Source of the DNA: a virus
Taxonomy: Duplodnaviria; Heunggongvirae; Uroviricota; Caudoviricetes
Strand: one strand, 5' to 3'
IMG/VR virus record: IMGVR_UViG_3300046543_000050
Length of the DNA: 64,000 nt
Shown: positions 1 to 64,000 of the stretch, piece by piece
How the letters are laid out: the number at the start of each line of letters is the position of its first letter
Position numbering within the stretch: position 1 is the stretch's first letter
Position numbers and translations under genes: made by a program
Notes under the pieces: generated by a model
Database searches by the model: none
The model's input: only the letters and a program-made list of their open reading frames with translations
What the model was told of the DNA's origin: nothing

Positions 1-1
1 C

Positions 2-190
2 TCGTACCTGAACGATGTCGCGGAAGGCGGCGAGACGGTTTTCAGGGGCATCGCGGGCGAAGATGCTATCATCAAGCCCAAACTTGGTCGCACGGTGATC
101 TTCCCGCCGAACTTCATGTTCCCCCACAAGGGCAACAAACCTGTGTCTGGCCCGAAGTACATAGTCAGCCAATACGTGCATTACGTCTAA
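2..190 (+). CDS. 3' fragment of a 2OG-Fe(II) oxygenase (prolyl-4-hydroxylase-like) gene, truncated by the window edge
   Basis: Frame-2 translation ...GGETVFRGIAGEDAIIKPKLGRTVIFPPNFMFPHKGNKPVSGPKYIVSQYVHYV* resembles the C-terminal jelly-roll motif of 2OG oxygenases common in T4-like marine phages. Confidence 0.5.
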   Translation, partial: SYLNDVAEGGETVFRGIAGEDAIIKPKLGRTVIFPPNFMFPHKGNKPVSGPKYIVSQYVHYV

Positions 191-244
191 CACGTATTCC
201 CAAATCTGTGCTATAATGCGGTTTCTTTCCTGAGAGTTCTTCAC

Positions 245-556
245 ATGACCAACGACATCATCAATGCAGCGTTCGAATTTTCCGGCTCACTGTTCGTCCT
301 GAACAACTGCTGGACCCTGTATCGAGACAAGTTGGTCCGTGGTGTCTCACTCCTGACGACTTTGTACTTCACGTCATGGGGCGGATGGAACGTGTTCTAT
401 TATCCCTCCCTCGGTCAACGCTGGTCGTTCATCGCGGGCATGTGCATGTGCACGGCGAATATATTATGGATTTCCTTGATGCTATATTACAAACGTAAAG
501 AAAAGACTCAAGATGTCAAAACTGTTGCAACGACTGCAAGCGCAGTCCACGGTTAA
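245..556 (+). CDS. hypothetical small membrane protein (103 aa)
   Basis: ORF with hydrophobic segments; upstream -10 TATAAT near 213; overlaps the uvsX start by 44 nt. Confidence 0.35.
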   Translation: MTNDIINAAFEFSGSLFVLNNCWTLYRDKLVRGVSLLTTLYFTSWGGWNVFYYPSLGQRWSFIAGMCMCTANILWISLMLYYKRKEKTQDVKTVATTASAVHG

Positions 557-1640
557 AGAAGCTGCGGTCCTCACTGAATCGAAGACGTACAACACGAAGG
601 ACTTGATCAGTACGCCAGTACCGGCGTTCAACGTGGCGTTGTCGGGTAAGCTGAATGGCGGTTTTGCGCCGGGTGTCACGCTGATTGCTGGCCCCTCGCG
701 ACACTTCAAGACCGGCTTCGTTCTCCTGATGATCAAGGCTTATCTGGACAAGTACCCTGACGCAGTTGTGATCTTCTACGACAGCGAATTCGGTACGCCG
801 CAATCGTACTTTGATGCCTTTGGTATCGACACATCGCGCATTCTGCACGTCCCGGTGATGGACATGGAACAGTTCAAGTTCGATGTCATGAACTACTTCG
901 ACGCGAAGAACAAAGACGGCATCAAGCGCGGCGACAAGGTTCTGATTGCAATCGACTCGCTTGGTAATCTGGCATCGCGTAAAGAAGTCGAAGACGCTAC
1001 GAACGAAAAGTCCGTGGCCGACATGACCCGCGCCAAACAGATGAAGTCGATCTTCCGCATGATCACGCCGCACCTTCGTATGAAGGACATCCCGTTGGTC
1101 GGTATTCAGCACACGTACCAGACACAAGAGATGTACGCGAAGACGGTCGTTTCTGGCGGCACTGGCGGCATCTATTCGGCGGATACCATCTTCATCATCG
1201 GTCGTCAGCAAGACACCGAAGGCGAAGGCGCTAAGAAGGTTCTGAACGGCTACGAATTCGTGATCAACGTAGAGAAGTCGCGCTACGTGAAAGAGAAGTC
1301 GAAGATTCCGGTCACGATCAGTTTCACTGGCGGTATGTCGAAGTGGTCGGGCCTGTTCGATTGGGCGATTGAAGGCAAGTTCATTGTGCCGGTCAAGGGC
1401 AACGGACGCTACGCCAAGGTCGATCAAGAGACTGGCGCGGTTGAAGAAACATCGTTCACCCGGAAGGAAACCCACAAGGCCGACTTCTGGTTGCCGATCC
1501 TGACCACGAAGGCGTATCAACAGTTTGTCGAAGATAAGTACAAGCTTGGTGAAGCGAAGATGTTGACCGACGATGAAATCGCCGACATCTTTGAAGACCT
1601 CGAAGAAGTAGAAGTTGAAGATGTAGAGGAAGCGGCATAA
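513..1640 (+). CDS. uvsX: UvsX RecA-like recombinase
   Basis: 375 aa; RecA fold with Walker A-like GPSRHFKTGF; acidic C-terminal tail typical of UvsX; uvsX-(small gene)-41 context as in T4. Confidence 0.9.
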   Translation: MSKLLQRLQAQSTVKEAAVLTESKTYNTKDLISTPVPAFNVALSGKLNGGFAPGVTLIAGPSRHFKTGFVLLMIKAYLDKYPDAVVIFYDSEFGTPQSYFDAFGIDTSRILHVPVMDMEQFKFDVMNYFDAKNKDGIKRGDKVLIAIDSLGNLASRKEVEDATNEKSVADMTRAKQMKSIFRMITPHLRMKDIPLVGIQHTYQTQEMYAKTVVSGGTGGIYSADTIFIIGRQQDTEGEGAKKVLNGYEFVINVEKSRYVKEKSKIPVTISFTGGMSKWSGLFDWAIEGKFIVPVKGNGRYAKVDQETGAVEETSFTRKETHKADFWLPILTTKAYQQFVEDKYKLGEAKMLTDDEIADIFEDLEEVEVEDVEEAA

Positions 1641-1641
1641 C

Positions 1642-1926
1642 ATGGCGCACCCGAATTATGACCTGATCGAACTCGACGGCGAGGAATTCTGGTGCATCAA
1701 GATCAAGTCCGGTGACTATGCGGACGTAATCTACAAGTATGATTACGTCCGATTCATCGAACCGAAGTCTGATGATGACTACGCCACTCTCAAGTTCAAC
1801 TATGAAGTTCTGTATCACGCGGAACTACCCGAAGACAAGTTTGCCAAGAACCCTGCGTTCGAAAACATGCTTGGGGACATCCTACATGATTTGATTTCCA
1901 CTGCCCCCGAACCTGATAAGCAATAA
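1642..1926 (+). CDS. hypothetical protein (94 aa) between uvsX and gene 41
   Basis: Tightly packed ORF; occupies the position of T4 gene 40 but no recognisable similarity. Confidence 0.5.
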   Translation: MAHPNYDLIELDGEEFWCIKIKSGDYADVIYKYDYVRFIEPKSDDDYATLKFNYEVLYHAELPEDKFAKNPAFENMLGDILHDLISTAPEPDKQ

Positions 1927-1929
1927 TAG

Positions 1930-3345
1930 ATGGAACGCATCGAAAAGACGATTCTGCAAGGTTTGATCTACAACGAAGACTACATGCGGAAGGTTTTCCC
2001 CTTCCTCAAGCGTGAGTATTTCGCAGATCAGATTGATGGTCAGATGTACAAAACAATCTCAGGCTTCATCGATCAGTACAACAAGTGCCCGTCGAAGGAA
2101 GCCATTGAGATTTCGCTGCAAAATGATCGTGGGGTCGGAGAAGACACCTACGAAGCATGTATCAATGAACTGAGTGAGTATGCCCCTACAGATACCGTCA
2201 ACGAATTCCTGATCAACGAGACGGAAAAGTTTTGCAAGGAAAGAGCCGTCTACAATGCGATCACCCGTTCGATCCAGATCATGGATGGGAAAGACAAGGA
2301 AGTCGGCGAAGACGGCATCCCTCAGTTGCTTCAAGATGCACTGGCGGTCGCATTCAACAGCAACGTAGGTCACGATTACTTCGCGGATGCAGAGAAGCGA
2401 TTCGAGTTCTATAACCGCGAAGAAGAACGGGTTCCGTTCCATCTGGACCTTCTGAACAAGGTCACGAAGGGTGGTCCGCCCAAGAAGACGTTGACGTGTA
2501 TCCTCGCACCAACTGGCGCGGGTAAGTCACTGTTCATGACGGATTGGGCTTCCTTCTTGGTGTCGAGTGGCTACAACGTCCTGTACATTACGGCGGAAAT
2601 GGCGGAAGAACGCATCGCGGAACGTAATGATGCGAACTTGCTCGATGTCACGCTGGACGATCTGAAGAAGATGGACAAGGATTCGTTCCTTGGTCGCATG
2701 TCCAAGATCACGGCGAAGACGCAAGGCCGATTGTTCATCAAGGAATATCCGACATCATCGGCGCACGTTGGTCACTTCAAATCGTTGTTGAACGAACTAA
2801 AGATCAAGCAGAAGTTTGTCCCCGACATCATCTTCGTGGACTACATCAACATCTGTCTGTCGCAACGATACAAGGCCGGTGGCAATGCCAACAGCTACAC
2901 CATCGTCAAGGCAACGGCTGAAGAACTGCGCGGCATGGCGGTCGAATTTGATGTGCCTATCGTGACGGCCACTCAGGTGAACCGTGATGGTATGGACAAC
3001 AGCGACATCGACATGACGAACACTTCAGAATCGATGGGCTTGCCAATGTCCCTTGACATCTTCTTCGCGTTGATCCCGACTGAAGAACTAGAGAAGATGA
3101 ACCAGATCATGATCAAGCAGTTGAAGAACCGGTTCGGCGACATCAACTACTACAAGCGGTTCGTGGTCGGTATCGACCGGGCAAAGATGCGTCTCTATGA
3201 TGTTGAAACCACGGCGCAAGACGGCATCATGAAAGACGCGGCGGCGAAAGAAGCCAAGTCCGCATATGAGTCCGATGACTTCAAGATGGCACAGGCCAAG
3301 GCAAAACCGAAGTCCGGGTTCGACTTTGATGCGATCAAGTGGTAA
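1930..3345 (+). CDS. 41: gp41 DnaB-like replicative helicase
   Basis: 471 aa; N-terminal helical domain plus Walker A APTGAGKS and RecA-like C-domain; follows uvsX. Confidence 0.9.
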   Translation: MERIEKTILQGLIYNEDYMRKVFPFLKREYFADQIDGQMYKTISGFIDQYNKCPSKEAIEISLQNDRGVGEDTYEACINELSEYAPTDTVNEFLINETEKFCKERAVYNAITRSIQIMDGKDKEVGEDGIPQLLQDALAVAFNSNVGHDYFADAEKRFEFYNREEERVPFHLDLLNKVTKGGPPKKTLTCILAPTGAGKSLFMTDWASFLVSSGYNVLYITAEMAEERIAERNDANLLDVTLDDLKKMDKDSFLGRMSKITAKTQGRLFIKEYPTSSAHVGHFKSLLNELKIKQKFVPDIIFVDYINICLSQRYKAGGNANSYTIVKATAEELRGMAVEFDVPIVTATQVNRDGMDNSDIDMTNTSESMGLPMSLDIFFALIPTEELEKMNQIMIKQLKNRFGDINYYKRFVVGIDRAKMRLYDVETTAQDGIMKDAAAKEAKSAYESDDFKMAQAKAKPKSGFDFDAIKW

Positions 3346-3381
3346 TCCTAAATACTCCCGTAAACACTTTCGGGAGTAGTC

Positions 3382-4056
3382 ATGTACCTTGCACGCAAAA
3401 TCAACAAGCGACTGAAACCGTTATATGACGCTCTGCGGGGTCGTGACACGATCCTGCACTCTGACCTTCGTAAGCTGATCCAGACCGCCATACGCCCGTT
3501 TCAAGCGCGCTGTGTGATGATTGGTGACGCTATCGCCACGGATGATTGTGGGATCAGTGGTGTCTTTGAACCTGAAGACCATCACACTCCGATCAAGATC
3601 GAAGTCCATGTGTCGAAGTTTAGCGACAAGTTGTATCTGTCGGATAAGCTGGTGAGGCACATGGTCTATGCCATCTTTCAATCACTCTCACACGAACTGA
3701 TTCACCAGTACCAGTACCGGTTTAGAGATGACCGCGCGCCGATCATGGCCTATATGCTTGGTGGTGGAGAACCGATGAATGAGAGGCAAGCGTATCTGGC
3801 AGAGATTGATGAAATCGACGCCTATGCACATGACATCGCCATCGAACTATTTCATTTCTTCCCCGGCAACTACATGGACCATCTTCGCAATGGTCGCTAC
3901 ACGAAATCCCTCGCATGGGCGATGTACGTCGAAGCCTTCCACGGAACCGACTGGAAAGACATTCGCAATCGTCTCTACAAGAAGGTTTACGAACACATCA
4001 CCCGGATTCGGGATAACCAAGAAGGATTCACATGTACGATCACTTTCTTTCGCTGA
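3382..4056 (+). CDS. hypothetical protein with HExxH (HELIH) zinc-metallopeptidase-like motif
   Basis: 224 aa; motif SHELIHQYQ; preceded by a stem-loop at 3346-3376. Confidence 0.5.
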   Translation: MYLARKINKRLKPLYDALRGRDTILHSDLRKLIQTAIRPFQARCVMIGDAIATDDCGISGVFEPEDHHTPIKIEVHVSKFSDKLYLSDKLVRHMVYAIFQSLSHELIHQYQYRFRDDRAPIMAYMLGGGEPMNERQAYLAEIDEIDAYAHDIAIELFHFFPGNYMDHLRNGRYTKSLAWAMYVEAFHGTDWKDIRNRLYKKVYEHITRIRDNQEGFTCTITFFR

Positions 4057-4217
4057 TGGACCTGATTCAGATTGCACTCATGTTGGCGGCATGTTACGCT
4101 TGCTACAAACGTGGTCAAAGCGTTGGTGCAACGGCAGTATTGGAAAAGCTTGAAGAACTCGGTGTTGTGCGTCTGCAACGCGCGGGTGATGAAGAAGTAG
4201 AAGACGAAGAAAAGTAG
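4032..4217 (+). CDS. small membrane protein with acidic tail (61 aa)
   Basis: Hydrophobic core ALMLAACYACY then EEVEDEEK tail. Confidence 0.35.
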   Translation: MYDHFLSLMDLIQIALMLAACYACYKRGQSVGATAVLEKLEELGVVRLQRAGDEEVEDEEK

Positions 4218-4225
4218 AGAAAGTA

Positions 4226-4254
4226 GTTGACCAAGTGTGGGAATGAGCGTATAA
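4226..4254 (+). promoter_or_regulatory. sigma70-like promoter TTGACC-N17-TATAAT; the spacer carries TGGGAAT, the reverse complement of the ATTCCCA half-site
   Basis: gttgaccaagtgtgggaatgagcgtataat; drives the tRNA-like RNA locus. Confidence 0.6.
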
Positions 4255-4361
4255 TCACACTTGTTGATTCGATGAAGGCCGCGCGGATTCAAGTACTTCG
4301 GTACTCCGCTCGTCCCGGCGCATGAAGCGCCATTTGAGGCGGTTGGCTTCATCGAATCGCA

Positions 4362-4466
4362 GTGAACGTGGCGAAATTGGTAGACGCGTCTGGCGGATAA
4401 TAGCGGGAAGTCAAAGCCCGTCCATGAAGCCGGAGACAATTGTGGGTTCGAGTCCCGCCGTTCACA
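4362..4466 (+). ncRNA. tRNA-like RNA: tRNA-Leu-type D-arm and canonical T-arm, but an over-long (53 nt) anticodon/variable region
   Basis: 7-bp acceptor GTGAACG/CGTTCAC; D-arm GCGAAATTGGTAGACGC; T-arm GTGGGTTCGAGTCCCGC; internal 6-bp helix TCTGGC/GCCGGA enclosing hairpin GCGGG-AAGTCAAAG-CCCGT; total ~105 nt. Confidence 0.55.
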
Positions 4467-4496
4467 TAATCCCTAAACCTTGTAGAGAAAGTAGAC

Positions 4497-4709
4497 ATGA
4501 AGAAGCAAGCAACCCAGAAGTCGAAGATCGAATCCATTCTGCGTAAAGGCCGTCTCCTGACGCCGACGCAAGCCAAGGCTTACGGCATCACCAAGCCGTC
4601 CGCGCGTGTCTGTGAACTGCGTGACGATGGTCTGAACATCGAAAGCACGACGAACAAATCGGGCAAGTTTGCGTGGAAGATGGGTCAATCGTACCCGTCG
4701 TTCCTGTAA
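4497..4709 (+). CDS. small basic helix-turn-helix DNA-binding protein (70 aa)
   Basis: RBS gagaaagtag; HTH-like segment LTPTQAKAYGITKPSARVCELRDDG. Confidence 0.5.
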   Translation: MKKQATQKSKIESILRKGRLLTPTQAKAYGITKPSARVCELRDDGLNIESTTNKSGKFAWKMGQSYPSFL

Positions 4710-4774
4710 AGCGGTCCTAGACCGTACCGGGGACTTCGGTCCCTGTCACTCACATTCAATCTGAGAAACACCTA

Positions 4775-5206
4775 ATGTCGCAATACCTGTCGTTCGAAGA
4801 AGTTGATGCAAACGTCGCAAATGAAAGCGACATCGAAGTCCTTCGCAGTGGGCTGAATCTTGCCAACGGCCTGATCCGTCAACTGGATTCGACCCTCGCC
4901 GTGATGCTCGAAGCGATTGAAGACCTCGAAGAAGAAAACGACGCACTGGCCGAAGAAGGCGCGGCACTGTTCGATGATGCCGAACGCTACACTCTCCTGA
5001 AGTTCATCCTCCCGAGCATTCTGGAAATCACGGCAACGGTCGGCGCGAACGTCGATGGTGCAGCCGATCTGTTCGGCGGTGTGGACCCGATGCGTCTCGA
5101 TGCGACCCTCGACAAGATGATCTGTAGTGGCGCACTGGAACAACTTCGTGACGAGTTCGAACAGCAAGCCCTCGAAGCGGCAGAAGGTAGCCGGTTGGAC
5201 TACTAA
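4775..5206 (+). CDS. acidic hypothetical protein (143 aa)
   Basis: Long ORF; very acidic helical composition. Confidence 0.5.
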   Translation: MSQYLSFEEVDANVANESDIEVLRSGLNLANGLIRQLDSTLAVMLEAIEDLEEENDALAEEGAALFDDAERYTLLKFILPSILEITATVGANVDGAADLFGGVDPMRLDATLDKMICSGALEQLRDEFEQQALEAAEGSRLDY

Positions 5207-5327
5207 TCTCGATTCAAGCGGCAAGAAGTTACCGGTAAGTGATTGGTAAGGAAAGTAAACGGAGGATGGGAAGCGAAAGGGAACTGATGCCCGAGTATGC
5301 GGATACCCCACCGGCCAACCACACAAA

Positions 5328-5376
5328 AGCCCAAACATGTTTTCTCCGAAAGGGGTTGACACGTTTGGGCTTTTTG
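5328..5376 (+). terminator. rho-independent terminator whose 3' half doubles as the spacer of the next promoter (TTGACA 5356 / TATGAT 5379)
   Basis: AGCCCAAAC...GTTTGGGCT stem plus TTTTT; TTGACA lies in the loop, TATGAT 17 nt downstream. Confidence 0.6.
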
Positions 5377-5416
5377 TTTATGATTCACTCACTGGCTAAA
5401 CAACGGAGCGCACCAA

Positions 5417-6595
5417 ATGACCCAACTGCACATCGCTGAATACCGTGTCGAAGACCTCTACGTCCGCGTCAAGAAGTTCAACAACAAGGCTACGAAGCTT
5501 GGCCTTCCGCTGATCACGGTCGCTCAGACGGGCATCGAAGCCCGCGAATTCACCCGCGAAAACGCTCTGGGCGAACGCGAGAAGTTCTCGATCAACGTTG
5601 TGTCGGTTGAACTGACGGGCGAAATCCCGCGCATCGGCGGTTGGGCGATTCACTCGAAGGTTGAACCGTCGCAAGTGCCGGGTTCGAACTTCGTGTACAC
5701 GCAACCCCACTTCGACGCCGTTGAAGGTCTGCGCACGACGAAGATGATCTGCGAACACTGCAACATGAAACGTGGTCGTTCGCTGGTGTACCTGCTGCAA
5801 AACGTCGAGACGGGCGAACAGAAGTTGGTTGGCAAGTCGTGCCTGAAAGACTTCCTCCCGAACATCGATGTGGGATCGCTGCTGGCCTACCTCGAAAGCT
5901 TCCATACCCTGTCGTCGGGTGACACGTTGGACGAAGATTGCGAACGTGCTCCGCGTGAAGCCTTCGTCTACGGCGTGCGTGACCTGATCGCTGAATCGTT
6001 GGTCCTGATCAAGAAGTGGGGCTACAAGTCGAAGAAGATGGCCCGCGAACTGAATGACGACATGATCGCGACTGTCGAATGGGTTGCCCGGACGAACCCG
6101 AAGGACCGCAAGGAACTGTACCCGGTGGCAGAACTGACGCCGGTGTATGAATCGGGCGAAGTGGAGAAGGTTCTGGCCTTCCTGAATGATCTGAACCCGC
6201 GTGACGACTTCGGTTACAACCTGCAACTGGCAATCAAGCAAGTGAACGCGCCGGTCAAGATGTTCTCGTTCGTGGTCGCTGGCGTGAACATGTACCTGAA
6301 GTCGGTTGAGAAGGCCGCTGAAGCCGCCGTCAAGACGAATGAGTGGGTTGGTACGGTTGGCGAGCGCGTCGTCCTGAAGGGCCTGAAATTGGTCCGCTGC
6401 ACGCCGGTTGAAACGAACTTCGGTATGTCGTTCGTGACGGGCTTCGAAGATGAAGATGGCCGGACGTTCATCTGGTTTGCTTCGAAGAAGATTGGCGATG
6501 TGGGTGAAGTGATGGACCTGAAGACGACGATCAAGAAGCACGATGAATACAAGGGTGTCAAGCAGACTGTAATCACCCGAGCAGCAAAGCAGTAA
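5417..6595 (+). CDS. hypothetical protein (392 aa)
   Basis: RBS aacggagcg; long ORF; Cys pairs CEHC...C...C. Confidence 0.6.
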   Translation: MTQLHIAEYRVEDLYVRVKKFNNKATKLGLPLITVAQTGIEAREFTRENALGEREKFSINVVSVELTGEIPRIGGWAIHSKVEPSQVPGSNFVYTQPHFDAVEGLRTTKMICEHCNMKRGRSLVYLLQNVETGEQKLVGKSCLKDFLPNIDVGSLLAYLESFHTLSSGDTLDEDCERAPREAFVYGVRDLIAESLVLIKKWGYKSKKMARELNDDMIATVEWVARTNPKDRKELYPVAELTPVYESGEVEKVLAFLNDLNPRDDFGYNLQLAIKQVNAPVKMFSFVVAGVNMYLKSVEKAAEAAVKTNEWVGTVGERVVLKGLKLVRCTPVETNFGMSFVTGFEDEDGRTFIWFASKKIGDVGEVMDLKTTIKKHDEYKGVKQTVITRAAKQ

Positions 6596-6601
6596 GGAAC
6601 A

Positions 6602-6630
6602 GGGGAACTTCGGTTCCCTTTTTCTTTTTG
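6602..6630 (+). terminator. rho-independent terminator GGGAAC-TTCG-GTTCCC + T-run
   Basis: Perfect hairpin with cUUCGg tetraloop followed by TTTTTCTTTTT. Confidence 0.7.
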
Positions 6631-6662
6631 GTGAATAAGTAGAGGACTACTGAGGAAGAAAG

Positions 6663-6938
6663 ATGTTACAAGAATGTAAAATTGAAACGGGGAATTGGTA
6701 CTGGAATCGACAGGTGCAATTGCGTCTGTTTGAACTTGGCGTGAAGTGGCCCTTGATCGGGACCAAGACGTTCAACGTGCGCAAGCGTGGGGATTACCTG
6801 TTCCTGACACGGAACCCCATGAGCGATACATGGTGGCTGTCGTGGGGTCGGAAATTCGATTGGGAACGGTGCGATAAGCCAGCAACGACTGCGAAATTGT
6901 TACTGGAATCTTTGAAGTCGGATGTTCAGAAAAGCTAA
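6663..6938 (+). CDS. hypothetical Trp-rich protein (91 aa)
   Basis: ORF after terminator. Confidence 0.4.
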   Translation: MLQECKIETGNWYWNRQVQLRLFELGVKWPLIGTKTFNVRKRGDYLFLTRNPMSDTWWLSWGRKFDWERCDKPATTAKLLLESLKSDVQKS

Positions 6939-7137
6939 ATATTATATGCAATGCACGCACTATTGAACATCATATTTCGCCTGACGGCGACTTCGCTTCG
7001 CTCAGAAGACTAGTTTTATTCGAACTTGTTCTTGAACTAGTTTTTAACTACATGAACCCCGAACAGCATTATATCAATGATGGGGATTCTTGTCAAGATA
7101 AATATTGTCGTTTACAACCACACAAAAGGATACAACC

Positions 7138-7656
7138 ATGTCTTCATGGACACTCTCAACTCCCCCAACGTTCCGTCCTGACGCGGTTGCATCCGCCAAA
7201 GGTTGGGTACACCCGGTTACGGGCGAAGTACTTGTCACGATCCGCGCTCTGACCACGAAGAACGTCGATGCACTCGTTGTGCCGACCTTCACGCTGGCAG
7301 TCCCGGCAAACGCCACGTATCACGCTGGCGACACCCTGACGTTCACTGTGACATCGACTGAAGCTATGTCGGTTTCCGGTACGCCGTCAATCGACCTGAC
7401 TATCGGCGCGAACACCCGTCAAGCACAGTTCGTCAGTCTCGACGCAACGTTCAAGATTCTCACGTTCACCTACGTTCTCGTGGCTGGCGATGTTCCGAAT
7501 ACGGGCATCACTGTGGCGAACACGATTGACCTGAATACGGTCGGCAAGGGCAAGTCGAAGGTCGTTGATGTGGTCGCTGGTTCGGGTGGTCAGCCTGTGG
7601 CCGCTGCTGCACTCACATTCACGGTTCCGGCTACTACGGGCATCGTGACCGCGTAA
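7138..7656 (+). CDS. Thr/Val-rich beta-rich protein, possible Ig-like virion-decoration protein
   Basis: RBS aaaagga; upstream 200-bp AT-rich leader with late-type GATAAATA at ~7095; composition typical of Ig-like (Hoc-like) domains. Confidence 0.5.
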   Translation: MSSWTLSTPPTFRPDAVASAKGWVHPVTGEVLVTIRALTTKNVDALVVPTFTLAVPANATYHAGDTLTFTVTSTEAMSVSGTPSIDLTIGANTRQAQFVSLDATFKILTFTYVLVAGDVPNTGITVANTIDLNTVGKGKSKVVDVVAGSGGQPVAAAALTFTVPATTGIVTA

Positions 7657-7665
7657 TAAAAGAAG

Positions 7666-8070
7666 ATGACTAAAGTCGATTTAACTGAAGACAATTTCGA
7701 GTTCTTCGCAATCAAGCATTACGATGATCCTAATTGTTTAGGAGTGCAAGAATTCCGCGAGGACTTGCAACGGTTTAAATACCTGAATCGACTTCTGAAC
7801 AAATTCGAAGAAAGCGGCGAGATGCGGGTCAACCTGATCCTGAACCATCTCGTCGTTCTCTACAATCTATTCAATGACGCCGCGACGAACCTGTTGTTCT
7901 ATCGTGTCGCAGAGAAGCACTGGCCGATACTGGTCCCGTTCCTGATCTATATCAATCGATTGCCTTCGGAGATTCATTTGTCTACGAAGCGTACTCTCCA
8001 TGATAGCGACATCTCCATCAACATGAACGTGGTCACGGCATTGCGCGAATTCAACCGACAAGGTTGTTAG
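7666..8070 (+). CDS. hypothetical protein (134 aa)
   Basis: ORF. Confidence 0.5.
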   Translation: MTKVDLTEDNFEFFAIKHYDDPNCLGVQEFREDLQRFKYLNRLLNKFEESGEMRVNLILNHLVVLYNLFNDAATNLLFYRVAEKHWPILVPFLIYINRLPSEIHLSTKRTLHDSDISINMNVVTALREFNRQGC

Positions 8071-8078
8071 GATACCTC

Positions 8079-8624
8079 ATGCAAACCGCTATTGACGACC
8101 GCATCACACATCGTATCTTGCGCATTCTCACCACGCCGTGGCCCAAGCAGCAAGCATACACATTGGGGATTATCGATGCACACGGAAATCCTCTGCGTAA
8201 ATACAATCAGTTACCAACAAAACATGAAAGAAACTGTTATACGACATTGACTCGATTGTGCTTCCGACTGAAACGTATCATCGAGAAGTCGCCGGTAAAC
8301 AAGCAGTATGTGTCTTACGCTGCGGCACTAGCGTTACTGAAAGAGTGTGCCGACATGGATCACGAACCCGTCGATCTTGAATCAATGTTCTTTGAAGTAC
8401 GTGAGATGGATGGTCTGGATACCGAACTGGTTGAAGCCTTCCTGAATGATGACCTACCCCTAAAGTCATTCATGGTGTTCCGCGAGGATGCGGGTGCTGT
8501 GGCTGGCGGTACTGTTGCCGCAAATGCTACTGGTCCCGCCGTGGCTGGCACAGGCGATGACAACACAACTGTCGTCGTCAAGAAGAAACCTAAAATCCAA
8601 ACACGGAGTAAACCAATCGTATGA
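8079..8624 (+). CDS. hypothetical protein (~181 aa)
   Basis: ATG at 8079 preferred over the TTG at 8064 used by the ORF track. Confidence 0.5.
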   Translation: MQTAIDDRITHRILRILTTPWPKQQAYTLGIIDAHGNPLRKYNQLPTKHERNCYTTLTRLCFRLKRIIEKSPVNKQYVSYAAALALLKECADMDHEPVDLESMFFEVREMDGLDTELVEAFLNDDLPLKSFMVFREDAGAVAGGTVAANATGPAVAGTGDDNTTVVVKKKPKIQTRSKPIV

Positions 8625-8872
8625 AGACCATCATCCATAAGGTGAAAGCATTCTTCTCGAAGAAGCAACCCACGGTGATTCAACCGTTTCAACCGGCAGA
8701 AGTTGTTGCGCCAGTTAAACCGGTAGTACAACCAAAGGAACAGCCGAAGAAGCCTACACCGAAGCGTAAGCCCGGTCCCAAGAAAGAAGTCCCCGGTACG
8801 GTCGCAGTGAAGCCGAAAAGCCCTGCAAGGAAGCGTAGTCCGCGCAAGAAGGTTGATAATCATGGGCGATAA
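8621..8872 (+). CDS. Lys/Pro/Ala-rich histone H1/Hc1-like basic protein (83 aa)
   Basis: KPVVQPKEQPKKPTPKRKPGPKKEVPG...KPKSPARKRSPRKK low-complexity basic repeats. Confidence 0.5.
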   Translation: MKTIIHKVKAFFSKKQPTVIQPFQPAEVVAPVKPVVQPKEQPKKPTPKRKPGPKKEVPGTVAVKPKSPARKRSPRKKVDNHGR

Positions 8873-9359
8873 TTCAATGGAGATGGATGTTGCGCTGTTG
8901 AAGCGTGACACGGTGCAGACCACGCAGATTGTCACGAAGCTTGACAATGCGATTGAAAAACTAACTGGACTTGGCAATGACATCACGAAGATGCTTGCCT
9001 TGCACGAACAACGCCTTGCGCGACTGGAACAGATTGACAACGAAATTCACGGACTTGTAGAGACGCGACGTGCAGAACTACAGACGGACATTAATGCGTT
9101 GGAGGGGAAATTGGCTTCGACCATTAAAGAGATTTCGACGGACATCACCAAGACGGAGGATCGTCTCATGGGCGCAATCAAGGGCGTCAAGGACGACATC
9201 GAGAACGGTGACAAGAAGAAGGACAATCAGCACGAAGCACTGGTCAAGCGGGTGGAAGCCCTCGAACGCTGGCGCTACATCCTGATGGGTGGTGCTCTGG
9301 CCGTGGGATTCATCATCGAGAAACTTTTACCGGTCTTCGGGATTGGACATGCAGGATAA
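8853..9359 (+). CDS. coiled-coil protein with C-terminal transmembrane anchor (168 aa)
   Basis: Heptad-rich helical region then YILMGGALAVGFIIEKLLPVFGIG. Confidence 0.5.
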   Translation: MIIMGDNSMEMDVALLKRDTVQTTQIVTKLDNAIEKLTGLGNDITKMLALHEQRLARLEQIDNEIHGLVETRRAELQTDINALEGKLASTIKEISTDITKTEDRLMGAIKGVKDDIENGDKKKDNQHEALVKRVEALERWRYILMGGALAVGFIIEKLLPVFGIGHAG

Positions 9360-9377
9360 CCCAGACATGGGATCAAG

Positions 9378-9400
9378 ACCGCCTTCGGGCGGTTTTGTCG
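9378..9400 (+). terminator. rho-independent terminator ACCGCC-TTCG-GGCGGT + T-run
   Basis: Hairpin with UUCG loop then TTTTGTCGTTT. Confidence 0.5.
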
Positions 9401-9474
9401 TTTCTGGGGCTTGCAACATTCCCGGACTTGTGCGATAATGCTGTTTATCGTTTCTCACAAGGCATTTCTGGTTC

Positions 9475-10539
9475 ATGACAGCGCTCTACATCGACGTGAA
9501 GTATGTCAGCTACATTGCTGGCCGTCTCTCGCAGTTCAAGAAGAAGGACGCCACTCTGTGGAATTTCCGGTGTCCTATCTGTCTCGATTCAAAGACCAAC
9601 AAGTACAAGGCACGCGGATACCTGTTCGCCAAAGAACAGAAGTTGTTCTATAGCTGCCATAACTGCGGCGCATCGATGCACTTCGGCGCGTTCCTCGAAT
9701 CGGTCGATCCTGTCGTCTACGGTGAGTACCGCCGTGAGTGCTATCAAGAGAAGAACCAAGGTGTCCGCAAGAAAGTAGAGAAGGTAGAACGAGTAGAAGA
9801 CGATGAACTGATCAAGAACCTCGCCAAGACCGATACAGCGGCCCGGTTTGCCAAGAAGGTAGTTGCACCGCCGCCAAGCCTTCTCGACGGCCTGATGGAC
9901 CGTTTAGACCGTCTGCCGGGTGAGCATGAAGCTGTCCGGTATGCGCTGGATCGGAAGATTCCAAAGGACCAGTTGCACAAGATGTACTTCATCCCGAATA
10001 TGCTCGACATCGTTCAGTTGTCGGCACGGTATGAAGGTCGGATCAAGTCTCAGGAACCGCGCATTGTGATGCCGTTCTATGACACCAAGGGTCAACTGAC
10101 GGGCGTCACCTGTCGGGCCATCCGGGGTGAGAGTTTGCGGTACGTGGTCGTCAAGGTCAAAGATGATGTGCCTCTGATCTTCGGCATCAACGACATCGAC
10201 CGTAGCAAGAAGGTGTACGTGGTAGAAGGTCCGATTGACTCGATGTTCATTCCCAATGCTGTTGCTGTCGGCGGGACGGGTATGGGGAAGATCAACTTCC
10301 TTGGTTTGAGCGATACAACAATCGTGTTCGATAATCAACCAAGGAACAAAGATGTGTGTAGAATACAGGAACGGGCGATTGCGAATGGTAACAACGTGGT
10401 CGTCTGGAATCCACGTCTGACGCAGAAAGACATCAACGACATGGCGAAAGACGGTGTGGACTACATGAAGGAAATTGATTCCCGGACGTATTCCGGGCTA
10501 CAGGCAAAACTAGAATTCGACAGATGGAAGAAGTGTTGA
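9475..10539 (+). CDS. 61: DNA primase (gp61-like): N-terminal Zn-ribbon plus TOPRIM
   Basis: CPICLDSKTN...CHNCGASMHF zinc ribbon; acidic TOPRIM-like motifs (VVEGPIDSMF, DNQPRNKD). Confidence 0.8.
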   Translation: MTALYIDVKYVSYIAGRLSQFKKKDATLWNFRCPICLDSKTNKYKARGYLFAKEQKLFYSCHNCGASMHFGAFLESVDPVVYGEYRRECYQEKNQGVRKKVEKVERVEDDELIKNLAKTDTAARFAKKVVAPPPSLLDGLMDRLDRLPGEHEAVRYALDRKIPKDQLHKMYFIPNMLDIVQLSARYEGRIKSQEPRIVMPFYDTKGQLTGVTCRAIRGESLRYVVVKVKDDVPLIFGINDIDRSKKVYVVEGPIDSMFIPNAVAVGGTGMGKINFLGLSDTTIVFDNQPRNKDVCRIQERAIANGNNVVVWNPRLTQKDINDMAKDGVDYMKEIDSRTYSGLQAKLEFDRWKKC

Positions 10540-10540
10540 A

Positions 10541-10771
10541 ATGAAATTCACAGTCAGAACACATGTGCCGCGCGCTGGTGCGGACTACGAATGGGCCTCA
10601 GTGGTCATGTATGGCCGCGAGGTTGTCCGCTATGGCGACTACTACCATGAGAAGGGTGTCGTCCGCGCAGAGGGCTGGATCGACGGCTATGCCGCCGCGA
10701 TGGGTCTTCATCCTCTCGACATCGATCTGCGTCGCGAAGAATTCGTTGACCCGGAATGCTATCAACAATGA
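10541..10771 (+). CDS. hypothetical protein (76 aa)
   Basis: ORF overlapping the primase stop (ATGA). Confidence 0.4.
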   Translation: MKFTVRTHVPRAGADYEWASVVMYGREVVRYGDYYHEKGVVRAEGWIDGYAAAMGLHPLDIDLRREEFVDPECYQQ

Positions 10772-11115
10772 CGGACGCGGACTATCGCGCTGAACTCCTG
10801 CGTCTGATGCCGGACGATACGTTCCTTCATGCCCGGTACGTCCTCGATGGTCCGTTCGAGAAGCAACTGACGCTGGACGAGAAGGCGCTGAAAGAGTGTG
10901 TCCAACGCGATCTGACGTATGGACTTGGCCGCGCGATTCTCGATAAGAAGCAATCGGCATTCAGAGACTTCACGAATAGTGATATGAACCGTGAGTTCGC
11001 CTTGGACCTGATCGTCTTCAGTCCTGACGAGTGGCGTAAATATCATTCCGATCTTCAAACCCTCCTGCAACACGCAAGGTATCGAAGAACTACAACAGAT
11101 TTTGGATTTTTATAA
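10768..11115 (+). CDS. hypothetical protein (~115 aa)
   Basis: ORF; start ATG 10768 chosen. Confidence 0.4.
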   Translation: MTDADYRAELLRLMPDDTFLHARYVLDGPFEKQLTLDEKALKECVQRDLTYGLGRAILDKKQSAFRDFTNSDMNREFALDLIVFSPDEWRKYHSDLQTLLQHARYRRTTTDFGFL

Positions 11116-11120
11116 AGCAC

Positions 11121-11807
11121 ATGCAACAAGCAATTGATCTTCTCGACCACGGCAAAGTTCGTTTGATCGAACATATGGGTTCTGACCTCTCCATCGTCCG
11201 CAACGCACGCGTCAGCTATGACGCAGAATGGCGCACTGGCGAGGACGCTGGCAAAGATGCCAAGCTTATCAACTATCTGGTCAAGAATCACCACACAAGC
11301 CCATTTGAAGCGGTCACGTTCACGTTTGAAGTGAAAGCCCCGATCTTCGTGTTCCGTCAGTGGCATCGTCATCGCACATGGGCCTACAACGAAATCTCCG
11401 GTCGCTATGCTGAACTACCGGAAGAATTCTACGTCCCGATCCCGGCTGACATCACGGAACAGTCGAAGGACAACAAGCAGATGCGCACGGACGAACGGCA
11501 TCCCGAAGCTGATGTGATCCGAAACATGATCCTTCGGCAGTGCGAAGATTGTTTCCAGACATACCATGATCTGATCGAAATGGGTTGTCCGCGTGAACTG
11601 GCCCGTGGTGTGTTGCCATTGAATACCTACAGCCATATGTTTGCAACGGTAAATCTGCACAATCTGATCAAGTTCTTGGGTCTGCGTCTGCACTCCCATG
11701 CACAGAAAGAGATTCGTGTGTATGCCGAAGCAATGTTGAAACTTATCGAACCCATCGTACCAGTCACGGTTGATGCATACCACAAGCACATATTACAAAC
11801 ACGATGA
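11121..11807 (+). CDS. thyX: flavin-dependent thymidylate synthase ThyX
   Basis: 228 aa; ThyX signature RHRTWAYNEISGRY (RHR...S.R.). Confidence 0.85.
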   Translation: MQQAIDLLDHGKVRLIEHMGSDLSIVRNARVSYDAEWRTGEDAGKDAKLINYLVKNHHTSPFEAVTFTFEVKAPIFVFRQWHRHRTWAYNEISGRYAELPEEFYVPIPADITEQSKDNKQMRTDERHPEADVIRNMILRQCEDCFQTYHDLIEMGCPRELARGVLPLNTYSHMFATVNLHNLIKFLGLRLHSHAQKEIRVYAEAMLKLIEPIVPVTVDAYHKHILQTR

Positions 11808-12148
11808 ACCAATTCATTCAAACTCGCGAAAACATCCTGTTGAATCTTGAAAGCGCCAAGCGTGAACTGGCACGACGCGAAGCGCAACTTGCTGCATGGG
11901 ATCAAGACCCAAAGAACAACGTCTTCGAATCCCTCGAAGACGCGGAATGCGAACTGTATGAAACCCTGCGTGATCGGGCTTCGCTTGACTGCGTGGGTTC
12001 GTACAACTGCGGCGCTGACGAGTACCGTCAAGGCTTCTACGTCGATGGTAAAGAGTACGTAGCAATCGCTGACGTTGAATACAACCGTCATGACAAGCAG
12101 TATTACTTCATCGACGGATACACCTTCAACATCGAAGAAGTGAAATGA
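11804..12148 (+). CDS. hypothetical protein (114 aa)
   Basis: Translationally coupled ORF (ATGA overlap). Confidence 0.5.
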   Translation: MNQFIQTRENILLNLESAKRELARREAQLAAWDQDPKNNVFESLEDAECELYETLRDRASLDCVGSYNCGADEYRQGFYVDGKEYVAIADVEYNRHDKQYYFIDGYTFNIEEVK

Positions 12149-12429
12149 AGTACACCCTTCGACACGTTCCGGTGATCGAAGCGATGCAACTACCGCTTGA
12201 CCCTGATGAAGATGATGGTCAAGCGGTCGAAGAATTCATCGCTTGGGCGGAACGTTGGAACTTCGAATACCTGAGTGATCATGACAACGGTATTTGCTTC
12301 CGCCGCACTCAGACGATGGACCCGAATGATTGGGTCCGCGTGAATCCCGGTGACTACGTGGTGATTGGTGGATTCGATAACTACGTCGATACCGCCGAAC
12401 AATTTGAACGACGATACATCCCTGCATGA
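12145..12429 (+). CDS. hypothetical acidic protein (94 aa)
   Basis: Coupled ORF. Confidence 0.5.
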   Translation: MKYTLRHVPVIEAMQLPLDPDEDDGQAVEEFIAWAERWNFEYLSDHDNGICFRRTQTMDPNDWVRVNPGDYVVIGGFDNYVDTAEQFERRYIPA

Positions 12430-12935
12430 ACCAAGTCGAAGATCAACGCGTCCTCGCTATCATCAAACAAACTATTAAAGAGTACAGAATGACCACCATC
12501 TCCAAGCCCATCGACCAAACCTTTGACATCATTAGCGCCGGTGAATACACCAAAGACCACCAGTATCGCGATCTGATCGACGCTGGCAATCTGATCACCG
12601 AAGTTTCGCACGCTGCATCCCTCAAAGCTGGTTGGTGGCATGACCTGAAGACCGGCGAACTGGTTGTACCGAACATCGGTGAAAAGTTGATGCTGGTTGT
12701 CTCCGAAGTCAGCGAAGCGATGGAAGGCGCACGCAAGAACCTGATGGACGACAAGCTTCCGCACCGCAAGATGATCGAAGTCGAACTGGCTGACGCTGTG
12801 ATCCGTATTGGTGATCTGTGTGGTCGTCTGGGTCTGGACCTTGGCGGCGCAATTGCAGAGAAGTTGGAATACAACGCTATCCGCCCGGACCACAAGAAGG
12901 AAAACCGTCTTGGTGAGAACGGCAAGAAGTTCTGA
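12426..12935 (+). CDS. mazG: MazG-like nucleoside triphosphate pyrophosphohydrolase
   Basis: MazG EExxE-type motifs (VSEVSEAMEG ... EVELADAVIRIGDL). Confidence 0.6.
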   Translation: MNQVEDQRVLAIIKQTIKEYRMTTISKPIDQTFDIISAGEYTKDHQYRDLIDAGNLITEVSHAASLKAGWWHDLKTGELVVPNIGEKLMLVVSEVSEAMEGARKNLMDDKLPHRKMIEVELADAVIRIGDLCGRLGLDLGGAIAEKLEYNAIRPDHKKENRLGENGKKF

Positions 12936-12967
12936 TAAATAACAAACCCTGATTCGGAATCCATATC

Positions 12968-13360
12968 ATGTTCACTCTGTCAGAAATAAAGTTCGCGGTC
13001 GTATCTCTCGCATTGATCAGCGCTATCGGTGGTTCGTACTTCTACGGTCGTCACGAACAGTCGGTGTCGGATCAACTTCTCGCGGCGAAGGACCAAGCTG
13101 CGATGCAACTCAAGATCAACGCTGAGACTGATCGTCGCAACGATATTTCGCAGAAGTTTGAGGACAAACTGGACAATCTGAAGATCGTCAACACGACGAT
13201 CACCAAGAATGTCACGACCGAACTTCAGAAGCAAATCTACACGGACTGCAAACTTCCCGCTTCGGGAACTGCACTGATCAACGCCAATGCTGACCAACTG
13301 AACGCCGCACGTCATGGCACAGTTGCATCGGCCCCTGTTGCTGCATCTACACCACAATGA
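12968..13360 (+). CDS. i-spanin (Rz-like): N-terminal TM plus periplasmic coiled coil
   Basis: TM VVSLALISAIGG then coiled-coil; late-type GATAAATA ~25 nt upstream; followed by a lipoprotein ORF. Confidence 0.55.
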   Translation: MFTLSEIKFAVVSLALISAIGGSYFYGRHEQSVSDQLLAAKDQAAMQLKINAETDRRNDISQKFEDKLDNLKIVNTTITKNVTTELQKQIYTDCKLPASGTALINANADQLNAARHGTVASAPVAASTPQ

Positions 13361-13632
13361 AAAAACTGATCGCACTCGTTGCGATCTGTGCATCACTGGC
13401 CGCTTGCGGGGTTGCCCCGCCTAAGCCGGAACTTGCGCCGATTGCAACGCCCGCTAACCTGACCCATCAATGTCCCGACATCGAACATATCGATGACGAC
13501 GCATCGCTTGGTACGGCCATGACCTATATCACGCATATTCAGACGCAATACAATATCTGTGCAATGCGTAACGACTCCCTTCGTGAAGTGACCAGTCCGC
13601 AACAAACACAGTCATCTTCACAAGGGAAATGA
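13357..13632 (+). CDS. o-spanin (Rz1-like) outer-membrane lipoprotein
   Basis: Signal peptide with lipobox LAAC; Pro-rich; separated (non-embedded) architecture after the i-spanin. Confidence 0.55.
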   Translation: MKKLIALVAICASLAACGVAPPKPELAPIATPANLTHQCPDIEHIDDDASLGTAMTYITHIQTQYNICAMRNDSLREVTSPQQTQSSSQGK

Positions 13633-14642
13633 TGGCAACGCCGAATATTCAACAGAAAACCGACAGTCTGATCACGCAGTACCCAGAAGTCGAAGCATTC
13701 ACAAAGAAGCAACTCTCGATCTTCTGGCTTCCTGATGAAGTCAAGGTCGAGAAGGATGTACAGGACGTTCTGGTCCACATGTCCGAATCGGAAAAGCATG
13801 GCGTCACAACGACGCTCAAGCTGTTCACGAAGTACGAACTGAAGGCCGGTGCGGATTACTGGATGGGACGCTTCAAACGTCGCTTCCCGCGTCCTGAGTT
13901 CCAAGAGATGGCCGCAACGTTCGGTATGTTCGAACTGGCGATTCACAAGCGGTTCTACCAGAAGATCAACGAACTAACGTTCCTTCACACGGACGAGTTC
14001 TATAGCAGCTACACATCCGATCCGGTTCTGTCGGCGCGCATGGACTTCATTGACTCCGTGATCAACGACACGGACGATCTGGTATCCCTCGCTGGCTTCT
14101 CGATGATTGAAGGTGGGATTCTCTACACCAACTTCGCATTCCTGAAGCACTTTCAGCAACAGGGCAAGAACAAGCTACTGAACGTGGTGCGTGGCATCAA
14201 CTTCAGCGTCCGCGATGAAAACCTGCACTCGCTGGCTGGCGCATGGGTGTTCAAGAAGCTGTTGGAAGAAAAGAACCCGTCTGAAGCGTATCTCAAGTTC
14301 CTGAAGGGTCGCATCTTCGAGATGGCGCAAGCGCTGTATGAGCATGAGTGCCGCATCGCAGACATGATCTTCGAGAAGGGAAACATCCCCGGCATCACAG
14401 CACATCAGTTGAAGAACTTCGCGATGTCGCGGGTCAACGAAGTGTTGGGCTATCTGGGCTACGAGAAGCTTGAAGAAGTGAAGTACAACCCGATTGCTGA
14501 TTGGTTCTACAAAGCGATCAACAGTTACACGTTCAACGACTTCTTCAGTGGTATGGGCGCACAGTATCACCGAGATTGGGACGAAGAAGCCTTCGTCTGG
14601 AAAACAAAAGCACAACGAGAAGCAGAGGCCGCACAAGCATGA
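13629..14642 (+). CDS. nrdB: ribonucleotide reductase small subunit NrdB (class I)
   Basis: 337 aa; di-iron ExxH motifs (SESEKHG, RDENLHS). Confidence 0.8.
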   Translation: MMATPNIQQKTDSLITQYPEVEAFTKKQLSIFWLPDEVKVEKDVQDVLVHMSESEKHGVTTTLKLFTKYELKAGADYWMGRFKRRFPRPEFQEMAATFGMFELAIHKRFYQKINELTFLHTDEFYSSYTSDPVLSARMDFIDSVINDTDDLVSLAGFSMIEGGILYTNFAFLKHFQQQGKNKLLNVVRGINFSVRDENLHSLAGAWVFKKLLEEKNPSEAYLKFLKGRIFEMAQALYEHECRIADMIFEKGNIPGITAHQLKNFAMSRVNEVLGYLGYEKLEEVKYNPIADWFYKAINSYTFNDFFSGMGAQYHRDWDEEAFVWKTKAQREAEAAQA

Positions 14643-16339
14643 ACGTCTATGAACAACTGAGTGAAGAACGCAAGGCACTCCAAGAGCAAGGTCTGGTTCC
14701 CGACTGGTATACGACCGCTGGATACCAGATGTTCAAAGACAAGTACGAGTATGAAGTCGAAGGTCGCTCTGTACGTGGTCAGTTCGAACGTATCGCTGCT
14801 ACTGCGGCATCGCATCTGCGTAAGTTTGGCGGGGAAGAAATTGCCAACGAGAAGTTCTTCGAACTCCTATGGAAAGGTTGGTTGAGTCCTTCGACGCCGG
14901 TTCTCGCGAACACTGGTACGAACCGTGGCCTTCCTGTCTCATGTTCGGGTGGCTACATCGATGATTCGATCTATGGGTTCTATGAACACCGTCTCGAAGT
15001 CGCGATGTTGACGAAGAATGGATTCGGTACATCGGGCTATCTGGGCGGCATCCGTCAACGTGGTTCGAAGATCAGTGTCGGCGGCAAGGCATCGGGCGTG
15101 TCCCCTGTCTTCCAATCCGAGATTCGTGACATGCGTGACGTTGCGCAAGGTACGGCACGACGCGGCGCATATGCTGGCTACCTCGAAGCGGATCATGGTG
15201 ACTTCGATGAAGTGTGCGACTTCATCTATAACAACCCGGATGACGCGAACATTGGCTGGATCATCACGGACGCGTTCATTGAACTTCTCGAAGAAGGCGA
15301 CGCAGATACGCATCGACGCTTCAAGAAGATGCTGAAGCTGAAAATGGTTCATGGTAAGGGCTACTTCTTTTTCGTGGACAAGGCGAATCGTCATCGTCCC
15401 GAGATGTATGTCCAGCATGACCTATTCATCAACAACAGCAACCTGTGCAGCGAAATCATGCTGTTCAACGACAAGGACCACACGTTCACCTGTGTTCTGA
15501 GTTCGATGAACGTTGCGAAGTACGATGAATGGAAAGATACTGACGCTGTGTATTGGGCGACGTGGTTCCTCGACTGTATCGCAGAAGAATTCATTCAACG
15601 TGCCAAGTTGATCCCCGGTCTTGAGAAGGCTGTGCGCTTCACCGAGAAGGGTCGTGCGTTGGGTCTTGGACAGTGCGGGTTCCACACGTATCTGCAACAG
15701 AACATGATTGCCTTCGAATCGTTCGAAGCGCACATGAAGAACAGTGAGATTGCCAAGCATATCTGGGACGAAAGTCTTCGCGCATCGCAGATGATGGCGT
15801 CCGCTCTGGGTGAACCGGAATGGTGTAAGGGTCACGGTGTCCGCAATACGCACCGTATCGCAATCGCTCCTACGAAGTCCACAGCGAACCTGATGGGTGG
15901 TGTGTCCGAAGGTATCAACCCGGACCCGGCATACGTCTATACGGCCTCTGGTGCTGCCGGTGAGATGGATCGGATCAACCCGATTCTTCTGGCGATCATG
16001 AAGGCGCGTGGTGTCTACAATAAGAAGGTCATTGCAGACATCGCGGACAAGCAAGGTTCAGTGCAGCACGTTACGTGGCTGTCGGAAGACGAGAAGAAGG
16101 TCTTCAAGACTGCTTTCGAAATCGACATGCGCGCAGTGATCCGGTTGGCATCGACGCGTGGACGTTGGATTGACCAGTGGCAGTCGGTCAACCTGTTCTT
16201 CGCAGCGGAAGAAGACGAAGCGTACATCGCAGAGATTCACCAAGAAGCCTTCCTCGATCCGAACATGCTTGCGCTGTACTACATCTATACGCAAGCTGGC
16301 GTTCAAGCTGCCAAGGGTGAGTGCGAGGCTTGTCAGTAA
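14639..16339 (+). CDS. nrdA: ribonucleotide reductase large subunit NrdA (no ATP cone)
   Basis: Start ATG 14639 overlapping the nrdB stop (ATGA); catalytic NxCxE (NLCSEIML); ~567 aa. Confidence 0.8.
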   Translation: MNVYEQLSEERKALQEQGLVPDWYTTAGYQMFKDKYEYEVEGRSVRGQFERIAATAASHLRKFGGEEIANEKFFELLWKGWLSPSTPVLANTGTNRGLPVSCSGGYIDDSIYGFYEHRLEVAMLTKNGFGTSGYLGGIRQRGSKISVGGKASGVSPVFQSEIRDMRDVAQGTARRGAYAGYLEADHGDFDEVCDFIYNNPDDANIGWIITDAFIELLEEGDADTHRRFKKMLKLKMVHGKGYFFFVDKANRHRPEMYVQHDLFINNSNLCSEIMLFNDKDHTFTCVLSSMNVAKYDEWKDTDAVYWATWFLDCIAEEFIQRAKLIPGLEKAVRFTEKGRALGLGQCGFHTYLQQNMIAFESFEAHMKNSEIAKHIWDESLRASQMMASALGEPEWCKGHGVRNTHRIAIAPTKSTANLMGGVSEGINPDPAYVYTASGAAGEMDRINPILLAIMKARGVYNKKVIADIADKQGSVQHVTWLSEDEKKVFKTAFEIDMRAVIRLASTRGRWIDQWQSVNLFFAAEEDEAYIAEIHQEAFLDPNMLALYYIYTQAGVQAAKGECEACQ

Positions 16340-16818
16340 TGTTTGACTCCCAGAAACTATTCTGGGATAAGGCGTCCTTTTTTGACGAACGGGACGCCTT
16401 TATTCCTTTTGTGGACCGCATCACGCCATCGTATCTTGGCGGTAAGCGAATCCTTCCGGGAGTACGTCAGGCGATGATGCGCGAGAAGATGGTCGCCGTT
16501 CATCGTGCCTATGATCATGGAAAGGTTCGTCCGTTGTCCGATGCAATCTGGCGTCAGCTTGACGACAGTCGGTCATGGTGGACCTTGACCCCGGCTGACG
16601 TGAATCGCGAACTGTTCGAGGGACGCGTCTCTGATCCGGTCGGCATCGTTTCCGACATGATCGACACGTTCAATACTGGCAAGGTCATTGCGCCGATTGT
16701 CGCGGTCAGCAAGGTCAACCACAACAAGCAGTACCGGTTGGTGTCGGGAAACCTGCAACTGATGATCTGTCGGTCATCTCGCATCATTCCCAAGTGTGTT
16801 TTTATTGAACTTGAATGA
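16339..16818 (+). CDS. hypothetical protein (~159 aa)
   Basis: ATG overlapping the nrdA stop. Confidence 0.45.
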   Translation: MFDSQKLFWDKASFFDERDAFIPFVDRITPSYLGGKRILPGVRQAMMREKMVAVHRAYDHGKVRPLSDAIWRQLDDSRSWWTLTPADVNRELFEGRVSDPVGIVSDMIDTFNTGKVIAPIVAVSKVNHNKQYRLVSGNLQLMICRSSRIIPKCVFIELE

Positions 16819-16862
16819 CAGACGTGGTATAATGCGTCATCTCAACTAGGTGATGAAGAAAA

Positions 16863-17063
16863 GTGAAGATTCTAAAAGAAACGGATGTCGCGCCGATCAT
16901 CATGCGACTGGGCGACACTCTCAGTGTGAGTTACAACCAAGAGACAGTCCTGACACATCCGGTAGAAACGCAACAAGTGATCAACCATGTAGTCATTTTT
17001 GAAATTCAAGACGAGTTCGGTTTCAAGACCGGCATCGGCGCAATCGTAGGCGAGAAACAGTGA
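16863..17063 (+). CDS. hypothetical protein (66 aa, GTG start)
   Basis: ORF after -10 TATAAT at 16828; GTG start makes this uncertain. Confidence 0.3.
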   Translation: MKILKETDVAPIIMRLGDTLSVSYNQETVLTHPVETQQVINHVVIFEIQDEFGFKTGIGAIVGEKQ

Positions 17064-17572
17064 GAAAAATTTATTTGGATATGGACGGCGTGTTTGTTGA
17101 CTTCGACACCCATTTTGAAGCACTGCATGGCCGTCATCCCAAAGAAGTAGGCGAAGAAAACTTCTGGAAGGTCTTCGACACGAAGCGCGACGGGTTCTTC
17201 CGCGACTGTTTGCCGTTCGAAGGTCATCTGCAATTCCTTCACGAAGTCCTCGATGTGGCCGATCACTTCGGGTATGAAGTCGAGATGTTGACGGCGCTTC
17301 CGCGTCGATCCACACATCCGACAGCACTCCAAGAGAAGCAAGATTGGCTGTATCTACACGGCATGAGCGACATCAAAATGAATGTCGGTCCCTATGCCAT
17401 CGACAAGCAGAAGTGGTGCAATCCGGGCGACATCCTGATCGATGACAAAGACCTGAACATCATCCAGTGGCGCAACAAGGGTGGACATGGCGTCCATCAC
17501 ACGCCGGGTGACTTCCTCTCGTCCTATCGCGAACTGCGTCACTACGTGTCGGGCTGCGACCTCTCAGCATGA
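17060..17572 (+). CDS. HAD-superfamily 5'(3')-deoxyribonucleotidase
   Basis: N-terminal DxDGV motif LDMDGVFVDFD; ~170 aa. Confidence 0.65.
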   Translation: MRKIYLDMDGVFVDFDTHFEALHGRHPKEVGEENFWKVFDTKRDGFFRDCLPFEGHLQFLHEVLDVADHFGYEVEMLTALPRRSTHPTALQEKQDWLYLHGMSDIKMNVGPYAIDKQKWCNPGDILIDDKDLNIIQWRNKGGHGVHHTPGDFLSSYRELRHYVSGCDLSA

Positions 17573-17799
17573 GAATCCGCGTCCAGTACAACGATGCCAA
17601 GCGTCTGTTGATCATCCACAACAAGGACCAGTTGATGGCCGTCTATCGGGACATCGATTGGGTGACGGCACATACGATCCGCCGTGGTCTGTTTGACGCT
17701 GAGACGATGTGCCGGATGCATCCCGAGAAGACGCTGGTCGATTTTCTCAACGAATTGAATGACCCACCAACGGATGAAGAATGGAACTCCCTAACATAA
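17569..17799 (+). CDS. hypothetical protein (76 aa)
   Basis: Coupled ORF. Confidence 0.4.
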   Translation: MRIRVQYNDAKRLLIIHNKDQLMAVYRDIDWVTAHTIRRGLFDAETMCRMHPEKTLVDFLNELNDPPTDEEWNSLT

Positions 17800-18278
17800 T
17801 CTTTCTGGACTTCGACGGGGTTCTCTGTAATCCGCGAGCATGTGTCGCAGTCGGCAATACGGGTGGAGTCTACTCGTATCTTGACCCCATCGCCTGTTTG
17901 CTGGTGAAGAAGCTGTGCGTCGATAATAATGCTCAACTGGTTATCTCGTCATCATGGCGTATTGAATATGACCGATGGGCGATTCAGGCCATCTTGAATG
18001 CCAACTGTCCGGGCCTTGGCAACTTTATGTGGCGTGGGTCGGACTGGTGTACTCCGAATCACAATGGCACTGACGGTCTTACGTTTGGTCGTGGTCGCGA
18101 GATTAATGTGTGGATCAAGAAGCATTACTCAGAGTTTTTCCGGTTTGTCATCCTCGATGATGAATCGGATATGGAACCGTTGATGGACTCTCTGGTCCAG
18201 TGCGATCTGTACGATGGAATCGGGTTCCAACAATGGCGCAAGGCCGATAATATCCTGAGTGGATTCGGGGAAGAATGA
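17781..18278 (+). CDS. HAD-like hydrolase (second copy)
   Basis: FLDFDGVL DxDG motif. Confidence 0.55.
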   Translation: MELPNIIFLDFDGVLCNPRACVAVGNTGGVYSYLDPIACLLVKKLCVDNNAQLVISSSWRIEYDRWAIQAILNANCPGLGNFMWRGSDWCTPNHNGTDGLTFGRGREINVWIKKHYSEFFRFVILDDESDMEPLMDSLVQCDLYDGIGFQQWRKADNILSGFGEE

Positions 18279-18733
18279 AAGAAGAAATGATTCTGGCGCA
18301 CATGGATTGCGCCGAACGCTATGCCCGACTATCAAAGGCACGGCGTCTGAAAGTTGGTGCTCTAGTCGTTGATGGTGATCGGGTCATCTCGATTGGCTAC
18401 AACGGCACGGAACCCGGCGAAGACAACAACTGCGAGATTGAACCGGACAATTGGGACGGCGACATTCGCAAGCTGCGCACCAAGCCGGAAGTGATCCACG
18501 CGGAAGTCAACGCACTCCGCAAGATGGAAGTGGAGAACACATTGAATGATGGCGTTGTGTGGTCCGAAGCGTATGGTTGTGACCTGTTCTGCAACTTCGC
18601 GTGCTGTCTGCCCTGTGCAGAAGAAATGGTCCGACTAGGCATCCGTAGGTTCTTCTACCGGTACGCTTATCGCGACGCTGCTGGTCTGGATTATCTGGAA
18701 GACAATAGCGTAGAAGTCCGGCAGATCGTGTAG
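18275..18733 (+). CDS. cd: dCMP deaminase
   Basis: Zinc-binding HAEVNA ... CLPCAEE deoxycytidylate deaminase motifs. Confidence 0.8.
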   Translation: MKEEMILAHMDCAERYARLSKARRLKVGALVVDGDRVISIGYNGTEPGEDNNCEIEPDNWDGDIRKLRTKPEVIHAEVNALRKMEVENTLNDGVVWSEAYGCDLFCNFACCLPCAEEMVRLGIRRFFYRYAYRDAAGLDYLEDNSVEVRQIV

Positions 18734-18778
18734 GGGTAAATAACGTGAGAATGAATTAACTTATGGAGGATCATTCTC

Positions 18779-18934
18779 ATGCCTACAACTCACTTCGAGT
18801 GCAATGAATGCGAAGCCGTTTTCGCTGTCAAGCACTCTCTCGACAAGCACTATTACACGGTCCAAAACTGCCCCTTCTGTGGGGCATCGTTGGACGATGA
18901 AAACTATGATGTTGATGACGCAATAGATGAATAA
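18779..18934 (+). CDS. small Cys4 zinc-ribbon protein (51 aa), not in the ORF track
   Basis: RBS GGAGGA 9 nt upstream; MPTTHFECNECEAVF...QNCPFCGASLDDENYDVDDAIDE. Confidence 0.4.
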   Translation: MPTTHFECNECEAVFAVKHSLDKHYYTVQNCPFCGASLDDENYDVDDAIDE

Positions 18935-19172
18935 GACAGTCAAGAAAATCGTAATCTACTACACGGACGGAACGTATCAAGAAGTTGAAGCGATCCAACC
19001 GTTTGTCAATCGACCGATCCAAGGTCCGTTTGTCGCACAACCGGCAAAGGAACCACTCCCATCGTCGCCACAAATCCCGCAAGTAGATACCGACATCTAC
19101 AAATGGATTCCCGGTGAACTTGGAAAGTGGAACTACCCGCCAAGGGACGTTGGAATCAAGATCGTAGACTGA
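18927..19172 (+). CDS. hypothetical protein (81 aa)
   Basis: ORF overlapping upstream stop. Confidence 0.45.
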   Translation: MNKTVKKIVIYYTDGTYQEVEAIQPFVNRPIQGPFVAQPAKEPLPSSPQIPQVDTDIYKWIPGELGKWNYPPRDVGIKIVD

Positions 19173-19183
19173 CGCACTGCATA

Positions 19184-19216
19184 AATACCCATATCTAACC
19201 AATGTGGGTATTTTTG
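19184..19216 (+). terminator. rho-independent terminator AATACCCA...TGGGTATT + T-run
   Basis: 8-bp stem then TTTTTG. Confidence 0.5.
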
Positions 19217-19217
19217 T

Positions 19218-19619
19218 ATGTGGGTATTCGAAGGCAAAGAACAAACTGAGATTCCGGCTGGCACGATTGGCTTCGTGTATCTCATTACCGATCACGTCAA
19301 CAACAAGAAGTATATCGGAAAGAAGCTGTATCACTTTGCCAAGACTAAGCAAGTGAAAGGTGTCAAGAAGAAGTATAAGGCTGAATCAGATTGGAAAGAG
19401 TATTATGGTTCCAATGACGAATTGAAAGCCTTGGTCGAACTCCACGGTCCCGAGAAGTTCACCCGAGAAATCCTGCACCAGTGTCCGAATAAAGGGGCAT
19501 GTAATTATTGGGAAGCGTATGAGCAATTCGTGCGCCACGTCCTCCTGTCGGACGAATATTACAATGGCTGGATCAGCGCAAAAATTACTAAGATGCATGT
19601 TGCCAAATTGCGGAAGTGA
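19218..19619 (+). CDS. GIY-YIG homing endonuclease (Seg-like)
   Basis: GFVYLITDHVNNKKYIGKK GIY-(10)-YIG motif; free-standing between cd and the next gene. Confidence 0.7.
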   Translation: MWVFEGKEQTEIPAGTIGFVYLITDHVNNKKYIGKKLYHFAKTKQVKGVKKKYKAESDWKEYYGSNDELKALVELHGPEKFTREILHQCPNKGACNYWEAYEQFVRHVLLSDEYYNGWISAKITKMHVAKLRK

Positions 19620-19671
19620 TCTGTAGAATGGCCCCACGTCGATCAGGCGACGTTTACAAAGGGGATCAATC

Positions 19672-20181
19672 ATGCAAGTCGTTCCAAAGACATCACAGCC
19701 GCATTTTCAGACCTCAATGGAAGCGGCGTTCGCGCCGTGGGCTGCTGTCGAGAAGTGGTTGCGCAAGGCTGTCGAACATGATCTTCCCATATCAATCAAT
19801 GGGTTGATGGGGATCGAGGATGTGAAGGACACGGTTCGCGACCCTCAACAAATCCGTGACATCATCAACACATTCTTGGCAAAGAAGATGGTCACGAAGC
19901 ATGAACTGTCCGAGGAACAGCGGACAGGAGACAAGCGTGATCGAATCGGCTACAAATGGAATGCCGACTTCAGGGGGGAACCATACCGGCCATCCAACCG
20001 GGTGCTTCAAACCAAGGCCAAGAAGCCGTCCGCGACCGTGACCACTAAGCCAACCCCGCCGCAACCCGCCAAAGCCAGACAAGAGGCTCCCAAGGCCGTC
20101 GAACTGGTGTTCCAAGGTGTGACCATCACCATCAGCCGGAATGAGACAACGGGCAACACCCGTCTCGTCCTCGAAGGCTAA
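19672..20181 (+). CDS. hypothetical protein with Pro-rich linker (169 aa)
   Basis: ORF. Confidence 0.5.
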   Translation: MQVVPKTSQPHFQTSMEAAFAPWAAVEKWLRKAVEHDLPISINGLMGIEDVKDTVRDPQQIRDIINTFLAKKMVTKHELSEEQRTGDKRDRIGYKWNADFRGEPYRPSNRVLQTKAKKPSATVTTKPTPPQPAKARQEAPKAVELVFQGVTITISRNETTGNTRLVLEG

Positions 20182-20198
20182 TCCCGGACCAAACACAG

Positions 20199-20235
20199 AA
20201 CCCCAAACATGAATCATCGTGTTTGGGGTTTTTCT
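20199..20235 (+). terminator. rho-independent terminator AACCCCAAACA...TGTTTGGGGTT + T-run
   Basis: 11-bp stem; TTTTTC. Confidence 0.6.
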
Positions 20236-20236
20236 A

Positions 20237-20266
20237 TTGACAGACAGGTTTGGTTGTCTGTATACT
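20237..20266 (+). promoter_or_regulatory. sigma70-like promoter TTGACA/TATACT with inverted repeat CAGACA/TGTCTG in the spacer
   Basis: ttgacagacaggtttggttgtctgtatact. Confidence 0.5.
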
Positions 20267-20299
20267 TCTTTCCATGCACTGAACAACGGAGATGAACTC

Positions 20300-20692
20300 A
20301 TGAACCTGTTTCGTATCTCGCAAGTCGGTACTTGTGGCATCCACATCGAAGAAAAGCCGTTCGTGGACTATGACGCCGCAAGGCTGTGGGCTGATGGTGA
20401 AGCCAAGTCGAACGGCGCGATTCACTGTGCCGTGGCCGATCTGGGCGAAGCATTCAAGCTGCATGTGCAAGTCACCGACACCTTTGGTGGCGAAGCCAAC
20501 TATAGTTGGGTCCGCAACTACGAAGTCTGGATTCGCAAGGGTACGTCGCGCAAAACCCAGATTCGCAAGGTCAAGGCCGAAGCCGGTTGGACGGGTATTC
20601 GTTGCGAGACGAGCGACCACGGCGACATGATCGAGATGCGTCCGCGTGACATGACGCAAGTGATGTTCGTGACCGAGGAATACTACAACTGA
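20300..20692 (+). CDS. hypothetical protein (~130 aa)
   Basis: RBS acggag; ATG 20300. Confidence 0.45.
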   Translation: MNLFRISQVGTCGIHIEEKPFVDYDAARLWADGEAKSNGAIHCAVADLGEAFKLHVQVTDTFGGEANYSWVRNYEVWIRKGTSRKTQIRKVKAEAGWTGIRCETSDHGDMIEMRPRDMTQVMFVTEEYYN

Positions 20693-20710
20693 ACAAGTTT
20701 GGGAATTCGC

Positions 20711-20739
20711 TTGACACGGATTCCCACGTTTGGTAAGAT
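20711..20739 (+). promoter_or_regulatory. early promoter TTGACA-N17-TAAGAT with GGATTCCCACGTTTGG spacer and upstream GGGAATTC
   Basis: gggaattcgcttgacacggattcccacgtttggtaagat. Confidence 0.55.
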
Positions 20740-20771
20740 TCACACATCGGCAAACAACAGGGGTGACGGAC

Positions 20772-20978
20772 ATGACCAAGATCAAAGAAGTGGCGCGCAC
20801 GAATGAGAATGTTGGCGGCGACATCGGTTGGGCGACGGTGTTCAACTTCGCGGGTGGTCGGTTCTGCGCTGATCGCGCTGGCCGGGTGTATCAGGACTTC
20901 GGCAAGAAGGACGGTTGGGTGGATTGCACGTCGAACGACCGCGTTCGCGAATTCGCAGACGCCCAATGGCTTCGCTGA
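20772..20978 (+). CDS. hypothetical protein (68 aa)
   Basis: RBS ggggtgacgg. Confidence 0.4.
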   Translation: MTKIKEVARTNENVGGDIGWATVFNFAGGRFCADRAGRVYQDFGKKDGWVDCTSNDRVREFADAQWLR

Positions 20979-21160
20979 TCGACGCCCGTAGAGAGTTCGC
21001 GATCCTCTACGAAGAACTCAAAGCGGACTGCAAGCGTGATGGCGGTCATGTAACGAAATCAACCCTCTGGGAAACGTTCATCGAGAATGGTATCGAGAAC
21101 GAGCGGTTCCCACAGGAAGCGGCAAGCTGGAAGATGCCGCGAAGCACTCGAAACGTATAG
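20966..21160 (+). CDS. hypothetical protein (64 aa)
   Basis: ORF. Confidence 0.35.
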   Translation: MASLIDARREFAILYEELKADCKRDGGHVTKSTLWETFIENGIENERFPQEAASWKMPRSTRNV

Positions 21161-21171
21161 GAGAGATTCAC

Positions 21172-21432
21172 ATGCTCAGACTTCCCCCGCAAGACAGCAA
21201 GGTCCGCGAATGCTTCGATCTGTCGCACTTGGCCGAAATGTGCGCTCCCGAGAACCGGCTGAAGCTGCCGACTTTCCGCCAAGCCCTGACGAACGCGAAG
21301 TCGTTCTTCGGTCAGAACAAGGGCGTGAAGGTGGTCAATTCGGTCACGCTGCGCGCCAATGGCGAACTGTGGTTGATCCAAGTCGGCCCGCGTGGTGGTT
21401 GGAAGGTACTCTGGAATTTCGGACAACTGTGA
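21172..21432 (+). CDS. hypothetical protein (86 aa)
   Basis: RBS aggagag. Confidence 0.45.
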   Translation: MLRLPPQDSKVRECFDLSHLAEMCAPENRLKLPTFRQALTNAKSFFGQNKGVKVVNSVTLRANGELWLIQVGPRGGWKVLWNFGQL

Positions 21433-21540
21433 CGGCATTGGTAGTACTTGACAAGGTTCCCGCCTTTGGGTATGATTCATCACATACGGTCTGAACTGAT
21501 TGGCGTATACTCCAAGAACAACCAGCGCGAGGAACCTATC

Positions 21541-21738
21541 ATGTCCATCACCCTGTCTGAACGCGAACTGATGAAGGCCCGCGAGGGCGAATTGAATGAC
21601 GCCGAACGTGCAGTGATCAACGTCACGTTCGACGCACTGTATAACGCCGCCGAATCACGCGGCGTTCGTCTGGCAAAGGATGACCGCGCGGCGGCACTAG
21701 AAGCTGCGATGGTCCGTTTCATTCTGGCATCCCGATAA
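21541..21738 (+). CDS. hypothetical protein (65 aa)
   Basis: Promoter TTGACA 21449 / TATGAT; RBS gaggaacc. Confidence 0.4.
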   Translation: MSITLSERELMKAREGELNDAERAVINVTFDALYNAAESRGVRLAKDDRAAALEAAMVRFILASR

Positions 21739-21786
21739 AAACGCAACACCCATTTCCACCAACGTAGAACCTGAGAGGCACACAAA

Positions 21787-22254
21787 ATGAGCAACCAAGA
21801 CCCGCAAGTCGTAGTCGTGATGGACCCGAACAAGTCGTATGGCGAACAGATGTTGCAGTATCAAGCCAGCAAAATGCAATGGGATATCTGGATCGGCGGA
21901 TTGATCATCAAGACTGTTCTCATTCTCGCGCTGTGCGCTGCCGTGGTCATCGGTCTGGCAGTCTGGGGATCGGGACTCACTGATCCGCACTCGAAGAACA
22001 GTCTCAAGCTCGACGCCCACAATGCGCATGTCGAACTGGACCACGCTCTCGCGGTCGCCAATGCTGGCCCGTCCATCGACGTGCTGAACCTGATGCAGAG
22101 CGCACAGTCGGCAATCGATCAGCACTCGCCGTGGACGAAGGAAGCTGTCGAAGCTTACAACAAGGCCAAGTCCAAGGAAGACGCCGAACGTGCCGCCGTA
22201 GTCGCGAAAGCCCAAGCCAAGGCTGACGAAGCTGACGCGAAGGTGAAGCAATAG
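21787..22254 (+). CDS. membrane protein (155 aa), one TM plus Ala/Lys-rich helix
   Basis: TM LIIKTVLILALCAAVVIGLAVWG. Confidence 0.5.
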   Translation: MSNQDPQVVVVMDPNKSYGEQMLQYQASKMQWDIWIGGLIIKTVLILALCAAVVIGLAVWGSGLTDPHSKNSLKLDAHNAHVELDHALAVANAGPSIDVLNLMQSAQSAIDQHSPWTKEAVEAYNKAKSKEDAERAAVVAKAQAKADEADAKVKQ

Positions 22255-22450
22255 GTCCGACAACGGGCGATGATGGGAAAACAACATCATCGCCCAAACT
22301 TGTAGTTTCTCGTAATTTGGTGTATAATACGAATATTCACTAGGGCTTCACCAACCCTGTCTGAGTAGTTCCTACCTGAGTTACCTCCCTCAAGCTGGAC
22401 CCCATGAAGAAGTAGACAACTAGAAGCTGTAGAAAAGTTTAGAAGAACTA

Positions 22451-23401
22451 ATGATCCTCATTGACTATTCGGGTACGTCGATTACCCAGATCATGGGTGC
22501 GCTACAAGGCGACAACACCAAAGTGATCGAACCTGACACCTTCCGGCACATGTATCTGTTCAACATTCTGGAATGGCGCAAGAAGTATGGCAGTCGATTT
22601 GGCGAGATGGTATTTGCCGTCGATAACAAACAGTACTGGCGAAAGGCCATGTTCCCCGATTACAAGTGCTTCCGAAAGAAGACGAAGGACGATCAGGGTT
22701 ACGATTGGGACATGATCCATCATTGCATGGACGTGATGAAGGTCGAACTGACCGCAGTCTTTCCGTATCCTGTGGTTGATGCATCGTTCGCCGAAGCGGA
22801 TGACGTGATCTTCACGATGGCCGAATACTCGAACCTGAATTCGGGCAAAGAGAATATGTTCGGCGAACGTGAACCGGAACAGACGTTGATCATCGCGTCC
22901 GATACCGATATGGTTCAGTCGCAGATTTACCCTGAAGTCCGGCAATGGTCGCCGTACACCAAGGAACAGGTTCTTCCGAAGTTGGAGAAGTCGAAAGAGA
23001 AGGTCAAGGTTCCTCTGCAAGAGTTCGTTCTGGACCACTTGCTGACGGGCGATGCCGGTGACTCGATCCCGAACATACTGACGGACGACAACTTCTTCCG
23101 CCTGAAGCTGGATAACCCGGACACGAAGTATCGCCAGAAGTCGATCACTGCATCGATCAAAGAGTTCTATCTGAATCAGTGGATGGAACATGGCGAGATT
23201 CGAGAGTTCCGCACCCCGACTGAAGAAAAGAACTTCAAGCGCAATATGCGTCTGATCCTCGCGACAGAGATTCCGCAACGGGTGAAAGACTACGTGCTGT
23301 CCGTGTATCATGATCAGCGTGGTAAAGACCGTTCGATGCTTCTCGATTACTTCGTGCAGCATCGTCTCAAGAACCTGATGGACGAACTGGAACACTTCTG
23401 A
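22451..23401 (+). CDS. rnh: RNase H / FEN-type 5'-3' exonuclease (T4 rnh homologue)
   Basis: MILIDYSGTSI ... VDNKQYWRK ... RQWSP ... match T4 RNase H blocks (ICLIDFSQ, CIDNAKSGYWRR, KQWSP). Confidence 0.85.
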   Translation: MILIDYSGTSITQIMGALQGDNTKVIEPDTFRHMYLFNILEWRKKYGSRFGEMVFAVDNKQYWRKAMFPDYKCFRKKTKDDQGYDWDMIHHCMDVMKVELTAVFPYPVVDASFAEADDVIFTMAEYSNLNSGKENMFGEREPEQTLIIASDTDMVQSQIYPEVRQWSPYTKEQVLPKLEKSKEKVKVPLQEFVLDHLLTGDAGDSIPNILTDDNFFRLKLDNPDTKYRQKSITASIKEFYLNQWMEHGEIREFRTPTEEKNFKRNMRLILATEIPQRVKDYVLSVYHDQRGKDRSMLLDYFVQHRLKNLMDELEHF

Positions 23402-23403
23402 TC

Positions 23404-23823
23404 ATGAAACCTCGCGCCTCACGATATGGATTGGACCTTCAAGGTAATTCGATTCAGCCGAAGGACGGCGAACGCATCCTTCCCGAAGGATCACCGTTAC
23501 CCGAACGTTACAGACCGTGGATCAATGGGTCTGGCTGGTTGAACGTGGCGAAGCTTCATACGCATCCCGGCGCGAATCAGACAGCCCAAGTATTCGGAAA
23601 TTATTGGGCCTATGCGGTCCCCAAGCATCAACCAGTACCGAAGGTCCAACATGAAGAAGCCAAGCCATCTGAAGCGATTCTGGGCGTTCCTGACGTGGTA
23701 TCTGAGTCCACGCCTGAACCGATCCTCGATCCTGTACCAGACATTCCCGCACCTGTGAAGAAACGCCAGAAGCGTAAGTCATTGCTGATCTTCACAAACC
23801 AGATCGTGTTTGATGACGAATGA
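23404..23823 (+). CDS. hypothetical protein (139 aa)
   Basis: Coupled ORF. Confidence 0.45.
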   Translation: MKPRASRYGLDLQGNSIQPKDGERILPEGSPLPERYRPWINGSGWLNVAKLHTHPGANQTAQVFGNYWAYAVPKHQPVPKVQHEEAKPSEAILGVPDVVSESTPEPILDPVPDIPAPVKKRQKRKSLLIFTNQIVFDDE

Positions 23824-23941
23824 GCACCTAAACAAGCTGGCTGAACGACTGGCGGAAGCATACGCCGACCTGATCGACAAGATTGAAGATTGGGTCGATG
23901 ACCTTCCGCCGCCGTTCTCTTGGTTCATCCCATAACAGAAT

Positions 23942-24541
23942 ATGAAAAGAAAATTTGTAATCGCTGATACTCACTTCGGACACAAAGGCGTCTGCAACTT
24001 CATGGCCCCGAATGGGACCGACAAGCTTCGTCCGTGGGACAACACCGACGAGATGGACGAAGCCCTGATTGAGAACTGGAATAAAGTCGTCACTCCCGAA
24101 GATGAAGTCTATGTCTTGGGCGATGTCACGATGAACCGCAAGGCGCTTCCCACGATTGGGCGATGCAATGGCCGCAAGCATCTGATCAAGGGCAACCATG
24201 ATGTATGTCGTATCGAAGAATACCTTCCGTACTTCTACGAAATCAGCGCGTGTCGTGTCCTGAACGGGATGATCCTGACGCACATTCCAATTCATCCGAG
24301 TGGATTGGAACGCTTCGGCGTGAATGTGCATGGTCACTTGCACGCGCACAAGGTCGAGACGGTCTACGAAAGGTATCTCGGCGGCGATGACTCGGAATGG
24401 ATTCAGATTCCCGATCCGCGATACATCTGTGTGTCGGTGGAACAGATTGGATTCAAGCCGGTGTTGCTCGATCTTATTCGAAATCAGATCGCAGATCGTA
24501 AAGCATTGTGGGGCGACGAGTTCTTTCCGAGTACTAAATAG
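23942..24541 (+). CDS. calcineurin-like metallophosphoesterase
   Basis: ADTHFGH, LGDV, GNHD, GHLH motifs. Confidence 0.7.
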   Translation: MKRKFVIADTHFGHKGVCNFMAPNGTDKLRPWDNTDEMDEALIENWNKVVTPEDEVYVLGDVTMNRKALPTIGRCNGRKHLIKGNHDVCRIEEYLPYFYEISACRVLNGMILTHIPIHPSGLERFGVNVHGHLHAHKVETVYERYLGGDDSEWIQIPDPRYICVSVEQIGFKPVLLDLIRNQIADRKALWGDEFFPSTK

Positions 24542-24567
24542 AAAATCTATAAGGACTCACGAACATC

Positions 24568-25239
24568 ATGTCAAACCCAATGCGTTTCACCATTCCCGAA
24601 ATCCTCAAAGCTGTGTCTGAAGCCAAGACCCATGCACAGAAGGTCAGCATTCTTCAGAACTGTGGTACTGAAGTGTTGGAACAAGTTCTTCAGTACAACT
24701 TCCACCCGGACATCACATTCAGTCTCCCGGAAGGTGACGCACCGTACAAGAAGGAAGTCGATCTTCCGGTTGGTAAGTCGCATTCGAATCTGTACAAAGA
24801 AGGCCGACGCCTGTACATCTTCCTGAATGGCTACGCGCCGAACCTGAAGCCGTACCGCAAGGAACAACTGTTCATCGAACTGCTGGAAGGCATTCACTGG
24901 ACTGAAGCTGACCTGTTGATCGCAGTCAAGGACAAGAACCTTGAATCGCTGTATCCCGGTGTGACGTATGAAGCTGCACGCGACGCGTATGATCGTCTTC
25001 TCCCGGCAGTGCCGCCGAAGAAGGTTGCGAAGCCGGTAGTTGTGGCGAAGGAACAGGTGCAAGAAGTTGAACTCCCTTTGGAACTTCCGGTGTCCTCTAC
25101 TCCGACGAAAGTGGCTTCAGTTTCGGATACAGTGACGCCGAAGACGAAAGAGGAAATCGCGCGGGCGAAGAATACGGAAAAGACACGCCTGTATCGCGCA
25201 CGAAAGAAAGCAGAGAAGGAAGCCGCAAAGGTCGAGTAA
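24568..25239 (+). CDS. hypothetical protein with Lys-rich C-terminus (223 aa)
   Basis: ORF. Confidence 0.5.
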   Translation: MSNPMRFTIPEILKAVSEAKTHAQKVSILQNCGTEVLEQVLQYNFHPDITFSLPEGDAPYKKEVDLPVGKSHSNLYKEGRRLYIFLNGYAPNLKPYRKEQLFIELLEGIHWTEADLLIAVKDKNLESLYPGVTYEAARDAYDRLLPAVPPKKVAKPVVVAKEQVQEVELPLELPVSSTPTKVASVSDTVTPKTKEEIARAKNTEKTRLYRARKKAEKEAAKVE

Positions 25240-25363
25240 CCACATGGTTGTTCGGCATCCTGACTACATTATTTGGACGGGACGATTGGACTACAGTCGA
25301 TCCCAATGAAGAACTAAAGGAATGGCTTGATACACGAAAAACACACAACCAAGGCTTTGTTGA

Positions 25364-26905
25364 ATGAACAGGGAATGTCCGTATTGCGCCTCTGCCAAAG
25401 TGCAGAGTCGTGGGACCAAAACAAATCAAGCGGGTAGCACACGTAACCGATACCAGTGCGTGGACTGCAATAAGTGGTTCAGTGTCATCTTGAGTGAAGC
25501 GTATGTCGAACCAGTGCAGGAAGTGAAGGTTCCGCGATTCAGTTCTCCGATGCCGGATGACTATGCGCGATACAGTCGGTTTGTCATCTCGGCAGTCCAG
25601 AACGATACCGAAGTCAACGAGGAATTCTTGCACGCCTTGCAGAACTACTGCAAGGTCAATAAAGCGAAGTTGATCCTTGTGCCGATCAAGTACAAGGCCA
25701 ACGAAGATTCGACGTATGAAGTCGATTCGGAATTGCTGGTTGAGGGCGATGTGCTCTTGTCCAAGAAGCTTCGTCTTCTGGCGAACGTGCAGATCACGCC
25801 GACGATTGCGACGCCGCTGTCAGGTATGGACGAACAAAGCAAGGGCAACAGTCTGATCATCGCGCACCCGCAATTGCAGATGCGAACCCTTGCAACACTC
25901 GATGATTCACCCGCACAACTATGGACCACTGGCGCTATCACGTATGCCAACTATGCACAGACGAAGACAGGCGAAAAGGCGAAGTTCAATCACTCACTTT
26001 CTGCCCTTGTCATTGAAAAAGATCATGATCAATTCTATTGTCGTGTCCTCAATTGCGACGACAATAATTGTTTCTATGACCTCGACCGATACTATGGACA
26101 GACCGGCGTTAGTGCGACGGGCCAAGTAGAAGCCCTGATTACTGGCGATGAACACGCGATGTTCACGTCTGAGTCAGTGAAGTCTGCAACGTACACGGCG
26201 AGTGATTCGATTGCCAACGTGCTGCGTCCCAAGAAGATCGTTCGCCATGACGTGCTGGACTTCTTCACTGGTTCGCACCATCACCAGCATTCGTTCCTGT
26301 TGCAGTACGCGAAGCACAAGACGGCGACGAACATCATCGAGAACGAACTGTCGCTGACGTTGAAGCACATCTCTGATACGACGCCTGAGTGGGCTGAGAA
26401 CATCATGGTCGCGTCCAATCACGTCGAGCACATGAACAAGTGGCTGGACACGATTGACCCGAAGCAAGAAGTCTGGAATGCGAAGCTTTACTATCGCATG
26501 ATGTACCTGATGCTCAAACATATTGACGAGAACGGCATCGACATTCCGAACGCGTTCCAGTTGTGGTGCGAGACGACACATCATGCCTTCAAGTACCCGA
26601 CGCTGAAATGGCTTGGTCGCAATGAACCGTTCAGGATTCATGGCATCGAACTGTCGAACCACGGTGACATGGGTATCAACGGTTCGCGTGGAAGTCCTGT
26701 CCAGTTCTCACGTCTCCCGGACAAGATGGTTGTAGGCCACTCGCATAGCCCCTCGATCATGAAGGGTTGCTACACGGTCGGTACATCGACTGGTCGGTTG
26801 GAGTACACGAAGGGTCCGTCCTCATGGGCGAACACTCACTGCATCATCTACCCGAATGGCAAGCGCCAGTTGATCACAATCATCAACGGTAAGTGGAAGC
26901 TGTAA
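25364..26905 (+). CDS. fusion protein: N-terminal IS1 InsA-type Zn-ribbon plus C-terminal metallophosphoesterase-like domain
   Basis: CPYCASAKVQSRG...RYQCVDCNKWFS; C-terminal GDEH, SNHVEH, NHGDMG, GHSHSP motifs. Confidence 0.6.
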   Translation: MNRECPYCASAKVQSRGTKTNQAGSTRNRYQCVDCNKWFSVILSEAYVEPVQEVKVPRFSSPMPDDYARYSRFVISAVQNDTEVNEEFLHALQNYCKVNKAKLILVPIKYKANEDSTYEVDSELLVEGDVLLSKKLRLLANVQITPTIATPLSGMDEQSKGNSLIIAHPQLQMRTLATLDDSPAQLWTTGAITYANYAQTKTGEKAKFNHSLSALVIEKDHDQFYCRVLNCDDNNCFYDLDRYYGQTGVSATGQVEALITGDEHAMFTSESVKSATYTASDSIANVLRPKKIVRHDVLDFFTGSHHHQHSFLLQYAKHKTATNIIENELSLTLKHISDTTPEWAENIMVASNHVEHMNKWLDTIDPKQEVWNAKLYYRMMYLMLKHIDENGIDIPNAFQLWCETTHHAFKYPTLKWLGRNEPFRIHGIELSNHGDMGINGSRGSPVQFSRLPDKMVVGHSHSPSIMKGCYTVGTSTGRLEYTKGPSSWANTHCIIYPNGKRQLITIINGKWKL

Positions 26906-26907
26906 AA

Positions 26908-26936
26908 CAAAAGCCCGCATTTGCGGGCTTTTTTTA
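26908..26936. terminator. bidirectional rho-independent terminator (A-run / AGCCCGCA-tt-TGCGGGCT / T-run)
   Basis: Between convergent genes 25364(+) and 26934(-). Confidence 0.75.
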
Positions 26937-27443
26937 TTTCAGAAGGTCTGATCGATGACCTTCATATTTGACGGGTACGTGATCATGGTTCAAGACCACG
27001 GTCATACCGCGATGTGTGTATCCGTTATACCCATGATCGACCACGGCGCGTTCAAACGCATTGCTGTCGTCTTCTCCATCATAGACATGCTTCTGGGATG
27101 TCGCACGAATCTCTTGCCGATGCTCTGGCGCAGCTTTCTCAGGATCATAGATGTTGTGCAACGTGGCACTGTGCGCGTGTGGTCCCAGACCTTGTTCGTG
27201 GGTCTTGGGTAGCGTCTCGTGCGGTTCCTTGTTGTAGAAGTACGAGCGTTTCTTGATCCGTTCGTCCTTGGTCCACTGAAGGCGCTTCCCTTCTGCCCCT
27301 TTGATCCCTGTACCGGAATACCTACCATCGAGACTTGACAGGCCCGACTTGTTCGAGTAATGGATTCCGTGGACCGAGACACCTTTCGACGGACCTGTTG
27401 ATTCACGTTCCGTCAGAAATGTTTTGAATGATTGCATTGACAA
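26934..27443 (-). CDS. hypothetical protein (169 aa), the only minus-strand gene in the first 58 kb
   Basis: Late-type CTAAATAAT on the minus strand at ~27466-27474; convergent terminator. Confidence 0.55.
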   Translation of the reverse strand: MSMQSFKTFLTERESTGPSKGVSVHGIHYSNKSGLSSLDGRYSGTGIKGAEGKRLQWTKDERIKKRSYFYNKEPHETLPKTHEQGLGPHAHSATLHNIYDPEKAAPEHRQEIRATSQKHVYDGEDDSNAFERAVVDHGYNGYTHRGMTVVLNHDHVPVKYEGHRSDLLK

Positions 27444-27501
27444 ATCCCCAATGTTGTTGGTATTATTTAGGCTCAGTCAACGAACACAGGGAGCGACAAA
27501 C

Positions 27502-27858
27502 ATGGCACGATTTCTGATTTCCGATTCCGGCAACGACCGGATAGGCCAGACCAAGACGTATGCAGCGGTCCTCGACAACGCGGCCCCGGTGGGTTCGCAG
27601 ACGTTGGTCCTCTCAACCACGTACTCGAAGGCCCGCGATCCCGCTGCACATCAAGTGAAGCAGACACTTCATTTCAAGACGGCGGGCGATCTGGCGAAGT
27701 TCGCACGGTTCTTGCTCGATCAGTCGCAAGCGGTTCCGCGCCGTCCCCAAGCATCGACGCCGCAAGAGGACGACGAACTGAACGAACTCCTGTCACCACA
27801 GACAACTATCGGCGACCTGATTGGCGACAACCTGTCATCCAAGGATGTGACCAACTAG
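27502..27858 (+). CDS. hypothetical protein (118 aa)
   Basis: Promoter TTGACA 27445 / TATTAT; RBS cagggagcg. Confidence 0.45.
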   Translation: MARFLISDSGNDRIGQTKTYAAVLDNAAPVGSQTLVLSTTYSKARDPAAHQVKQTLHFKTAGDLAKFARFLLDQSQAVPRRPQASTPQEDDELNELLSPQTTIGDLIGDNLSSKDVTN

Positions 27859-27920
27859 AAGTTGAAGTAGTACGTGAGATGTGCTAGAAAACGGTTTTCT
27901 TTTCGTATAGGATGAACGCC

Positions 27921-28124
27921 ATGCCAGACAATCATGCAGTCCAGACCGTCGATGACCTGATCGACCTTCTCTCGAAGTTCAACGGGTCTACCTTGATTCG
28001 CATTCAGGATCGACTGGTCCCAACCGTGGCACTGCGTATCACTGGCGTTCAGGAAGACGTGTTATCCGAGGCCAAGGGCGACTTCAACATCGTCTTGATC
28101 AACGTACAAACCGAGTTGGAATGA
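27921..28124 (+). CDS. hypothetical protein (67 aa)
   Basis: ORF. Confidence 0.4.
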   Translation: MPDNHAVQTVDDLIDLLSKFNGSTLIRIQDRLVPTVALRITGVQEDVLSEAKGDFNIVLINVQTELE

Positions 28125-28236
28125 TGATCTTGCACATTCGTCAGTCGTTTAATTGTCTGACGGTGGCATTCATGGGCGTGGTTTGCTTATCCTTGCTCGC
28201 CGTCTGGGACGTACTCACACAAACAAATTCAAAATA

Positions 28237-28719
28237 ATGGACACAAAAATGAAAAAAGGCGAAATGCTCTCAAAGATGTTGCTTCTGGTCACGCAACGAT
28301 TCGACGGAAAGTATGACAAGTCCGGGCAACCGTATGTCCTGCACTTGCTGAAGGTCATGCACTACTGCAAGACCGACGACGAAGACCTGATGTGTGGTGC
28401 TCTGGGGCACGATCTGGTCGAGGACACGAACACGACCTATCAGGAACTTCGCGACATGGGATTCCCGTCCCGCGTCATCAAGATCATCCGCAACATGACC
28501 AAGGTTCCCGGCGAGACTGAGGGCGACTATCTGGACCGCCTCATGAGCGACAAGGATTCAATCGTCGTCAAGCTGGCGGACCTTCGGCACAACAGCGACA
28601 TCCGCCGCCTGAAGGGGCTGACCGAGAAGGACTTCGGGCGGATGCAGAAGTACCATCGGATGTTCCTGACGCTGACTGAAGCACTCTCGAAGTGCCATCT
28701 CAACGCAGAACCCGCTTGA
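28237..28719 (+). CDS. HD-domain hydrolase resembling RelA/SpoT small alarmone ((p)ppGpp) hydrolases
   Basis: HD motif ALGHDLVEDT and downstream helical hydrolase-domain residues; start ATG 28237 chosen rather than the track's 28153. Confidence 0.65.
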   Translation: MDTKMKKGEMLSKMLLLVTQRFDGKYDKSGQPYVLHLLKVMHYCKTDDEDLMCGALGHDLVEDTNTTYQELRDMGFPSRVIKIIRNMTKVPGETEGDYLDRLMSDKDSIVVKLADLRHNSDIRRLKGLTEKDFGRMQKYHRMFLTLTEALSKCHLNAEPA

Positions 28720-28743
28720 CACGAATTCCCAAACCTGTATAAT
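28716..28743 (+). promoter_or_regulatory. class-A early promoter TTGACAcgaATTCCCAAACCTGTATAAT
   Basis: Consensus -35/-10, extended TG, conserved spacer and downstream ATTACATCG. Confidence 0.65.
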
Positions 28744-28775
28744 CATTACATCGACAACACGACCGGGAGATACAA

Positions 28776-29144
28776 ATGGGACTTCGCATCGATGTGTACC
28801 GTAGTGCCGATGGATATGACTGCACCATGAACGGCATCTCGTCACGCTTCAAGACGCTGACGCTGGTGAACGTGCCGGGTCCGTCACAGCCGACCGACCA
28901 GTACCCCGCCGCGATCCTAGACAACCACGTCGCGGGATGCTTGCGGATCGTCCCGGCAGTGGTTGATGGGGCTGGTGGTTGGAAGAAGAATCCCAATTGG
29001 GCGATGATGGGTGGCAACTACGGCGGATCATCCGACAGTCGGTTTGGAGAGGCGTGCCAGCGTCTTCTGGGTCATCGCTTCTATGGTCTGGTCGCGATCC
29101 ACGACCGCTACGAAACGGCAGAACATTCCGCAACTTACGACTGA
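28776..29144 (+). CDS. hypothetical protein (122 aa)
   Basis: RBS gggagatac. Confidence 0.5.
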   Translation: MGLRIDVYRSADGYDCTMNGISSRFKTLTLVNVPGPSQPTDQYPAAILDNHVAGCLRIVPAVVDGAGGWKKNPNWAMMGGNYGGSSDSRFGEACQRLLGHRFYGLVAIHDRYETAEHSATYD

Positions 29145-29146
29145 AC

Positions 29147-29401
29147 ATGAACCTACTGACACACTACACGCCGTTCATCGCATACGTGCGACAGGTGGCA
29201 CATGAGAAACGTCAATCCGCTGGCTACAATGGCGAGTGGAATGACGGCGGCGCGCAAGCACTGGAAGACGTTGCAGATGCTTTCAAGGCCGGACTCGCCG
29301 GGAACGTCCCGGCAGCACTGGCGAAGCACCACAGCGAATTCACGAAGGTGAACGATCCTGATTACGCGAAGTATCTCGAACTGAAAGCGAAGTTCGCTTG
29401 A
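29147..29401 (+). CDS. hypothetical protein (84 aa)
   Basis: Coupled ORF. Confidence 0.45.
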   Translation: MNLLTHYTPFIAYVRQVAHEKRQSAGYNGEWNDGGAQALEDVADAFKAGLAGNVPAALAKHHSEFTKVNDPDYAKYLELKAKFA

Positions 29402-29471
29402 CGAATACCCAAAGTTGGGATAAGATAGCACCTGTCCCAACTTTGGGATGTAACCGAAAGGAGAGCAAAAC

Positions 29472-29783
29472 ATGGGACGAATTCTGACACCGAAGTACGC
29501 AATCGACATCTTCGAAACCCGTCTGGTCGAGGGTCAGTTCAAGTCGGTCAAGGCCATCGACGCATTGGCATGGAACACCCGGTCCTTTGGCCGCGCGAGC
29601 ACTGAGAACCTTGAGAAGTACGTTCTCGCATACGGGAAGTCTCTGGAAATCGGCGGGACCAACGAGCACATCTCGAAGGAACTTGGCTACATCCCGTATC
29701 CGAATCGCGCAGTCATCCGCTTCAATCACGCACACGGCGCGACCATCGCATCATGGGTTGCACCGCAGTTCATGGTCTGGTAA
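29472..29783 (+). CDS. hypothetical protein (103 aa)
   Basis: Promoter with 13-bp inverted repeat CCCAAAGTTGGGA/TCCCAACTTTGGG; RBS aaaggagag. Confidence 0.5.
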   Translation: MGRILTPKYAIDIFETRLVEGQFKSVKAIDALAWNTRSFGRASTENLEKYVLAYGKSLEIGGTNEHISKELGYIPYPNRAVIRFNHAHGATIASWVAPQFMVW

Positions 29784-29785
29784 TC

Positions 29786-29971
29786 ATGGCATACAGGGGA
29801 TACCGGTTTGCCGTGGAATGGATCGCGATGAACGATAATCCAGCGGATCGCGATCTTGATTCTATCGGTGGCTACATATCAACCCTTCTTCTCGCCGACA
29901 TGTTCTTCAAGGACGCGAAGACTGTAGCCAAAGCCATCCTTCTGATTCGTGAATATGATCTAGGAGATTGA
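29786..29971 (+). CDS. hypothetical protein (61 aa)
   Basis: ORF. Confidence 0.35.
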   Translation: MAYRGYRFAVEWIAMNDNPADRDLDSIGGYISTLLLADMFFKDAKTVAKAILLIREYDLGD

Positions 29972-29974
29972 TCT

Positions 29975-30205
29975 ATGTCGATGCACTGTACTCAGATGCG
30001 CCGTATGCTGGTTCGGCGCGGACGCCTTGATGTTCATGGTAAGGTCAAGGTTGAGCCTGAGTCGGCCAATTGGGTCACTACAGAATGCCACATCCCGCTT
30101 TTCACGGATCAGGATCGTGAGCGCGGGAAGTGTGAGGCATGTTTCACTGGCTGGACGCATTACCTGAATTTCCCGGTGGAAGACAACGAAGACGAGGACA
30201 TCTGA
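29975..30205 (+). CDS. hypothetical Cys-containing protein (76 aa)
   Basis: ORF; C...C...CxxC. Confidence 0.4.
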   Translation: MSMHCTQMRRMLVRRGRLDVHGKVKVEPESANWVTTECHIPLFTDQDRERGKCEACFTGWTHYLNFPVEDNEDEDI

Positions 30206-30206
30206 A

Positions 30207-30452
30207 ATGGGACGACCCGCAACTGCATGGCGTAGTAGTTCATCCTACTACCGCAACATAGGAACCTATCACAATCGGTCCAATGGGTCATCTGGACCGT
30301 CCAGCACTGGTCCGACAGGTGCAGACATCCTGAACGAGATGGGTGACGCAGGAGTTGACCTATTCATCATCGCAATCCCTCTGGCCGTGGCTGGCTGCAT
30401 CTGCCTTGCGAACTGGGTGTGCGGAAAGATGCGAGAAGACAAACGGAGATAA
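30207..30452 (+). CDS. small membrane protein (81 aa)
   Basis: C-terminal TM LFIIAIPLAVAGCICLANWVCG. Confidence 0.35.
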   Translation: MGRPATAWRSSSSYYRNIGTYHNRSNGSSGPSSTGPTGADILNEMGDAGVDLFIIAIPLAVAGCICLANWVCGKMREDKRR

Positions 30453-30456
30453 GGAC

Positions 30457-30714
30457 ATGCGTTCGATTGGCCCACATGAAGAACTCCCGGTTGGTACACA
30501 CGTCCGCGTCGGTAATAAGTTCGGCACGGTCGTCAAGGCTTCAGAAGAACGGGCTGTCCCGGCTGGAATGATCATGGTTCATACCATTCAGTTCACGTCG
30601 CGCGTGGTTCGTGGGGTTGGATGTCGCACTTCCAAACCCAGACCCCTGAAGACGCCTTATACTTCAACCGTCAATTACTCGTCCATCAACGTACTCGATC
30701 AGGATATGAGATGA
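30457..30714 (+). CDS. hypothetical protein (85 aa)
   Basis: RBS ggagataagg. Confidence 0.4.
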   Translation: MRSIGPHEELPVGTHVRVGNKFGTVVKASEERAVPAGMIMVHTIQFTSRVVRGVGCRTSKPRPLKTPYTSTVNYSSINVLDQDMR

Positions 30715-31010
30715 ACATTATCAAGATGGCAATAGTGGTTTCGATAGTCTTTGTCCTGAAGAAAATCAGGCGAATGACTCTGTACATGGCGAAGTGTACG
30801 GCCATGCTGGTTGTCACGGACGATGTGTGGGCTGACATCAATCAGATGCAATGGGAGTCGGCGAAGACCAAGTTGGCCTTTGCTCAACAGGTATGGGGCG
30901 ACGATCCCGACATCATCTATGCGCTGATGATGATTCGAGAACTACAGGAGGAAGTTGATCGTGAGTACATGGCATCAGTTGCAGGGAACGCCGGTTCCTC
31001 TGTGGCATGA
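30711..31010 (+). CDS. membrane protein (99 aa)
   Basis: TM MAIVVSIVFVL. Confidence 0.4.
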   Translation: MNIIKMAIVVSIVFVLKKIRRMTLYMAKCTAMLVVTDDVWADINQMQWESAKTKLAFAQQVWGDDPDIIYALMMIRELQEEVDREYMASVAGNAGSSVA

Positions 31011-31215
31011 ATCGAAGTGGACCGTGGTCGATGATAAATCAAACTGTCCGCTGGTTATCGTCAGATGTGATGACGCAAAGTCGGCGGAAGACATGGCTGA
31101 GAAGACGGGTGGTTATGTGATCCCGCCGCATCTACCTCTGGACCCTAAGAGGAAGTACGGTAAGAAAGTGTAGTCGAAGTAAAACACAAAGAACAAATAA
31201 TTCACAGGATTAAAG

Positions 31216-31398
31216 ATGGCAAAGGCATCTGGTTTTTGGAAGTCGCTCTCATTCACCGGTAATACCCGCACGACTACATCGAGCGGTCCCGGTCGTATAA
31301 CAAAGTCCACGTCAACCCGAACCACTGGTTCAGGTAGCACGAGAACTGTAATGTCTGGTCCGATCAATGGGGTGAAGAAATCCAGAAAAGCCCGGTAG
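31216..31398 (+). CDS. small basic Ser/Thr/Gly-rich protein (60 aa)
   Basis: RBS ttaaag; low-complexity. Confidence 0.3.
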   Translation: MAKASGFWKSLSFTGNTRTTTSSGPGRITKSTSTRTTGSGSTRTVMSGPINGVKKSRKAR

Positions 31399-31412
31399 AA
31401 ATACAATTTGTT

Positions 31413-31445
31413 TGGCACGGTTCATCTGACCGTGCCAGTTTTATA
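31413..31445 (+). terminator. rho-independent terminator GGCACGGT...ACCGTGCC + TTTTAT
   Basis: 8-bp stem. Confidence 0.5.
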
Positions 31446-31690
31446 AACACCGTCCACTAGAAATTCAAGAGAGGATAAAGAGTGCTGGTTCGAGTAGCTT
31501 TACTATTCGCCTGTAGCGCGGGCGCTTTATATGTCTTCCTGTCCTGTTTCAATCAGATCAACAGGAAGGCATGGACTGTCTTTTTCAAGGCGGCATCCAA
31601 GGTTTTGTTATGTCTGGTCTTCGGCGCACTCGTTGTGACCGCGACCGGAATTCTTTCGCAGTTATCCAATTAAAAGGTTTTGAACAACAT

Positions 31691-32488
31691 ATGAAATTCC
31701 TGAAAGTCCTGTTGGTTTCTTTCGTAGTCCTGATGATGGCGGCATGTGGTCGGATCGATACGGGTCACACTGGCGTCCGCACAAGCTGGAACAAGCAAGT
31801 CCAGACCCAAGTCGTGACGCCCGGATTCTACGTCGCAGTGACCGATGATGTCGTGCAGTACGTGACCAACGAAATCACGTTCAAGATGGAAAACGAGAAG
31901 CCGCAGACCTCGGACAAGACGTATCTGAAAGACCTTGACGCGACCTATACGTGGCAAGTGACATCGGGTGATCTGCCGACACTCGTAACCCGCTTCAAGA
32001 ACCGCACATTCGTCCAAGGCGACGACCGTTATCCGATGGGTATCTACGTCGATGCAGTGATGCAGCGCAGCTTGGCACAGGCCGTCAGTGAAGTCGATGC
32101 ACTCGACGCGAACCAGAAGCGGTCATTCATCGAAAGCGAGACGATCCGCTTTGCTACGGAAAAGTTCAAAGAAGAAAATTTGGATCATGACATCAAGATC
32201 AATCAGGTGATCGTGAAGAACATCGAAGTCGATCCAAAGCTTCAAGACTCGATCTTGCGCAACGTGACCGCGATCAAAGACAACCAGACCAAAGACACCG
32301 AAATCGATTCGGCGCGCAAAGAAGCCTTGCGTATGGCTGCACTGACGGCGAACGCGAACAACCCGGCCTACATCTCGATCCTGAACGCACAGGCAAACAT
32401 GAAGATTGCAGAAGGCATCGCGAACGGTCGTGTGAACACCATTGTGGTCCCGTCCGACTTCAAGGGCATCGTGAACACGGCGAAGTAA
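31691..32488 (+). CDS. SPFH/band-7 (prohibitin-like) lipoprotein
   Basis: Signal peptide with lipobox MAAC; SPFH-like core; ~265 aa. Confidence 0.55.
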   Translation: MKFLKVLLVSFVVLMMAACGRIDTGHTGVRTSWNKQVQTQVVTPGFYVAVTDDVVQYVTNEITFKMENEKPQTSDKTYLKDLDATYTWQVTSGDLPTLVTRFKNRTFVQGDDRYPMGIYVDAVMQRSLAQAVSEVDALDANQKRSFIESETIRFATEKFKEENLDHDIKINQVIVKNIEVDPKLQDSILRNVTAIKDNQTKDTEIDSARKEALRMAALTANANNPAYISILNAQANMKIAEGIANGRVNTIVVPSDFKGIVNTAK

Positions 32489-32507
32489 TTCCCAAACCTG
32501 TTTGTGC

Positions 32508-32536
32508 TTGACAAGACTCCCGGACTGGCGTATGAT
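32508..32536 (+). promoter_or_regulatory. early promoter TTGACA-N17-TATGAT preceded by AATTCCCAAACCTG and carrying inverted repeat CTCCCGG/CCGGGAG
   Basis: aattcccaaacctgtttgtgcttgacaagactcccggactggcgtatgat. Confidence 0.55.
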
Positions 32537-32567
32537 TCATTTCATACCAACCAACCGGGAGTTTTTC

Positions 32568-32954
32568 ATGAAGAACCTGAACATCGTTGACGTAGCTGTG
32601 GCATCGGACCTCTACGAAGCTGGTCGCACGGAAGATGGCGAACAGTACACGGCAGAGCTTTATTATGTGATCGTTGAATTCATGAACGGTGCTCGGATGC
32701 GCCACAAGAGTTCCTTCCCCGGTTGCGAAGCGATTTCATCGTGGGACGAAGAAGATTATGGCATGGTATTCTTCAAAGACATCCGGGCGGAAGCCATCGC
32801 CAAGGCCGAACGTCTGGCAGATCAGGTTCGACTGGCACTTGAACAGGGGCGTTCGTTGGATTACAAATATTGGAATGACGCTGAACCGGTTTATGGATCG
32901 CGGGTGTATCTTGATCTGGTTGCCGATATGACCCCGGAACAGCGCGCAGAGTAA
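32568..32954 (+). CDS. hypothetical protein (128 aa)
   Basis: ORF after promoter. Confidence 0.45.
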   Translation: MKNLNIVDVAVASDLYEAGRTEDGEQYTAELYYVIVEFMNGARMRHKSSFPGCEAISSWDEEDYGMVFFKDIRAEAIAKAERLADQVRLALEQGRSLDYKYWNDAEPVYGSRVYLDLVADMTPEQRAE

Positions 32955-33003
32955 TCTAAGTTTGTCTGACAAGAATAATAGTTTCAACCCACGGAGTCCA
33001 ACC

Positions 33004-33201
33004 ATGTCCTACAAAATCACCATCGAAGTTGAAACTGGCAACGCGGCATTTGAAGATGACAACGAGGGCCACGAAGTCCGGCGAATCCTAGAGATTGCCG
33101 CCAAGCGGTTCGGAGTGATGGGTGTCCTGCAATGCGATGGAACCCCTCTGGCCGACATCAACGGTAATCGGGTTGGTCAGATAAAGGTGCAGTCGATATG
33201 A
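33004..33201 (+). CDS. hypothetical protein (65 aa)
   Basis: RBS cacggagtcc. Confidence 0.4.
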   Translation: MSYKITIEVETGNAAFEDDNEGHEVRRILEIAAKRFGVMGVLQCDGTPLADINGNRVGQIKVQSI

Positions 33202-33449
33202 CAACCTTTCACGAGTGGTCCGATTCGGTCAAGGCCATTCTCCCGTCACTGTCAAAGGTGGCGAGCGAGAATGGCCTTTTTCTCAATCAGGAAGCCGCTG
33301 TCAGGCTTCTGGACGAGGGCGAGTACCTAACGGTCTACGCGATGGTCCAATCGGTCTGTGAGGGTCTACAGACCATCCCCTGTGCATCAATGGCATATGA
33401 GGAAATCTGTGAATTAGTCTCCCTGTATCCGCATGAAGAACAGCACTAA
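33198..33449 (+). CDS. hypothetical protein (83 aa)
   Basis: Coupled ORF. Confidence 0.4.
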   Translation: MTTFHEWSDSVKAILPSLSKVASENGLFLNQEAAVRLLDEGEYLTVYAMVQSVCEGLQTIPCASMAYEEICELVSLYPHEEQH

Positions 33450-33669
33450 GCTTCAACAGTCCAGACAGTTCTTCCAGACGAGGACCGACCCCGGCATCTA
33501 TGCCTACCGTGGGTTCGAAATCTGGAAGGACGCATACCGCGAACTCTGGGTCATCAATGGACCCAAGGGTGGCGCATTCCGCTATCTCAAAGAAGCCAAA
33601 CAACATATCGACTGGATCATCAAGTATCCGTCGAAGAAACCATTAGTCAAACCAGAACCAGATGTCTAA
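33433..33669 (+). CDS. hypothetical protein (78 aa)
   Basis: Coupled ORF. Confidence 0.4.
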   Translation: MKNSTKLQQSRQFFQTRTDPGIYAYRGFEIWKDAYRELWVINGPKGGAFRYLKEAKQHIDWIIKYPSKKPLVKPEPDV

Positions 33670-34042
33670 TAAAGCAAAACTAGGATACGTCACACTCCCC
33701 GCAGAATACGTCTTCGAACGTGCCATCACTGTACTGACCGACATCGAACAGAGTCGCCAAGCCAAGGCCGACGAGTTCATCCAGACGGTCATGGAATCTC
33801 CAACCAAGTCCCGCTTCTTCCCCAAGCCAGCATGGACCCGAGAACAGGCCATCGAAGCCATCAAGACCACGGAAAACCTTGATTGGTACTGGTGGGGCCT
33901 GAATCCCGAGAACCGCACCGACAAACAGAAGGCGCTCGACAAGCTGATCGCGGTGTCGTGCAAGCTGTGTTCACACTCGGACTATCGTCTTGAAAACACA
34001 GACATGCAGTTGACCATCGAAGTCGCAAACTGGTTGGTTTGA
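33662..34042 (+). CDS. hypothetical protein (126 aa)
   Basis: Coupled ORF. Confidence 0.45.
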   Translation: MSNKAKLGYVTLPAEYVFERAITVLTDIEQSRQAKADEFIQTVMESPTKSRFFPKPAWTREQAIEAIKTTENLDWYWWGLNPENRTDKQKALDKLIAVSCKLCSHSDYRLENTDMQLTIEVANWLV

Positions 34043-34192
34043 GAAATTTCAAACAAATTTGCGAATAGTGGTTGACATTCCCATCAATGTCTGTAGAATT
34101 CGTTCTCAGGGTGTGACGCAAAACAAACGAAAGCGAAGCCCCTGTAAACCAACCCTGTAGTTCTTCTACTTCTCTTGAAAAGGTCATACATC

Positions 34193-34717
34193 ATGAAAAA
34201 GATCGCACTCGCAGTCATCGCCGCTCTCTCCCTCTCGACGGCAGCTTTCGCCCACGACAACAACGTTGGTCAATCGGGTTCCGTGGCCGGTCAACTGAAT
34301 CTCGGCGCACAGACCTCGACGTACACCGGCAACATCAACGGCGGCGCAACGAGCGTGTCGAACGGTAACGCTGTGACGGCGGCACAAGTCGGTGGTCAAG
34401 GCCAATCGATCCAGTCGGCAGCAAACCAAACTGGCGGCACGTCGAGCATCGGCGGCGCGGTCAACGCTGGTGGCGTGACGGTCGGTTCGAACACGACGCA
34501 GTACAGCAATTCGCAAGTGACCGGGAACGTGTCGGGGAATGCTCCCGCGATGGATGGTAACTCCATCTCGAACGGCGGCGCAGCGTTCGGCAACACGACC
34601 ACGACCGCGAATGTCGGTTCGAACTTCAACTCGAACGTCCAAGGCGGCACCCTCGGCATCAACGGTTCGGCAGCGTTCCAAGCAGTCGGCGCGTTCGGCG
34701 GAAACCACGGCTTCTAA
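34193..34717 (+). CDS. secreted Gly/Asn/Ser/Gln/Thr-rich low-complexity protein (curlin-like repeats)
   Basis: Signal peptide MKKIALAVIAALSLSTAAFA; degenerate S-x-N/Q-x-G-x-G-N-like repeats; promoter TTGACA 34061 with ATTCCCA spacer. Confidence 0.55.
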   Translation: MKKIALAVIAALSLSTAAFAHDNNVGQSGSVAGQLNLGAQTSTYTGNINGGATSVSNGNAVTAAQVGGQGQSIQSAANQTGGTSSIGGAVNAGGVTVGSNTTQYSNSQVTGNVSGNAPAMDGNSISNGGAAFGNTTTTANVGSNFNSNVQGGTLGINGSAAFQAVGAFGGNHGF

Positions 34718-34801
34718 AGTCGGCGGCAGTTCACTGAGTAGCACTACTACATGAAGTACAGGGGAGTCCGGGGTGGCTCCCCTCCAACCGGGATACGAAA
34801 A

Positions 34802-35407
34802 ATGAAGAAAATCATCATCGCCGCATTCATGTCGCTCGCAGCTTTCGCAGCACAAGCACAGGTTGTCGGTAGCACGGCACAAACCACGACGAACACGAAT
34901 TCGACGGCGGGCGCACTGAACCAAGGCGTCTCGCTTCAGAACACCTTCAACAGCCCGGACAAGACCACGTATGACGGTTCGTACACCGTCAAGTCTGCCC
35001 CGGCAATCGCAGCACCCGCTGGCTATGGTTCGTTCTCCCAATCGAACTGTATGGTGTCGGCGACGGCGGGCGTCTCCCTGATCGGCTTCGGTGCAACGGG
35101 TCAAGCCCCGGTTGATGGCGCACACTGCGATCTGCGTCAGGATCAACAAAACTTGAATGCTGGCGCGATGACGATCCACAACTTCGTCGCTGCAAACCCG
35201 GCACTGGACGATGGCATGAAACGTCGCATGGAACTGAAGGCCGCTGCAATGCTGTCAGCCGCCGCAGACATGTCGTGCCTTGCATCCGACCGCCAACGCG
35301 CCGTGATGGAGAAGCAAGGTCTGTGCGGTGCGGTCGATGATGTCGCGACGATGGATCACAGGTTTGGTCAGCCCCGCAACTATCAAGTCGATTACGCGAG
35401 CAAGTAG
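34802..35407 (+). CDS. second secreted low-complexity protein with Cys-containing C-terminal domain
   Basis: Signal peptide MKKIIIAAFMSLAAFAAQA; Thr/Asn-rich N-terminal region; 5 Cys. Confidence 0.55.
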   Translation: MKKIIIAAFMSLAAFAAQAQVVGSTAQTTTNTNSTAGALNQGVSLQNTFNSPDKTTYDGSYTVKSAPAIAAPAGYGSFSQSNCMVSATAGVSLIGFGATGQAPVDGAHCDLRQDQQNLNAGAMTIHNFVAANPALDDGMKRRMELKAAAMLSAAADMSCLASDRQRAVMEKQGLCGAVDDVATMDHRFGQPRNYQVDYASK

Positions 35408-35464
35408 TTGACAGGTATTCCCGGACTTGGTACAATTCGTTTCTAAGTTCAAGAAGGGGTAGAG

Positions 35465-35617
35465 ATGAAGAAGAACAAGACGAAGTGGAAAGGGAACAAG
35501 ATCGTAATTGAACTTGTTCCACTCAAACCACGGATCGGAGTGATCTTCTCCAAGGTTGTCAGCAACAAGAAGTTGAAGAAGTACAAAGTTAAACATAAAC
35601 ACAAGGCTGAAGATTGA
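35465..35617 (+). CDS. small highly basic protein (50 aa), not in the ORF track
   Basis: Promoter TTGACA 35402 / TACAAT; RBS aaggggtagag; MKKNKTKWKGNKIVIELVPLKPRIGVIFSKVVSNKKLKKYKVKHKHKAED. Confidence 0.35.
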   Translation: MKKNKTKWKGNKIVIELVPLKPRIGVIFSKVVSNKKLKKYKVKHKHKAED

Positions 35618-35985
35618 AACCTCTGATCCACGCAAAGATAACGGTGAAGACCTATGGCGGCAAAGTCGAAGATTATCTGGACATTCATAACTTTATTGAT
35701 TCTTCTAAGTCTGCTCACCCAGACATCCGCCATCGGGCGATTCTGCATTCAGCTTTTGGATGCTTTCTCGTTGAGCGCATATTCGGGACGTATCTGACGA
35801 ACTCGGATGGCAAGGATGTTTCCGTGCGCGACATCGCGGAAGAACACATCATCCAAGACTTGGGATTCATCCCGACGATGGAGCAATACCTGAACAACAT
35901 GACGATTCAGCCGTGGATGTCCGGGTCCGAGAAGCGAAACGAGAACATCGCGAAAGCACAATTCATCCCCTTTGATTCGGACTAA
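35614..35985 (+). CDS. hypothetical protein (123 aa; TTG start uncertain)
   Basis: ORF. Confidence 0.45.
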   Translation: MKPLIHAKITVKTYGGKVEDYLDIHNFIDSSKSAHPDIRHRAILHSAFGCFLVERIFGTYLTNSDGKDVSVRDIAEEHIIQDLGFIPTMEQYLNNMTIQPWMSGSEKRNENIAKAQFIPFDSD

Positions 35986-36102
35986 ACCATGCACATGTCG
36001 TTTGAAACACTGGCCGCAACTGCCGTAGTAATCGTGGCAATGTACCTGACCCTCGAAGCAGTACTGTTCCACCCTAAACAACTTAAAAAGAAGACGAAGT
36101 AA

Positions 36103-36570
36103 ATGAGCAACATCAAACAACTGATTGAAGACTTCAAGAAGCAACAAGCAGAATTCAGCAAGAAGGCTAAAGCTTCGCTGACCGAACTGTTCAAGGCGAC
36201 ACTTGACGCGCATCCCGAGATTCACTTCATCGCGTGGACGCAGTATTCACCGTACTTCAATGACGGCGAAGAATGCATCTTCAGTGCGAATCCGATCTTC
36301 GCATCGAACTGCACCGACCCGAGCGACGTTCGCTATGGTGAGTACGAAGGCGACGACATCGAAGAAGGCGAAGCCCCGATTTGGGTATATGACGGCGATT
36401 ATGGTAACTACGGTGACGTTCCCGCGAACATCGAATCGTCCCTCGATGAACTGAACGAAGTTATTCAGTCCTCGGAAATCGAAGACGTTCTGCATACGGC
36501 ATTCGGCAACCACGTTCGCGTCGTCGTGACCCGCGAAGGCATCTCAACCGAACAATACGACCACGATTAA
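36103..36570 (+). CDS. acidic hypothetical protein (155 aa)
   Basis: ORF. Confidence 0.5.
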   Translation: MSNIKQLIEDFKKQQAEFSKKAKASLTELFKATLDAHPEIHFIAWTQYSPYFNDGEECIFSANPIFASNCTDPSDVRYGEYEGDDIEEGEAPIWVYDGDYGNYGDVPANIESSLDELNEVIQSSEIEDVLHTAFGNHVRVVVTREGISTEQYDHD

Positions 36571-36579
36571 TAGGCACAC

Positions 36580-36780
36580 ATGAGCACGAAACTTCTGGTG
36601 ATCGACACCCAAACCCGCGTGGTTCACTCTTTCGACGGCAACTATCGTTGCGGTGAAGCGCATCTCCCGGCAGACGAAGACCTCGGACCTGCCACGCATT
36701 TGATCGCAGAACTGAATGAGTTCCGCGAATCGGCGGATGCTGAGAAGTATCGTGCTGAACGCGAAGAACAATCGAACTAA
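36580..36780 (+). CDS. hypothetical protein (66 aa)
   Basis: ORF. Confidence 0.4.
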   Translation: MSTKLLVIDTQTRVVHSFDGNYRCGEAHLPADEDLGPATHLIAELNEFRESADAEKYRAEREEQSN

Positions 36781-36788
36781 GAGGCGAC

Positions 36789-37892
36789 ATGTCCCAACAA
36801 TATGATGCAGTAGTTTATCGTGGCCGGTTCCAAGGCTTCCACGATGCGCACCTTTCAACGATCCTGTTGGCATTGGAACATGGCAAGAAGGTTATCGTGG
36901 TCATTGGCAGTGCTGGCGAACCGCGAACCTTCTACCGCAATCCGTTCTATGCAGTTGAGCGGATTGAAGTGATCAAGGAATCGTTAACCTTCAATCCCCG
37001 TCGAGATGACATTTCATTTGTCGAGATTGAAGACAATCCGTCCGATGAAGTATGGGCTGATAACGTAGTTGCATCAGTGAACCGCGAAGTTGGTCGTCTG
37101 TTCGAAGATACCAGCAAAGAAACTCGCGTCATCAGCTACAAGGTCGCGCAGATTGGCTTCAAGAAAGATGCAGACTGCGTTCGTGATGTCGCATTGTTCC
37201 CGGATTGGGAGTACATCAGCACTCCGCACTTCGTACCTGTAAACGGGACCGATGTCCGCGACATCCTGTTCAGTGATAAACCACTATCGTTCTTGCGCGG
37301 CGTCTGTCCGTCTGGGACCGTCGAATTCTTCGAACGCTTCCGTAAGACCATCGACTTTGCCGAACTGATGGCAGAGAAGAAGTACGTCGAGAACTATCGC
37401 AAAGCATTCGCCAGTCTGGAATATGAACCCACGTTCGTCACTGGCGACAACGTTGCGTTTCAAGACGACACGGTTCTTCTGGTGAAGCGCAAGAATCATC
37501 CGGGCAAGGGTCTGTGGGCGCTTCCGGCTGGTTACTTCAATGCCGCTGACCGTGTGACCAAGCGTGGTGAAGTCGTCAAGGCTGACAAGACCGTGTTCGA
37601 CTGTGCAGTCCGCGAACTATTCGAAGAAACCAAGGCCAACGTGACGAAGGAACAACTTCGTGATGCCGTGGTCGGTAACGCGGTATTCGAAGCTGAAGGA
37701 CGCGATCCGCGTGGCCGTATCGTGACCCATGTGTTCGTCTATAACTTCGATGGTCAAGAAGTGTTCGATGTTGAAGCCGCCGATGATGCGGACGAAGTTC
37801 GACGCTTCCACATCCGCGAAGTTCACCGTCGAATGATGTATGCCGATCACTACGACATCGTTCGTTGGGCGTACTCGCAGTACAAGAACTGA
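36789..37892 (+). CDS. natV: bifunctional NMN adenylyltransferase / Nudix hydrolase (NadM-Nudix, NatV-like)
   Basis: N-terminal nucleotidyltransferase motif VYRGRFQGFHDAHLS (HxxH-type); C-terminal Nudix box ELFEETK; adjacent to NAMPT. Confidence 0.8.
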   Translation: MSQQYDAVVYRGRFQGFHDAHLSTILLALEHGKKVIVVIGSAGEPRTFYRNPFYAVERIEVIKESLTFNPRRDDISFVEIEDNPSDEVWADNVVASVNREVGRLFEDTSKETRVISYKVAQIGFKKDADCVRDVALFPDWEYISTPHFVPVNGTDVRDILFSDKPLSFLRGVCPSGTVEFFERFRKTIDFAELMAEKKYVENYRKAFASLEYEPTFVTGDNVAFQDDTVLLVKRKNHPGKGLWALPAGYFNAADRVTKRGEVVKADKTVFDCAVRELFEETKANVTKEQLRDAVVGNAVFEAEGRDPRGRIVTHVFVYNFDGQEVFDVEAADDADEVRRFHIREVHRRMMYADHYDIVRWAYSQYKN

Positions 37893-37917
37893 ACAACTAC
37901 AGGAAACCAAGAGCAAC

Positions 37918-39273
37918 ATGTACTTTCAGAATATCCAACTAGAACAAAACTTCGTCCTTGAATCGGACTCCTACAAGTACTCGCACGTCCCGGAAGTCTA
38001 CCCGGAAGGCACTGAAGCATTGCACGCGTATCTGTCGGCGCGCGTGAAGGGTTCGCGTGTGGTGCAGTTCGGTCTTCAGATGTGGATCAAGAAGAAGCTA
38101 CTGGCCCCGATCACGCGTCGCATGGTCGATGAAGCCGAAGTATTCATGACGAAGCATATCGGTCCCGGTGGCTTCAACCGTGCGATGTGGGACCGCATCG
38201 TGAACTACTATGGCGGTTTCATTCCGCTGACGATCCGTGGTCTGCCCGAAGGTACGGTCACGGATAGCTACGATACGTTGGTCACGGTTGAGTGTGATGA
38301 TCCGGTTTGTTTCCCGCTGGCACAGTTCATCGAAGCTTCGTTGCAATCCGACCTCTGGTACAGCACGACCATCGCGACGAACGATCTGGAAAACTACGAA
38401 GTCGCCAAGTCGCATTTCAACTTGTTCTCCGATCAACCGTTCCTGTTGCCGTTCATGTTGCATGACTTCGGTGCGCGCGGCGTGACCTGTGAAGAACAAC
38501 GTCAGATCGGCGGCGCTGCGCACTTGGTGTTCTTCCAAGGTTCGGACACGATCAGCGGCATCCGTGCAGCGAATCTGTTCTACAACTGTGAGATGGCCGG
38601 TTACAGCGTCCGCGCGACCGAACATAGTATCCAGTGCGCCTACGGCCCCGAAGGGCAAGAAGCCTACATCCAACGCGTTCTGGATGCACATGCGAAGCCG
38701 GGTAACATCGTGTCGCTGGTGCTCGATGGCTACAACGTCTGGCGTGAGGCTGAACTGCTGTGTACGAAGTTCAAGCAACAGATCATCGATAGTGGCGCGA
38801 AGATCGTCTTCCGTCCTGATTCGGGCGACATGTTCGAAGTGGTTCCGCGTCTTCTGGAAATGCAAGCTGAAGCGTTCGGCTACACGGTGAACAGCAAGAA
38901 GAAAAAGGTCATCAACCATGTCGGCCTGATCCAAGGTGACGGCATCGACAAGACGACTTTCATGTTGATGATGCAGAAGGTTGTCTCGCTTGGCTATGCC
39001 CCTGAGTGCGTCGTCATGGGTTCTGGTGGCGGTCTGCTTCAGAAGGTCAACCGTGATACCCTGAAGTTCGCACAGAAGGCCGCTGCGATCAAGATCAATG
39101 GTAAGTGGATCGACGTGTTCAAAGACCCCATTACCGATCCGGGCAAGAAGTCGAAGACCGGTCTACAAGACGATCCGCGATTCGTGACCTTCTACACGGT
39201 TGACGAAGGTTTGATGGTCGATGAATCACTGGCGACGATTCGTGAACGTGCGTTGGCTGGCGCTGTGGTGTAA
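37918..39273 (+). CDS. nadV: nicotinamide phosphoribosyltransferase (NAMPT / NadV)
   Basis: NFVLESDSYKYSH N-terminal NAMPT motif; ~451 aa; follows the NMNAT gene. Confidence 0.8.
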   Translation: MYFQNIQLEQNFVLESDSYKYSHVPEVYPEGTEALHAYLSARVKGSRVVQFGLQMWIKKKLLAPITRRMVDEAEVFMTKHIGPGGFNRAMWDRIVNYYGGFIPLTIRGLPEGTVTDSYDTLVTVECDDPVCFPLAQFIEASLQSDLWYSTTIATNDLENYEVAKSHFNLFSDQPFLLPFMLHDFGARGVTCEEQRQIGGAAHLVFFQGSDTISGIRAANLFYNCEMAGYSVRATEHSIQCAYGPEGQEAYIQRVLDAHAKPGNIVSLVLDGYNVWREAELLCTKFKQQIIDSGAKIVFRPDSGDMFEVVPRLLEMQAEAFGYTVNSKKKKVINHVGLIQGDGIDKTTFMLMMQKVVSLGYAPECVVMGSGGGLLQKVNRDTLKFAQKAAAIKINGKWIDVFKDPITDPGKKSKTGLQDDPRFVTFYTVDEGLMVDESLATIRERALAGAVV

Positions 39274-39288
39274 TTCCCAAAGTTGTAG

Positions 39289-39317
39289 TTGACTTTGAAC
39301 GAACCGACGAGTATGAT
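39289..39317 (+). promoter_or_regulatory. early promoter TTGACT-N17-TATGAT preceded by AATTCCCAAAGTTG and carrying inverted repeat GAACCGAC/GTCGGTTC flanking the -10
   Basis: taattcccaaagttgtagttgactttgaacgaaccgacgagtatgattcttcttgtcggttcc. Confidence 0.55.
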
Positions 39318-39349
39318 TCTTCTTGTCGGTTCCAACAGGAGAGATTGAC

Positions 39350-39652
39350 ATGACGAAACGTACATTCGAAGAACGCGTGAAGTTTGACTACGGCTTCCTG
39401 ATCGGCCACAAGTACCCGGTACGTCTGGCGAAGAACGGTGTCCAGTCCCGCTTCGCTGTGATCTTCATCCCGACTCGTGGCCGTCCGCGTCTGATGATCA
39501 AGACGCATCTGCACGCCAACGTCTACGCCATCAACACGTCAATCATCGACAAGGATGATCTGGTCTTCCTCGGCTATTCGTCCAAGGTCGCTGATGTGGA
39601 CGAATTCAATCTGCTGATCGCGGACCCGGATGCCAAAGTGATCGAATTCTGA
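39350..39652 (+). CDS. hypothetical protein (100 aa)
   Basis: RBS aggagagattgac. Confidence 0.45.
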   Translation: MTKRTFEERVKFDYGFLIGHKYPVRLAKNGVQSRFAVIFIPTRGRPRLMIKTHLHANVYAINTSIIDKDDLVFLGYSSKVADVDEFNLLIADPDAKVIEF

Positions 39653-39727
39653 TTCCCACGTTTGGGTGTTGACAAAGGATTCTCGAATCTGTAGAATCCT
39701 TTCCATCGTAACGAACAGGAGATAGAC

Positions 39728-40018
39728 ATGGCAATCACAGTCAAAACGAACAACGTCCCGCGCGATCTGATCTACGGTCACGAACTGTCCGAGAAAGAAG
39801 CGAAGGAATTCGACTACATCGATTCCGAAGACATGCTCAGTCATCAGTTCTTCCGGTTCAAGGGCCAAGTCTACGATGCGTCGGACTTCATGCGCGCCAC
39901 GGACATCGCCGACCTGAAGGGTTGGGACGGCTACGCGTCGGATTCGTACTTCTCTGGCACGGTCATCAAGTTCGTGGATAACTTCGAACGGGTCATCGTC
40001 GGCACCTATTTCAGCTAA
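39728..40018 (+). CDS. hypothetical protein (96 aa)
   Basis: Promoter TTGACA 39667 with inverted repeat AGGATTC/GAATCCT across the -10 TAGAAT; RBS caggagatag. Confidence 0.45.
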   Translation: MAITVKTNNVPRDLIYGHELSEKEAKEFDYIDSEDMLSHQFFRFKGQVYDASDFMRATDIADLKGWDGYASDSYFSGTVIKFVDNFERVIVGTYFS

Positions 40019-40029
40019 AGGACTGCATC

Positions 40030-40344
40030 ATGAAACATCTTTTCAAGAACGACCACGACCGCAAGCTGGCGATCAAGCTATTGAAGAAGGCCAAGAAGCT
40101 GATCCGCAACGAAAGTGAGACATTCGTATGTCTCGCGATCAGTGAAGCCGCGTCGCTGGATTACGCCAACACATACAAAACCTCTTACGCGCTTCGAGAG
40201 GAAATCGAACGACGCATTGAACCATATGGCACGGTGACGAGTTGGTTGAATTCTATCCATGATGACGCATGGGATGCATCGACATCAGAAATCGTTCAGT
40301 ATCGCATCCGTTGGATTGACAGCATGATCAAGGAATTGAAATGA
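40030..40344 (+). CDS. hypothetical protein (104 aa)
   Basis: ORF. Confidence 0.45.
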   Translation: MKHLFKNDHDRKLAIKLLKKAKKLIRNESETFVCLAISEAASLDYANTYKTSYALREEIERRIEPYGTVTSWLNSIHDDAWDASTSEIVQYRIRWIDSMIKELK

Positions 40345-40700
40345 CATCGCGCAGGGCAAAAGGCAACGTCACCGAAGCGGACGTTGGTAAGTGGGCCAAT
40401 CTCGATTCCATCTTCTATGATGGAATCTGTGGCCGTCCGTGGACTATCACGGCAGTCTCAAAGTCGCGGGTCTACGTGAAGTCCGCTCGCGTGGTACGAG
40501 ACGGAGAATATGTTGAAGAAAAATACGTCTCCGCAAAGACCGTCAAGTTTGTGTCTGATACCGAAGAAGAAGCTGAACGGTTCCATGAACTCGGTGAAGC
40601 CCAAATGAGCGAATTGAGAGCGGTCGAGAAGGCCGTCAAGAAGAAGTACCGTGAAGAAATCGACAAACTTGTAGTTGACACGGATTCCCAAGTCCGGTAG
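40341..40700 (+). CDS. hypothetical protein (119 aa)
   Basis: Coupled ORF. Confidence 0.45.
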   Translation: MTSRRAKGNVTEADVGKWANLDSIFYDGICGRPWTITAVSKSRVYVKSARVVRDGEYVEEKYVSAKTVKFVSDTEEEAERFHELGEAQMSELRAVEKAVKKKYREEIDKLVVDTDSQVR

Positions 40701-40737
40701 AATTCTTCTTCTCGAATGACGACGCGGAGAAACAAAC

Positions 40738-41085
40738 ATGTTCTTTACTGCATTTGGCACCGTGTTGTTCTGGCTGATGGTTGGTCACGCTGTGGCCGAC
40801 TTCGCTCTGCAATCCGACTTCATGGCGAAAGCAAAGAATCGTCATACGGATGCCGGGAAGACGTACTGGCCCTATGCCCTGTTCGCGCACTCGATGATCC
40901 ACGGCGGTGCTGTGGCCGCAGTAACCGGTTCCGTAATCCTCGGCTGTGTCGAAGCCGTGATCCACGCGCTGACCGATTTCTGGAAGTGTGAAGGGAAGCT
41001 GTCGCTGAAGCAGGACCAATTCATCCACATCGGATGTAAAGTAGTCTACGCCGCGATGGTTGCGGTCGTTGCCAATCACCAGTGA
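40738..41085 (+). CDS. integral membrane protein (115 aa)
   Basis: Three or four predicted TM helices. Confidence 0.45.
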   Translation: MFFTAFGTVLFWLMVGHAVADFALQSDFMAKAKNRHTDAGKTYWPYALFAHSMIHGGAVAAVTGSVILGCVEAVIHALTDFWKCEGKLSLKQDQFIHIGCKVVYAAMVAVVANHQ

Positions 41086-41097
41086 GGATTTGACATC

Positions 41098-41343
41098 ATG
41101 ACGACATTTGCACCGTGGTTCAAGCGCTTCAACGAAGAAAAAGGTATCGACGGCGAGACGGCCATTCAAGTCGAGGGACCGTCTGGCATCAATCACATGA
41201 CGATCCAGAACGTGTTCAATGCGATCCTCAATACGAGTGCGGGTGAACAGGCCGCAATCAAGGAAATGCTGATTCGGATCGACTTCAACAACGGCGACGT
41301 GGTTGACTACTACAAGCATCTCGCCAAGGCCATCGCACTGTAA
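41098..41343 (+). CDS. hypothetical protein (81 aa)
   Basis: ORF. Confidence 0.4.
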   Translation: MTTFAPWFKRFNEEKGIDGETAIQVEGPSGINHMTIQNVFNAILNTSAGEQAAIKEMLIRIDFNNGDVVDYYKHLAKAIAL

Positions 41344-41455
41344 CGAAGTCAGCGGGTACAACCGGTGAAGTCCGGTCGGGTGATCTGTGAACAGGGACAC
41401 CCGCTACGCCCATTACCCCAAACATCAATCTAAGTGAACTAGAGGAATAAGAAAA

Positions 41456-42484
41456 GTGAAGAAATGGATTCTTGGTGTTCTGTTGTCCTTAGTAACGGTC
41501 ATGGCGTTCGCCCTGCCGTCCCCGCGTCAGATCGAAGACGCTCTCGCGAATGGTCGCTTCACAGAAGCCCAATCGATGGTGTCGCAAGTCCTCAGTGAAC
41601 GACCCGATTCCGCGCGTGCTCACCTGTTGAACGCGTACCTCTTGGTCCATGTGCAGCACGACAAGACAGCCGCGAACGCTGAACTCAATACGGCAGTCGG
41701 TCTTGACCAGAAAGGCGACGTGAAGAACAGTCCGCTGATGGGTCGAGTAGTCGGCGAGATTGACGCACAACCCGCCGCTGCGCCGCCCGCGAGACACCAG
41801 ACCGTGCAGAGTACCCCGGTGGTACAGCAAGCCGCTGTAAGCCCTGTGGTGCAGTATCAACCCGAGCAAAAGAGTGGTCATGGTTTCGCGATCTTCTCTG
41901 TCGTCTTGTTCTTCGGCGCTGTCGGTGTACTGGCCTACCTGTTGATCCGTGGCGCAAATCGTCGTGAAGGTGAACGTCTGGACCGGACTGCGTATAACCC
42001 GTACAGTTCGCCCCGACGCATTCAAAGTGCCCCGAGTGCATCGTTGCCGTACAACAGTGGCCCACAGCCGTCACCGTTTGATCCGTGGCTGACCACGCCG
42101 CCGCAAGTGATCCATCAAGCACAGCCGGTGATCGTGCAGCAAGCCCCGCAACAATCTTTTGGTAGTCAAGTCGCAGCAACGGCGACCGGTGTTGTCGCTG
42201 GTGAACTGATTCACGACGCAATTGTCGGTAGCCATCGACGTTCCCAAACGTGGGAAGAACCTGTGCGATCATATCGCGAACCGGTTCGGGAAACCGCGTA
42301 TCGTGACACTCCCGCGCCAGTTCGTGAAGAAAGCCCGGTGACGTATCAGAACGAACGTAGGTCGTTCAGTTCGGGTGACGATGATAGCTGGACGAAGCCC
42401 GCGCCGTCAGTGTTTTCCAGCGGTTCGGACGACAACAACACTTGGCAATCGGACCCGACGCCAAGCAACAATGATGGTTGGTGA
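41456..42484 (+). CDS. membrane protein: signal/TM, TPR-like helical region, internal TM, Pro/Gln-rich tail (342 aa, GTG start)
   Basis: RBS gaggaataag 8 nt before the GTG; hydrophobic segments at N-terminus and ~res 150. Confidence 0.5.
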   Translation: MKKWILGVLLSLVTVMAFALPSPRQIEDALANGRFTEAQSMVSQVLSERPDSARAHLLNAYLLVHVQHDKTAANAELNTAVGLDQKGDVKNSPLMGRVVGEIDAQPAAAPPARHQTVQSTPVVQQAAVSPVVQYQPEQKSGHGFAIFSVVLFFGAVGVLAYLLIRGANRREGERLDRTAYNPYSSPRRIQSAPSASLPYNSGPQPSPFDPWLTTPPQVIHQAQPVIVQQAPQQSFGSQVAATATGVVAGELIHDAIVGSHRRSQTWEEPVRSYREPVRETAYRDTPAPVREESPVTYQNERRSFSSGDDDSWTKPAPSVFSSGSDDNNTWQSDPTPSNNDGW

Positions 42485-42610
42485 TGGTTGGTAAAAAGAA
42501 CGTGTAGTCTTTTCACAAACTTGTAATTAGGTGTTGACCTCTAACTCGATTCAGCGTACAATTGCTTCTGTCGGTTGAGCAAACAACACCACTTCTGGGA
42601 GTATCCAAAC

Positions 42611-42862
42611 ATGCAGTTCCGCACTACCGAAGTTCATGGCATTTTCGTGTATGATATGTCCGAAGGTTTTGTTTGGTCCGAGAAGGTTAAGGACTATTAC
42701 AACAAGGGCGACGTGATCGACGTTGACTTTGACGTGGTGATCGAGACGCACTTCACAAGCGATTACCTCAACGGCAAGCTGGTTCCGGTGGACGACGAAG
42801 CGAAGGCATGGACGCTTCCCCTCTTGGAAATGACTCACGAAGTTGTTGCAGAAGTAATGTAA
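42611..42862 (+). CDS. hypothetical protein (83 aa)
   Basis: Promoter TTGACC 42531 / TACAAT; RBS ctgggagtat. Confidence 0.4.
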   Translation: MQFRTTEVHGIFVYDMSEGFVWSEKVKDYYNKGDVIDVDFDVVIETHFTSDYLNGKLVPVDDEAKAWTLPLLEMTHEVVAEVM

Positions 42863-42922
42863 ACACGCGTGGTGTAGTTGTAAAAGATTCATCCCTCCCA
42901 CGATGTATTGCCGGAAACAAAA

Positions 42923-43297
42923 ATGACAACACTCAATTTCACCCACACGCTGTCCGACTTCAACCGTTACAACATCGAAAACGGTGCTACCAGAATCGAC
43001 GTTCAGTACACGCTCGATGCAGTTGAAACAAATCGCATCATCGCTGACGCAGAAGATCAAATCCTGATCGGCAACCTGAAAGATCGCGGTTACGTAATCA
43101 TGACCGACGAAGATGCAGAAGGCTTGGATGCCGATGTCGAAGGTGGCGAGATTTTGCAAGACTTGTCGTATGGTCTGCTCGGTGCGATCAAGCAACAGAA
43201 CTCTGACCTCACCCTGAAGTTGCTGGAAGCCATCATCTTTGGCGCGACCGGCGAACAGATCGAACTCCGTACCGAAAACAAACTCAGTTTCGCATAA
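42923..43297 (+). CDS. hypothetical acidic protein (124 aa)
   Basis: ORF. Confidence 0.45.
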   Translation: MTTLNFTHTLSDFNRYNIENGATRIDVQYTLDAVETNRIIADAEDQILIGNLKDRGYVIMTDEDAEGLDADVEGGEILQDLSYGLLGAIKQQNSDLTLKLLEAIIFGATGEQIELRTENKLSFA

Positions 43298-43327
43298 CCC
43301 ATCAACAGAAGTAGAGAACTAAAACGC

Positions 43328-43630
43328 ATGTCGAATAACCTGATCAACAGTCCCGAAGCAAAGAAGCGTTTCAACAACAAGCTGTCGGAAATCTCGGCGT
43401 CCTTCACCCGCGTTGAAGCTGAACGCGATCTGGTGAAGACCATCGTCTCCGACCTCGCTGAAGAATTCCAGATCGACAAGAAGATCGTCAATCTGCTGGC
43501 CCGCACGTACCATAAGTCGGACTTCAAAGAGAAGGTCGCAGAGAAGACCGAATTCGAAATCATCTACGAAACCATTACCGGCGAAAGCCCGGAAACGGCT
43601 GACACGTACAACGGCGAAGACGGCGAATGA
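43328..43630 (+). CDS. hypothetical protein (100 aa)
   Basis: ORF. Confidence 0.45.
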   Translation: MSNNLINSPEAKKRFNNKLSEISASFTRVEAERDLVKTIVSDLAEEFQIDKKIVNLLARTYHKSDFKEKVAEKTEFEIIYETITGESPETADTYNGEDGE

Positions 43631-43866
43631 TTTACGCGACCGAACAAGAAGCGAATGCCGCGATCAGCGCGAAGCTTGAATTGGCGGAAGCGCTGATCGA
43701 AGATGCAAAAGACATCGCAGAAGCGAATGGTGTCGATTTTAGATTCGATCTGGCCTACGGCATGGGCGGTCGCTACATCCCGGCAGCGGAATACAACGAC
43801 ACATGGCACCCCGAACGAGATAGTAAAGAACGTGGCGGATGGTATCCGTCATCGCAAAGCTGCTGA
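43627..43866 (+). CDS. paralog family member 1 (79 aa); C-terminus ...GGWYPSSQSC
   Basis: N-terminal helix A..L..A..IEDAKDIAEANGVDF then acidic W-rich tail ending in Cys. Confidence 0.5.
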   Translation: MIYATEQEANAAISAKLELAEALIEDAKDIAEANGVDFRFDLAYGMGGRYIPAAEYNDTWHPERDSKERGGWYPSSQSC

Positions 43867-43896
43867 ACCACACGTAACTAACTGAGAACGACCAAC

Positions 43897-44244
43897 ATGC
43901 AAGTAACCCGCGAAGAAGCCCAAATTTTCCTGAACCTGATCGGTGACGGTGCAACTACCGATGGGACGATGGATGTCCTCTACAAGATCAACAAGGCATA
44001 TCCCGATGTGCTTCGTGGTACGAAGTATCCGGCCTTGATTCGCGATCATCAAGAGGCACGTCAGAAGGTCGTCAAGTCGGCGATGGCCCGGATCAGTGAA
44101 TTCATTGCTGATGCGAAGGCATCGGTGGCGAAGGCCGAAGAAGTCGCGAAGAAGGCGAACGTGGGTTTCTCGCTGTGCCTTGGTGATGAAGATGCATCCA
44201 GCTTCTTCGATCCGAAAGATGGTTGGTCGTCCTCGAACTGCTGA
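43897..44244 (+). CDS. paralog family member 2 (115 aa); C-terminus ...DGWSSSNC
   Basis: ...AEEVAKKANVGFSLCLGDEDASSFFDPKDGWSSSNC. Confidence 0.5.
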   Translation: MQVTREEAQIFLNLIGDGATTDGTMDVLYKINKAYPDVLRGTKYPALIRDHQEARQKVVKSAMARISEFIADAKASVAKAEEVAKKANVGFSLCLGDEDASSFFDPKDGWSSSNC

Positions 44245-44251
44245 GACAAAC

Positions 44252-44476
44252 ATGACTGAAATCACGAAAGAACAGAAACAAGAAGCGGTCAAGAAGGTTG
44301 ATGAACAGTTGAACATCGCGCGAACTGCGATCAAAGAAGCTGAACGTCTGGCAATCGAATTCAAGGTGGACTTCTCTTTCAGCGTCGGAGATGGTTACGG
44401 CGACTTCGAGACTAACGAAAGCCGCGATGGAACCGTTTACGGCGAGTGGTACGGTTGGCAAGGTAGCAACTGCTGA
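44252..44476 (+). CDS. paralog family member 3 (74 aa); C-terminus ...YGWQGSNC
   Basis: ...EAERLAIEFKVDFSFSVGDGYGDF...GEWYGWQGSNC. Confidence 0.5.
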   Translation: MTEITKEQKQEAVKKVDEQLNIARTAIKEAERLAIEFKVDFSFSVGDGYGDFETNESRDGTVYGEWYGWQGSNC

Positions 44477-44802
44477 TGGAAGCCAAGTTCCTCACTGAAC
44501 GCAAGAAGGCGATCAAAGAGATTGCCAAGCTTGCTGATGCAATCAAGGCCAACATCAAGTCTATCGAACGAATGGCCGATGAGTTTGGTGTCCGGGTTGA
44601 ACTTGAACTTCCGGCAACGGGTTACAACGGTGATGTCTGGTACAAGCCGCGACCGCCACAAGCATTGGAAGATCAGTACAACGACCCCGATGCCGAAGAC
44701 GTTCCTTATATCGGCGGTACGGATTGGGAATGGGACGCGTCAGCGGAAGAAGACAACGACGGACACAAGTACGGTTGGAAGAATAGTTCATCACACTGCT
44801 GA
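44476..44802 (+). CDS. paralog family member 4 (108 aa); C-terminus ...YGWKNSSSHC
   Basis: ...SIERMADEFGVRVELELPATGYNGDVWY...KYGWKNSSSHC. Confidence 0.5.
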   Translation: MEAKFLTERKKAIKEIAKLADAIKANIKSIERMADEFGVRVELELPATGYNGDVWYKPRPPQALEDQYNDPDAEDVPYIGGTDWEWDASAEEDNDGHKYGWKNSSSHC

Positions 44803-44814
44803 GAAATAAACGAC

Positions 44815-45744
44815 ATGATCATTATCGGCTCTAAAGCACTGGCAGCGCACGGCATTCAAACCGGTCGCAAATCATTCGACATCGACGTAGTTGGTGAGTA
44901 CGATGCAATCGTGGACTACGCCAAGAAGTATCATGGCAACATCCGCGCGTGCTATCCGATTTCGGGTGGCAACAAGCTGGTCGTGAAGACCGATAGGACG
45001 ATCATCGAAGGTGAACTGACGTGGGAAGGGTCAAGCGCTGCGAACCTCGCAGAACTGATCCTGAACGATCCCAAGACGCTTCATGCACGCGACTTCGTTG
45101 GTCACAAGTTCGCATCGCCCGATGTCGCGTACATGCTCAAGATGTCGCATCGATATTTGAAGGATTCTCCGCACTTCAAGAAGACGATGACCGACATCAA
45201 GTTGCTGCGTCAACATGGCGCGACTATTCGACCTGAGCATCAAGCATTCTATGAACAACGGATGAAGGACACCTACGTCTACAATCATCCGAAGTTGGAC
45301 CAGTCGAAGAAAGACTTCTTCAACGGTGATGGCGTGAAGTATGTCTATGATCACGACAGCATCCACGAAGCTGTCAAGCATCTGGCGAAGCCCGCGTACA
45401 ACTACTACAAGCCGGACGAGAACGATGTCTACTGCTCGAAGGACTTATTCTTCAAGGCCGCGAATGTCATCCGTCTGTTTGGTGGTCTGGAAGAAGCGTA
45501 TGTCCTCGCACTCGAACGGTCACAAATCCCGTTCGGTGACTTGTGGAGTCCGAAGCGATCCTTCGACTTCGCATTGATGAAGGTCTGCACGTCGATCACG
45601 TCAGGATGGTTCCGCGAGTACTGTTGGGAGAATTACGATTTGATTCAATCGATGTACGATGACAACTACGTCGAGAAGTTCTGGGCCAAGGTATCGGCTG
45701 GCGAAGTGAAACCCTACAACGTTGAGGAAGATGTCTACGCATGA
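44815..45744 (+). CDS. hypothetical protein with Pol-beta-type nucleotidyltransferase-like N-terminal motif (309 aa)
   Basis: IIGSKALAAHGIQTGRKSFDIDVVGE fits hG[GS]-x9-13-DxD; sits inside the paralog cluster. Confidence 0.5.
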   Translation: MIIIGSKALAAHGIQTGRKSFDIDVVGEYDAIVDYAKKYHGNIRACYPISGGNKLVVKTDRTIIEGELTWEGSSAANLAELILNDPKTLHARDFVGHKFASPDVAYMLKMSHRYLKDSPHFKKTMTDIKLLRQHGATIRPEHQAFYEQRMKDTYVYNHPKLDQSKKDFFNGDGVKYVYDHDSIHEAVKHLAKPAYNYYKPDENDVYCSKDLFFKAANVIRLFGGLEEAYVLALERSQIPFGDLWSPKRSFDFALMKVCTSITSGWFREYCWENYDLIQSMYDDNYVEKFWAKVSAGEVKPYNVEEDVYA

Positions 45745-46001
45745 TCGAGAAAGATAAAGAACTGGTCACAAAGACCATCTATGCGAAGTTGGCGCTCGCC
45801 GACGCACTGATGGCCGAATGCGTGATGCTGGCAGAAGAAAGCGGCGTGTGCTTCGAACTGCCGTGGGGTGGTGAAGGTACACAACAACGCGGCATGGGTG
45901 CAGGTTACGTTCCCGAGACTGCGAGCGATCAGGACAAAGAGTGGAACATCACGAACTACGATGATTCCACAGGCTGGCAACCTTCGGCTGGAAGTTGTTA
46001 A
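45741..46001 (+). CDS. paralog family member 5 (86 aa); C-terminus ...TGWQPSAGSC
   Basis: ...ECVMLAEESGVCFELPWGGEG...DDSTGWQPSAGSC. Confidence 0.5.
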   Translation: MIEKDKELVTKTIYAKLALADALMAECVMLAEESGVCFELPWGGEGTQQRGMGAGYVPETASDQDKEWNITNYDDSTGWQPSAGSC

Positions 46002-46007
46002 AGGTAG

Positions 46008-46040
46008 TTGACAAACATGGGAATTCGTGTAGAATTCCCA
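46008..46040 (+). promoter_or_regulatory. early promoter TTGACA-N16-TAGAAT with perfect inverted repeat TGGGAATTC-gtgta-GAATTCCCA
   Basis: Two inverted ATTCCCA half-sites; the right arm includes the -10. Confidence 0.6.
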
Positions 46041-46069
46041 TTGTCGCTTCTGAACCCGGAGATTCCCAC

Positions 46070-46342
46070 ATGACCTACCAACTCGATACCAACGCCGACC
46101 ACATCACCAACGCTGGTGCTCGCGCTCTGATCGGTGGTCTGCGTGACAAGTTCTGTGGACTCAACAAGATGTACGGCGTCCGCTATGTTCGCGCGTTGGC
46201 CGAAGTTTGCAAGTACCAAGAGACGGACTTCTACACGTACCGGATGGGCCTGACGACGCGGAAGTTCCGGTCGCAGAAGGAAGCTGGCGTCTTCATGGAA
46301 AAGACGATCAACGATCTGTTCGAGTTTGGCATCCTGAAGTGA
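46070..46342 (+). CDS. hypothetical protein (90 aa)
   Basis: RBS ccggagattc. Confidence 0.45.
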   Translation: MTYQLDTNADHITNAGARALIGGLRDKFCGLNKMYGVRYVRALAEVCKYQETDFYTYRMGLTTRKFRSQKEAGVFMEKTINDLFEFGILK

Positions 46343-46399
46343 TTGACAAGTGTGGGAATGTTTGATAGTATCCCATCATCGCTTCTAGGAGAGAACACC

Positions 46400-46534
46400 A
46401 TGACCAACGCCTTCGCCAGCTTCATGATCCGCAACACCAAGTGGAACCTTCCGTTCTGGTATGTCGGTGGTATCCTGACGGTACTGGCAATCCTTCGCGC
46501 AGGTTGGAACATCATTCACTTCTTCGGAGCGTAA
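46400..46534 (+). CDS. small membrane protein (44 aa)
   Basis: Promoter TTGACA 46344; RBS taggagaga; TM GGILTVLAILRAGW. Confidence 0.35.
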   Translation: MTNAFASFMIRNTKWNLPFWYVGGILTVLAILRAGWNIIHFFGA

Positions 46535-46537
46535 GTC

Positions 46538-46789
46538 ATGCGAGTGACCCTGAACAAGATCAACGCGGCAATCAAGGCCGCTGGCGGAAAAGAAGAACTC
46601 GCCAAGGGTGAAGGCTACTATTACTTCATGGATGGCGACGCGGCAGCTTGGCCGTTCGAGACTGGCGTGTATGGCCCGTACCGTCTGGGCGACATCTCCG
46701 TTGAACAGTGGGTTGAAGAATGGCGATTCCGTCATGACAAGTACGAAGAAATGAAGAAGATGTTTCATACGCCGACGAAGGCTAAATAG
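46538..46789 (+). CDS. hypothetical protein (83 aa)
   Basis: ORF. Confidence 0.45.
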   Translation: MRVTLNKINAAIKAAGGKEELAKGEGYYYFMDGDAAAWPFETGVYGPYRLGDISVEQWVEEWRFRHDKYEEMKKMFHTPTKAK

Positions 46790-46849
46790 TTGGTGGCCGT
46801 TGGGCTACGAAGCCTAATAATTCTGTCAAACAGTAGCCCAAAGGACACC

Positions 46850-47728
46850 ATGAAAACCTTCCACGAACTCCGCAAGTACCTGAATGATCTGCCGATGGTG
46901 AGCGAAGAATTGCACCAGTCGATCCATGACGTTCTGGATTCGGAACACATCAAGCCCGAGCAAAAGCTGACGCACATCTCGCACGCGATCCGTGGTGCGC
47001 TCAAGCGGGGTGAAGATCATGGTCTGGAAGATGCGAAGCCCAAGAAGGGGTCCAGTCGGGCTGTGTTCTTCCCGAAGGAACCAACCAAGCTGAAGATCGA
47101 CGGGACCGATACGCACATGCCTACGGCCCTCAAAGTGGCATTCCCCGGCCAACTGGACAAGTACAAGAAGCATGACGAACCGTTGCTTGGTGAGGAACAG
47201 AATCGCGTTGAAGGCGATCACTTCACCAATCAGAACTATGGCGTACTGCGTCAGGGTGAACGTCATGGCGAGTACCATACGAACGAACACGGCTTCCTCG
47301 CGCCAATGCTGCACGCCCACGATGAAGGTCATCACATCCACTTTGGCAAGATCGAACCGATCAAGGCGGGCGACTTCAAGAAGCATACAGTCGCGCCCGG
47401 ATTCCCGAAGGGTATCAGTCATGACGAGATGTTCGACTACCTGAACCATCATCACGAAGAAGCGCACGGCAAGAAGCACTACGGCAAGACCAGTCCCGAA
47501 CGGATTGAACAACTCGAACAGCATCCGATGCTGGAAAACATGCATAGCTGGATGGGAAACACTGGCGCACATCCCGCCGATCTGAACAAGCGCAATATGG
47601 GCCTCTGGACGCATCCAGTGACCGGCAAGAAGCATGTCGTGGTGAGTGACTACGGCTACACAGGCGATGTCGCCAGACAGTACATGGAACGTCGCCAACG
47701 CATGACGAAGGCAATGAGGGGATACTGA
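46850..47728 (+). CDS. His-rich protein (292 aa; ~12% His, HxH/HHH clusters)
   Basis: Late-type CTAAATA at 46782; HAHDEGHHIHFG, NHHHEEAHGKKHYG. Confidence 0.55.
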   Translation: MKTFHELRKYLNDLPMVSEELHQSIHDVLDSEHIKPEQKLTHISHAIRGALKRGEDHGLEDAKPKKGSSRAVFFPKEPTKLKIDGTDTHMPTALKVAFPGQLDKYKKHDEPLLGEEQNRVEGDHFTNQNYGVLRQGERHGEYHTNEHGFLAPMLHAHDEGHHIHFGKIEPIKAGDFKKHTVAPGFPKGISHDEMFDYLNHHHEEAHGKKHYGKTSPERIEQLEQHPMLENMHSWMGNTGAHPADLNKRNMGLWTHPVTGKKHVVVSDYGYTGDVARQYMERRQRMTKAMRGY

Positions 47729-47758
47729 TGAAACGCGAAGGATGGGATGGATAAAGAA

Positions 47759-47785
47759 AGGCCGGTCGAAAGATCGGCCTTTTTG
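47759..47785 (+). terminator. rho-independent terminator with GAAA tetraloop + T-run
   Basis: AGGCCGGTC-gaaa-GATCGGCCT TTTT. Confidence 0.7.
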
Positions 47786-47796
47786 CATTCTGGGCC

Positions 47797-47825
47797 TTGA
47801 CAATGTATTCCCAAACCTGTATAAT
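47797..47825 (+). promoter_or_regulatory. class-A early promoter TTGACAatgtATTCCCAAACCTGTATAAT
   Basis: Followed by TCTTCACATACC and RBS cgggagcg. Confidence 0.65.
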
Positions 47826-47854
47826 TCTTCACATACCAACCGGGAGCGAACACC

Positions 47855-48109
47855 ATGACCACGACGAAGCTGACGAAGTATGATTACGCCGCGCAACTGG
47901 CCCTGTTTCTGGTCGAGAAGGTTGGTTCGATCTACGGTACGTGGGAAGGTCGGATGACGGCTGCTGAACAACGCGCACTGTTTGGGCGGTTCATCGGCAA
48001 GGGAAAGATCATCATCGACGGCGACAAGGAAGAAATTCATCAGCGCGTCAAGGTGTGCTTCGGCACCGACTACGACGACCGCGATTACGTCAACTGGAAA
48101 GACCTGTAA
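47855..48109 (+). CDS. hypothetical protein (84 aa)
   Basis: ORF after class-A promoter. Confidence 0.45.
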   Translation: MTTTKLTKYDYAAQLALFLVEKVGSIYGTWEGRMTAAEQRALFGRFIGKGKIIIDGDKEEIHQRVKVCFGTDYDDRDYVNWKDL

Positions 48110-48152
48110 AAGTAGCAGTACAATCATCCAACCAATCTCAGGAGTCTCACAC

Positions 48153-48407
48153 ATGAACAAAATCACCGACATCCAACGCGGTCGCGAACTGGTCGCGCGG
48201 AACCAACTGGTCGAAGCGGCAGCGATCAATCTGTTGCTCGCGATGGTCAATCCGCATCGACCGGGTGAGACGGTGCGGGCACGCGTCGAACGCACCAAGC
48301 AATTCCTGTTGGAACAGATCGTGGAAGCCGGATTCAGCGTCGAAGAAGCCGATGAACTGATCCGCGAAGCCCATGCGAAAGCATACGTCGAATTCATGAA
48401 GGTTTGA
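48153..48407 (+). CDS. hypothetical protein (84 aa)
   Basis: RBS caggagtctc. Confidence 0.45.
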   Translation: MNKITDIQRGRELVARNQLVEAAAINLLLAMVNPHRPGETVRARVERTKQFLLEQIVEAGFSVEEADELIREAHAKAYVEFMKV

Positions 48408-48436
48408 TTGACAAAGTAATCCCAAACCTGTATTAT
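48408..48436 (+). promoter_or_regulatory. class-A early promoter TTGACAaagtaATCCCAAACCTGTATTAT
   Basis: Followed by CTTCACATCGACAACG and RBS cacggagatt. Confidence 0.65.
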
Positions 48437-48469
48437 CTTCACATCGACAACGACCACGGAGATTCCAAC

Positions 48470-48985
48470 ATGAGCAACCAATTCAAACTGATCGACATCG
48501 CTACGGTTCGCAACAAGGCCAACGACGCCATCGGTCGCACCCGCAACCGTCTGGCAGTCTCGCGCAAGGTTCTGGATCGTATCCTGACCCTCTGCGATGG
48601 CAAGGTCATCAACCATCGAATCGTGAACAAGTTGGCGCTCGCGCTCCCGGACCTGAAGTTCTATCTGGACTCGAAACTCGGCTGGTATCAGTTGGAAATC
48701 GACGGACCCGGCTTCGACACGATTCGCGTGAATCTGGGCTACAAGAGCCAGACGACCGTGATCGACAAGGCGCTGGTCGAAGAAGGCTTCAATCCGTACC
48801 TGTTGGATGCCGAACGCATCGTCAAGTATGAAGAAGAAGTCAAGACCATCGAGGAACGTGCGAAGCGTTTCAACGATGCGCTGGTCGAACTGAAGTCGGC
48901 GTATGACGGTCTGGGCGACTTGCGGTTCGCATTCTCGGACAATCATCTCCCGTCCATCAAGGACGCCAACGACCGCTGGATTTAA
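48470..48985 (+). CDS. hypothetical protein (171 aa)
   Basis: ORF after class-A promoter. Confidence 0.5.
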   Translation: MSNQFKLIDIATVRNKANDAIGRTRNRLAVSRKVLDRILTLCDGKVINHRIVNKLALALPDLKFYLDSKLGWYQLEIDGPGFDTIRVNLGYKSQTTVIDKALVEEGFNPYLLDAERIVKYEEEVKTIEERAKRFNDALVELKSAYDGLGDLRFAFSDNHLPSIKDANDRWI

Positions 48986-48994
48986 GGGGACACG

Positions 48995-49195
48995 ATGAAC
49001 GCTCAAACTATCGAATACTTGGTTTACAAGGGTGGGGATTGGGTCAACTTACTCACCCTCAACTACCGGGATGGTATGCCAATTCCGGCGAAGTGGATGG
49101 TCCTCCATTACGAAGAAGTCAATTACGAAGTGACCAAGGTAGCGTTCAACATCAGTAACGCTGCAATCGAAGTAGAAGTCGCCAGATTAGCATGA
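48995..49195 (+). CDS. hypothetical protein (66 aa)
   Basis: RBS taagggga. Confidence 0.4.
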   Translation: MNAQTIEYLVYKGGDWVNLLTLNYRDGMPIPAKWMVLHYEEVNYEVTKVAFNISNAAIEVEVARLA

Positions 49196-49338
49196 GCGGT
49201 CTTGCACAGTGGTTGGTGCGTGAAGCTGAACATCAGCGCAAGTATGGTGCTGGTTGGGCTTCACGTAGTAATTTGAAGTTCATCGCAATGGTCATCATCG
49301 CCAACAAACACATCGATGACGGTGTAACGCCGTTCTAA
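49192..49338 (+). CDS. small hydrophobic protein (48 aa), not in the ORF track
   Basis: ATGA overlap with upstream stop; MSGLAQWLVREAEHQRKYGAGWASRSNLKFIAMVIIANKHIDDGVTPF. Confidence 0.3.
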   Translation: MSGLAQWLVREAEHQRKYGAGWASRSNLKFIAMVIIANKHIDDGVTPF

Positions 49339-49359
49339 ACAAGAGAAAGTAGAAACTAG

Positions 49360-50733
49360 ATGACAGTACTTGAAATCCTGAATCAAATCGCAGCAACCCC
49401 GAAGAAGACTGAGAAGGAAGCAATCCTCGCATCGCATGTCGAAAATCCAGTCCTCTCGAAAGTGTTCTATCTGGCTTATCAACCAACCATCAACTTCTAC
49501 ACGAAGCGCATCCCGGCGTTCGCGACGAACACAGGTGCAACCGTGTTTGATGATGGCCCGATGTCCCTCGAAGAAGCTTTGGACTCCATCCTGAAGGTTC
49601 TGGCCGGTCGCAAGCTTACCGGCAGCGCGGCATCTTCGCACCTGTCCAGTCTCCTGTCGCAAGTCTCCCCGGACGATGCTGAAGTCCTCTCGCGCGTGGT
49701 GCTGCGTGATCTGCGTATCGACGCGGGCGCAAACACGGCAAACAAGGTCTGGAAGGGGCTGGTGCTCGATGTTCCCTACATGCGGTGCAGTCTACCCAAG
49801 GAAGTCGATCTGAAGGCGTTTCCGTGGGTCACAGGGCTATATTCGCAGTTGAAGTCTGATGGCTCATTCACGAACGTCAACGTCTATGGTGACGGCGATG
49901 TCGAGTACATGACCCGCAATGGCAACATCTACCCGGGCGAAGACTTCGCGGATGTAACCGTGTCGTTCCAACGCGCCCCGGCTGTCGGCTTCCAGTACCA
50001 CGGCGAACTGACGGTGTACAAAGATGGCGAACTTCTCGAACGTGCAGAAGGTAATGGCGTCCTGAACAAGATTCAACAGGGAAAGTCGAAGCTTCCGGCT
50101 GGCTACACGATTCGCTTCACGGCATGGGACATGATTCCCATCGAAGAAGCCAAGCCCAAGAGCAAGTACGAAGTCCCGTATGCGGTTCGTCTCGCGCAAC
50201 TTGAAGGTCTGGGTCTGTCGGGTGCTGTCGAAGTCGTAGAGACGCGCGTAGTCCACACGATCCGCGAAGCCTACGAACACTATCAGGAACAGTTGGCCCT
50301 TGGTCTGGAAGGCACGATCCTGAAAGACCCGTCCGGGTTCTGGGAAGATACGACCTCGCGCAAGCAAGTCAAGTTCAAGTTGGACGTGACCGTTGAGCTT
50401 GAGTGTGTCGGCTTCAATCCGGGTAAGGGCAAGAATGCCAAGACCTTCGGTTCGGCGATCCTTCGTTCTTCCGATGGTCTACTGACCGTGAACTGTTCGG
50501 GCTTCAAAGACAAAGACCGTCAGTACATCTCGGACAACCGCGAAGACTTCCTGAACACGATCTGGGCTGTCACGGCGAACGCGATGACCAAGGTCCGCAA
50601 AGATGGAACCCGTAGTCTGTTTCTCCCGCGCTATGTCGAACAACGCAATGACAAGCAAGACGCTGATTCACTCGAACGCATCGTCGCTCAGTTTGAATCG
50701 GCAGTGACAAACCTCGAATCTCTGATCGCGTAA
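49360..50733 (+). CDS. 30: ATP-dependent DNA ligase (T4 gp30 homologue)
   Basis: N-terminus MTVLEILNQIAATPKKTEKEAILASH matches T4 ligase MILKILNEIASIGSTKQKQAILEKN; adenylation motif LKSDGSF (KxDG). Confidence 0.9.
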   Translation: MTVLEILNQIAATPKKTEKEAILASHVENPVLSKVFYLAYQPTINFYTKRIPAFATNTGATVFDDGPMSLEEALDSILKVLAGRKLTGSAASSHLSSLLSQVSPDDAEVLSRVVLRDLRIDAGANTANKVWKGLVLDVPYMRCSLPKEVDLKAFPWVTGLYSQLKSDGSFTNVNVYGDGDVEYMTRNGNIYPGEDFADVTVSFQRAPAVGFQYHGELTVYKDGELLERAEGNGVLNKIQQGKSKLPAGYTIRFTAWDMIPIEEAKPKSKYEVPYAVRLAQLEGLGLSGAVEVVETRVVHTIREAYEHYQEQLALGLEGTILKDPSGFWEDTTSRKQVKFKLDVTVELECVGFNPGKGKNAKTFGSAILRSSDGLLTVNCSGFKDKDRQYISDNREDFLNTIWAVTANAMTKVRKDGTRSLFLPRYVEQRNDKQDADSLERIVAQFESAVTNLESLIA

Positions 50734-50750
50734 GCAACACGTTGGAAGTG

Positions 50751-50757
50751 CTAAATA
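50751..50757 (+). promoter_or_regulatory. late-promoter-like CTAAATA inside inverted repeat GGAAGTGCT...AGCACTTCC, 35 nt before the ATG at 50792
   Basis: ttggaagtgctaaatagttttgacagcacttcc. Confidence 0.45.
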
Positions 50758-50791
50758 GTTTTGACAGCACTTCCAACCAACCAGAAACACA

Positions 50792-51061
50792 ATGCCCCTC
50801 TACGATTACAACTGCAAAGAATGTGGACACACATTCGAACGCACCCTCCGAATCTCGGACATGAAGAAGCCGGAAGGCGAACCGTGTCCGTCCTGCAACA
50901 AGCCCGACACCATCCAGAAAGTTCTCATGGGTGCGCCGCCCATCGGTGATCCTGTTCGTCTCGGTGTCCGAACCCTACCCGGCGATTTCAAAGAAGTGCT
51001 CAGTCGCATCAGTGAACGTAACTACAAATCAAATTTGAAGGACAAGTTGAGTCGTAGTTAA
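50792..51061 (+). CDS. FmdB-family zinc-ribbon protein
   Basis: MPLYDYNCKECGHTFE...CPSCNKPD (CxxC...CxxC). Confidence 0.6.
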   Translation: MPLYDYNCKECGHTFERTLRISDMKKPEGEPCPSCNKPDTIQKVLMGAPPIGDPVRLGVRTLPGDFKEVLSRISERNYKSNLKDKLSRS

Positions 51062-51101
51062 GTTTCGATCATCCAACACCCTGAAACGGGAGCAACACAA
51101 C

Positions 51102-51878
51102 ATGGCACGCAAGAATCGGACTCCTAACAAGCCCGCCGTGAATAACGCACAGGCACAAAGCGTTCAACGTCAAGATCGTCCTGATCACGTCTCGAATCGC
51201 CTGAAGCTGCGTATTGATGATCTGAAAGTGTTTGATCCGCTGACCCAGAATCAGCGAATTTTCTTCGAAGAATACAGCAACCAACAGAACATGGCATTCG
51301 TGCTTCACGGATGTGCTGGCAGCGGGAAAAGTTTTATCGCCCTCTACAAAGCGTTGGAAACGGTGATGGACCCGGCGATTCCGTTCGATGGTGTTGTGAT
51401 CGTTCGATCTGCTGTCCCCGGTCGCGACATCGGGCACTTGCCCGGTTCGGAAGATGAAAAGTTGGCAGTGTACGAGCAACCCTACATCGGCATCTGTGCT
51501 GATCTGTTCGGCAAGCACGACGCGTATCAACGACTGAAAGAAGCTGGCAACATCGACTTCATTTCGTCGTCCTTCATTCGCGGCACGACGCTCGATAACA
51601 AGATCGTGATCGTGGACGAGATGCAGAACTATTCGTGGGAAGAACTCTACACGATTGCGACCCGCGTCGGTCATCGCACCAAGATCATCTTTGCTGGTGA
51701 CTTGCGTCAGACGGACCTCCGCAAGCGTGGTGATCCTTCCGGCTTGGTGAAGTTCCTCGACATCATGGAATCAATCGAGAACGTTGCAGAGATTGAATTC
51801 GGCGTGGCCGACATCGTTCGTAGTGCTTTCGTAAAAGCGGTAATTGTTGCAACGATGGCATACGACGACGCGCATTGA
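51102..51878 (+). CDS. phoH: PhoH-like ATPase
   Basis: Walker A GCAGSGKSFIAL; Walker B IVIVDEMQN; ~258 aa. Confidence 0.85.
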   Translation: MARKNRTPNKPAVNNAQAQSVQRQDRPDHVSNRLKLRIDDLKVFDPLTQNQRIFFEEYSNQQNMAFVLHGCAGSGKSFIALYKALETVMDPAIPFDGVVIVRSAVPGRDIGHLPGSEDEKLAVYEQPYIGICADLFGKHDAYQRLKEAGNIDFISSSFIRGTTLDNKIVIVDEMQNYSWEELYTIATRVGHRTKIIFAGDLRQTDLRKRGDPSGLVKFLDIMESIENVAEIEFGVADIVRSAFVKAVIVATMAYDDAH

Positions 51879-51903
51879 TGAAGTTCTGGGATTCCTCGAA
51901 AGG

Positions 51904-51910
51904 CTAAATA
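51904..51910 (+). promoter_or_regulatory. late-promoter-like CTAAATA inside inverted repeat GGGATTCCTCG...CGAGGAATCC, upstream of the lysozyme gene
   Basis: tgggattcctcgaaaggctaaatattgatatacatagcccgaggaatcctaaATG. Confidence 0.5.
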
Positions 51911-51938
51911 TTGATATACATAGCCCGAGGAATCCTAA

Positions 51939-52448
51939 ATGTCTTACACCCTGTCCGCTGCGGGCGCTAACCTTATCAAGCAGTTCGAAGGTCTTAAACT
52001 GACCGCGTACTACGATTCGGTAGGTGTCCTTACAATTGGTTACGGAACGACGAACTCAGTCCTTCCGCCAAGCCAACAGATTAAACCCGGTCAAACCATC
52101 ACCGAAGCGCAAGCGGAAATTTTCCTTGCACTCGGCGTGAATAAGTTTGCACCCGGCGTGAATAATCTGGTCAAATTCCCAATCACTCAAGGCGAATTCG
52201 ATTCGCTGGTTTGCTTTGCCTACAATGTCGGCACTGGAAACCTTGCTTCGTCCACACTTCTTCGCAAACTGAATTCTGGCGACATCATCGGCGCACAGAA
52301 AGAATTCCTGAAGTGGAACAAAGCTGGCGGACAAGTCCTTCGTGGTCTTACACGTCGCCGTCTTGCTGAAGCTGTCAACTTTGGTTCCCTGACGCGCCAA
52401 CAATTGATCGATCAGTGCCTTGGTGGTGTCGATCCTGACAAAGCATAA
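51939..52448 (+). CDS. GH24 lysozyme (endolysin)
   Basis: IKQFEGLKLTAYYDSVGVLTIGYGTT catalytic-region motif (E...D...T); 169 aa. Confidence 0.8.
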   Translation: MSYTLSAAGANLIKQFEGLKLTAYYDSVGVLTIGYGTTNSVLPPSQQIKPGQTITEAQAEIFLALGVNKFAPGVNNLVKFPITQGEFDSLVCFAYNVGTGNLASSTLLRKLNSGDIIGAQKEFLKWNKAGGQVLRGLTRRRLAEAVNFGSLTRQQLIDQCLGGVDPDKA

Positions 52449-52459
52449 AGAGAACAATA

Positions 52460-53737
52460 ATGTCACTTAACTACTGGCAAATGCGACATCAACTGGATGC
52501 GCTTCAACTCGTCACCGAAGAACTCAAGTCGGTAGAGAAGGGGACGCATCTGGAAGTTACGCCGTCGCACATGAAGAAGCCGCTTCACAAGGGTACGGCG
52601 CTCGAACATCGCGACAATCCTTCGCACTACGGACCAGACGGTCACGCAGCATTGGATTCGCATGTCAAGTCGGTCCTCGCTGATCCGTCCAAGAACGGCG
52701 TCTACAAGTCGGCTGACAGCTACACCAAGGAACATCTGGGTCATGGCTATGAATTCCATGACGACCAACCGAAGTCATCGCTACGTAAGCAGTACGCCAT
52801 CGGCAAGACGTATGATCTGGCAACCCAGAACAGCCCCGAGTACAAGCGTCGGGTGTTTGATGGTTATGCGAAGAATCGCCCGGACATCCTGAAGCAGACC
52901 AAGGCCCATGACTATGATTCACTGGTCCAAGGTTCGTACAAGGCTGTGGCGAAGGAAACGAACAAGCAGTTCGAACACATGCCGGTTCGCACGCAGTACC
53001 ACGAAGGTTCGATGGGCTATCACAATTCAGGTGAGATGCTTCGCGACATTCATGGTCACAACAACCTGACTGTGTATCGCGGCGGTGATCGTCATGAATT
53101 CCTGCACAATACGGACAAGACTGGCCTGAACGAGAACGAGAAGTTCCGTGCGGTTCATGACTACTTTGGTCATGGCGTATATGGCAACCAGTTTGGCCCG
53201 AAGGGTGAAGAAGTAGCGTGGCACTCGCACAAGAAGATGTTCTCACATGGCGCTTCTGTGGCGATGACATCCGAGACGCGTGGTCAGAACTCCTATGTGA
53301 ACTACACGCACGCGAACCTTGGTACGCAGAAAGAGATGGAAGGTCATCGCAAGGCCAAGCACGCTGCACTGAATGCCGGTGACTTCGAAGCCGCGAATCA
53401 TGCGGATGAAGGTCTGCGTCAAGCTGGTAGCAAGTGGAACTACGCGAAGCAAGCCTCTGTTGCTCTCCCGCACGAGATGCTTCACCCGCACTATGACGGC
53501 AACGTGCCTCACTCTATTGCGCCTCTGTTGCATGATCCGGCGTCGCGCGAGAACCCCACGTATGATGTTCATAAGGACCACTTGGGATTGGCTGAACTGG
53601 CCCGTCATCACAACACGTCTTCGCACAACCGTCAGGGCGGCGGTGTTCTGGATCGTGAGAATGCACACGCGGACCTGAAGCACATCGCTGGTGTTCACGG
53701 ATACCAAAAACTCAGTCACAACCCGTTCAAAGGCTAA
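52460..53737 (+). CDS. second His-rich protein (425 aa)
   Basis: Immediately after the lysozyme gene; many HxH/HGH/HHN clusters. Confidence 0.5.
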   Translation: MSLNYWQMRHQLDALQLVTEELKSVEKGTHLEVTPSHMKKPLHKGTALEHRDNPSHYGPDGHAALDSHVKSVLADPSKNGVYKSADSYTKEHLGHGYEFHDDQPKSSLRKQYAIGKTYDLATQNSPEYKRRVFDGYAKNRPDILKQTKAHDYDSLVQGSYKAVAKETNKQFEHMPVRTQYHEGSMGYHNSGEMLRDIHGHNNLTVYRGGDRHEFLHNTDKTGLNENEKFRAVHDYFGHGVYGNQFGPKGEEVAWHSHKKMFSHGASVAMTSETRGQNSYVNYTHANLGTQKEMEGHRKAKHAALNAGDFEAANHADEGLRQAGSKWNYAKQASVALPHEMLHPHYDGNVPHSIAPLLHDPASRENPTYDVHKDHLGLAELARHHNTSSHNRQGGGVLDRENAHADLKHIAGVHGYQKLSHNPFKG

Positions 53738-53766
53738 TTGACAAGACTGGGAATTCATGTTATAAA
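53738..53766 (+). promoter_or_regulatory. early promoter TTGACA-N17-TATAAA with GGGAATTC / GAATTCCC inverted half-sites 40 nt apart
   Basis: ttgacaagactgggaattcatgttataaa...ccctaagaattcccatc. Confidence 0.5.
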
Positions 53767-53840
53767 GGTCGTGCTCAATATTGGGCTAAACCCTAAGAAT
53801 TCCCATCTATGACAACTTGCTTTCAAAAGGACACATCATC

Positions 53841-54017
53841 ATGGCAAACAGCTACAACACCACGGACAAGGCGAAGGCCGTCTTGGACGAAATCCTAGAA
53901 GACCTGAAGGCGTCGGACGAACCGACCGAATCACATCTTCCCGAAGAAGTAACCAAGTTGGACAAAGCAACATTGTTGGCAGTTATCTACAGATTGGTTG
54001 CAAAAGTACGCGACTGA
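53841..54017 (+). CDS. hypothetical acidic protein (58 aa)
   Basis: ORF after promoter. Confidence 0.4.
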   Translation: MANSYNTTDKAKAVLDEILEDLKASDEPTESHLPEEVTKLDKATLLAVIYRLVAKVRD

Positions 54018-54051
54018 GTGCTATAATACGCACTTGTCGATCCGTGTTAAA

Positions 54052-54073
54052 GGGGACTTCGGTCCCCTTTTTC
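54052..54073 (+). terminator. rho-independent terminator GGGGAC-TTCG-GTCCCC + TTTTT
   Basis: Perfect hairpin with UUCG loop. Confidence 0.65.
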
Positions 54074-54135
54074 ATTTCCAAACTTGTTTCTGTTTGCAAC
54101 TAAAGAAACAAGAAGAACTAAAAGGGTTGATACGA

Positions 54136-54630
54136 ATGAAGAAAAGAACTCTCATTGCTGTTCTGCTGGCGGTGCTGTGCATCAATACAGCCACGCCAGT
54201 CGAACACCCTCCGACGCCTGTCGGACCAAACGTTCAGAAGGACATCAACTGTCTCGCAGAGAATATCTACTATGAGGCACGCGGCGAACCTGATGCCGGT
54301 AAGAAGGCGGTCGCGGAAGTCACGACGAACAGAGTAGAGACGCCCGGATTTCCAAGCACTGTCTGCGGCGTCGTCCATGAGAAGCACGAACGGACATGTC
54401 AGTTTTCTTGGGTTTGTTGGCGACATCGACCGCCAATTGACCGGAATGACCAAGATTGGGTCGAATCTAAAGAAATTGCCACAGATGTCTTGCTTTTCAA
54501 TGACAACCCCGGTATAATGAAACAAAAGACGGCATTGTACTACCATGCTGATTACGTCAAACCCGGTTGGGCGCGACACATGACGTTCATCAAGAGGATT
54601 GGTGGACACCTTTTCTACACGAAGAAATAA
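54136..54630 (+). CDS. SleB/CwlJ-family cell-wall hydrolase with signal peptide
   Basis: CLAENIYYEARGE motif typical of SleB-like hydrolases; N-terminal signal. Confidence 0.7.
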   Translation: MKKRTLIAVLLAVLCINTATPVEHPPTPVGPNVQKDINCLAENIYYEARGEPDAGKKAVAEVTTNRVETPGFPSTVCGVVHEKHERTCQFSWVCWRHRPPIDRNDQDWVESKEIATDVLLFNDNPGIMKQKTALYYHADYVKPGWARHMTFIKRIGGHLFYTKK

Positions 54631-54854
54631 TGGTTGAAAAAGAAGGAACTGTGACGTTGCCAAACGGCTGCACACTGTATTGGGAAACCGATGACTCAGT
54701 GGGCGGTACGCGACGTTACTTCTCAGACGAAGTTGGCGGCGGGGTCTTTGTGTGGGACTCTGCCCTCGTAGATTCATCCACACTGTTAGCTGCAATCGTT
54801 CAAGAAGATCGGCTGCGCATTCAAGAATTTCATGAGAAGAAACATGCAAGTTGA
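54630..54854 (+). CDS. hypothetical protein (74 aa)
   Basis: TAATG overlap with upstream gene. Confidence 0.35.
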   Translation: MVEKEGTVTLPNGCTLYWETDDSVGGTRRYFSDEVGGGVFVWDSALVDSSTLLAAIVQEDRLRIQEFHEKKHAS

Positions 54855-55116
54855 AACCCAAGAAGTCGCAGTCACCGATCAATTCCTGATCACCAAAGAA
54901 TTCGCATCGGCAGAAGCATTCTCGATGTACATTGAAGATCGCGCGATCACCGAAGGCGAAAGCCTGATTGACACCATCCTCGAATACTGCGACGACCGCG
55001 ACATCGATGTGGATGTTACGGCACGTCTCGTCACCAAGTCCCTTAAAGAAAAGCTGGCACTCGAATTCGAAGAACGCAACATGCTTCGCGTCGAACACGG
55101 CACACTCGATCTGTAA
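54844..55116 (+). CDS. hypothetical acidic protein (90 aa)
   Basis: ORF. Confidence 0.45.
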   Translation: MQVETQEVAVTDQFLITKEFASAEAFSMYIEDRAITEGESLIDTILEYCDDRDIDVDVTARLVTKSLKEKLALEFEERNMLRVEHGTLDL

Positions 55117-55224
55117 GATGCAAACACCACAACAACTATTCAATTCGGTCGCGCAATCCATCGTGGCATTGATGACATGCGCGTTCGCCAACGAAGTCAA
55201 TCCATCTGAATTCCGGGACGACTT

Positions 55225-55743
55225 TTGGCCGCTGTGATCCAATCATTCCGGGAATTCCTTCAAGAGAAGTACGGAACGGCAGGAACCTATGCGGCAATGA
55301 AGTTCACGCGTGAATCGGCACTGAACATTCGGAAGTATCTGGTCCAGAATGACATCCCGAATCCGGTCCCGCAAGACAAGCTGCATGTCACGTTGCTGTA
55401 CTCGCGCAAACCGATGCATGGGTTCGAACCGCTTGGTGAGCTTGAAGACCCGATGGAAGTCCGCGTCGAAGGGTTCGATGTCTGGGATACCCAAGGCGGC
55501 AAGAAGGCGCTGGTGGCCCGTTTAGACGCTCCCAAGCTGATTACGCGACACAAGTCTCTGATGGACAGGTACGAAGGTACGTTCGACTTTGACGAGTATC
55601 GACCGCACTTCACCATGTCCTACGATGTCGGCCCCGACTTCGACAAGGATGCTGCACCCCGATTCACCTGTCCGCTGTTCCTCGATCAAGAGTACGGCGA
55701 AGACCTGAACACCAACTGGAAAGCTGATGACGAAACTGATTGA
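55225..55743 (+). CDS. 2H-superfamily phosphoesterase (LigT / cyclic-nucleotide phosphodiesterase fold), possible anti-CBASS Acb1 analogue; start uncertain (TTG 55225, GTG 55234 or ATG 55297)
   Basis: Two H-x-T/S-x motifs: HVTLLY and HFTMSY about 80 aa apart. Confidence 0.6.
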   Translation: MAAVIQSFREFLQEKYGTAGTYAAMKFTRESALNIRKYLVQNDIPNPVPQDKLHVTLLYSRKPMHGFEPLGELEDPMEVRVEGFDVWDTQGGKKALVARLDAPKLITRHKSLMDRYEGTFDFDEYRPHFTMSYDVGPDFDKDAAPRFTCPLFLDQEYGEDLNTNWKADDETD

Positions 55744-56107
55744 TCAAATTAATGCACTGAAGGCTACTGCTACAGAACGTGCGGCAGCGAAGGCCGAACA
55801 AGACCGGCGTGACCTCGAAGAAGCGAACGCATCCGAAATTCGTCTGGGTGTTGACCAAGCCAACGTAGTTATCCCAGACCTCGCTTCGCGGGTCATGCGG
55901 GTAGCAGAAGACGGTGAAGAAACGCAGATCGGCATACCGATTCAAACCGCAAGCACGAAGACCGAATTGACCCTCTGGGAAGCGGCATACGCGAGCACCA
56001 TCACACAGCACTTCGAAGATGAAGGTCTGACAGTCGAGCAGCGTCAGGCGGCGCGGAATACCGCAACTGGCAAGCGCTACAACACGACCCTGTATATCTC
56101 GTGGTAG
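55727..56107 (+). CDS. hypothetical protein (126 aa)
   Basis: Coupled ORF. Confidence 0.45.
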   Translation: MTKLIDQINALKATATERAAAKAEQDRRDLEEANASEIRLGVDQANVVIPDLASRVMRVAEDGEETQIGIPIQTASTKTELTLWEAAYASTITQHFEDEGLTVEQRQAARNTATGKRYNTTLYISW

Positions 56108-56370
56108 TCAACGTCTCGACCGGTAAGCCATTCGATGTCTACATCGGTCGCGGCACGAAGTGGGGCAACCCGTTCGTCATAGGTCGGGACGGAACGCGTG
56201 ATGATGTAATCGAGAAGTACGCACGATGGATCATCACGCAACCACAGTTCGCAGACCTACATGAATTGTATGGCAGGGTATTGGGCTGTCATTGTCATCC
56301 GAAGCGATGTCATGGTCATGTCCTCGAACACCTTGCCATTAAGAATCACGTTCCAACCTTCTTTGATTGA
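56101..56370 (+). CDS. DUF4326-family protein
   Basis: GRGTKWGNPFVIG motif plus CHCHPKRCHGHVL C-terminal cluster. Confidence 0.65.
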   Translation: MVVNVSTGKPFDVYIGRGTKWGNPFVIGRDGTRDDVIEKYARWIITQPQFADLHELYGRVLGCHCHPKRCHGHVLEHLAIKNHVPTFFD

Positions 56371-56969
56371 GCATGACACCATTCGGCGCATACCGCTGCT
56401 ATCTGGCAATGAAGTCGCACTTCACGACTGACAGCTACGACATCGTGAAGTATCGTGGCCGCGTGAGTGCCAAGCTGGAAGCCTTTGAGAAGCGCAAGGA
56501 CAAGTATCGGTTTGAGAAGTTGGCCCGAACCACGCCCGACAAAGAAATCGTTGAGATGTTCGTTGCCAACTTCTCAAGCAAGCCTGACTATTCTGGTCTG
56601 TTTGATGACCAATCAGAAACGCGGTATAAGAAGTGGACCGCGTACCAACAAGCACTGTCGTACAACTTTGGGAATGAAGTAAAAGTCTTGTTGGAAGATG
56701 CAAAAAGTTCAGGTTTGTGTTATAATGATGTTTTCTTCAGTAGTGAACATCAACACCCGCCAGTCCTCCTAGCATACCTCGGCAAGACCATATCTGTTGA
56801 TACCTTCGTGATTCTCGACCGTCTAAATAGTTTCGTAGACAAGATGGTCGATGATGTGGTGACGCGGGGAATCCTTCGCACTGCACGCAAGTACGACCCA
56901 TTCCTCAATGTTGATTTGGAAGCATATGGGAACATCAACAAACGTGTCAGAGAATCTGTGTTCTCCTGA
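56367..56969 (+). CDS. 59: gp59 helicase-loader protein
   Basis: YRCYLAMKSHFTTDSYDIVKYRGRVSAKLEAFEKRKDKYRFEKLAR aligns to T4 gp59 YKLYLMIKQHMNGKYDVIKYNWCMRVSDAAYQKRRDKYFFQKLSE; directly upstream of gene 32 as in T4. Confidence 0.8.
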   Translation: MSMTPFGAYRCYLAMKSHFTTDSYDIVKYRGRVSAKLEAFEKRKDKYRFEKLARTTPDKEIVEMFVANFSSKPDYSGLFDDQSETRYKKWTAYQQALSYNFGNEVKVLLEDAKSSGLCYNDVFFSSEHQHPPVLLAYLGKTISVDTFVILDRLNSFVDKMVDDVVTRGILRTARKYDPFLNVDLEAYGNINKRVRESVFS

Positions 56970-57124
56970 TGAAGAACGAATCCGGGCGCTGGAAGAAACC
57001 ATCGCCTACATGCAACGCGATCACGCCAAGTTGCAGAAGCAATTAGAAGCCGTCATGACCGATGTCGCCAGCAATAAGAAGCGCATTGAATCGTGGCCGT
57101 TTGTCAAGGTATCAGTGAAGTAAG

Positions 57125-57283
57125 ATGGGTAAGACAAGACATTTTCGTCCAGAAGAACGAAGCATTCACCGCGCTAAACCGTCACCCGAGAAGGTGACTA
57201 AATATAAGCACAACATCTACACCGTCGAAGAAGATGAAGACGAAGTAGAAGACTGGACGGACGAACAATTTGAAGAACAGTAA
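57125..57283 (+). CDS. small acidic protein (52 aa), not in the ORF track
   Basis: ATG after the gp59 region; contains the CTAAATA motif (57198) that may serve gene 32. Confidence 0.3.
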   Translation: MGKTRHFRPEERSIHRAKPSPEKVTKYKHNIYTVEEDEDEVEDWTDEQFEEQ

Positions 57284-57369
57284 GTAGTCCCTAGCTGTAC
57301 GTGATCAACTATATGAGGCAAAACCAATGAAAACACAATCGCAAACAATCGAAATAGGTAGAAGACAAA

Positions 57370-58362
57370 ATGGCAAAATCATTCTCGGAACTCCGCAAGC
57401 AACGTGGCGACCTCAGTGACCTCACGAAGAAGCTTGAATCGCAGTCCAGTGGCAAGAAAGAAGACGACCGCTTCTGGTCGTGCCAGACGGACAAAGCAGG
57501 TAACGGTTCCGCAGTGATCCGCTTTCTCCCGGCCCCGGCTGGTGAAGATGATGCATGGGTCAAGCTGTATACGCACGGATTCAAGGGTCCGACCGGCAAG
57601 TGGTACATTGAGAACTCGTTGACCACGATTGGTCGCGACGATCCGGTTACGGAACTCAACAACGAACTGTGGGCTTCGAAGTCCAAGGCGAACGAAGAAA
57701 TCGCTCGCAATCAGAAGCGTAAGTTGGGTTACTACTCGAACGTGTATGTTGTCTCCGATCCGGCGAACCCGGAAAACGAAGGCAAGATCAAAATCTTCCG
57801 CTACGGCAAGAAGATTTTCGAGAAGCTTCAAGCTGCAATGAAGCCTGAGTTTGAAGATGACGAAGCACGCAACCCGTTCTGTCTCTGGACTGGCGCGAAC
57901 TTCCGTCTGAAGATCAAGAAGGTTGAAGGCTACGCAAACTTCGACAGTTCGTCACTGGCTGCTTCGGCTCCGCTGAAAGAAGATGACGATGAACTCGAAC
58001 AGATTTGGGCGAAGTGCCACTCGCTGAAGGCGATCATCGCTGAAGACCAGTTCAAGACGTATGAAGAACTTCAGAAGCGTTTGAACTTCGTGCTGGCATC
58101 TGGTGTTGCTCCGCGTTCGGCAGAGAAGGCTGAACTCAACGATGAAGACCAAGACTTCATCCGTGCTGAAGCTGCAAAGAAGAAGGCCGCTGCTGCGAAG
58201 CAAGCCGAACAAGAAAGCTTCGATGACGTGCCGCCGTTCGATGTTGAACCGGCCAAGCCTGTGAGTCCTGCGAAGGCCGCTGCTGCAAAGGCAACCGCCA
58301 AGCAAGTCGATGCAGATGCAGACGACGATCTGGATTATTTCCGCAAACTCGCGGAAGGTTAA
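57370..58362 (+). CDS. 32: gp32 single-stranded DNA-binding protein
   Basis: GNGSAVIRFLP, KWYIE, SDPANPENEGKIKIFRYGKKIFEK match T4 gp32 blocks; acidic Ala-rich C-terminal tail. Confidence 0.85.
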   Translation: MAKSFSELRKQRGDLSDLTKKLESQSSGKKEDDRFWSCQTDKAGNGSAVIRFLPAPAGEDDAWVKLYTHGFKGPTGKWYIENSLTTIGRDDPVTELNNELWASKSKANEEIARNQKRKLGYYSNVYVVSDPANPENEGKIKIFRYGKKIFEKLQAAMKPEFEDDEARNPFCLWTGANFRLKIKKVEGYANFDSSSLAASAPLKEDDDELEQIWAKCHSLKAIIAEDQFKTYEELQKRLNFVLASGVAPRSAEKAELNDEDQDFIRAEAAKKKAAAAKQAEQESFDDVPPFDVEPAKPVSPAKAAAAKATAKQVDADADDDLDYFRKLAEG

Positions 58363-58375
58363 TTCCCGATAGCAA

Positions 58376-58404
58376 TAAAAAAGCCCGCTTGCGCGGGCTT
58401 TTTG
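58376..58404. terminator. bidirectional terminator A-run / GCCCGC-ttgc-GCGGGC / T-run
   Basis: Between convergent gene 32 (+) and the 721-aa gene (-). Confidence 0.7.
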
Positions 58405-58405
58405 T

Positions 58406-60571
58406 TTATGGAACGAAGGTTCCCATCATGGCGCGATCAAAGTACGATTCGCGCTGACGTGGTGAACCCGAGATAGGCACATAGTTCGTGGTTGATGTAG
58501 ACGGTCCAGACGACTGCGCTGGCGCTTGCACAACCACGGTTTGGGCGTTGGATTGATCCTTCGCTGCTGCGTGTTGCTGGCTGATCTGAGCGACCGTGTT
58601 ACCAGTCTCAGGAGCATCGGGTGAAGACCACAACCCGGCAGCTTTCTTGCCAAGCCATTCGCCCGCTTCTGCACCCAAGTATCCACCCGCTGCACCGCCC
58701 GCGAGAGTGCCAGCTACAGGCACCACAGACCCCGCCACAGCCCCGATGGTCCCACCGATCCATCCACCTATCGTTGCACCAACTCCACCGCCTACAGCGT
58801 TCGCTTTGGCTTCCTTCGCCTGTTGCGCAGTAATCTCACCCTTCTTCAACTTCGCGTCTGCGTCTTCATACTCGTTGTAGGCATTGTATGCAGTGATCGC
58901 AGTACCGGCGATACCCAACGCTTTACCGGCATGACCAAGGGTCTTTGAAATCTTAGAGACGCCCTTGGCAAGACCCTTCGCTTCACCTTCCAGACCTTCG
59001 GCAGCTTTCGCACCCTTGCCTTCAACCTTTGCCTTTTCTTCCCCGGTCTTTGGTTTTTCCTCACCAGTCTTAGGCTTTTCTTCTCCGTCACCCTTCTTCG
59101 CAAACTTCTCTTTGAACTTGGTCTTAGCTTTACTGAACAGTTCGCCAGCAAGTGGGATTGCATCCGGGAGAAGACTCAGAGGACTACCACCCTCAACTTC
59201 ACCAGTCGCATCTTCACCGAACTTTCGCGTAGCATCCGCATTGCGAACACCTACGTCATTGTCAACCAACGAATCATCCTTGGTCTTGAATGCATCAACG
59301 ACTGTCGGCGTCTGGGCGATTGGCATTGCGAACCCAGAACCGATTGCACCACGAACCGCTGACGACAGTGCCGTCTCTTGCGTCCGAAGCGGATTGTGAG
59401 GATTCCCCTTGATCTGGATTGGTGGCGAATCACTGACGACTGGCTTCACATCATGCTTCGGTGCTGGCAGTGCATGGAACTCATGCGTATGCGTCGGATG
59501 AATGTCGCGGAACTCAACATCTTCTGCGTCGTTGATGTCGAACTTCTTCGCGCGAACAGACGGCTTCACTCGTGCCAGACCCGTTTGCGGTTCTCGCGGA
59601 CGGACTTCCATCGCCGGAAGATAATCACCTTCCTGATGCGTGATGTGTTTCGGGTCCACATGTGTAACAGAAGGCGCAGCAAGCGCACCGACACCTGACG
59701 GCGAGGGAAGCATAGGAGTACCAACTGCGACCGCACTACGGCCACGATCATCGCCAATGGACGGATGTGGCGAGACAGTCGCTTCCTTTTCCTTCTCGAC
59801 CATGCGGACAATCAGACGATCAACGTGAAGGTTCTCGATCTTCGACGGGAAACCTCCTACATGTGAACCGCCCATCGTCGCAGCTACTTTCGCTACGATC
59901 TTCGTCAGGTGATGGTCTTCATCTTCACCATGTTCCTGTTCGCCCATGATGTCGCCAGACAGACGCGTCTTGACGGCTTCAGCTTGACCAAGGTTCTGCA
60001 TCTCGCGCAAAGGCGTGATCATGTTCCGCTGGTCGCGACGATCCATACCGGCCAAGCGTCGGAACAACGGACTTTCCATATCCGACTTGGACGGTTCAAA
60101 GAACTTCGAGATGCGATGGTTAATCTCTTGCGAGATGGCCCCGGTCTTCGGCTTCATTTGTTCGGTATGCTGCATACCAAGTGAAGCGATGTGTTCGATG
60201 CGGGCCTTCGCTGCACCCGAACCTTCTACTTCATTGATACGTGCGACGGCAGCTTGAAATTCCTTATGGGAACGTTCGAAGTCAAAGTTGCCATCCTTAC
60301 GCAGCTTCATGAATTCTTCAATGACTTCTCGGAAGACCTCTTTCTGATCATCCGATGCAGTCTTCATGAACTCGCGCTGATCCTTCAGTTCGCTTGTGAA
60401 CTGGCGATAGGCTTCGTCAACACGCTTCATATTCTTCGTGTCGTCGTTGCCCTTGTTGGCGGACACCTGATTGCGACGCAACAGATCACCGACACCCACC
60501 ACTTCACTGATGAACTTGTCATTCGACATGCGCTGAAATTCTTGTGTCGGCTTTGATTTTGTCGCTTGCAT
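58406..60571 (-). CDS. large late protein (721 aa) with Lys/Glu repeats (EEKPKTG x3) and C-terminal glycine-zipper membrane segment
   Basis: GGGVGATIGGWIGGTIGAVAGSVVPVAGTLAGGAAGGYLGAEAGEWLG; tandem ~21-bp DNA repeats around 58990-59060; minus-strand late cassette. Confidence 0.65.
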   Translation of the reverse strand: MQATKSKPTQEFQRMSNDKFISEVVGVGDLLRRNQVSANKGNDDTKNMKRVDEAYRQFTSELKDQREFMKTASDDQKEVFREVIEEFMKLRKDGNFDFERSHKEFQAAVARINEVEGSGAAKARIEHIASLGMQHTEQMKPKTGAISQEINHRISKFFEPSKSDMESPLFRRLAGMDRRDQRNMITPLREMQNLGQAEAVKTRLSGDIMGEQEHGEDEDHHLTKIVAKVAATMGGSHVGGFPSKIENLHVDRLIVRMVEKEKEATVSPHPSIGDDRGRSAVAVGTPMLPSPSGVGALAAPSVTHVDPKHITHQEGDYLPAMEVRPREPQTGLARVKPSVRAKKFDINDAEDVEFRDIHPTHTHEFHALPAPKHDVKPVVSDSPPIQIKGNPHNPLRTQETALSSAVRGAIGSGFAMPIAQTPTVVDAFKTKDDSLVDNDVGVRNADATRKFGEDATGEVEGGSPLSLLPDAIPLAGELFSKAKTKFKEKFAKKGDGEEKPKTGEEKPKTGEEKAKVEGKGAKAAEGLEGEAKGLAKGVSKISKTLGHAGKALGIAGTAITAYNAYNEYEDADAKLKKGEITAQQAKEAKANAVGGGVGATIGGWIGGTIGAVAGSVVPVAGTLAGGAAGGYLGAEAGEWLGKKAAGLWSSPDAPETGNTVAQISQQHAAAKDQSNAQTVVVQAPAQSSGPSTSTTNYVPISGSPRQRESYFDRAMMGTFVP

Positions 60572-60579
60572 TAGTACAC

Positions 60580-60768
60580 CTATTTGTTTTGTTGTGCGCG
60601 CAGATTCGCCATCTCTGTTTCATGCCTGATATGTTGCACCAACATACCAACGTAGATTTCCCGCTCCCACGGAATCATGCTGTCCAACTCCGTCAGTGAA
60701 TAGTCATGGAACTGCATCAGACTGAAATTCAATGTGTAGTAGTTGTACAGCGTGTCATGCGAGAGCAT
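60580..60768 (-). CDS. hypothetical protein (62 aa)
   Basis: Coupled within the minus cassette. Confidence 0.4.
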   Translation of the reverse strand: MLSHDTLYNYYTLNFSLMQFHDYSLTELDSMIPWEREIYVGMLVQHIRHETEMANLRAQQNK

Positions 60769-61466
60769 TATCCGAAAAAACTTTCGATGCCCTCAAGCGA
60801 GTATCGCGTGTCCTTCTGGCAGTGCGGGCACGGATCAGTGAATGTGTGTTTCAGGATCGGCATCGTGCGGAAGAATTCTTCGATCTTGCCGAACTGTTCC
60901 GGCGTCAACGATTCAACGAACGATGCGACTTCTTCGGGAGTTTCGTCCTTCGTGTGATGGACTTCCGTTTCAGTGAATACCGAGAAGATGCATTCGCAAA
61001 TTGTTTGGTACACCGTATCGACAGAGTAGTTCTTATTGAGGAAGGCCAGTTGTTCCGTGGTTGGGTATGCCATCTCAATCCCAAGCTTGTCGGTCAGAAC
61101 GATCTTCTTGCTGTGACCCTTGGTCTTCTGGACTTCAACGTCGCTGATCGCAAGCTTGTAGTCGTGGTTCTGTCCGCAGTGCTGGCACGTCAGTACCAGA
61201 TCGACGGATTCACCGGCAGACTTCGAGCGAATTTGCAGGAACAGGAATTCCAGATCGAAGTTCGGCATCCGCTCGACATCAAGCTTCTCGAACGTACAGG
61301 TGTTGACGGCCTCTTTGACGGCCAACAGAATGTCGGCGTCACCGCCCTCAATTGCCATCAACAGGTTCTTTTGCTCGCCAACCAACCAAGGACGGTACTT
61401 GACAGCCTTGCCAGTTGATGGCAGCTTGGTTTGAAAGGTCGGGGTTGCATTGCGTGGCAGAGACAT
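60768..61466 (-). CDS. Cys4 zinc-binding protein (232 aa), possible baseplate or morphogenesis protein
   Basis: CQHCGQ ... CPHCQK; minus-strand CTAAATAG at ~61502-61509 inside inverted repeat AATAGTCC...GGACTATT. Confidence 0.55.
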   Translation of the reverse strand: MSLPRNATPTFQTKLPSTGKAVKYRPWLVGEQKNLLMAIEGGDADILLAVKEAVNTCTFEKLDVERMPNFDLEFLFLQIRSKSAGESVDLVLTCQHCGQNHDYKLAISDVEVQKTKGHSKKIVLTDKLGIEMAYPTTEQLAFLNKNYSVDTVYQTICECIFSVFTETEVHHTKDETPEEVASFVESLTPEQFGKIEEFFRTMPILKHTFTDPCPHCQKDTRYSLEGIESFFG

Positions 61467-61511
61467 GAATAGTCCTTCTCGAAAATAATTTGTGGATGGA
61501 CTATTTAGCTG

Positions 61512-61539
61512 TTGACACGAATTCCCAAACCTGTATAAT
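61512..61539 (+). promoter_or_regulatory. class-A early promoter TTGACAcgaATTCCCAAACCTGTATAAT (diverges from the minus late cassette)
   Basis: Followed by CCTTCACATCGACTAC and RBS caaggagaac. Confidence 0.65.
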
Positions 61540-61567
61540 CCTTCACATCGACTACAAGGAGAACGCC

Positions 61568-62035
61568 ATGACGATAAACCTGCAACAACATTCCGATGGT
61601 TCCATCACGTTCGAAGACTTCGTGAATTCGAGCGCTCGTCTGTGTCCGGGTAAGGTCATCGAAGTCCCGATCAATGGTCCTCACAGTGCCAGTAGATTCG
61701 CGATAGTGGAGATGCATCTATCGGAAGATGCGACGATGCACATCTATCATGCGAAGTGCATCAACGTGTTCGTGGACGCCCGCGTCGTGGCTGATCTGTT
61801 GAGTGCCAAGGCGGAAGAAGCAAGTAAGGGTTTGGAAGGCTTCCCGCGTGGCGCGATGGGTCTGACACCTGATGTCGTGAAGTTCTCGCGCGAGTTCCGG
61901 GAAGCGAAGTTCAAATTCGAATGCGCGTTCGCCAGTTCGCGACTGTTCAACCAGTTCTACGTGAAGACGTGGAAGAAGGAAATCGCTGCATATCGCTTTA
62001 CTGCGCGGTCTACCAAACAAAACTCAGGAAGTTAA
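61568..62035 (+). CDS. hypothetical protein (155 aa)
   Basis: ORF after class-A promoter. Confidence 0.5.
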   Translation: MTINLQQHSDGSITFEDFVNSSARLCPGKVIEVPINGPHSASRFAIVEMHLSEDATMHIYHAKCINVFVDARVVADLLSAKAEEASKGLEGFPRGAMGLTPDVVKFSREFREAKFKFECAFASSRLFNQFYVKTWKKEIAAYRFTARSTKQNSGS

Positions 62036-62257
62036 ATGTACCAAAGACTTGCCACTGACTTAATGTTCTCTACAGTCCGTACCGCTGACCTCGAATCGAA
62101 GTACGGACTGGTCTTCCGCAAGGACAAGACGGGGACCGACATTGCCGCTGCTATCGCCAAGGCACGGAAGGCGGGATTCGGTAAGGTCGAATTCGAATTG
62201 TCGATGCTGGAAGTGTACTTGAAGGGTTTACTGAAGAAGGCCAAGAAAGCTAAATGA
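62036..62257 (+). CDS. hypothetical protein (73 aa)
   Basis: Coupled ORF. Confidence 0.4.
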   Translation: MYQRLATDLMFSTVRTADLESKYGLVFRKDKTGTDIAAAIAKARKAGFGKVEFELSMLEVYLKGLLKKAKKAK

Positions 62258-62463
62258 AATACACGATTCGTGCATACCATTCCCGTCAAGAAGCGGAGTC
62301 TGGGCGGGTCAGGGAACTTGAGAAGTGTGAGACGGGAAGCTGGCATACCGCGCAGCATCTAGCGGTCCAGATGTCCCGCGAAGACGGGTACGCCATCCTT
62401 GTGAACGACAAGTCGGGCGCTCGTCATTGCTATGAGAAGGGAGTTTTGGTTTTGAGTACTTGA
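62254..62463 (+). CDS. hypothetical protein (69 aa)
   Basis: Coupled ORF. Confidence 0.4.
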   Translation: MKYTIRAYHSRQEAESGRVRELEKCETGSWHTAQHLAVQMSREDGYAILVNDKSGARHCYEKGVLVLST

Positions 62464-62487
62464 CAGGCATTCCCAGACCTGTATAAT
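62460..62487 (+). promoter_or_regulatory. class-A early promoter TTGACAggcATTCCCAGACCTGTATAAT
   Basis: Followed by CCTTCACATACC and RBS cacggagtga. Confidence 0.65.
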
Positions 62488-62520
62488 CCTTCACATACCA
62501 ACGAACACGGAGTGACGGAC

Positions 62521-62802
62521 ATGGACATCAAAGAACTGAAGGCTGCACTGGTTTCGAAGGGCTGGTCGGAAGACCGTTTCGGCAACTTGAAGCGGGAAGT
62601 CCGCGTCGAGAACGAAACGCCGCGCCTGTACCGCGTGAAGGTCCAGAAGATTTCCGTCCGTCTCGAACGCCAGTTCACGATTGAGGCATCGCCGTACTCC
62701 CCGGAATCGAAGGATTGGGCTTTGGTTTCAAACGCTTACCTGAAAGACATTAAGGTCCGCGAGGATGGTGGTATCATCATCGGTCGCAAAGTCCTGAAAT
62801 AA
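62521..62802 (+). CDS. hypothetical protein (93 aa)
   Basis: ORF after class-A promoter. Confidence 0.45.
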   Translation: MDIKELKAALVSKGWSEDRFGNLKREVRVENETPRLYRVKVQKISVRLERQFTIEASPYSPESKDWALVSNAYLKDIKVREDGGIIIGRKVLK

Positions 62803-62821
62803 CCCCACAGGAGGGAATTGA

Positions 62822-63031
62822 ATGACCGATCTGGATCAGAAGGTGTACTCGATCAGCAATCCGCTGGAATTGGTTCGTCATCAATGGGAGACATCCACGA
62901 AGGGTGAGGCCGCGAAGGGATACATCGTAGGCATGATTGATGCTCTGCGTTGGGGCATGTCGATCACGTCAGTGGAGTATGAGACGCTTTACGACACCTA
63001 CGTCCACAACGAACCCGACAAGAAAGAATAA
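62822..63031 (+). CDS. hypothetical protein (69 aa)
   Basis: RBS caggagggaa. Confidence 0.4.
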   Translation: MTDLDQKVYSISNPLELVRHQWETSTKGEAAKGYIVGMIDALRWGMSITSVEYETLYDTYVHNEPDKKE

Positions 63032-63053
63032 TCAAAAACCGTGTTTGTCGGTG

Positions 63054-63081
63054 TTGACATGTACGGCCAAACCTGTATAAT
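63054..63081 (+). promoter_or_regulatory. class-A early promoter TTGACAtgtacggCCAAACCTGTATAAT
   Basis: Followed by TCTTCACATCGGC and RBS aacggagcgc. Confidence 0.65.
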
Positions 63082-63116
63082 TCTTCACATCGGCAAACAC
63101 AACGGAGCGCAGACCA

Positions 63117-64000
63117 TGATCAACTTCACCGCAAACTACCCGATCACGATGGCCGCATACGAAGCGGAAATCGCAGAATTCCCGAAGTCGATGAACGTGG
63201 GCGACATCAAGAAGTTCATAAAGATCGTCCCGGAACTCGATGCGATGCTGAAGGACGGTGAAGTCATCTCCGTCCGGGCCAAGGAACTTCGCAGCTACAT
63301 CAATGAGTTCGTCAAGGCGGCGTTCAATCTGGTGATCTGGCAGCGTTACACCTACGCTGGAAAGTGGGAAGCGCTCCCGGTTGACCTGTATCAAGGTCTG
63401 GATCACATCCACGAAGCCCGACACATCGGTTCGTTCGAGAAGAAGCTGACCAAGGTGTCGTCCAAGGATCATCCGATGTACAAGGATGCCGTGGCACTGG
63501 TCGCCGAACTGCGCGAACTGAATGACTTGGTGCTCTACATGAAGACCATCGAAGTCAAGGCGTCGGTCAAGAAGTCGCGTATTCGGACGGAGAAGCAAGA
63601 GGCCCGCGAACGCAGCAAGGATACCGATGTCGTGTACCAAGCAGTCCTCCCGATGAAGCTGTTGGCCCAAGACAAGGCCGAAGAACACTTCCGCGAATCG
63701 GTTAGCCAAGCTGCTGAACAGATTCGCATCCATAACGGCGACATCGACAAGCTGGTTCCGATCCCGGCGAACCTCAAGTGGGACTCGTATGCGGGCGAAG
63801 CGATCAAGTTGGCGCGCAGCTTCTATGCGCTGATCTGCGAACTGCATGACGGGCGTCTGTACATCAGCGATGCAGCGGTTGGTCTGGAAGTCTACAAGGT
63901 CCGCCGTGGCGCTGGATTCGAATTTGACGCCTATGTCTACAAGCTGAACGAGAAGATCAACGACGCGACTTTGGCGGCTGAACTGCACGGTGATCCGTGG
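63117..64000 (+). CDS. hypothetical protein, 5' portion (>294 aa, runs off the window)
   Basis: Open frame from ATG 63117 to the window end; not in the ORF track because no stop occurs within the window. Confidence 0.5.

What the first reader, a model, noticed from the sequence alone, without database searches (positions are those of the whole stretch)
4226..4466. tRNA-derived ~105-nt RNA with its own promoter and structured leader that cannot fold as a canonical tRNA
The region 4362-4466 has a perfect 7-bp acceptor stem (GTGAACG/CGTTCAC). It has a D-arm GCGAAATTGGTAGACGC almost identical to bacterial tRNA-Leu, and a textbook T-arm GTGGGTTCGAGTCCCGC. However, 53 nt lie between the D- and T-arms, where about 30-37 nt are expected. 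That segment forms a 6-bp helix TCTGGC/GCCGGA enclosing a hairpin GCGGG-AAGTCAAAG-CCCGT, with CAA centred in a 9-nt loop. It is driven by its own TTGACC-N17-TATAAT promoter (4226-4254). A ~100-nt transcribed leader lies between them, with long-range pairing GATTCGATGAAGG (4267-4281) / GGCTTCATCGAATC (4346-4359) and two internal hairpins (AGTAC-TTCG-GTACT; GGCGC-atgaa-GCGCC). Candidates are a tRNA with an insertion or intron-like element in the anticodon arm, a noncanonical decoder, or a tRNA-like stable RNA analogous to the T4 stable RNAs C/D.
Basis: seen in the sequence. Interest (0 to 1): 0.6.

Follow-up and report, generated by a model that had tools for sequence, protein, structure and literature searches.

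The report
Phage tRNA-shaped RNA with swappable arm
A T4-like phage makes, from a strong early promoter, a small RNA that keeps the body of a leucine tRNA but has an over-long anticodon arm that related phages replace wholesale, so it is probably a stable non-decoding RNA whose function is still unknown.

Summary
Window 4362-4466 matches the Rfam tRNA model (41.6 bits) with a 42-nt insertion in the anticodon arm. ARAGORN calls no tRNA anywhere in the window. A near-consensus promoter (4227-4255) and a strongly structured ~100-nt leader precede the element.

Eight further distinct homologues sit at the same locus in related T4-like phages (gp41, 224-aa ORF, small ORF, cassette, HTH gene). All keep the promoter and the tRNA body. 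Across the nine, 94.5% of pair cells are paired, 18 of 28 pairs show compensatory changes, and the Leu-type tertiary core is invariant. The centre and the leader/trailer modules are exchanged: window versus L035 has flanks 96%, scaffold 94%, centre 50% identical.

It is therefore neither a pseudogene nor a canonical decoder. Most relatives carry a conserved 5x4 internal loop (UAGUA/GRGG) that resembles a sarcin-ricin motif or a split anticodon loop. The window's copy has neither.

Best reading: a tRNA-Leu-derived scaffold RNA that presents an exchangeable arm. The function as a stable binder or decoy is inferred, not shown. T4 RNAs C/D are an analogy only. No family has been described. A pattern scan found 32 further distinct over-long Leu-type scaffolds in viral contigs.

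The parts
4032..4217 (+). Upstream small ORF (61 aa, hydrophobic N-terminus, acidic tail). It ends just before the cassette.
   Evidence: ORF list. A 53-61-aa ORF is called at this position in all syntenic contigs. No Pfam or PHROG family matched.
4214..4226 (+). Left copy of the 13-nt direct repeat GTAGAGAAAGTAG. It overlaps the stop codon of the upstream ORF and abuts the -35 box.
   Evidence: Two exact copies lie 268 bp apart; 0.56 matches at up to 2 mismatches are expected by chance. Analogous flanking repeats are present in the relatives.
4227..4255 (+). Sigma-70-type early promoter, TTGACC-N17-TATAAT.
   Evidence: 11 of 12 consensus positions match. TTGACC-N17-TA(T/C)AAT is conserved in all nine homologues. 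The relative that lacks the RNA (L041) keeps TTGACG-N17-TATAAT at the same site.
4262..4361 (+). Transcribed leader: a Y-shaped three-way junction made of a 14+4-bp closing helix and two hairpins. It abuts the acceptor stem with no linker.
   Evidence: MFE -45 kcal/mol, z = -3.5. It folds as an independent domain in the 245-nt transcript. It is specific to this phage: L035 has a 10-nt leader and other relatives carry unrelated leader modules. The transcription start is inferred from the -10 box.
4362..4466 (+). tRNA-Leu-derived scaffold RNA, 105 nt.
- Acceptor: 4362-4368 / 4459-4465.
- U8 G9: 4369-4370.
- D-arm: 4371-4387.
- N26: 4388.
- Variable region: 4435-4441.
- T-arm: 4442-4458.
- Discriminator: A4466.
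   Evidence: Rfam RF00005 scores 41.6 bits. Family model R1 scores 54.6 bits. Acceptor, D and T helices are 100% paired across the nine homologues, with compensatory changes. U8, A14, A15:U48, G18G19, A20a and A73 are all present.
4389..4434 (+). Elongated anticodon-arm module.
- 6-bp basal helix: 4389-4394 / 4429-4434.
- 8x7 internal loop: GGAUAAUA 4395-4402 / CCAUGAA 4422-4428.
- 5-bp apical helix: 4403-4407 / 4417-4421.
- 9-nt loop: AAGUCAAAG 4408-4416.
   Evidence: Sequence and MFE/centroid fold. The basal helix is homologous to the anticodon stem of the family. Everything above it is only 50% alignable to the closest relative, whose flanks are 96% identical.
4467..4496 (+). Short trailer with no encoded CCA and no terminator. 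It contains the right copy of the 13-nt repeat (4482-4494), which serves as the ribosome-binding region of the next gene.
   Evidence: Sequence. No terminator-like site lies between 4466 and 4497. The region stays unpaired in the transcript fold. A near-copy of the motif precedes the ATG at 49360.
4497..4709 (+). Downstream gene for a 70-aa winged-helix protein (HTH_39). It is probably co-transcribed from the same promoter.
   Evidence: Pfam PF14090, E = 7e-8; phrog_4973. It is always the next gene in the homologous contigs. The next promoter-like site on this strand is at 5356-5384. Co-transcription is inferred.

Best explanation
The element is a phage-encoded scaffold RNA derived from tRNA-Leu. 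It is not a decoding tRNA.

Host RNA polymerase transcribes it early from a near-consensus promoter, as the first part of a transcript that continues into a small HTH gene. The RNA folds into the L-shaped tRNA body (acceptor/T stack, with the D- and T-loops forming the elbow). In place of the 17-nt anticodon stem-loop it carries a 46-nt coaxial arm.

Shown:
- the structure;
- selection on the structure;
- the fact that the arm above the basal helix is an exchangeable module that related phages swap.

Inferred:
- the tRNA body serves as a processing and stability handle (RNase P at the 5' end, 3' trimming, protection from decay), so that the RNA accumulates as a discrete ~105-nt species and the structured leader is released;
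- the elongated arm is the functional end and binds a host or phage factor in trans, as a decoy or sponge, with specificity set by the swapped module.
For: Real tRNA body:
- The Rfam tRNA model scores 41.6 bits.
- Family model R1 also scores genuine phage tRNA-Leu genes at 52-64 bits.
- The Leu-type core (U8, A14, A15:U48, G18G19, A20a) is invariant in 9 of 9 members.

Not a decoder:
- ARAGORN finds nothing.
- The arm is 46 nt where 17 are expected.
- The discriminator varies (A in 5, C in 3, U in 1) and the 1:72 pair takes four different forms.
- The variable arm is long in some members and absent in others.

Under selection:
- 94.5% of pair cells are paired, against 77% in shuffles and 35-44% with slid partners.
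- 18 of 28 pairs have compensatory changes, and 0 of 500 shuffles reach this.

Exchangeable module:
- Window versus L035: flanks 96%, scaffold 94%, centre 50% identical.
- L002 versus L003: flanks 94-96%, scaffold 73%, centre 52%.
- Identical or covarying apical sub-hairpins are shared between different scaffolds (L001/L037 and L002/L042).

Expression:
- The promoter is conserved in all members.
- Leader and tRNA-like unit fold as separate domains.

Mechanistic precedent:
- Engineered 'tRNA scaffolds', in which the anticodon stem-loop is replaced by an insert, are recognised by cellular factors in E. coli and have been used to express more than 50 RNA constructs (PMC3753655).
Against: - There are no expression, processing or binding data.
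- No partner is identified.
- The window's own module lacks the internal-loop motif that most relatives conserve, so it could be a derived or partly disabled copy.
- In the window the leader helix abuts the acceptor stem without a single-stranded linker. In 6 of 9 members position -1 pairs with position 73. Both are atypical for an RNase P substrate.
- No terminator separates the RNA from the HTH gene, so a purely cis role is not excluded.
- Thermodynamic stability of the 105-nt unit alone is unremarkable (z = -1.3).
Confidence: 0.5

Rival explanations
1. Cis-acting processing or punctuation element. The tRNA-like fold in the 5' untranslated region recruits RNase P (and 3' tRNA-processing enzymes) to cut the early transcript. 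This sets the 5' end and stability of the HTH mRNA and releases the leader. The arm has no function of its own.
For: - No terminator lies between the RNA and the HTH gene, and the promoter is the only one upstream of that gene.
- The promoter is kept at this site even in L041, which has a small ORF instead of the RNA.
- Variable leader and trailer modules flank the tRNA-like unit.
- The HTH ribosome-binding site stays unpaired.
Against: - A mere cleavage signal would not need the anticodon-arm region. Yet the basal helix and the base of the inserted helix covary: 3 of 5 and 4 of 5 pairs have compensatory changes.
- Seven of nine members conserve a 5x4 internal loop on both strands.
- Apical sub-modules are kept identical or covarying across diverged scaffolds.
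Confidence: 0.2
2. Aminoacylated non-decoding tRNA mimic. The RNA is matured, receives CCA and is charged by LeuRS, which ignores the anticodon arm. It then acts as a leucyl donor for a non-ribosomal reaction, or as a sink for LeuRS or EF-Tu.
For: - The window copy has every E. coli-type leucine identity element: A73, A15:U48, G18G19, A20a and U8:A14.
- tRNA-Leu variants lacking the anticodon arm are still charged, and charging is abolished by C73 (PMC9976931).
Against: - A73 is present in only 5 of 9 members. Three have C73, paired with G-1, and one has U73, so charging by LeuRS cannot be the conserved function.
- No CCA is encoded.
- The host and its identity rules are unknown.
Confidence: 0.1
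3. A true tRNA gene interrupted by a short intron-like insertion. An unknown phage or host activity removes the insertion to give a functional decoder, tRNA(AGU) in most relatives.
For: - With introns allowed, ARAGORN of 9 members tRNA-Thr(AGU) with a 17-48-nt insert right after the anticodon.
- The conserved 5' strand W-U-AGU-A obeys anticodon-loop grammar (U33, purine 37).
- An unrelated jumbo phage (L043) has a Leu-type scaffold with an uninterrupted 7-nt loop G-U-AGU-A-G.
- Another viral contig (L059) has the loop halves CUU / AAAA of tRNA-Leu(UAA) split by a 33-nt hairpin.
Against: - The window copy cannot be resolved into a loop with U33. ARAGORN's best solution is 'His-AUG' with C33.
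- L002 and L037 also give inconsistent calls.
- By inspection there is no bulge-helix-bulge motif.
- The inserts are far too short for group I introns, and no intron or ribozyme family is hit in Rfam.
- No RNA ligase, Pnk, RtcB or splicing endonuclease domain was found in the 30 ORFs scanned.
- The discriminator, the 1:72 pair and the variable-arm type vary in ways that orthologous tRNAs of one identity would not.
- The intron side (3' strand GRGG) is as conserved as the exon side.
Confidence: 0.07
4. A decaying tRNA-Leu pseudogene that has accumulated junk insertions in a non-essential intergenic region.
For: - The centre is hypervariable in sequence and length (39-89 nt) among close relatives.
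- The window's centre lacks the motif conserved in the others.
- The thermodynamic z-score is unremarkable.
Against: - Acceptor, D and T helices are 100% paired in nine diverged copies, with many compensatory changes.
- The tertiary-core nucleotides are invariant.
- A near-consensus promoter is conserved.
- Every inserted arm is a well-formed helix rather than random sequence.
Confidence: 0.05

Closest known systems
Bacterial and phage tRNA-Leu (Rfam RF00005, type II tRNA)
   Same: - 7-bp acceptor stem, U8, a Leu-type 3-bp D-stem with the loop AAAUUGGUAGA, a T-arm with GGUUCGAGUCC, and A73.
- The family model scores real phage tRNA-Leu genes (T4, L043, L006) as well as or better than the window copy.
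   Different: - The anticodon stem-loop (17 nt) is replaced by a 46-nt arm.
- There is no 7-nt loop at the right distance from the elbow.
- The window copy has no long variable arm.
- Length is 105 nt.
- It has its own promoter and a 100-nt leader, and it is not in a tRNA cluster.
Phage T4 stable RNAs C and D (species 1 and 2 RNA, rnaC/rnaD), function unknown
   Same: - Phage-encoded small RNAs of >100 nt.
- rnaC has a tRNA-like acceptor/T-arm domain.
- Neither decodes (my own knowledge of the T4 literature).
   Different: - There is no specific homology: rnaC scores 19.7 bits with R1, like unrelated tRNAs, and rnaD does not match.
- The T4 RNAs lie inside the tRNA gene cluster. This element stands alone with its own promoter, next to replication genes.
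Engineered 'tRNA scaffold' for recombinant RNA expression in E. coli (Ponchon and Dardel; PMC3753655)
   Same: The architecture is the same: acceptor, T- and D-arms are kept, and the anticodon stem-loop is turned into a hairpin insertion site. The engineered version is recognised by cellular factors in E. coli and has been used to express more than 50 RNA constructs.
   Different: That system is man-made. This one is natural, evolves by module exchange, and has no demonstrated processing or accumulation.
Intron-containing tRNA genes (archaeal/eukaryal 37/38 introns; bacterial group I introns in tRNA-Leu(UAA))
   Same: The insertion is in the anticodon loop or arm. In six relatives the flanking halves could rebuild a 7-nt loop.
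   Different: - No BHB motif and no group I core.
- No splicing enzymes found.
- The window copy does not rebuild a loop.
tRNA-like domains inside other non-coding RNAs (tmRNA; bacterial Y RNA YrlA)
   Same: A tRNA elbow/acceptor module is joined to a non-tRNA functional module (my own knowledge).
   Different: - No Rfam match beyond T-arm fragments.
- The topology is not permuted.
- There is no mRNA-like domain or Ro-binding helix.

Membership tests
Canonical decoding tRNA | Matches the tRNA covariance model above the curated threshold | tested here: met
   RF00005 scores 41.6 bits against a gathering score of 29, over model positions 1-71.
Canonical decoding tRNA | Acceptor, D- and T-arms with the G18G19 / T-loop elbow nucleotides | tested here: met
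   All are present and invariant or covarying in nine homologues.
Canonical decoding tRNA | 5-bp anticodon stem closed by a 7-nt loop with U33 and purine 37 | tested here: not met
   ARAGORN finds none in the window. Rfam aligns a 42-nt insertion. The fold shows a 6-bp helix, an 8x7 loop, a 5-bp helix and a 9-nt loop.
Canonical decoding tRNA | Conserved aminoacylation identity among orthologues (discriminator, 1:72 pair) | tested here: not met
   Discriminator is A in 5, C in 3 and U in 1. The 1:72 pair is G-C, A-U, U-A or C-G.
Intron-containing tRNA | Removing one contiguous insert restores a canonical anticodon loop | tested here: not met
   For the window, ARAGORN -i gives only 'His-AUG' with C33. 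The feature is met in 6 of 9 relatives (AGU), so the result is inconclusive for the family as a whole.
Intron-containing tRNA | Bulge-helix-bulge motif (archaeal type) or group I catalytic core | tested here: not met
   By inspection, no 3-4-3 BHB can be drawn. The inserts are 17-48 nt. No intron or ribozyme family is hit at E<=10.
Intron-containing tRNA | A splicing endonuclease and ligase are available | tested here: inconclusive
   None was found among the 30 ORFs scanned. About 70 small ORFs and the unknown host were not examined.
T4 stable RNAs C/D | Sequence/structure homology to rnaC or rnaD | tested here: not met
   R1 scores rnaC at 19.7 bits, in the range of unrelated T4 tRNAs. rnaD has no hit on its coding strand (only a 3.1-bit, E=2.2 match on the opposite strand).
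T4 stable RNAs C/D | Encoded within, and co-processed with, the phage tRNA cluster | tested here: not met
   There is no tRNA gene in the 64-kb window. The element has its own promoter.
T4 stable RNAs C/D | Accumulates as a stable, non-decoding RNA in infected cells | not testable with these tools
   Needs a northern blot or RNA-seq.
Sarcin-ricin (bulged-G) internal-loop motif | 5x4 asymmetric loop flanked by Watson-Crick pairs, with strand 1 = U2-A3-G4-U5-A6 (PMC8450098) | tested here: not met
   The window loop is 8x7 (GGAUAAUA/CCAUGAA), with A at the bulged-G position. Seven of nine relatives meet the feature exactly (W-UAGUA-G).
Sarcin-ricin (bulged-G) internal-loop motif | Strand 2 = G9-A10-(A/C)11-N12, forming the tHS A6-G9 and tWH U5-A10 pairs | tested here: inconclusive
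   In the relatives G9 is present in 7 of 7, A10 in 4 of 7 (G in 3), and positions 11-12 are GG, which is atypical. The window lacks it. No 3D or probing data are available.
tmRNA / Y RNA (YrlA) | Match to the family covariance model | tested here: not met
   Only 17-nt T-arm fragments hit tmRNA, at 16-17 bits against a gathering score of 47. There is no Y RNA hit.

The most novel reading that the evidence does not exclude
Phages use the tRNA body as a natural display scaffold. The tRNA-Leu core is matured by the tRNA-processing machinery and may be chargeable. It carries an interchangeable, aptamer-like arm that binds host factors. Co-infecting phages swap these arms by recombination through the conserved scaffold, in an arms race with the host. 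The 32 further distinct over-long Leu-type scaffolds in viral contigs would then belong to a widespread, unannotated class of phage effector RNAs that tRNA finders miss.
Probability: 0.25. Interest if true: 0.8.

Novelty: new variant of a known kind. Interest (0 to 1): 0.62.

Why it matters
- Phage tRNA genes are usually read as codon-supply or anti-defence decoders, and standard annotation discards anything that fails a tRNA finder.
- This element shows a tRNA body kept under strong structural selection while its decoding end has been replaced by an exchangeable module, driven by a consensus early promoter.
- If the arm binds a host factor, this would be a natural counterpart of the engineered tRNA scaffold and a new type of phage effector RNA.
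- It would also suggest a testable role for the long-unexplained T4 stable RNAs.
- The element supplies a ready-made set of natural module swaps for experiments.
- It flags a population of over-long tRNA-like genes in viral metagenomes that current pipelines miss.

Tried and rejected
- **Deposited phages.** blastn of the locus against them found no match. The nearest deposited phages are only ~55% identical in gp41.
- **Exact-pattern scan.** An exact D-arm/anticodon-stem pattern in viral contigs found nothing.
- **Protein-pattern scans.** A scan of metagenome contigs with the HTH alignment found no relatives. The HTH protein in viral contigs returned only the contigs already known.
- **Family-signature DNA scans of metagenome and genome collections.** These gave mostly chance hits. 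L047-L049 and L051 are ordinary tRNAs with the 5' half of the pattern lying upstream. L044 and L050 contain no tRNA. Only L045/L046 looked related.
- **Hammerhead or K-turn reading of L002's CUGACGAG...CUGAA.** Rejected: the other members lack it, the A15.1 equivalent is U, and no ribozyme family is hit.
- **Archaeal BHB intron.** Rejected by inspection.
- **T4 rnaC/rnaD homology.** Rejected.
- **The shared 18-nt apical sub-module CGACAGGGGAAATTGTCG.** Its seven other occurrences in viral contigs lie inside what reads as protein-coding sequence, so they are unrelated.
- **Modules elsewhere.** The trailer/leader module and the sub-module do not recur elsewhere in the window.
- **Splicing or repair enzymes.** None among the 30 ORFs scanned.
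- **Literature.** Five full-text searches found no description of such RNAs. The one survey that mentions tRNA-like phage motifs gives no comparable structure.
- **CAA loop as an anticodon.** By my estimate a U-NNN-R match to one of six Leu anticodons in a 9-nt loop is expected about 6% of the time by chance, and it is absent from L035.
Full report
**1. The observation.**

The window is part of a large T4-like phage. It encodes UvsX, a gp41-type helicase, RNR, RNase H, gp32, DNA ligase, a baseplate protein, NAMPT and ThyX. GC content is 52%.

At 4362-4466 the Rfam tRNA model matches end to end (41.6 bits against a gathering score of 29; E = 2e-5 for the 64 kb). It has to skip 42 nt where the model expects 11 in the anticodon arm. 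ARAGORN reports no tRNA anywhere in the window.

- a perfect 7-bp acceptor stem;
- a Leu-type D-arm;
- a textbook T-arm;
- 54 nt between them, forming a 6-bp helix (4389-4394 / 4429-4434), an 8x7 internal loop, a 5-bp helix and a 9-nt loop. This is also the MFE and centroid fold.

A TTGACC-N17-TATAAT promoter lies at 4227-4255 and matches 11 of 12 consensus positions. The ~100-nt leader is strongly structured: -45 kcal/mol, z = -3.5, and 0 of 200 shuffles fold as well. Otherwise the description is accurate.

**2. Relatives.**

Nothing similar is deposited among sequenced phages. The nearest deposited phages share only ~55% gp41 identity.

Uncultivated relatives were found in two ways:
- through gp41 and the adjacent 224-aa protein in IMG/VR (L001-L004);
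- through the downstream HTH protein in the large protein collection (P0001-P0006, giving contigs L035-L042).

All share the gene order uvsX, small ORF, gp41, 224-aa ORF, 53-69-aa ORF, intergenic cassette, HTH_39 gene.

Eight of these loci carry a distinct tRNA-like RNA of 90-140 nt behind the same promoter, TTGACC-N17-TA(T/C)AAT. One more distant relative, L041, keeps a promoter at the site but has a 63-aa ORF instead of the RNA.

**3. It is a selected structure, not a pseudogene.**

- On a clean six-sequence alignment, 97% of pair cells are paired and 17 of 28 pairs show changes on both sides.
- On the model-guided alignment of all nine copies, including the window's, 94.5% are paired. Shuffles give 77% and slid partners give 35-44%.
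- In that alignment 18 of 28 pairs have compensatory changes, and 0 of 500 shuffles reach this on any measure.
- Acceptor, D and T helices are 100% paired.
- The tertiary-core nucleotides U8, A14, A15, G18G19, A20a and U48 are invariant in 9 of 9.
- A covariance model built from the family also scores genuine phage tRNA-Leu genes at 52-64 bits (T4 tRNA-Leu and the L043 array). The body is therefore clearly derived from tRNA-Leu.

**4. It is not an ordinary decoder.**

- No member has a 7-nt anticodon loop at the normal distance from the elbow.
- The features that fix the identity of an orthologous tRNA all vary. The discriminator is A in 5, C in 3 and U in 1. The 1:72 pair is G-C, A-U, U-A or C-G. 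The variable region is a 13-19-nt hairpin in some members and 6-7 nt in the window and L035.
- In 6 of 9 members position -1 pairs with position 73, and three have G-1:C73. This is weak evidence (roughly 3.4 such pairs are expected by chance), but it does not suggest a conserved free NCCA end.

**5. Modular, mosaic evolution.**

| Pair | Upstream gene | Downstream gene | Scaffold | Centre |
|---|---|---|---|---|
| Window vs L035 | 96% | 96% | 94% | 50% |
| L002 vs L003 | 96% | 94% | 73% | 52% |

(All.) For window versus L035, the centre above the shared CUGG/CCGG helix is in effect a replacement.

- Apical sub-hairpins are shared between otherwise different members. L001 and L037 share an identical CGACAGGGGAAATTGTCG. 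L002 and L042 share GCACGCYG-NAU-RGCGUAAUCC with a C-G to U-A compensatory change.
- Leaders and trailers are also modular. The window's 100-nt leader equals the 10-nt L035 leader plus an insert whose first nucleotides are shared with L038.
- A ~53-nt Y-shaped module lies in the trailer of L001, L003 and L039 but in the leader of L037, with two compensatory pairs.

**6. The conserved internal loop.**

Seven of nine members have, above a 5-bp anticodon-stem equivalent, the loop 5' W-UAGUA-G / 3' C-GRGG-M.

This is a 5x4 asymmetric loop. Its 5-nt strand is identical to strand 1 of the sarcin-ricin motif prototype (U2-A3-G4 bulged-U5-A6), and G9 is present (PMC8450098). However, A10 is G in 3 of 7 members, and positions 11-12 are GG, which is atypical. 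The assignment is therefore only 'S/R-like'.

The same 5' strand also reads as N32-U33-AGU-A37. With introns allowed, ARAGORN of 9 members tRNA-Thr(AGU) with a 17-48-nt intron.

A divergent 118-nt homologue in an unrelated siphovirus-like contig (L045/L046) keeps AGUAG...CGA across its inserted helix. The 3' CGA was not part of my search pattern, so it gives some independent support for a paired motif.

The window's own copy (GGAUAAUA / CCAUGAA) and L002 (CGA / GAA) do not keep this loop. The window's arm is therefore a different module.

**7. The intron hypothesis.**

- For the window, ARAGORN's only solution is a 'His-AUG' tRNA with C33. That is not credible.
- No bulge-helix-bulge motif can be drawn (by inspection).
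- The inserts are an order of magnitude too short for group I introns.
- Sensitive Rfam scans hit no intron or ribozyme family.
- None of the 30 ORFs scanned has an RNA ligase, Pnk, RtcB or splicing-endonuclease domain. This check is not exhaustive.

I keep this hypothesis as a low-probability rival for the relatives and a very low one for the window.

**8. Could it be charged?**

According to the identity review (PMC9976931), E. coli LeuRS needs A73, A15:U48, G18G19 and A20a. It does not need the anticodon arm or the variable arm, and C73 abolishes charging.

The window copy has all of these elements, so charging is conceivable. Four of the nine members lack A73, so charging cannot be the conserved function.

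**9. Comparison with T4 RNAs C/D.**

T4 rnaC has an acceptor/T-arm domain. It scores only 19.7 bits with the family model, inside the range of unrelated T4 tRNAs. rnaD does not match. The T4 RNAs sit in the tRNA cluster, whereas this element stands alone. The resemblance is functional analogy, not family membership.

**10. How it most likely works.**

Shown:
- a conserved early promoter;
- a tRNA-Leu body under purifying and compensatory selection;
- an anticodon arm converted into an elongated, exchangeable helical module;
- independent folding of the leader and the tRNA-like domains;
- no terminator before the HTH gene.

Inferred:
- the tRNA body acts as a processing and stability handle. 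The engineered tRNA scaffold does exactly this in E. coli (PMC3753655);
- the arm is the effector, binding a host or phage factor, with specificity changed by module swapping.

The main rival is a purely cis processing role in the 5' UTR of the early HTH operon. I rate it lower because the arm itself shows covariation, a conserved two-stranded loop and conserved sub-modules.

**11. Generality and novelty.**

I scanned viral contigs with a pattern for a Leu-type D-arm and T-arm separated by a centre too long for any normal tRNA-Leu. It hit 52 viral contigs (32 distinct sequences), about 24 with perfect acceptor stems. Default ARAGORN misses almost all of them. They score 38-65 bits with the family model, the same range as the window copy.

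The set is heterogeneous:
- normal anticodon arms with very long variable arms and non-Leu anticodons;
- anticodon loops split by hairpins (L059);
- elongated anticodon arms (L077).

No Rfam family other than tRNA matches, and five literature searches found no description.

I classify the element as a new variant of a known kind (phage tRNA-like small RNAs). It is of moderately high interest. The function is unproven.

Noticed in passing
window 4214-4226 and 4482-4494: - An exact 13-nt direct repeat, GTAGAGAAAGTAG, brackets the whole cassette (promoter, leader, RNA, trailer).
- The left copy overlaps the stop codon of the upstream ORF. The right copy is the ribosome-binding region of the HTH gene.
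- The relatives have their own matching pairs, for example GAAGAAAAGTAGA twice in L037 and GAAGAAAAGTAGAA twice in L002.
- This could be a target-site-like duplication from insertion of the cassette, or a recurrent gene-boundary/RBS motif. A near-copy precedes the ATG at 49360.
   Followed up: partly
L041:2650-3004: A more distant relative (HTH 59% identical) has, at the same site, a TTGACG-N17-TATAAT promoter followed by a 63-aa ORF instead of the tRNA-like RNA. The promoter slot is therefore conserved while its cargo differs.
   Followed up: partly
L001:8533-8585, L003 and L039 trailers; L037:1108-1158 leader: A ~53-nt Y-shaped RNA module (GGGUAG-AGCGAGC...GCCAGUUAUCGGGAAC...CGA-CUACCC) lies downstream of the tRNA-like RNA in three phages and upstream of it in a fourth. 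Two pairs show compensatory changes. It has no Rfam match and is absent from the window.
   Followed up: partly
L053-L104 (IMG/VR contigs): - 52 viral contigs (32 distinct sequences) carry Leu-type tRNA scaffolds whose centre is 44-73 nt. Most are invisible to default ARAGORN.
- Several have normal anticodon loops with non-Leu anticodons plus variable arms of >=30 nt: CU-UGG-AA in L073, L096 and L100; CU-UGC-AA in L075; CU-CAU-CA in L095 and L098.
- One type (L056) recurs in at least 15 contigs of about 10-65 kb.
- L074 and L080 have two copies in tandem.
   Followed up: partly
L059:118-235 (minus strand): A Leu-type scaffold has anticodon-loop halves CUU and AAAA separated by a 33-nt perfect hairpin. 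Removing the hairpin would rebuild the CU-UAA-AA loop of tRNA-Leu(UAA). The insertion is between U34 and A35, the site used by the cyanobacterial tRNA-Leu group I intron, but it is far too short to be one.
   Followed up: no
L043:6360-6447 (minus strand), jumbo-phage contig of 350 kb: - Inside a 21-tRNA array lies a Leu-type D-arm/T-arm element with an uninterrupted 7-nt loop G-U-AGU-A-G on a 5-bp stem.
- Its acceptor strands do not pair. A 6-bp helix lies 6 nt further out on each side.
- The same array has a tRNA-Ser with anticodon ACU (A34).
   Followed up: no
L045:1116-1232 and L046:2840-2956 (minus strand): - A 118-nt tRNA-like RNA in AT-rich, siphovirus-like contigs (RecE-like exonuclease, Mom-like protein, RusA, methyltransferase).
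- It has the same AUAGUAG...CGA motif across an inserted helix, but no recognisable anticodon stem.
   Followed up: partly
L004:7201-7690: In one close relative an extra ORF follows gp41 directly. By eye it contains an HNH-like motif (...IDHIDGDGYNNRMENLRLVTQAENAKN...), which suggests a homing endonuclease inserted near this locus. This was not checked against a profile library.
   Followed up: no
family members, positions -2..-1 and 73-74: - Position -1 pairs with the discriminator in 6 of 9 members.
- The three C73 members all have G-1:C73, the histidine-tRNA signature, plus a further -2:74 pair, giving 9-bp acceptor helices.
- In the window the leader helix ends at A4361, directly abutting G4362.
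   Followed up: partly
window 36789-39273 and 5356-6595: - The phage encodes an NAD-salvage pair: an NMNAT-like cytidylyltransferase fused to Nudix at 36789-37892, and NAMPT at 37840-39273.
- A second near-consensus promoter, TTGACA-N17-TATGAT at 5356-5384, lies in front of a 392-aa protein of unknown function (phrog_2319).
   Followed up: no
L052:4909-5047 (T4 rnaC): T4 rnaC contains the octamer GAGUAGCG twice. Its 3' two-thirds form an acceptor/T-arm tRNA-like domain that scores weakly as tRNA-Sec in Rfam (17.5 bits). Rfam has no family for rnaC or rnaD.
   Followed up: partly

Follow-up and report, generated by a model that had tools for sequence, protein, structure and literature searches.

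A widespread two-part phage cassette of small Cys-ended proteins and one predicted nucleotidyltransferase

A family of small phage proteins with a constant, nearly always Cys-terminal tail almost always adjoins the gene for one predicted nucleotidyltransferase, and we therefore describe the two as a widespread two-part phage cassette. In the window (the whole 64,000-nucleotide stretch of viral DNA that was analyzed), five small-protein genes together with an enzyme gene at 44815–45744 make up this two-component cassette, which is apparently confined to viruses and was found only rarely in assemblies labelled cellular. We tentatively propose, at somewhat less than even confidence, that the enzyme works with the small proteins as dedicated partners, and that these are most likely its substrates, recognized through their constant tail.

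The first gene of the cassette is p1 (43627–43866, + strand), whose start overlaps the stop of dsbA. It encodes 79 aa with the canonical AYGMGG-x-Y-x-P core and the C-terminus GGWYPSSQSC, and a 97%-identical protein exists in public data. Next, p2 (43897–44244, + strand; 115 aa) has an N-terminal extension and a short-tail variant of the terminus, DGWSSSNC; an identical protein (P0011) is found among the JGI gene calls. The ATG of p3 (44252–44476, + strand; 74 aa; short-tail variant YGWQGSNC) lies 7 nt past the p2 stop, within a longer GTG ORF at 44096–44476, and an identical 74-aa protein (P0004) was called in three public contigs. The p3 stop is overlapped by the start of p4 (44476–44802, + strand), which encodes 108 aa with a long acidic linker and the terminus YGWKNSSSHC. 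After 12 nt comes the gene for the predicted Pol-beta-superfamily nucleotidyltransferase (44815–45744, + strand; 309 aa), which combines a DUF7277 catalytic head with a DUF7275 helical domain. Its stop is overlapped in turn by the start of p5 (45741–46001, + strand; ATGA overlap), an 86-aa protein of the ‘LPWGGEGT..RGMGAGY’ subtype that ends in TGWQPSAGSC. In identical public contigs, independent gene callers gave the matching series 79/115/74/108/[309]/86 aa. The cassette genes are translationally coupled. A sequence-only reading had placed five paralogous small genes here, and our analysis confirmed both the ORFs, all on the + strand, and their coordinates. Its picture of four tandem copies and a separate fifth was right as to the copies, but the apparent gap is the 309-aa gene, a part of the cassette that had been overlooked.

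A consensus scan for promoters placed a candidate sigma-70-type promoter (TTGACC-17-TACAAT) at 42534–42562 on the + strand, with no stronger promoter-like site on that strand between it and the cassette; this promoter could drive the tightly packed + strand gene run from 42575 to 46001. The scan also gave a promoter-like site (TTGACA-16-TAGAAT; 46008–46035, + strand) immediately past p5, which probably begins the next transcription unit and would thus mark the 3′ edge of the cassette. In public gene calls, the gene that follows begins at 46070 of the window. The promoter-like sites around the cassette are of the sigma-70 type, and no T4 late promoter (TATAAATA) occurs within the window; this context looks early. 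The cassette region gave no hit in Rfam or tRNA scans, and a megablast of it against deposited phages gave no match. A 726-aa antisense ORF at 46826–49006 was regarded as spurious because it overlaps many + strand genes.

All five small proteins matched PHROG 899, a family of unknown function, with E-values of 3e-16 (p1), 2e-3 (p2), 2e-6 (p3), 2e-4 (p4) and 1e-4 (p5); the matches fell on the C-terminal part of the profile, at positions of about 141–221. Pairwise BLAST connected p1 with p5, p1 with p3, p2 with p3 and p3 with p4, and a profile of the five proteins, searched against the 1264 six-frame ORFs of the window, recovered only p1–p5. The similarity among the copies thus exceeds shared composition. 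The wider profile search that the sequence-only reading had suggested, run exhaustively, gave 670 cluster representatives of the small family (E ≤ 1e-3); a word-indexed protein search, which is insensitive for such short proteins, gave 15 and 11 hits. No well-characterized family absorbed the small proteins in Pfam, PHROG, NCBIfam, PADLOC or the PDB sequences: Pfam, NCBIfam and PADLOC gave no match, and the PDB sequence search matched only generic designed helices. The lack of any DNA-level repeat beyond short motif-coding stretches indicates that the paralogs are old, and recent tandem duplication was rejected on the same ground.

Members of the family are predicted to open at the N-terminus with an amphipathic helix, followed by a short beta-hairpin (..LI.EAE.IADE.GV.F.F..AYGMGG.Y.P). 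A disordered linker of Asp, Glu, Ser and Tyr, whose length varies, then leads to a constant tail with the consensus G-W-x-[S/A/P]-S-S-x-x-Cys-COOH. The proteins are strongly acidic (median pI 4.4), and their acidic, disordered linkers are rich in Tyr and Trp. Among the best 150 of the 670 representatives, 147 had a terminal Cys and 138 had a Trp exactly 7 residues ahead of it. The terminal Cys reported from the letters was present in all five window proteins, and the described combination of amphipathic helix, acidic aromatic tail and terminal Cys was correct and is the hallmark of this large family. The spacing from Trp to Cys is 7 residues in p1, p4 and p5 and 5 residues in p2 and p3, the latter a variant seen in 5 of 147 members. 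By their tail, their helix and GMGG core, and their same-strand DUF7277+DUF7275 neighbor, p1–p5 all belong to the Cys-ended family. Recoding or selenocysteine at the terminal Cys was rejected because the stop codons that follow it are mixed. Cys-ended ORFs make up only about 6% in comparable phage loci.

The same reading knew of no T4 family with such a terminus. This holds for T4 itself, but the T-even relative RB69 has the family, already catalogued as PHROG 899 (ORF136c, ORF137c and the split ORF139c/138c). The PHROG 899 members RB69 ORF136c/137c, phAPEC8 gp188/190/191, Acj9p078, psageK4e_160 and RsoM2USA_119/120 share family, tail and neighbor with the window proteins, and none of these named members has a described function. 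The cassette was present in RB69, phAPEC8, Acj9, Otagovirus and jumbo phages.

We examined the linkage of the two components from both sides. Small-protein loci were collected with a back-translated YGMGGTY DNA pattern, a search that is blind to the enzyme. This gave 43 family loci, 32 of which had DUF7275 downstream on the same strand; the other 11 were all cut within 1.7 kb. Every assessable small-protein locus therefore had the enzyme downstream (32/32), and none stood alone. As a control, the enzyme lay beside 0 of 30 chance pattern matches. Counted from the enzyme, 66 of 80 loci had 1–6 small copies on the same strand; of the 14 loci without standard copies, 7 adjoined divergent Cys-ended copies, 3 were cut, and at L124, L131 and L155/L159 no partner was seen. 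The small family occurred in 76 of 90 enzyme lineages (<80% identity), and a related longer form added 14, possibly overlapping; the next commonest neighbor family reached only 10 of the 90. In these lineages no third conserved gene was found in the 3.5 kb that flank the enzyme gene on each side, and a third conserved component was rejected because no other family is kept across them. We concluded that the pairing is near-obligate and is the only conserved linkage, and that the two components travel together between unrelated lineages of phages. This linkage to a predicted nucleotidyltransferase gives circumstantial support to the earlier suggestion that the small proteins are substrates for C-terminal modification.

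The linkage also bears on the idea that the small proteins are stand-alone binders of host targets, such as nucleic-acid mimics or anti-defence decoys, whose Trp/Ser/Cys tail binds a metal or cofactor or forms a disulfide-linked oligomer, and that the enzyme is co-inherited only through a shared counter-defence task. Their acidic, disordered, Tyr/Trp-rich linkers, a fast divergence of the kind seen in arms-race proteins and the early-looking promoter context would all suit such effectors, and an invariant thiol close to a free carboxylate would be a plausible metal ligand. We nevertheless judge this idea distinctly unlikely: the enzyme was never absent from an assessable locus, and co-function alone rarely keeps two genes so strictly side by side in T4-like, Otagovirus, phAPEC8-like and jumbo phages alike. 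In addition, exactly one Cys is present in 76 of 150 members, so a metal site would need oligomers.

The enzyme carries a Pol-beta nucleotidyltransferase signature (G5-S6, D22-x-D24 and E65), with a spacing of 15 residues from G-S to D-x-D. In an alignment of 79 enzyme sequences, G5 and D22 were invariant, and S6, D24 and E65 were kept in at least 90%; judged by this conservation of catalytic residues, the enzyme looks active. A confident AlphaFold model built from a 79-sequence alignment (pLDDT 92.8) predicted an alpha-beta-alpha-beta-alpha-beta core fold and was closest to MenT toxins and ANT(2″)/LnuA, and its best matches among solved structures were MenT1, MenT3/TglT and MenT4. Matches to nucleotidyltransferase Pfam families at the sequence level were marginal. 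The enzyme had no PDB sequence match, and NCBIfam and PADLOC gave no hits.

These structural matches within the wider MenT/AbiEii group favor a reading in which the enzyme is a MenT-like RNA or tRNA 3′-end nucleotidyltransferase, which would hit host tRNAs or repair the phage’s own, and the small acidic proteins inhibit or time it by plugging the active site. A precedent for a small protein acting with a MenT-type enzyme is found in MenAT1, where the 68-aa MenA1, encoded upstream of MenT1, binds the nucleotidyltransferase and blocks its active sites via a helix (PMC10435456). The small genes of the cassette likewise lie mostly upstream of the enzyme and are translationally coupled, and proteins with so low a pI would suit occupation of a nucleic-acid groove. 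However, 1–6 diversified copies per enzyme would be unusual for an antitoxin, and the bodies of p1–p4 diverge far faster than an enzyme that they would need to fit. The enzyme, with a pI of about 6.3, is not basic overall. The AbiEii/DUF1814 model (PF08843) was matched by only 1 of 79 enzyme members, at E = 0.06, so the similarity to this group is at the fold level only, and PADLOC, as noted, gave no hits. The small proteins also differ from MenA1 and its setting: they show no detectable similarity to a solved chain, MenA1 included, in the PDB sequence search, are multi-copy, carry the invariant W-x-x-S-S-x-x-C tail, and occur in lytic phages rather than on bacterial chromosomes. On balance we consider inhibition of a MenT-like enzyme to be unlikely.

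RlaP (PF10127) and the CCA-adding enzymes offer a further comparison as phage-borne Pol-beta nucleotidyltransferases of RNA repair, and a T4-type RNA ligase gene lies near one related locus (L004). Membership of the enzyme in RlaP was rejected because PF10127 gave no match at E ≤ 1 and an RNA ligase is not a conserved neighbor of the enzyme in the 90 lineages. Small Cys-ended partners are not mentioned in the RlaP literature (PMC7824862, PMC12776372).

Two observations argue that the small proteins are substrates rather than inhibitors. One enzyme is accompanied by up to six partners, the window phage having 5 copies versus 6 in its closest relatives. Furthermore, the enzyme is 84% identical in close relatives, while p1–p4 drop to 43–58% identity but retain the tail. 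The exception among the copies is p5, the most conserved, which is 88% identical in relative L081 versus the 43–58% of p1–p4. The fast divergence of p1–p4 relative to neighboring genes agrees with the earlier idea of a diversified binding module.

If the small proteins are substrates, the constant tail would be the handle for a highly conserved enzyme, which would most likely modify a hydroxyl of its partner with an NTP or NDP-linked donor. Either the invariant Ser-Ser dyad or the conserved Tyr in the YGMGG.Y loop could serve as the acceptor. The enzyme would have a choice of substrates in the several rapidly diverging paralogs, and their variable bodies may be directed at different targets, probably in the host, early in infection. 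Such a modification would resemble that of HEPN by MNT, or of PII by GlnD. In HEPN-MNT type VII toxin-antitoxin systems, as in the cassette, a Pol-beta-fold nucleotidyltransferase gene adjoins a small-partner gene, two genes with no other conserved component, and the nucleotidyltransferase covalently (oligo)AMPylates its small partner. In contrast, the window partners are not HEPN proteins: they had no HEPN match in Pfam or PADLOC, are without the R-x4-6-H motif, and have another architecture (helix, hairpin, disordered tail). The window enzyme, at 309 aa and with a large DUF7275 domain, is not a minimal nucleotidyltransferase, and the cassette is viral with 1–6 partners. In GlnD/PII and GlnE/glutamine synthetase, a Pol-beta-fold enzyme with extra helical domains transfers an NMP to a small-protein hydroxyl; the cassette had no sequence or specific structural match to these systems, which do not share its gene adjacency.

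Several points count against the proposal that the small proteins are substrates. Known protein-modifying Pol-beta enzymes use Tyr rather than Ser as the acceptor (HEPN is oligoAMPylated on Tyr by MNT, and PII is uridylylated on Tyr by GlnD), which speaks against a modified Ser. Since the tail of p2 and p3 is shorter (W-x-x-S-x-C), a single enzyme would have to accept both spacings. The partnerless enzyme loci and the marginal Pfam matches weigh in the same direction, as do short distant homologues in Gordonia, Streptomyces and Vibrio phages, which pair with a different small family. The proposal also leaves the invariant, nearly always terminal Cys unexplained. A more specific form, possible but doubtful, is a viral protein-modification system in which the nucleotidyltransferase-fold enzyme adds a nucleotide, oligonucleotide or phospho-linked group to the W-x-x-S-S-x-x-Cys tail, or cyclizes the tail via activation, and the resulting protein–nucleotide conjugates act as early decoys or inhibitors of host immunity or RNA metabolism.

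The tail might alternatively be the site of a RiPP-like reaction, in which its Ser is activated and eliminated and its Cys forms a thioether ring (lanthionine-like or AviCys-like), or a Trp–Cys crosslink, to give a cyclized C-terminal peptide. In its spacing, Ser-Ser...Cys is reminiscent of lanthipeptide ring motifs, and a W-x-S-S-x-C unit recurs internally in 13 of 149 members; it is chemically conceivable that a Ser hydroxyl is first activated by nucleotidylylation or phospho-transfer and then eliminated, as in class II–IV lanthipeptide chemistry. Even so, we regard this route as very improbable. Typical precursors are much shorter than these proteins, which have a conserved, folded N-terminal part, and neither a protease nor an exporter accompanies them. 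None of the LanB/LanM/LanKC, LanD, radical-SAM or cyclase families is conserved in the neighborhood, where the nucleotidyltransferase-fold gene alone is conserved. The dedicated dehydratase and cyclase, or LanD-type decarboxylase, expected for a lanthipeptide or AviCys-type precursor was thus lacking among the families conserved within 3.5 kb of the enzyme in the 90 lineages. About 7% of family members have 1–4 extra residues beyond the Cys, which argues against AviCys-type decarboxylation and against any chemistry that strictly requires a free carboxylate. Nor do the small proteins fit a ThiS/MoaD/ubiquitin-like carrier: the terminus is Cys rather than Gly-Gly, and the partner has a Pol-beta rather than an E1 fold.

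A literature search on either half of the cassette, the DUF7275/DUF7277 enzyme or the PHROG 899 small proteins, found no relevant paper. The cassette is common: there are 670 cluster representatives of the small family, the enzyme family numbers at least 2623 proteins, and the enzyme is encoded in 734 deposited phage genomes. RB69 and the phAPEC8-like coliphages are examples of tractable carriers. If the enzyme does modify the tails, or is controlled by them, the two would form a new enzyme–partner pair in phage early biology and would account for a block of ‘hypothetical’ genes that recurs in T4-like, Otagovirus and jumbo phages. The small proteins, with variable bodies that share a constant handle, would in that case resemble a modular arsenal against host targets.

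The five small genes of the window lie on the plus strand at 43627–43866 (copy 1, 79 aa), 43897–44244 (copy 2, 115 aa), 44252–44476 (copy 3, 74 aa), 44476–44802 (copy 4, 108 aa) and 45741–46001 (copy 5, 86 aa). Copy 3 was started at the ATG 7 nt past the copy 2 stop, as in public gene calls, and a longer ORF from an upstream GTG was rejected. The sequence-only reading had described four tandem genes and a separate fifth; these coordinates hold, but a 309 aa gene between copies 4 and 5 (44815–45744) was overlooked. A spacer of 12 nt separates it from copy 4, whereas its stop overlaps the copy 5 start. In identical public contigs, gene calls gave the same order of lengths (79/115/74/108/309/86 aa). 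The suspected homology of the five copies proved real: all matched PHROG 899 (E = 3e-16 to 2e-3), pairwise BLAST connected them, and a five-copy profile searched against the six-frame ORFs of the window (n = 1264) matched only these five. The last residue of every copy was Cys, with G-W and one or two Ser ahead of it, and the background rate of Cys-ended ORFs among the ORFs of comparable loci was ~6%. Because DNA-level repeats among the copies were confined to short motif-coding stretches, the duplications are old. Stop codons after the Cys were mixed, both in the window (TGA in four copies, TAA in one) and across the family (TAA 76, TGA 41, TAG 4), and thus gave no sign of recoding.

The sequence-only reading had also proposed a profile search. 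When 1.84 billion cluster representatives were searched exhaustively with HMMER, 670 family members were recovered at E ≤ 1e-3, of which 84 reached E ≤ 1e-10, with the match extending through the final residue in nearly all members. The small proteins had no match in Pfam, NCBIfam or PADLOC, and the family profile matched only designed helical bundles among PDB sequences. The architecture of helix, acidic aromatic tail and terminal Cys recurred across the 150 best members: 147 ended in Cys, the Trp-to-Cys distance was exactly 7 residues in 138, and the tail read G(122)-W(138)-x-[S83/A34/P18]-S(142)-S(135)-x-x-C(147), with counts in parentheses. On its N-terminal side were an amphipathic helix and short hairpin (consensus ..A..LI.EAE.IADE.GV.F.F..AYGMGG.Y.P), followed by a Glu-, Asp-, Ser- and Tyr-rich linker of 7–62 residues. 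The median pI of the family was 4.4, and the W-x-S-S-x-C unit was repeated internally in 13 of 149 members. Among copies adjoining the 309 aa gene or its homologues, 121 of 134 were Cys-ended and several of the others carried the motif plus 1–4 additional residues; therefore, the terminal Cys is strongly preferred but not absolute.

The 309 aa protein (hereafter, the enzyme) comprises Pfam DUF7277 (residues 1–81) and DUF7275 (residues 105–285), and had 2623 homologues at E ≤ 1e-10. In a 79-sequence alignment G5 and D22 were invariant, and S6, D24 and E65 were present in at least 90%; together, these residues make up the hG[GS]...DxD...E signature of Pol-beta nucleotidyltransferases (NTases). 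The helical domain was very strongly conserved in the same alignment (e.g. KMSHRYLKNSPHF, YDHDSIHE and CTSITSGWFRE). The best solved structural matches of an alignment-based model (pLDDT 92.8, pTM 0.87) were NTases without exception, with CCA-adding enzymes weaker, and the similarity spanned ~135–150 residues; the DUF7275 domain had no informative match among solved structures. NTase families in Pfam gave only marginal sequence matches, and PF10127 (RlaP) was not matched; RlaP, a described phage NTase of RNA repair, belongs to a different family. We concluded that the enzyme has an NTase fold and is apparently catalytically competent. Matches in a viral structure library were other DUF7275 proteins, some from giant viruses; thus, the enzyme family extends beyond phages. 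Those of giant eukaryotic viruses are longer, at 508–571 aa (BFVD A0A3G5AJ90, Sylvanvirus; A0A3G5AE53, Satyrvirus).

In the deposited phages RsoM2USA (Ralstonia), Acj9 (Acinetobacter) and psageK4e (Pseudomonas), a DUF7277+DUF7275 gene had a Cys-ended homologue directly upstream, and two unrelated metagenomic contigs showed the same arrangement. A back-translated YGMGGTY DNA pattern, blind to the enzyme, matched 73 IMG/VR stretches, 43 of which bore family members. The enzyme was found downstream on the same strand in 32 of these 43; in the remaining 11 the sequence broke off no more than 1.7 kb past the small gene. The 30 chance pattern matches were all without the enzyme. Searching from the enzyme side, we found one to six same-strand family members, mostly upstream, at 66 of 80 IMG/VR enzyme loci (one copy in 31, two in 22, three in 6, four in 1, six in 4). 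The 14 loci lacking a family match included three that were cut and seven with divergent Cys-ended ORFs adjoining the enzyme, one of them with five copies ending FW[IV]PSSM[ES]C. Same-strand ORFs within 3.5 kb on each side of the enzyme gene were clustered for 120 loci, comprising 90 lineages (<80% enzyme identity). Of the 90 lineages, 76 had the small family and 14 a related longer form (possibly overlapping the 76), against only 10 for the commonest other neighbor family; therefore, the cassette is a self-contained pair. The small family and the enzyme form a near-obligate two-gene cassette, and we infer that the small proteins partner the enzyme directly. Their strict linkage to it, with no other enzyme conserved nearby, speaks against two further readings: that they bind independently through a metal-binding or redox-active tail, which is improbable, and that they undergo RiPP-like thioether formation, which is highly improbable.

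On L004 (1699–2871 and neighboring genes), an unrelated cassette-bearing contig, a T4-type RNA ligase, an AAA_33 kinase-like gene, UvdE and ClpP lie within 4 kb of the cassette; the RNA ligase is not a conserved neighbor across lineages. Distant enzyme homologues of ~250–260 aa in Gordonia phage Abscondus (gp15–17), Streptomyces phage Blueeyedbeauty (gp205–207) and Vibrio phage K412 (0176–0174) lack Cys-ended neighbors, and behind each stand one or two members of another small acidic, aromatic-rich family (GGEGQG..W.VF.I.D..F.K.G.Y.S[WY].G..[WY]DG...EV.P.EKT). Pairing with small acidic proteins may be a more general trait of the enzyme family.

The window phage is T4-like, and encodes UvsX, a gp41-like helicase, ribonucleotide reductase, NAMPT and an NMNAT-Nudix protein, DNA ligase and DsbA. 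Protein identity to its closest relative, L081, was 96% for DsbA, 88% for copy 5, 84% for the enzyme and 43–58% for copies 1–4, with the tail retained in every copy; dN/dS was below 1 throughout, with dS saturated. The four closest relatives (L081, L082, L083, L085) each carry six copies, with a single copy downstream of the enzyme and the other five upstream. Their additional copy (..GGWYSSHC) immediately precedes the enzyme, a place taken in the window by the 12 nt spacer alone; thus, copy number differs even between close relatives, as the sequence-only reading had thought worth checking. Cassette genes are closely packed or overlapping. Sigma-70-like promoters were predicted upstream of the cassette (42534) and directly after copy 5 (46008), and no T4 late-promoter motif was found within the window, which suggests that the cassette would be expressed early.

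Elsewhere in the window, an NMNAT-like cytidylyltransferase-Nudix fusion (367 aa) and then a nicotinamide phosphoribosyltransferase (477 aa) occupy 36789–39273, a phage NAD salvage or reconstitution pair; Acj9 and K412 have PRPP-synthetase-like and NAMPT-like genes a few kb from their cassettes. A 342 aa protein (41456–42484) combines a signal or transmembrane segment at its N-terminus with a TPR-like stretch, another hydrophobic segment and a long tail that is rich in Pro, Gln and Ser and ends ..NNDGW; its 354 aa counterpart in relatives is annotated DUF2076. A 726 aa ORF at 46826–49006 on the minus strand is almost certainly no gene, being antisense to plus-strand genes with promoters and homologues.

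Pol-beta-fold enzymes nucleotidylylate small adjacent or cognate proteins, as in MNT-HEPN and GlnD-PII. Because of this precedent, and because the small family was never without the enzyme in assessable loci, partners reach six per enzyme and their bodies have diverged far more quickly than the enzyme, we tentatively favor the small proteins as its substrates. Across the family a constant tail is borne on variable bodies; the tail would be a constant handle and the body a host-facing head, with candidate acceptors in the Ser-Ser dyad and in the YGMGG.Y tyrosines. The main rival, which we consider unlikely, is inhibition of an RNA nucleotidyltransferase, modeled on MenA1 and MenT (PMC10435456). 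The fold matches of the enzyme and its acidic partners speak for such inhibition, whereas the partner copy number, the divergent partner bodies and the near-neutral pI of the enzyme speak against it. Invariance of the Cys is accounted for by none of the models, be it substrate, inhibitor, independent binder or RiPP-like.

The enzyme is encoded in 734 deposited phage genomes, and Escherichia, Acinetobacter, Aeromonas, Pseudomonas, Vibrio, Enterobacter and Klebsiella are among the hosts. When bacterial and archaeal species were scanned, each represented by one genome, only six matches appeared, all in metagenome-assembled or uncultured genomes (one on a 167 kb contig, comparable in size to a T4-like phage genome); thus, the cassette looks largely virus-restricted. 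Phage phAPEC8 carries small proteins gp188, gp190 and gp191 and enzyme gp192. In RB69 the cassette sits between e.3 and e.2 homologues, with ORF137c (GGWVASSHTC), ORF136c (QGWVSSSYSC) and the enzyme ORF134c. RB69 ORF139c (N-terminal helix and core) and the overlapping ORF138c (ending ..GAWVSSPALC; L167, 2372–2678) look like a single family member that a frameshift has divided, which would make it a pseudogene or else a frameshifted gene. The RB69ORF names stand amid genes annotated 'similar to T4', which suggests that T4 itself lacks the cassette; the sequence-only remark that no T4 family with this terminus is known holds for T4 itself, but the family is present in RB69.

The small family is already catalogued as an unannotated PHROG and the enzyme as two Pfam DUFs, and an NTase with a small partner protein is a kind already known. 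Our literature search found no paper on the small family, the enzyme, their association or the tail motif. There is a real chance of new chemistry in this cassette, and because RB69 carries it, direct testing is possible.
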